Source: Verrucomicrobiota bacterium (GTDB taxonomy: Bacteria > Verrucomicrobiota > Verrucomicrobiia > Limisphaerales > Palsa-1400). From it: a stretch of DNA of 15,817 nt. This document shows, piece after piece, positions 1-15,817 of this stretch. The notes below the pieces were generated by a model, which was not told the origin of the DNA, ran no database searches, and was given only the letters and a program-made list of their open reading frames with translations. The stretch is taken from NCBI GenBank assembly GCA_049510745.1, contig JBEKYR010000070.1, positions 1-15,817 of the forward strand. The letters are read 5' to 3'. The stretch's first letter is position 1; each line of letters begins with the position of its first letter. The translations under genes were made by a program, and so were the position numbers.

Positions 1-197
1 CTGTACACATGGCGCCGTTCCACGGGACGCGCGCAAAAAATCCTGAGATTTCGCCTCCTCTCGGCCTAACCAGCCCGCTCATGCCGCTACAAGCACCTAA
101 CTGGCCGAACACAACTGATTTGCAATTGGCAATTTTCAATTCCCTTCCGCTCCACGCCAGGCCTTCGCCGTCAGGCCCCGGGGCGCATCTTTTTGGA

Positions 198-251
198 CAC
201 CCGTCAGGGCTTCGGGAGGCCACGCCTCGATCAACCGGGAAAATGACGAAT
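198..251 (+). repeat. ~55-bp dispersed intergenic repeat, copy 1 (inverted relative to 6601-6655)
   Basis: CACCCGTCAGGGCTTCGGGAGGCCACGCCTCGATCAACCGGGAAAATGACGAAT matches the reverse complement of 6601-6655 with 3 substitutions and a 1-bp indel. It contains small hairpins (CCC-GTCA-GGG; GAGGC-CAC-GCCTC). Confidence 0.9.
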
Positions 252-261
252 GACGGAATCC

Positions 262-1071
262 TCAGGCGATCTTGATGCCCGCCGCCTCAAACTGTTTGCT
301 GGCGTTTTCCAGCAGATCGGATCTCACGCCCGCCGCGGCGTCGGGATCGGCAGTCGCAGCGGCCAGCGTGAGAATGACGCCTTTGCTGGTCACGCGGGTG
401 AAGCGGCAGCCATCGACCTGGGCGATTCTTTGATCGGCTTTGGCCAAATCGAGCAGAATCTTGCGCGCCCGGTCAAGGTCGCCTCCGGCCGCCACGTATA
501 TGGAAACGTCGCAGGGTGTGCGCGGCGGGAGCAGGGAAAGATCAACGCACGCCTGGCTCGCCATGATGTTGTTGGGAATGATCAGGCGCCGTTTGTCCGC
601 CGTGCGCAGGGCGGTGTAGCCAAGATCAATGCTCTCGACCATCCCCGTTTCCTGGCCGCTGGGCAGAAACACTCGCATCCGGTCGCCGATTTTGAACGGG
701 CGGTAGAGGACGATGGAAATCCCGCTGATGAGGTTGCCCAGGGTGCTCTGCGCCGCCAGACCGACCACGACCGACGCCACGCCGCCAATGGCCAGCGAGG
801 CCGTGCCCAGCTTCTGTAGCGCGGGCACGAGGTGCGCGTAGCAAACGAAGCCAAGAATATAAACCGCTATGCGCGCCAGTTGGCCCAGGAACCGGATGCC
901 CGTCGGGTCCGCCCCGGCCCGTTCGGAGTTGTCCAGGTAACGGTCAATGGCCAGACGGACGGCCCGCCCGATCAATATCGCCGCCAGCGCGCACAGCACT
1001 CCCACGAACACCGCCCCCGGCAGGGTTTTGGTGTCCATCAAGCTGTCGGCCATCTTCGACCAGTTTGTCAT
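262..1071 (-). CDS. mscS: Small-conductance mechanosensitive channel (MscS family)
   Basis: 269 aa with N-terminal hydrophobic helices. MscS signatures: 'VVGLAAQSTLGNLISGISIVLYRPFKIGD', 'G.VESIDLGYTALRTAD...LIIPN'. Confidence 0.9.
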   Translation of the reverse strand: MTNWSKMADSLMDTKTLPGAVFVGVLCALAAILIGRAVRLAIDRYLDNSERAGADPTGIRFLGQLARIAVYILGFVCYAHLVPALQKLGTASLAIGGVASVVVGLAAQSTLGNLISGISIVLYRPFKIGDRMRVFLPSGQETGMVESIDLGYTALRTADKRRLIIPNNIMASQACVDLSLLPPRTPCDVSIYVAAGGDLDRARKILLDLAKADQRIAQVDGCRFTRVTSKGVILTLAAATADPDAAAGVRSDLLENASKQFEAAGIKIA

Positions 1072-1097
1072 ACTCGCAAGACCACTGTAGCGGTTTC

Positions 1098-1451
1098 CTA
1101 TCCTTTCGTGTCAGACAACCTGAGAATCGCGCGGACTTCATTCACAAGCACGGGGAGGTGTTGCTCCACGATTCCCCAGACGACTTGATCATCCACCGTG
1201 TCGTAGCCGTGGATGATGCGGTTGCGAAAATCGACTATTCGCCGAAGCTCGGAAATTCGCGCGGCTGTGGCTGCATCGACCCGGGTCAGTCGGTTGAGCG
1301 CCTCGCCGATGATTTCAAACTCGCGTTCCACCGCCCGGCGAAAAAAGCGATCACGCGTGTAATCCGCCAGCGTGCGGTTTCCGGTGTGTTCGAGAATGCT
1401 CTCGCCGGCTTCCACGACATCAAGCAACAGTTTCTTGGTGGCGTCCGTCAT
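1098..1451 (-). CDS. hepT: HEPN/DUF86 ribonuclease toxin (HepT-like)
   Basis: 117 aa from ATG at 1451 (MTDATKKLLLDVV...). Contains 'AVEREFEIIGEA' and 'FRNRIIHGY' (RX4HXY HEPN motif). Overlaps the upstream nucleotidyltransferase gene by 32 bp. Confidence 0.88.
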   Translation of the reverse strand: MTDATKKLLLDVVEAGESILEHTGNRTLADYTRDRFFRRAVEREFEIIGEALNRLTRVDAATAARISELRRIVDFRNRIIHGYDTVDDQVVWGIVEQHLPVLVNEVRAILRLSDTKG

Positions 1452-1752
1452 AGAGAAGTTGGCGCGCGGCGAAAACAGCCCGCCGAAAATAGGGATTGCG
1501 GATGGAACTTTCTGTGACCAAATCGACCCGGCGTCGAAAGAGATCTTCCAACGCTTGGGCCAAACCGAGGTAGTTGTCGGCGTAATCGGCCGGCGGCTGC
1601 GGCTGGAGCGTGACGAGAAAATCCAGATCGCTCTGCTCGGGCTGAAATCGGCCGTCCGCTCCCGAGCCAAAGACGTACAGAGTCTCCACCCGAAAGCGGT
1701 GGCAGACCTCCTGCAACGGCTCTTTCAGTTGGACAATCAGCGGATCGATCAT
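1420..1752 (-). CDS. mntA: Minimal nucleotidyltransferase antitoxin (MntA-like)
   Basis: 110 aa. 'LYVFGSGADG...SDLDFLV' (GS-X11-DXD) and 'LEDLFRRRVDLV'. Lies directly upstream of the HEPN gene. Confidence 0.88.
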   Translation of the reverse strand: MIDPLIVQLKEPLQEVCHRFRVETLYVFGSGADGRFQPEQSDLDFLVTLQPQPPADYADNYLGLAQALEDLFRRRVDLVTESSIRNPYFRRAVFAARQLLYDGRHQETVA

Positions 1753-1788
1753 GCGACAAGCATAAATGAATCACCGCCGCCAGGCAAG

Positions 1789-1808
1789 CCCGCTCGGGCC
1801 CGAACGGG
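1789..1808. promoter_or_regulatory. 20-bp near-perfect palindrome between the divergent TA operon and prepilin gene (candidate operator)
   Basis: CCCGCTCGGGCCCGAACGGG has one mismatched pair. Its function is inferred only from its position. Confidence 0.3.
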
Positions 1809-1880
1809 TGGGGGACCTCAAATCATCTAAGATAATCCCCTTGCATAAGCCCCTGAAATAGAGTAAAGGAGGAATAGAAG

Positions 1881-2570
1881 TTGGAGGTCATCTTGAAGAT
1901 CAAGAACTCGCATCGATCCGAGCCGGGAATTACCTTGGTGGAAGCGCTCGTGGTGGTCGGGGCTTTGGCAGTTTTAGTTGTCATGCTGTTGCCCAGCTTG
2001 TCGAGGGGGCATTCCTGCTCTCACTGTCAGCGGATTTCCTGCATCAATAATCTGAAACAAATCGGCACCGCCTTCCGCATTTGGGAGGACGACAATGGCA
2101 ACACGTATCCGATGGAGGTGTCCACAAATCTGGGCGGAACAAAGGAGTACGCCTTTGGGCCGGAGGTTTTCAGGCACTTTCAGGCCATGCAAAATGAGAT
2201 GGGCCAATCTGCCAGAATCGTGCTCTGTCCCGAGGACACGGGACGTTCCGCCGCAACAAACTTTATTAACTTCAACAATGCAAACCTCAGTTACTTCGTC
2301 GGCGTCACCGTCTCGGCCACCAATCAAAATCCGGACCTCTTTCTGTGTGGCGACCGGAATCTGACCAACGCCTTGGGGGCGCGCCGGGGCCTGTTCTTAT
2401 TGACGACGAACGGAGCGGTCGGCTGGAGCGCCGGGATTCACGGGGACAAACAGATGACGGCGGGAAGAATTCTCTTCGCCGATGGCCGGGTGCTGCCCTT
2501 GCGCACGAGCGACCTGGCGGCGGCCTTGCGGAAACCCGGCGTGGCCCCAGGCCCGCTGGCGATTCCGTGA
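1881..2570 (+). CDS. Prepilin-type N-terminal cleavage/methylation domain protein (DUF1559 / H-X9-DG-like)
   Basis: 'G|ITLVEALVVVGALAVLVVMLLPSL' type IV pilin-like leader, 'CINNLKQIG', and C-terminal 'H...GRILFADG'. AGGAGG at 1867-1872 precedes TTG 1881; alternative TTG at 1893 follows GGAGGT. Confidence 0.85.
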   Translation: MEVILKIKNSHRSEPGITLVEALVVVGALAVLVVMLLPSLSRGHSCSHCQRISCINNLKQIGTAFRIWEDDNGNTYPMEVSTNLGGTKEYAFGPEVFRHFQAMQNEMGQSARIVLCPEDTGRSAATNFINFNNANLSYFVGVTVSATNQNPDLFLCGDRNLTNALGARRGLFLLTTNGAVGWSAGIHGDKQMTAGRILFADGRVLPLRTSDLAAALRKPGVAPGPLAIP

Positions 2571-2610
2571 TGGGCAAAGGAGAAGACTGAAAATCGAGAA
2601 TTTGGAATTT

Positions 2611-3213
2611 TCAATTTTTCGGCGCGGCGCGTTCTTCCGCGCCCGTCAGGCCGGCATGCCATTTGCGCAGCACGCTGACGAAAACGGCGTCGCAACGGCG
2701 GTTGAAAACGCCGATGAAGGAGTCGCCGTGTTTGACCGCCAGCCGGAGCGCCCAGAAAAACAGCACAACGGTGATGACCGTGTTCTGCCAGCCGTCCAGC
2801 CGCCATTGATGCTTCCAAATCCACATCGGGTGCTGGCTGATGGGGCCAAAATAAAAGACGGGCCAAAGGTCCGATGCATCCGGGCCGCGCGAGCCAAGCA
2901 GGTCGCAGAGCAAATGGAGATGAAACGTCAACAACGCCAGCCAAAGCACCCGCCAGCGCCGGCGGGCAAACGCGGCCAGCAGCACCGAGCACCCGATGGC
3001 CGCCGGCAGTCCGTGCAGCAACCAGTGGTGGTATTGAGGATAGTAATAGAGATTGTTGCGCGCGAAGGACCCGTTGGCGATGTCCAAGATAATCCCCAAC
3101 CCATCGAAGTCCGGCGCGATTCCCGCCAGCGCCACCAGCCGGCGGTCGCGCAAGTTGTCAGTCGTTTTCACCGCGACGATCCAACTCGCCAGCAGATGCG
3201 TCAGGGGTGACAT
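2611..3213 (-). CDS. Membrane-bound metal-dependent hydrolase (YdjM/DUF457-like)
   Basis: 200 aa. Motifs 'THLLASW', 'APDFDG', 'HHWLLHGL', 'HLHLLCDLL' plus hydrophobic segments. Starts 10 bp downstream of the kdsD stop. Confidence 0.75.
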   Translation of the reverse strand: MSPLTHLLASWIVAVKTTDNLRDRRLVALAGIAPDFDGLGIILDIANGSFARNNLYYYPQYHHWLLHGLPAAIGCSVLLAAFARRRWRVLWLALLTFHLHLLCDLLGSRGPDASDLWPVFYFGPISQHPMWIWKHQWRLDGWQNTVITVVLFFWALRLAVKHGDSFIGVFNRRCDAVFVSVLRKWHAGLTGAEERAAPKN

Positions 3214-3223
3214 GGCCGGCGCC

Positions 3224-4195
3224 CTACATCAGTTTCAACTTCGGCAAATCCTGCAAGTCGATCAGGCCGATGGGTTCGCGGGCGGCATTGACCACGATCA
3301 GGTCATCGATGTTGCGCTGGTTGAATATCTTCAACGCTTCCACCGCCAGGGCGTCGTCCCGGATGCAGACCGGGTGGCGCGTCATGACGCTGGCCAGCGG
3401 CGCGGCCAGGATTTCCGCGTCCGCCGCCATCTGCCGCCGCAGGTCGCCGTCGGTAAAAACGCCGCTCAACTTGCCGCGCCGGTTGACAATGCTGACGCTG
3501 CCCGATTTGGCGCGGCACATCAGGAGCAACGCTTCCTTGACCGTCAGGTCTTCGCCGGCGACGGGGTTGCGGTTGTCGGTGCGCATGATGTCGCCCACCT
3601 TCATCAGCAGGGCGCGGCCGATGGCGCCGGACGGATGGTGCCGGGCATAGTCCTTTTCCTTGAAACCGCGCGCCTGCAAAACCGTCATCGCCAGGGCGTC
3701 GCCCATCACGAGCATGGCGGTGGTGCTGGCGGTCGGCGCGAGATTGAAGGGGCAGGCCTCCTTGGGCACCCGCACGCTCAGGACCACGTCGCTGTGGCGC
3801 GCCAGCGACGATTTGACCGCGCCGGTCATGGAAATGATTTTGACTGCGAATCGCTTCAGGGCCGGAAGCAAATTCAGCAACTCCTCCGACTCGCCCGAAT
3901 AGCTCAGGGCCAGGATCGCGTCGCCGTCGCTGACGATGCCCAGGTCGCCGTGCAGCGCATCGACACTGTGCAGGAAAACGCTGGTCGAGCCGGTGCTGGT
4001 CAGGGTGGCGGCGATTTTTTGGCCGATGTTGCCGGATTTGCCCACGCCGACGACGATGATCTTGCCGCGCTGGCGCAACGTTTCGACCATGATCTCCACG
4101 GCGGCGTCAAACGCGCCGTCGAGCTGGCCGCGCACGGCTTTGAGGGCCGCGCTTTCGATGTCGAACACTTCCCGTGCCCGGGGCAGATAACTCAT
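3224..4195 (-). CDS. kdsD: Arabinose-5-phosphate isomerase, KpsF/GutQ family (SIS + 2 CBS domains)
   Basis: 323 aa from ATG 4195 (MSYLPRAREV). Motifs 'GVGKSGNIG', 'DALHGDLG', 'LSYSGES', 'EACPFNLAPTASTT', 'HPSGAIG', CBS 'GVFTDGDLRR'. The ORF-track extension to 5065 is antisense to the serpin. Confidence 0.93.
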   Translation of the reverse strand: MSYLPRAREVFDIESAALKAVRGQLDGAFDAAVEIMVETLRQRGKIIVVGVGKSGNIGQKIAATLTSTGSTSVFLHSVDALHGDLGIVSDGDAILALSYSGESEELLNLLPALKRFAVKIISMTGAVKSSLARHSDVVLSVRVPKEACPFNLAPTASTTAMLVMGDALAMTVLQARGFKEKDYARHHPSGAIGRALLMKVGDIMRTDNRNPVAGEDLTVKEALLLMCRAKSGSVSIVNRRGKLSGVFTDGDLRRQMAADAEILAAPLASVMTRHPVCIRDDALAVEALKIFNQRNIDDLIVVNAAREPIGLIDLQDLPKLKLM

Positions 4196-4267
4196 GGGCT
4201 GAGGGTGCCAGCAAGCGCCGCGCTTTTCAATCTGGACTTCCGCGACCGCCGATTTACGGTACGAACC

Positions 4268-5434
4268 ATGAAAGTCCTTTGGGCCTCCCTGTTGTCCCTG
4301 TGCGTTTTCTCCGCGGCCGGGGCGGAGGACGTGGCGCGCGCTTACAATCGGTTTGGGTTTCAATTGCTGGGCCAGTGCCGGCAGTCGCTGGCGAAGACGA
4401 ATTTCTTTTTGAGTCCGGCCGGATTGGGCTTCGCGTTGTCGATGGTGCAGAACGGCGCGAAGGGGGACACGTTGCGCGAGATGCGGGCGGCGTTGCGGGT
4501 GGAGGGGATTCCGCCGGCGGCGTTGAACGGCGGCAACAAGGAATTGCTCGCCCGCCTGTCCAGGCTCGATCCCAGGATCAAGCTGGAAATCGCCAACAGC
4601 CTTTGGCTGGGCAAAGAGGCCGTGATCAAGCCGGATTTCATCGCCGCCAACAAAGAGGCTTACGACGCGGAGGTTTCGAACGCCGATTTCAAAGACCCCG
4701 CCATCGTCAATCATATTAATGACTGGGTCAGCGCCCGCACCCACGGGAAGATTACGCAAATGGTCCAGGCTCCGCTCGATCCCCTGCTCCGGCTCATTGT
4801 CCTCAATGCGATTTACTTCAAGGCCGATTGGGCGGCGCCGTTCGCCACCAACCTCACCCGCGATCTGCCTTTCACGCTCGCCGGTGGCCAGGCGGTGCGT
4901 CATCCGAGAATGAGCCGCACCGCAAGTTACCGCTATCTTGAGCAAGACGGTTTCCAGGCGGTGGAACTCCCCTATTCGGACGGGTCCGTGAGCATGTATG
5001 TGTTTCTCCCCAAGGGCGGACTGGACGCCTTCCTGGGCAGCTTGACGGCGGAGAATTTCGAGCAATGGATTGGGCGGATGGAATCCCGCCGGGGCACGCT
5101 GGAATTGCCGCGGTTCAAACTGGAGAACGAATACAACCTCAAAGCCGTCCTGGCCTCAATGGGGATGCCACTCGCCTTTACGGCGCGGGCGGATTTCAGC
5201 GGGATGTCGGACGAGCCGCTCTGCATCAGTTGGGTCAAGCAGAAGACCTATGTCGATGTGAACGAACAGGGAACCGAAGCCGCGGCGGTCACGGGCATCG
5301 GCATGAGGGCGATGGCCGTTCATGTCGAGCCGCCGCCCTTTCAGATGGTGGTGGACCGGCCCTTTTTCGTGGCGATCCGGGAACGGCAAACCGGACTCAT
5401 TCTTTTCCTGGGGGCGATTTTCGATCCGCGCTAG
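4268..5434 (+). CDS. Secreted serpin (serine protease inhibitor)
   Basis: 388 aa from ATG 4268 with signal peptide (MKVLWASLLSLCVFSAAGA). Motifs 'NFFLSP', 'INDWVSARTHGKI', 'LNAIYFKADW', 'LPRFKLE', hinge 'VNEQGTEAAAVT', 'VDRPFFVAIRE...LILFLG'. Confidence 0.95.
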   Translation: MKVLWASLLSLCVFSAAGAEDVARAYNRFGFQLLGQCRQSLAKTNFFLSPAGLGFALSMVQNGAKGDTLREMRAALRVEGIPPAALNGGNKELLARLSRLDPRIKLEIANSLWLGKEAVIKPDFIAANKEAYDAEVSNADFKDPAIVNHINDWVSARTHGKITQMVQAPLDPLLRLIVLNAIYFKADWAAPFATNLTRDLPFTLAGGQAVRHPRMSRTASYRYLEQDGFQAVELPYSDGSVSMYVFLPKGGLDAFLGSLTAENFEQWIGRMESRRGTLELPRFKLENEYNLKAVLASMGMPLAFTARADFSGMSDEPLCISWVKQKTYVDVNEQGTEAAAVTGIGMRAMAVHVEPPPFQMVVDRPFFVAIRERQTGLILFLGAIFDPR

Positions 5435-6404
5435 GCGGGCCATTTGGATCAGGTTTCCTGAGAATTTCAATTCGGATTTTTTCGATATCGACTCCGAAGT
5501 GTGTGAGGACGCGCGCGGCCACGCCGTCCCCTTCGCGCAGCAGGCCGAGCAGAATATGTTCGGTGCCGACGTAGGTGTGATTCAATGCCTTGGCCTCTCT
5601 GGCGGCGAGCGCCAGGACTTTCTTGACCCGCGGCGTGTACGGAATGTTGCCGACCATCACGGAACCTGGGCCAGTACCAACCCCTTCTTCAATCGCCTTT
5701 CGCACCGCTTCAAGGTCCAGTCCAAGCCGCCGAAGAACATTAACAGAAACGCCCTGGCCCAATGCGATCAGCCCAAGCAGGAGAGACTCGGTGCCGACGA
5801 AATTGTGCTTTAAGCGAGCCGCCTCCCGCCGGGCCAGCGCCAGCGCTTGTTGGGCGTGGGGTGAGAAATTAGGCGTTTCCGGAGTCTGGTGTGACTGTTC
5901 CGTGCCAGGCTGCCTTTCACAAAGTTCCGCGCCAGGCGGAAAATGCGGACGGAGTTCCACCAGGATTGCGTCCCGGGTTTTTTCGATATCGACTCCGAAG
6001 TGTATGAGGACGCGCGCGGCCACGCCGTCCCCTTCGCGCAGCAGGGCGAGCAGAATATGTTCGGTGCCAACGTAGCTGTGGCCTAATGCCTCGGCCTCTT
6101 TGGCGGCGAAGGCCAGAACTTTCTTGACCCGCGGCGTGTAGGGAATGGCGCCGGCTATCTTGGAATCCGGGCCGGTGCCAATCTCATCTTCGACCGCCTT
6201 CCGCACCGATTCAAGGTCCAGTCCGAGCCGATGAAGAACATTAACAGAAACGCCCTGGCCCAATGCGATCAACCCAAGCAGGAGATGCTCGGTGGCAACG
6301 AAATTGTGATTGAAGCGATCCGCCTCCCGCCGGGCCAGTTCCAGCACTTGTTGGGCTCGGGGTGTGAAATTGTGCATTTCCGGCATCTGGTGTGACTGTT
6401 CCAT
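5397..6404 (-). CDS. Clp protease N-terminal-domain-only protein (two tandem ClpC N-domains, four Clp repeats, no AAA+ module)
   Basis: Two copies of 'NF(T/S)P.AQQ.L.LARREA....HNFV.TE.LLLGLIALGQGV...IPYTPRVKKVLA.AA.EA.AL.H.YVGTEHILL.LLREGDGVAARVL'. No Walker motifs. Start uncertain (ATG 6404, 6386 or 6377). The 3' end overlaps the serpin 3' end by 38 bp. Confidence 0.85.
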   Translation of the reverse strand: MEQSHQMPEMHNFTPRAQQVLELARREADRFNHNFVATEHLLLGLIALGQGVSVNVLHRLGLDLESVRKAVEDEIGTGPDSKIAGAIPYTPRVKKVLAFAAKEAEALGHSYVGTEHILLALLREGDGVAARVLIHFGVDIEKTRDAILVELRPHFPPGAELCERQPGTEQSHQTPETPNFSPHAQQALALARREAARLKHNFVGTESLLLGLIALGQGVSVNVLRRLGLDLEAVRKAIEEGVGTGPGSVMVGNIPYTPRVKKVLALAAREAKALNHTYVGTEHILLGLLREGDGVAARVLTHFGVDIEKIRIEILRKPDPNGPPSADRKSPPGKE

Positions 6405-6423
6405 GCCAGACTGCCTATCACAA
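5473..6423. repeat. Intragenic direct duplication, ~450-bp units offset by 501 bp (5473-5922 and 5974-6423)
   Basis: Long near-identical DNA runs, e.g. TTCGATATCGACTCCGAAGTGT at 5481 and 5982, and GTGACTGTTCC at 5891 and 6392. Confidence 0.95.
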
Positions 6424-6521
6424 TGCGCCACGCTGCCGCAACACCAAACCGGACGCATCCCGTTTTTTGGCAATCCCATTCTCCATAGGAGATTGTGGCC
6501 CGCCGCAGCCAAGCCCACAAG

Positions 6522-6581
6522 AATGACGAATGACGAAGCTCTAATGACGAAACAATGACGAAGCACGAATGACGAAGCCAA
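6522..6581 (+). repeat. Heptamer-period repeat (AATGACG)n
   Basis: AATGACG at 6522, 6529, 6543, 6554 and 6568, interspersed with AAGCTCT, AAGCACG and AAGCCAA units. Confidence 0.85.
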
Positions 6582-6600
6582 AACGATGCTGTTGGTCCAT

Positions 6601-6655
6601 ATTAGTCATTTTCCCCGGTAGATCGAGGCGCGGCCTCCCGAAGCCCTGACGGGTG
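6601..6655 (-). repeat. ~55-bp dispersed intergenic repeat, copy 2
   Basis: Reverse complement is CACCCGTCAGGGCTTCGGGAGGCCGCGCCTCGATCTACCGGGGAAAATGACTAAT, near-identical to 198-251. Confidence 0.9.
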
Positions 6656-6681
6656 ACTGAATTGCTGAGATGCGCGTCCTC

Positions 6682-8787
6682 TCACGGCTGGCTGACGCGG
6701 AAGAATTGTTGACTGTTGGTGAGGGGCACGGTGACTGGATAGGCCTGGCCGTTGCCTGTCACGTGCGCGCACGCCTGCCAGACGCCCAGCGCGAGGTTCG
6801 CGCATTGCTCAATGGTGTAGCTTTGGCCGGAGGTTGTCTGGAAGCTAAAGATGAAATTGCCCGCGACCGGATGCGGGGTGGGAAGCAGGAGCGCGGACGT
6901 TCCGCTCAACGCAAAGATGGCCGTGGTCGTGTTGGCGGATGTGCCTGAGCCGGACGGGATGAAGAATTCGACCGCGGTAATCGGCTGCGTGTTCAGTCCC
7001 AGCGCCGCCAGATTCAAGGTGGTCTGATAGAGGTTCGGGTCGTTGCCGGAATCATCTTCCGTATAGAACCCGCCAGTGTAGGCGCCGTAAAAAATCCGGC
7101 CAAAATGGGTGATGGCGGCGGCGCCCGGATCGTTATACCAGTCGTTGGCAATGTAGCTCAACGGCGCGCTCACGCCGCCATTGGCAAACTCAATGATGCA
7201 CGACCCCGCGCCGCCTCCATTGGCCGAAACGGCCAGGATGTTGAGCACATCATAGACGGCCGGAGAAAAAAGAGTCAGGGTGCCGGATGAAGAATTGGAC
7301 GTCAGGAAAAGCGCGTTGTTGCCCGTGTAAGGCGCAAGCTGAAAGACGGTGGTTCCGTCCAAAAGGCTCGTCACCGTCCCGGATTGCGGCAGACCCAGGG
7401 TGTGGCCCTCGCCTCCGCTCCAACTGATCGCGTTCAGGTTCGTTTCGTAAAACGCATAGGTGGGATTGACGAGGTCGAACGCTTGCGCGTAGAGGGAGGT
7501 GTCATAGATGCCTCCGTTCCCAGCGGCCGTGTTCTCCACCACCAGATCGCGATTGAATCCCGTCACCGCAATGGGCGTGTTGGTGACGAGCAATCCTTCA
7601 AACGGAACACCGAGACGAATCTTCAAATTCTCGCTGTCGGCAATATAGACGTTGCCCGCTCCATCGACCGCCACTCCATTTGGGTTGATCGGGGTGTTCT
7701 CGAAATCAAATCGGGCAAAGGAACCGACGGCATCGCTGCTGCCGATGAATCCCGCCTGCCCCGCCAGAGTGACGCTCGACCAGGAGGAGCCGGTGCGGGT
7801 CAGCCGGCGAATGGTGCTGTTGAAAAAATCCGAAACATAGATATTCGTCGCGCCATCGACGGCGAGGCCGCAGGGGAAATTGAATTGGGCGTTTGTTCCG
7901 GTGCCGTTGGCGCTGCCGAAACTTCCCGCCAGCGTGCTGACCACGCCCGCCGGCGTGATCATGCGCACCGTGTAATTGAACCCGTCGGCGACGTACAGGT
8001 TTGTGGCCGCGTCCAGCGCCACGCTGTTGGGCGAGGAAAAACGGGCGGCGGCGGCGGCGCCATCGACGTTGCCGGACGTTTTCAACTTTCCCGCGTAGGT
8101 GCTGACGATCCAATTGGCGCCCGTGGCGTCCGGCGAAATGAGGCGGATGGCGCTGTTGTTTTTGTCCGCGACATAGATATTGCCGGCGCCATCGACCGCC
8201 AGGCCGGTGGGATAATTAAACTGCGCGGCGGTGTTGGTGCCGTTGACCGCGCCGAAGCTGCCTGACCCGGCCAGCGTCGTGACAATCCAGTTGGTGCCGG
8301 TGGCGTCGCAGGCCACCCGGCGGATGGAATGGTTGCCGGAATCGGCGACGTAAATGTTGTTGGAACTGTCCAGGGCCAGGGCGGTGGGGCCGTCGAACCG
8401 GGCGAAGGCGTTGGTGCCATTGACATTGCCGGTGCTGGGGGCCAACCCGGCCAGGGTGCTGGTCACCCAATTGGTGCCGCCGGTCCCCGCGGTGATCCGG
8501 CGCAGGACACTATTGTAGGTGTCGGCGACATAAACATTGCCGGCGTTATCGACCGCCACCCCGCATGGGTCGGAGAACTGCGCGGACAGCGCGGCGGCGT
8601 CCTGACTGCCGCGCGAACCGGAGCCAGCCAGCGTGGAAATGGAAAGCGACTGGGAATGGACCGATCCGGCCAGGGCGAAAACCAGGCACAACGCGCTGAG
8701 GCAACCTCTCTGCGCGGCGGAACTGGTTTTTTCAACACTTGCCAAAATAATTTCGATTCTACCGACAATAAACCAGGAGCGGCCCAT
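6682..8787 (-). CDS. Secreted NHL-repeat (beta-propeller) protein with an uncharacterised middle domain and short C-terminal domain
   Basis: Six repeats of the type 'F..P.G.AVD..GN.YVAD..N..IR.I.......V.TLAG' and a signal-peptide-like 'CLSALCLVFALAGSVHS'. C-terminus 'SYTIEQCANL...W...QQFFRVSQP'. Start uncertain (8820, 8787 or TTG 8745). Confidence 0.85.
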   Translation of the reverse strand: MGRSWFIVGRIEIILASVEKTSSAAQRGCLSALCLVFALAGSVHSQSLSISTLAGSGSRGSQDAAALSAQFSDPCGVAVDNAGNVYVADTYNSVLRRITAGTGGTNWVTSTLAGLAPSTGNVNGTNAFARFDGPTALALDSSNNIYVADSGNHSIRRVACDATGTNWIVTTLAGSGSFGAVNGTNTAAQFNYPTGLAVDGAGNIYVADKNNSAIRLISPDATGANWIVSTYAGKLKTSGNVDGAAAAARFSSPNSVALDAATNLYVADGFNYTVRMITPAGVVSTLAGSFGSANGTGTNAQFNFPCGLAVDGATNIYVSDFFNSTIRRLTRTGSSWSSVTLAGQAGFIGSSDAVGSFARFDFENTPINPNGVAVDGAGNVYIADSENLKIRLGVPFEGLLVTNTPIAVTGFNRDLVVENTAAGNGGIYDTSLYAQAFDLVNPTYAFYETNLNAISWSGGEGHTLGLPQSGTVTSLLDGTTVFQLAPYTGNNALFLTSNSSSGTLTLFSPAVYDVLNILAVSANGGGAGSCIIEFANGGVSAPLSYIANDWYNDPGAAAITHFGRIFYGAYTGGFYTEDDSGNDPNLYQTTLNLAALGLNTQPITAVEFFIPSGSGTSANTTTAIFALSGTSALLLPTPHPVAGNFIFSFQTTSGQSYTIEQCANLALGVWQACAHVTGNGQAYPVTVPLTNSQQFFRVSQP

Positions 8788-8800
8788 CTGACAACTGAAA

Positions 8801-10036
8801 TTAACGGGCCTGATTTGCATTTTCGATGTGGGGCAGGAAGCCGGTCAACAGGCCGATCAAGGGCAAAAACGAGCACACCTCGAACACAAAACCAATGCTG
8901 GTCAGGTCGGCCAGCCGTCCCAAGACCGCCGAACCCAGGCCTCCCATTCCGAAGGCCAGGCCGAAAAACAGCCCCGCGATCATTCCCACTTTTCCCGGCA
9001 GCAGTTCCTGCGCATAGACCAAAATCGCCGAAAAGGCCGAGGCCAAAATCAGCCCAATCACGACCGATAACACCGCTGTCCAAATCAAATTGGCGTGCGG
9101 CAGCAACACGGTGAACGGCGCCACCCCAAGAATCGAAACCCAGATCACGTATTTGCGCCCAAACCGGTCCCCGACCGGCCCGCCAATGAGCGTCCCCGCC
9201 GCCACCGCGAACAAAAACACGAAGAGATAGAGCTGGGCGCTTCGAATCGAGAGATGAAAGCGGTTGATCAAATAAAAAGTGTAATAGCTGCTCATGCTGG
9301 CCAGATAAAAGTATTTGGAAAAAATCAACGCAATCAGGATGGCAATGGACCATGCCACCTTCCGCGGAGAGGGCGCCTCCCGGTCGCGCCCGGCGGCGGG
9401 GCGGGGGCGGGGCCGCAATCGATTGCTGTTCTTTTTGCACCAGTGCCCCACCTGCCACAAGACGGCGATGGCTGCGACGGCGGCGGTGGAGAACCACAGC
9501 ACGCGCGCCTGCGCCCGCTGGCCCACGACGATCACCGCCGCCAGCAACGGCCCCAGCGAACTGCCGGCGTTGCCGCCCACTTGAAACAGCGCCTGCGCAA
9601 ACCCGCGTCTTCCGCCCGAGGCCATAAACGCCACCCGCGAGGCCTCCGGATGAAAGACCGACGAGCCGATCCCCACCAACGCCACCGAAACCAGCAGGAG
9701 CGGGAAGTTCCGCGCCGTGGACAGCAGCACCAGGCCGCCCAGCGTGAAACACATCCCCGCCGCCAGGGAATACGGTTGCGGGCGGCGGTCGGTGTGGAAT
9801 CCGACCAGCGGTTGCAGCAACGAGGCCGTCATCTGGAACGTGAGGGTGATCAGCCCGATCTGGGTGAAATTGAGATGAAACGAGTTTTTGACGACGGGAT
9901 AAATCGCCGGAATGAGCGATTGGATGCTGTCGTTGAGCAAATGGGAAAAGCTGATGGCCAGGAGAACGGACAAGACCGTTTTCTCCGCCACATCCCGGCC
10001 GGCTTGCGCCGCCACTGTTGCTGATTCCGAACTCAT
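8801..10036 (-). CDS. fsr: MFS transporter, Fsr (fosmidomycin resistance) family
   Basis: 411 aa. 'ISFSHLLNDSIQSLIPAIYP', 'QMTASLLQP', 'GIGSSVFHPEASRVA', 'GGRRGFAQALFQVGGNAGS', 'IFSKYFY', 'SAFSAILVYAQEL' are characteristic of Fsr. Confidence 0.9.
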   Translation of the reverse strand: MSSESATVAAQAGRDVAEKTVLSVLLAISFSHLLNDSIQSLIPAIYPVVKNSFHLNFTQIGLITLTFQMTASLLQPLVGFHTDRRPQPYSLAAGMCFTLGGLVLLSTARNFPLLLVSVALVGIGSSVFHPEASRVAFMASGGRRGFAQALFQVGGNAGSSLGPLLAAVIVVGQRAQARVLWFSTAAVAAIAVLWQVGHWCKKNSNRLRPRPRPAAGRDREAPSPRKVAWSIAILIALIFSKYFYLASMSSYYTFYLINRFHLSIRSAQLYLFVFLFAVAAGTLIGGPVGDRFGRKYVIWVSILGVAPFTVLLPHANLIWTAVLSVVIGLILASAFSAILVYAQELLPGKVGMIAGLFFGLAFGMGGLGSAVLGRLADLTSIGFVFEVCSFLPLIGLLTGFLPHIENANQAR

Positions 10037-10145
10037 TGGCGCTTAACTTAAGGCGAAAACGGCGCGGACGCAAAATTGTTGCCTCCCTTTTGTTCCGCTG
10101 TAACCTGCGGCCATGCCGCAGTGCGAAGACCCAGTTGCCGAAAAT

Positions 10146-11066
10146 ATGGACCCGGCGGCGGCCAGGTTTCTGCAACATCTCGCCGCCAAGGGCGGCTCTG
10201 TCTATACGGAGCGGAATTACCAGCAGGCCCTGCGCGAATTCGCCGCGTGGCACAAAAACCAGCGCGGCACCGCTCCGGATTGGGCGGCCTTGCGCCGGGA
10301 TGATTTCCGCGATTTTTTGCGCTTCCTCGGCCGCAGCCAGAGAAGCCGGGCGGCCATCCAGCTTCGCTTTTCCGCCTTGCGCTCGTTCTATGGATTTCTC
10401 ATCCGCCAAGGGGTGATGGAGGCGTCGCCGATCCGCAATCTTTCGCTGCCCAAATTGGAAAAGCGCGTCCCGGTTTTCCTGACGGTCAAGCAGTTTGAGG
10501 ATCTGGCGCGCGCGCCGTCCGAGGAATTGAAGCGCACCGCGGATGATGAGGGGGTCGATGCCGGCCTCTATTTTCGCGACGCGGCCATATTGGAGGTGAT
10601 TTATTCCTGCGGCTTGCGCGTCAGCGAACTGTGCCGGCTTTGCGCGGGGGACATCGATTGGCCGCAGGAATTGGTGCGGGTGCGCGGCAAAGGGAAAAAG
10701 GAGCGGCTGACGCCCATCGGGCAGCCGGCGCTCGACGGGATCGAGGCCTACTGGAAACACACCGGGTATGCGCCCGGCCCGGAAATGCCGGTATTCGTCG
10801 CCCACGTCAAGAAGGCGGCGGCGTTGAGTCCGCGCACGGTGCAATTGCGCTTGAAGAAATATCTTCGTTGCGCCGGCCTGGACCCGAATCTGACGCCGCA
10901 CAAGCTGCGGCACAGCTTTGCCACGCACCTGCTGGACGCGGGGGCGGATTTGCGCAGCGTGCAGGAATTGCTGGGGCATGCCCATCTGGCCACCACGCAG
11001 GTCTATACCCACATCACGACCGAACGGCTCAAACGCGCTTACAACGCCGCTCATCCGCGCGCCTGA
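10146..11066 (+). CDS. xerC: Tyrosine recombinase XerC-like
   Basis: SAM-like N-domain ('S.YTERNY...L..F', 'SALRSFY'). Full catalytic set: 'CGLRVSEL' (R), 'GKGKKER' (K), 'HKLRHSFATH' (HxxR), 'QELLGH', 'TTQVYTH' (Y). Start ATG 10146 or 10113. XerC versus XerD is not fully resolvable by eye. Confidence 0.85.
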   Translation: MDPAAARFLQHLAAKGGSVYTERNYQQALREFAAWHKNQRGTAPDWAALRRDDFRDFLRFLGRSQRSRAAIQLRFSALRSFYGFLIRQGVMEASPIRNLSLPKLEKRVPVFLTVKQFEDLARAPSEELKRTADDEGVDAGLYFRDAAILEVIYSCGLRVSELCRLCAGDIDWPQELVRVRGKGKKERLTPIGQPALDGIEAYWKHTGYAPGPEMPVFVAHVKKAAALSPRTVQLRLKKYLRCAGLDPNLTPHKLRHSFATHLLDAGADLRSVQELLGHAHLATTQVYTHITTERLKRAYNAAHPRA

Positions 11067-11067
11067 A

Positions 11068-12138
11068 TTATTGCCCCGCCTCGGTCGTGCGGGTTTGATA
11101 GGTTTTGGAAAAACCCCGGGCCGGGATGCTGATGGTGTAGCTCTTGCCCGAAGGGTCCACGGAGCATTTGATGTAATTGCCGGCGCATTTTTGTTCGAGG
11201 TTGGCGATGTACTGCTCGTCCGTGTTGTCCGCTCCGCTCTTCACGTCGCGATGCACCTGGAACATGGTTTGAATGGAGGAAACGCCGCGCAAGGTGGCGA
11301 GGGTCTCCTTGCCGCCGCCTTTGGTCGGGCCGTTGTTCATCACCGAAACAGTCGGCGCCAGGCTGCGCACCAGCAGCGGGTTGTTGCTGACATCAAAGCC
11401 GTGATGATCGACTTGATACACGTCCACCTTCCCGATGGAATTGGTCGGGCACACCAGCTCGCCTTCCATGTTCCAGGTCAAATCTCCGCCGTCGAAAAAC
11501 TTGAACGAGCCGAATTGCAGCAGCGACACGGCGCTATTGGCGTTGTCGCTCGTGTCCGCCGGCTTTTGCGTGGCCTCGGCGCAGAGCGAACTCGGCCCGC
11601 CCACGCCGGGCGGATGAACGAACTGTTTGCGCGTGCCCATGAAACGGAAGGTCAACGGGGTCGCCGCGTCGGTTTGTTTCAGGGGCAGGGTGTCGCCGGG
11701 CTGGATCACTTCGCGGCGTTCCGCTTTGAAGTCGCGGTAGGGCTGGATCAAGGAAAGAAACCGGCTGCTGTCGGCGCTGCCGTCCGGGTCGTGGCCGGGG
11801 ATGCCGTTGTCCAGCACGGTGCCGATGGGCATGAGACGGGAGAGGGGCGCCGCGCCGCCAAAGTGGTCAATATGAAAATGTGTCACGACGAGGAAATCGA
11901 TGCGGCTGAGGCCGGCGTTGGTGGCGGCGGCGTGGATGCGCGCCGCGCTCGGCCCGGTCGGCCAGCCGGTGTCAATCAAAATGGATTCGCCGGCCGGCGT
12001 GACAATGAGCGTGCCGCCGCCGCCTTCGACATCGATCCAGTAAATATCCAGGGTGGGCGCGGCCGGGGCGGAAAAAGCCGCGAGGAGGGAAAAACAAACC
12101 GCCGCCAGAGAGCGGGCGATGAGGGCGCTTGAGTTCAT
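11068..12138 (-). CDS. Secreted metallo-beta-lactamase-fold hydrolase (ComEC/Rec2-like)
   Basis: 356 aa with signal peptide. 'IDVEGGGGTLIVTP...ILIDTG', 'THFHIDHFGG' (HxHxDH), 'GGDL', 'VDHHG'. ATGA overlap (12135-12138) with the upstream gene's stop. Confidence 0.85.
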   Translation of the reverse strand: MNSSALIARSLAAVCFSLLAAFSAPAAPTLDIYWIDVEGGGGTLIVTPAGESILIDTGWPTGPSAARIHAAATNAGLSRIDFLVVTHFHIDHFGGAAPLSRLMPIGTVLDNGIPGHDPDGSADSSRFLSLIQPYRDFKAERREVIQPGDTLPLKQTDAATPLTFRFMGTRKQFVHPPGVGGPSSLCAEATQKPADTSDNANSAVSLLQFGSFKFFDGGDLTWNMEGELVCPTNSIGKVDVYQVDHHGFDVSNNPLLVRSLAPTVSVMNNGPTKGGGKETLATLRGVSSIQTMFQVHRDVKSGADNTDEQYIANLEQKCAGNYIKCSVDPSGKSYTISIPARGFSKTYQTRTTEAGQ

Positions 12139-12818
12139 AGGAATTGCAGGCTGCCGAAACAGCGGGGCAAATGGAAGTTCAATTCATCGACCGGCGCCCA
12201 CGCGGCCCAGTGCGGATGCGAGGTTTCGTCGGCGCACTTGTAGAAATTGCCCCGCCAGAGCCGGCCCCGCAGTTGCCCCAGCGGCCCCGCATAATGTTCG
12301 AGCGCCGCAAACGGGACGAAAAAATTCAGTTGCCAGCAAACCGGTTCGGCCAACTCCGGGTCGATGACTTTGGGGAGCGAAGAGCGGACGCGGATGGAGG
12401 CGCCGATTTCGGCCGGAAGGCGCGTGAATTTTTTGAATCCGCCCGGCACGCGCGCGGGGTCCTCGATGAAAGAGCACAAATGCGCGCCGCCGGCGTTCAT
12501 TTCGAGGTTGAAATAGCCCGCGCCGCTCCAGGGTTGCATGAAGAATTCCACGCAACTGTCCTTCCAGACTTCGTCCATGTAGCGCGTGCGGATCGAGCGC
12601 ACGAACTGATCGTGGACCTGGAAGATGCCGCGCAGGCCCGCGCCGCCATAGAGCAGGCGAACGCGGGCGCGCGGACGGTGCACGCCGCTTTCCGGCCGGA
12701 AATGCTTCAGCTCCGCCGTCTGGGCGTCCCGCCAGACGGGGTCGTCCCAATCGGCCGCGAGGTCCGGCAGCGGGTCGGCGCGGCGGACGGAGTAAGTTGG
12801 GAGGGCGGCCTGGCTCAT
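12135..12818 (-). CDS. Carbohydrate-binding family 9-like (DOMON-like) protein
   Basis: 227 aa from ATG 12818. 'VWKDSCVEFF', 'YFNLEMNAGG', 'WRGNFYKCADETSHPHWAAW', 'NFHLPRCFG' are typical of CBM9-like proteins. Confidence 0.8.
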   Translation of the reverse strand: MSQAALPTYSVRRADPLPDLAADWDDPVWRDAQTAELKHFRPESGVHRPRARVRLLYGGAGLRGIFQVHDQFVRSIRTRYMDEVWKDSCVEFFMQPWSGAGYFNLEMNAGGAHLCSFIEDPARVPGGFKKFTRLPAEIGASIRVRSSLPKVIDPELAEPVCWQLNFFVPFAALEHYAGPLGQLRGRLWRGNFYKCADETSHPHWAAWAPVDELNFHLPRCFGSLQFL

Positions 12819-13020
12819 GGAAAAAACTCCAAGAAAGGCTGGCTGGCGGCGTGGCGCGTGAGGCAAGAAGGGCGGTTCCGCGGCGTCAGGGCGCGGCGCG
12901 TGGCGGGATACGCGAGGGGAAAGGCGGCCATGAACATTTGCAATCTGGGTTTCACCGGATTCACGGTATTATGCTTAAGACGATAATTTTGGGCAATCGT
13001 ATTGAGATTTTTCTTTTTTT

Positions 13021-13130
13021 GGCACGATTCAGCACGATTCGGCACGATTCGGCACGATTCGGCACGATTTGGCACGATTTGGCACGATTTGGCACGATTT
13101 GGCACGATTTGGCACGATTCAGCCCGATTG
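13021..13130. repeat. Tandem array of ten 10-bp units RGCACGATTY plus one degenerate unit
   Basis: GGCACGATTC, AGCACGATTC, GGCACGATTC x2, GGCACGATTT x5, GGCACGATTC, then AGCCCGATTG. No spacers. Preceded by a T-rich run at 13008-13020. Confidence 0.98.
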
Positions 13131-13820
13131 ACGGCCGTTGCGAAGGAGTTCGAGGTCAGCCTGAGTTCGGCGGTATTGTTCGTTCAAGGCGTTGCATTGC
13201 TCGACCTGATCCTTGTCGTCGGGGTCGGCTGGAAGCCACTGCTTTTTAAAGTTGTCCCAAGCGGGCTGGCCAGCGATGCCGAGGATTTGATCGAGTTCGC
13301 GGCTGGTTTCGTCCGCGGTGAGGTCTGGGGCCTGGGATTGTGGCTGGGGTTCGGGTGCGAGCCGCCTGGCCATGAGTTTGGAGTAGTACTCGTAACGGCG
13401 CATGGAGGCAAAGGTGAGGCGGAACTCGCGCCAGGCTTTAGCGCGATCGGTTGGGGAGATATTTTGGGGCAATCGTTTGATTTCGATGAGCATGTGGGCG
13501 GCGAAGGCGGCAGCCATACGATCGGTGATGTCAGATTGGATTTGGGGGAGTTTATCTGGAGGAAGGCTCAGGAACCGCTCCAGGAGGGGGTCGCCCCGGT
13601 TGTCGTTTTTCCAATCGCGGAAGCCGCCGAGCTTCCAGTCAGAGAGGTTGGATTGATTGATAGGGGTGCCGTTAAATTCCTTTTGCAGAATGGCTTGAAC
13701 GGGGGCCAGGGAGTTAAGCCAAGCGACGAGGGATTTTGAGGGTTGGCCGTCGTCGAGTTTCCGGTTGAGTTGCTCGCGGACGGTCCGAGGAAGGCGGGCG
13801 ATTTTACCGTTACGTGTCAT
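13119..13820 (-). CDS. DUF3486 / phage Mu gp27-like protein (putative terminase small subunit, predicted DNA-binding N-terminus)
   Basis: 233 aa. N-terminus 'GKIARLPRTVREQLNRKLDDG...LVAWLN...G.PINQSNLSDWK.GGFRDW' resembles the DUF3486 pattern. SD AAGGA lies 6 nt before the ATG, 22 bp downstream of the terminase stop. The family call is from memory, not a search. Confidence 0.6.
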   Translation of the reverse strand: MTRNGKIARLPRTVREQLNRKLDDGQPSKSLVAWLNSLAPVQAILQKEFNGTPINQSNLSDWKLGGFRDWKNDNRGDPLLERFLSLPPDKLPQIQSDITDRMAAAFAAHMLIEIKRLPQNISPTDRAKAWREFRLTFASMRRYEYYSKLMARRLAPEPQPQSQAPDLTADETSRELDQILGIAGQPAWDNFKKQWLPADPDDKDQVEQCNALNEQYRRTQADLELLRNGRQSG

Positions 13821-13842
13821 GTTGAGTCCTTTGTGTTATGGG

Positions 13843-15300
13843 TTAAGGCCAGGAATCGTTGGATACCTCGCCGAACTCGCCCGTGGCTGAAGGGCGGTGG
13901 ATTTTGATGCGCGCGGAAGCCGTGGGGATGATGGATGATTCGCCGGCGCGGATGGCGAGTGCCAGGGCGGAGCAGCGGTCAGCGTGGCCGTCGTTATTGT
14001 GAGGGGCGCGGTATGAGATTTGGCCGTTGGAGCCGCTGGAGCGGTTGACGGAGTGAAGGTCTTCGCGGATGATTCTGCAAATGGGGATTCTGAGCTGGCG
14101 CCGTTCGAAGGAGATGCGGAGCTTTGAGAAAATATCGACCTTGAGGCTGTTAGTGAAAGTGCAGAGTTCGATTTTGCCGAAGCGGTGATGAGCCGGGTTC
14201 CATTCGCCAAATTGCTTGACGAGGAAGTCGCCCATGCCCACACCGGGGCCGGTGTAGTCAAAGCAGACCTTTTGGACGGCAGCCAAGCGGTGGCGGAGGA
14301 TTTCGAGTTGATCAGGGGTGCTCATGTTATCGAGTTCGAGCACTTCGACGGTGTTTGCGACGTCGCCGAGTTTGGAGTTGGTCCAGGCGACAGTGAGGTT
14401 GTGACGCCTGCCGAAGTCGATGCCCATGACGAGGGTTGAAGATGGCCGCCGGCGTTGAGTCCAAAAATCGGGAGGCTGGGAAGTGGAGGCTTCGATGCTT
14501 TCGCAGGAGGCGATGAGGTCGTAGGGCAGGAGGATGTTTTGGGTGTCGAGAAAGTTGCATTCGTACTCCTGCGCCCATCCGAGCGGGTCGTCGAGAGCTT
14601 GGCGGAGTTCCTCGATGACGACGGCCAAGCCCTCAGCGACGGCCTGATGAATATCGACGAGGTGGCAGCTCCAGGGATTGTTTTGGGGCGGGTTGGGATT
14701 GCGGGATGAATGGGAAAGATGAGGGGATTGGTTGTAGTGTTTGACCCAGAGTTCGTTTGCTTTGTTACCGATCCCATTTGGGGTGGTAATCAACCTGACT
14801 TTTTTGATTCCGCCGTTGAGGGGATTTGTGATGGAGGGCAGGATTGCGCGCCAGGTGGCGTCGGGCTGCTCAAAGAAGGCGAACTCGGTGAGCAAGACGT
14901 TTGCGCTGAAACCGCGCACGGTGTCGGGTTTGCCCGGGACAGCCACGACGCGGCTGCCGCCCGGGAAAGTGATGGTGGCGGATTGGAGGAGGGATTCGGA
15001 TTTGCCTTCGCGCCTTTCCTCGTAGGCGGCAATAGTTTTGTTGAAGGCTTTGGCCCAGTCCTTCCATTTGCGGAGAGATTCGAGGGATTGCCGTTCGCTT
15101 GGGGCGGCGATGAGCCAATGGCGCGCGCGGCCCGCTTTTTCCGCGGCGACGATTTCGCGGATGCCTTCATAGGCGCTGGCGTGGTCTTTGCCGACCTGAC
15201 GGGACATGAGGCCGTATTTCCAGCGGGAGTTGTCGTTGGCCCAACGGCGCTGGTAGGGGAGGAGGGACCCGGCGAGAGCGTTATCGAATGGCAGTTTCAT
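13843..15300 (-). CDS. Mu-like phage terminase large subunit (gp28-like ATPase + RNase H-like nuclease)
   Basis: 485 aa from ATG 15300 (alternative 15384). Q-motif 'LLPYQ', Walker A-like 'SRQVGKD', 'PDTVRGFSANVLLTEFAF' (Walker B region), coupling motif 'ITTPNG', 'WAQEYECNF', nuclease acidic motifs 'GIDFG', 'FDYTG.G', 'DGHADR'. Confidence 0.9.
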   Translation of the reverse strand: MKLPFDNALAGSLLPYQRRWANDNSRWKYGLMSRQVGKDHASAYEGIREIVAAEKAGRARHWLIAAPSERQSLESLRKWKDWAKAFNKTIAAYEERREGKSESLLQSATITFPGGSRVVAVPGKPDTVRGFSANVLLTEFAFFEQPDATWRAILPSITNPLNGGIKKVRLITTPNGIGNKANELWVKHYNQSPHLSHSSRNPNPPQNNPWSCHLVDIHQAVAEGLAVVIEELRQALDDPLGWAQEYECNFLDTQNILLPYDLIASCESIEASTSQPPDFWTQRRRPSSTLVMGIDFGRRHNLTVAWTNSKLGDVANTVEVLELDNMSTPDQLEILRHRLAAVQKVCFDYTGPGVGMGDFLVKQFGEWNPAHHRFGKIELCTFTNSLKVDIFSKLRISFERRQLRIPICRIIREDLHSVNRSSGSNGQISYRAPHNNDGHADRCSALALAIRAGESSIIPTASARIKIHRPSATGEFGEVSNDSWP

Positions 15301-15417
15301 CCGGATTGGCGGCGAGGGGCGGAAGGGGGCGGCGGGAGGGAAGAACGGCGCGGAGGCGGAGCGCCGCGAGCCGAACCCTGCCATCCCCGATGTGAAATTA
15401 TCATCATCGTTATATGT

Positions 15418-15445
15418 ACTATCACACTCTTATGTATTATGGCAA
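15418..15445 (-). promoter_or_regulatory. Candidate sigma70-type promoter for the terminase operon
   Basis: In an AT-rich patch (15390-15465). The minus strand reads TTGCCA (15445-15440), 16 bp, then GATAGT (15423-15418) preceded by TG. Partial consensus match only. Confidence 0.35.
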
Positions 15446-15653
15446 GGAGATTTTTCGGAAAAATCGCGGGGGTTAGAATCCTGCGCCTCTCCTCCGTTTG
15501 CCCAATCCGGAGCGAGAATGATGGATTGACGGTTCGGGAGGCCGCTTTGAAACTGACGGCCAAAGTCAACGGGGCAGAGAATGTTCCAAATCCTCGCCTA
15601 CGCGGCCTTACCGCCGAGCGATGACCTATACAATTTGGATAGGAGGGCGAAGA

Positions 15654-15704
15654 AGCGGTCGGCGGGGGCGCCGACCGCTGCACGCGAGGGCGCGCGCGCT
15701 CCCC
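15654..15704. repeat. REP-like double-hairpin element
   Basis: AGCGGTCGGCG-GGGG-CGCCGACCGCT is a perfect 11-bp stem. It is followed by GCACGCG-AGGG-CGCGCGC (one mismatch) and GCTCCCC, so the minus strand begins with a GGAG tetranucleotide before the palindrome, as in REP elements. Confidence 0.6.
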
Positions 15705-15817
15705 GGGATGTACTGCAACGGTTCTTAGGCAACACCTGAGGAATTCCGCGCAAGGAAAATTTGGATAAATTTTGCATGGGTCAGGTGGTCGGAAGGGCGT
15801 TGGGACTTTTGCGATGG

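Follow-up and report, generated by a model that had tools for sequence, protein, structure and literature searches.

The terminase module in the window, by which we mean the whole 15,817-nucleotide contig of a Verrucomicrobiota genome that was analyzed, is a cargo-carrying member of a dispersed family of elements with the architecture promoter, cargo, 10-bp array and A-tract. The usual cargo of the element is a Mu-type small terminase gene (terS) or its deleted remnant; in the window element terS is preceded by a large terminase gene (terL) copied from the lineage's own. This genome has three diverged extra copies, the window module among them. The element has spread across the chromosomes of peat and soil Verrucomicrobia, where it may selfishly exploit a particle system of phage origin kept elsewhere in the genome. 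The window contains the following features.

11068..12818, minus strand: host genes downstream of and outside the element, encoding CBM9-like and metallo-beta-lactamase-fold proteins
12994..13020, minus strand: A-tract tail past the array, the 3' end of the element, common to the dispersed copies
13021..13129, minus strand: tandem array of 10.9 copies of a 10-bp unit (CCAAATCGTG on the coding strand), which overlaps the stop codon of terS
13119..13820, minus strand: terS, Mu gp27-type small terminase, 233 aa
13821..13842, minus strand: 22-bp spacer with SD-like AAAGGA
13843..15300 (485 aa, public gene call) or from 15384 (513 aa, first ATG), minus strand: terL, Mu gp28-like
15330..15480, minus strand: 5' end of the element, promoter plus GC-rich leader, a 30-copy dispersed family by nhmmer profile
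15418..15445, minus strand: sigma70-like promoter TTGCCA-16-GATAGT with a TG extension, a consensus match only
15449..15465, no strand: perfect 8-bp palindrome just upstream of the -35 box, read from the sequence
15586..15730, no strand: REP-like 145-bp hairpin repeat with 26 genome matches, a neighbor whose membership in the element is unsupported
15731..15817, no strand: start of an unassembled multi-copy element, the same sequence being found at the ends of contigs C46, C64 and C76

The first-pass annotation had read the layout correctly. The terL frame at 13843-15384 on the minus strand is free of interruptions for 513 aa counted from the first ATG, AAAGGA precedes the next ATG in the 22-bp gap, terL is followed by terS with no portal gene after it, and 10.9 copies of the 10-bp repeat lie behind terS at 13021-13129. 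Its impressions of a lower GC content and a strand skew also held up on measurement: the GC fraction of the module is 0.586, compared with 0.625 in the left flank and 0.603 genome-wide, and among the 3163 called genes terL and terS rank 6th and 7th for C content at four-fold sites, an extreme skew. High expression is disfavored as the source of this C-skew, as A-ending two-fold codons are raised too in 7 of 8 orphan genes. Between the promoter and the array there are only terL and terS; integrase, replication and regulatory genes of the PICI/SaPI type and att sites are absent. The promoter call is a consensus match only (5 sites found versus 1.0 in shuffles), and the adjoining palindrome is operator-like, with a putative function of that kind. 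The leader gave a fold z of -1.64, which is not significant, and an Rfam search returned nothing above chance.

Contigs from 4 peat runs, one of which may be the source of the genome, cover the module at about host-gene depth, and we therefore regard it as real single-copy DNA. Its joint to the host genes rests on the assembly, since no listed contig bridges the array between them; the module is absent upstream of the CBM9 gene in all three relatives having that gene. Because the window is the whole contig, the DNA to the right of 15817 is unreadable. A 1692-bp contig at approximately 4 times local depth begins at the element of 15731..15817, and no longer contig spanning the right edge was found in a search that records of this genome may lie outside.

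The window terL product matches Pfam Terminase_6N (E 5e-7) and phrog_2 (E 6e-31). Its ATPase part aligns to T4 gp17, and its nuclease part has a profile match to solved terminase nuclease domains (E 7e-4 to 1e-3). Walker A K38 and Walker B E139 are invariant in 122 of 122 aligned terL sequences, as are the acidic nuclease residues D295, D348 and D441 throughout the alignment, and all five are intact in the window protein. The Walker B Asp position is occupied by Thr in 117/122 sequences (T138 in the window), and also in viral contigs with MuA/MuB-like genes. This Thr and N301 were considered as signs of inactivation and rejected, as both variants occur in viral contigs. The dN/dS of the gene against the two closest resident terL copies is 0.15-0.24, which agrees with the initial view that the gene is not in decay; none of 2000 neutral simulations remained stop-free. 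No close relative is available (best identity 67% among the 120 matches listed), and consequently there is neither a strain-level dN/dS nor an empty site for the window locus itself. In quick trees, with weak support (84) for the window clade, the orphan terL copies of four genera each fall with the resident terL of the same genus (SH-aLRT 84, 84, 96 and 98). Window terL and terS come from different phage sub-lineages. Two observations on this gene count against the packaging proposal made below: it is the sole copy at its site, and it shows relaxed constraint, with 16 changes at 225 conserved columns (median 4).

The small gene had been called DUF3486-like. A direct match to Pfam DUF3486/gp27 is absent, whereas remote homology is well supported via relatives: PF11985 is matched by 51 of 113 TerS homologues at E<=0.1, with one remote relative passing the cut-off. 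The window protein has an Atlas score of 0.94 as a Mu gp27-type small terminase, and a BFVD fold lead to DUF3486 (probability 0.92, E 0.2); PDB fold searches with its model (mean pLDDT 86.5) gave nothing clear. It consists of a helical N-terminal domain, a helical hairpin, an LT.DE..RELDQILGI tail motif and a C-terminal extension. The family lies directly before terL in 61 of 62 viral loci, usually with portal next, which counts in favor of its identity as TerS. This arrangement led us to reject an early idea that the family lies near phage genome ends. We accept the gene as a probable small terminase gene of the Mu type.

None of the array, promoter patch and REP-like piece is particular to this locus; each is a genome-wide repeat family. 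The promoter family has 30 nhmmer matches in the genome, and an array lies within 900 bp downstream of 21 of these (controls: 2/1000 at random, 0/30 in the opposite direction). Three cargo-free copies, one on C36 and two on C2, have the same promoter and the same A-tract 3' end, and a module on C22 carries a 76% copy of the resident early promoter. Across genomes, an array is found near the stop codon of 34 of 62 scorable solitary terS genes, compared with none of 32 phage-borne ones. The remaining 28/62 solitary copies have no array, and the arrays are mostly short (median 4.7 copies; at least 8 copies in 5/76), vary in unit sequence and sometimes lie 5' of terS, all of which count against a packaging function. 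The elements also lie amid numerous short repeats that are unrelated to them and share their strand bias, so that a general repeat-spreading process could carry them passively, again contrary to that proposal.

Among genomes of the family the copy number of the element ranges from 0 to 34, and its sites are not conserved between genomes. G012 contains five terS copies that are 91-95% identical and G016 seven that are 73-89% identical, in both cases at unrelated sites. G002 has 34 terS matches; 11 of 18 derivatives examined there have one common internal deletion, and 17 of the 18 retain both ends, the remaining one being cut by a contig end. This amplified deletion derivative is non-coding. 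Broken copies are common, and the core of solitary terS has dN/dS values of 0.14, 0.27, 0.31 and 0.40 in four genomes (tails, 0.28-1.58). The arrangement of terL, terS and array did not recur outside this genome among the loci examined: 0 of 80 solitary-terS loci have a co-oriented terL, and the only terL-then-terS cases seen elsewhere are built on a different terL clade.

That no phage surrounds the module is true locally. Elsewhere the genome holds portal, head, tail, lysis and early genes, and the module is not the self-contained orphan first envisaged. These genes form a Mu-derived virion set in three pieces: lysis-terS-terL, portal-head-tail and repressor-Gam. Portal, protease and gp36 were identified, as was the capsid by an Atlas score of 0.98; tail and lysis roles were assigned from position and conservation, without family matches. 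A MuB fragment and Gam remain, and neither a phage-derived profile nor PF09299 revealed a MuA beyond IS-like scraps in this 94% complete genome. Portal_Mu is found in 14 of 24 family genomes, with a single match in 12, and in 0 of 16 other families. The resident capsid has a dN/dS of 0.045-0.092, and the terL tree roughly tracks genera, with G001 and some g8/g10 rows as exceptions. The conservation of the set in relatives and the failure to find MuA make it a candidate gene transfer agent (GTA). A resident late-promoter motif has 20 sites, comprising both operons, three orphan genes and 15 repeats; it is missing from the window module, whose co-induction is thus at most conjectural, a point against the packaging proposal below. 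Of the roles originally suggested, a link to a split GTA and a new small mobile or hijacking element fit these data, and the orphan reading fails; the packaging unit of a split system is better matched by the host-like terS-terL pair on C10 than by the window module.

We propose that these elements are selfish packaging-start cassettes that bias host particles toward their own locus, and give this reading a probability of roughly 0.45. Once the resident particle system is switched on, the cassette TerS would bind the helically phased array as a packaging-start site and would recruit TerL, either a private copy, as in the window, or, where a cassette has terS alone, the resident protein. DNA cutting and headful packaging would then begin at the cassette, leaving the cassette and its flank over-represented in particles. 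In recipients the packaged cassette would fill empty alleles through homologous recombination, new sites would arise rarely through illegitimate or ectopic recombination, and promoter-plus-array derivatives would freeload on TerS supplied in trans. In favor of the proposal we count the place of the TerS family before terL in viral loci, the arrays at solitary terS genes, the multiplication at unrelated sites, the selection after copying, the ties to the resident system (late and early promoters, the missing terS of the G002 operon and the TerS tail match described below, and the grouping of orphan terL by genus) and the one filled/empty site pair, also described below. The literature adds that the TerS C terminus binds TerL and that TerS rings, with 8-11 subunits, have been proposed to wrap some 100 bp (PMC6854486), and that SaPI TerS redirects phage TerL to its own pac sites (PMC6687093); against the proposal, pac repeats are bound with little specificity by the DNA-binding domain of SF6 TerS (PMC4737164). 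Also against it, an hhalign comparison of the solitary TerS profile with the resident C10 TerS gave a probability of 0.09 and no alignment, the tail alone being common, and G022 (7 terS matches, 89% complete) and G027 (4 terS matches, 96% complete) have no terL or Portal_Mu match with the queries used. More tentatively, we suggest a new class of minimal selfish element without a mobility enzyme of its own. Equipped with a promoter, a small-terminase gene and a helically phased array, it would steer a domesticated gene-transfer particle toward its own locus (packaging drive). Array-only freeloaders and terL-capturing autonomous forms, the window module being one, would be further members of the family, and the particle system would be an undescribed Mu-derived GTA of Verrucomicrobia.

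The extra terS, terL and arrays might instead serve the host as accessories of the domesticated particle system, giving many packaging starts or tuning output so that the whole chromosome is sampled under host-level selection. Purifying selection and the late and early promoters held in common with the resident system would suit this account. So would two further observations: in the G002 operon terS is missing between terL and the gp26-like gene, and a full solitary terS stands behind the late motif in that genome; and in G000 17 C-terminal residues are identical in one solitary TerS and the resident TerS despite silent changes, a match seen once, a pattern search having recovered few tails elsewhere. 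The wide range in copy number, the unconserved sites, the frequency of broken copies and the amplification of a non-coding deletion derivative speak against it, and we consider it unlikely.

Somewhat less likely again is an anti-phage decoy, in which stand-alone TerS (and TerL) would poison the packaging motor of an infecting Mu-like phage or misdirect it, and ectopic recombination between repeat islands would spread the repeats passively. Free Mu-like phages use the family to which solitary TerS belongs, tandem and diverse copies occur, and restriction-modification-like genes adjoin two solitary copies. However, no PADLOC model (library of 2023) matched, and a decoy leaves the terS-linked arrays, the amplified non-coding derivative and an intact terL from the resident system unexplained.

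We consider it improbable that the element is a non-autonomous transposon in which terL and terS are passengers and which a host HUH transposase (RAYT or IS200-type) mobilizes. The genome has seven Y1_Tnp matches, REP-like hairpins adjoin several element copies, the array C-rich strand is the locally C-rich strand in 51/67 cases, and four G012 copies share a sharp 5' boundary. None of these four has 8-bp terminal repeats or a target duplication, no convincing terminal inverted or direct repeats were seen at the window ends, and no transposase was found in the element. Three empty-site probes yielded one clean empty site, one filled orthologous site in G011, and one case whose flanks are rearranged in G011 and adjacent in the more distant G021. 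In the single filled/empty pair, about 200 bp of host DNA had been replaced without target duplication. Purifying selection on a passenger would also have to be explained separately.

That the elements are the decaying remains of repeated insertions of Mu-like prophages is very improbable. A terL fragment on C3, a terS fragment on C54, the long window terL branch (0.52 versus 0.19 for C10 terL) and a right flank beyond the contig end might point to it; the reading is largely refuted already by the constraint on a stop-free terL with intact catalytic residues, a gene order reversed relative to phages, ends common to cargo-free copies, and a right edge that opens a multi-copy element and not a unique prophage.

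To our knowledge, how GTAs resist packaging-biasing cheaters is an open question. Both a candidate Mu-derived GTA and dozens of cheater-like elements seem to be present in these genomes; if true, this would account for a large class of the intergenic repeats found in a lineage that is abundant in peat and soil. A literature search, with subscription papers and supplements outside its reach, returned no Verrucomicrobia GTA and no solitary-TerS element. Independently of the mechanism, the same search turned up no multi-copy solitary TerS genes that are under selection and each have an array.

The element resembles SaPIs and PICIs (PMC6687093) in the proposed partnership of its own TerS with a helper TerL, which would start packaging at a site on the element. 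Unlike them, it has no integrase, replication, excision or att functions, measures 0.3-2.5 kb compared with 14-16 kb and occurs in many copies per chromosome; its helper would be a resident domesticated system, and some copies have their own terL. GTAs are held to package host DNA at random, with no known packaging sites (PMC6854486). Compared with RcGTA-type agents (PMC6854486), the resident set is likewise conserved and mostly single-copy, and roughly tracks host genera; no transposase match was obtained for it. As a candidate GTA it differs from RcGTA in being Mu-derived and in Verrucomicrobia. The window proteins are homologous, remotely in the case of TerS, to Mu gp27 (PF11985) and gp28 with catalytic residues kept; in contrast to Mu-like phages, their order is reversed, no portal follows, and they have their own promoter and array. 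In MITEs and REPINs, short non-autonomous deletion derivatives keep both ends and multiply, as do the deletion derivatives of this element. The element departs from those families in that the analysis revealed neither terminal inverted repeats nor a target duplication, and in that the product of its full-length parent is a packaging protein and not a transposase.

The module occupies the right end of the window, which is one entire 15,817-bp contig of a 5.6-Mb genome that is 94% complete, and is arranged as follows.

13843-15300, or up to 15384, minus strand: terL, an unbroken ORF
22-bp gap between terL and terS, minus strand: holds an SD-like motif
13119-13820, minus strand: small terminase gene (terS), an ORF of 233 aa
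beyond terS in the minus-strand module: tandem array of a 10-bp unit, 10.9 copies

The first-pass annotation of an uninterrupted Mu-like TerL ORF, a 22-bp gap with an SD, a small gene and a 10-bp array was correct. The best-matching metagenome runs are from peat; contigs from four runs cover the module at about the depth of host genes and break at the array. The right end of the window is a repeat common to the ends of three other contigs (C46, C64 and C76), and a 1.7-kb run contig of approximately four-fold depth starts there. This makes a prophage continuing rightward beyond the window edge less likely. A REP-like hairpin is followed directly, at 15731-15817, by the start of an unassembled element, ~1.7 kb long and present in about four copies. 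Elsewhere in the window, 1098-1752 holds a nucleotidyltransferase-like and HEPN-like gene pair that we take, by sequence resemblance, to be probably a toxin-antitoxin module, and the protein of 5397-6581 consists of two Clp N-terminal-like repeats, by eye with no ATPase domain.

The earlier view that no phage surrounds the module does not hold for the genome, which has portal, protease, capsid, tail, lysis-block and repressor genes in a host-kept, Mu-derived virion set (the resident set).

C10 block (L001): lipoprotein, lipase, membrane protein, gp26-like, terS, terL; host-like, stops after terL
C23 operon (L059): portal, protease, capsid, neck, tail
C3 genes (L355): repressor, MuB fragment, Gam

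Portal and capsid lie on C23; MuA was looked for in this 94% complete genome and not found. The genome carries four full terL copies and one fragment, and six matches to the window terS family. Portal_Mu occurs in 14/24 family genomes and in 0/16 others, and the resident-type terL clade in 15 of the 26 family genomes whose completeness is 80% or more. In seven genomes, this one among them, the terL operon is separate from the portal operon; in G016 the two adjoin, and in G001 a distance of 2.2 kb separates them. Here and in G002, G004 and G012, each genome has its own promoter motif, which stands on both halves; this late promoter is common to two of the three pieces. The capsid is 85-92% identical across genera in five of six relatives and 68% in the sixth (dN/dS 0.045-0.092). 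As known from its genes, the three-piece set is a candidate Mu-derived gene transfer agent (GTA). The G002 resident operon has no terS between its gp26-like gene and terL (L066:10182-10195); one full solitary terS, outside any phage or resident operon, lies behind the operon's promoter motif (L107) and may replace it in trans. In genera g4 and g7 (L074:10496-11866 and L077; G005, G014) terL belongs to a separate clade and the portal is of another type; one skewed terS-terL cassette in G005 carries a portal gene too.

The window TerL retains the Walker A lysine K38, the Walker B glutamate E139 and three aspartates of the nuclease, all invariant in 122/122 aligned sequences; the two unusual residues it carries are found in viral contigs as well. 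At residue 138 (alignment A4), Thr replaces the Walker B aspartate in 117 of the 122, across a whole terminase clade, viral members included. Many Mu-like phages of the group have TerL split into ORFs of ~305 and ~240 aa (L301 and many of L293-L354). The window terL has a dN/dS of 0.24 and 0.15 relative to its two closest resident copies, not near 1 as expected of a remnant; against two sister orphans it is 0.41-0.47, with dS lowered by shared base bias. By 25% divergence, all 2000 neutral simulations had acquired stop codons. The 16 changes at 225 conserved columns, versus a median of 4, show relaxed constraint.

The proposed DUF3486/TerS identity of the 233-aa protein stands in part: no direct Pfam match was found, but of its 113 aligned homologues, 51 give a match to Mu gp27 at E≤0.1, and the family directly precedes terL in 61/62 viral loci. 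By homology and position it is a Mu-type TerS of putative function. Purifying selection acts on the TerS core of young copies (dN/dS 0.14-0.40) but not on most of their tails. A solitary (L006:8420-9037) and the resident TerS (L001:8001-8579) have identical last 17 residues despite silent differences, the remainder being unalignable. A small gene ahead of some solitary terS (L131:4743-4946, L132:3652-3852, L114) presumably resembles a KTSC-domain protein.

The window module is an element of a dispersed family, not a self-contained orphan. A profile search found 30 relatives of its promoter in the genome, 21 with a 10-bp array ≤900 bp downstream (controls: 2/1000 random, 0/30 in the opposite direction); three of the 30 have exactly the 3' end of the window module and no cargo. 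Genome-wide there are 188 arrays of 10-bp period. A second family, with 14 copies, starts at the late-promoter motif, extends to an array and has a 3' end like that of the C8 terS. The C22 module has terL and terS in the order seen in the window, preceded by a copy of the resident early promoter; on C8, methylase-like genes stand between terL and terS. At that locus a methyltransferase and a Pua-like gene intervene (L002:10598-12506), and upstream of the C54 terS fragment lies a type IIG restriction-modification gene (L007:4515-7976). An array lies near the stop codon in 34 of 62 scorable solitary terS (80 loci; two look like this genome's own copies) versus 0/32 scorable phage-borne terS (62 loci). 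Relatives have up to 34 terS-family matches, and G012 has five copies, 91-95% identical, at mostly unrelated sites. Of 18 deletion derivatives examined in G002 (from 20 fetched regions, versus 34 matches in the genome), 17 retain both ends and 11 have one deletion in common. The empty-site comparison yielded one pair, filled in G016 and empty in G011 with ~200 bp of host DNA replaced, at another locus than the window. Searches of the element ends in the window and in G012 copies gave neither terminal repeats nor duplications. Numerous families of short tandem repeats (7-10 bp) cluster between genes, their C-rich strand following local skew (e.g. window 6521-6586).

A quick tree of 38 sequences places the orphan terL copies of four genera, on two deep terL clades, with the resident terL of the same genus (supports 84, 84, 96 and 98; no clade test). 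The pairing of terL with a solitary terS is uncommon: a co-oriented terL accompanies 0 of the best 80 solitary-terS loci, although many of these contigs are short. The terL-then-terS order is found with the other terL clade in g7. All eight orphan genes of the window's genome are in the top 15 most C-skewed of 3163 genes, and the C-rich array strand lies on the locally C-rich strand in 51/67 cases, from which we infer a long orientation-stable history of the cassettes relative to replication.

We tentatively propose, at a probability of roughly 0.45, that these are selfish packaging-start cassettes that would bias resident particles towards their own locus, a scheme whose every biochemical step we infer. 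It would account for the array and borrowed promoters, selection on TerS, the 17-residue tail, the missing G002 operon terS, the freeloading derivatives and the absence of transposon ends. Against it stand two genomes with solitary terS and no terL or portal match, the predominance of short arrays, a window without the late-promoter motif and one studied TerS domain that ignores pac repeats (PMC4737164). That the extra copies are a host-serving accessory of the particle system is unlikely, and an anti-phage decoy slightly more so; carriage as passengers of an HUH transposase is less likely still. Decay, given the window terL ratios, is very improbable.

By the general features of MITEs, REPINs and HUH elements, the cassettes resemble MITEs but have no MITE ends. 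Neither such an element nor a Verrucomicrobia GTA appears in the available parts of the literature searched, including PMC4737164, PMC6854486, PMC7617512, PMC13626063 and PMC6687093; the window module is real, selected and undescribed there. In their proposed mode of action the cassettes are like SaPI TerS hijacking (PMC6687093), but fail PICI membership, and the putative resident helper set, seen here as genes, resembles a GTA (PMC6854486).
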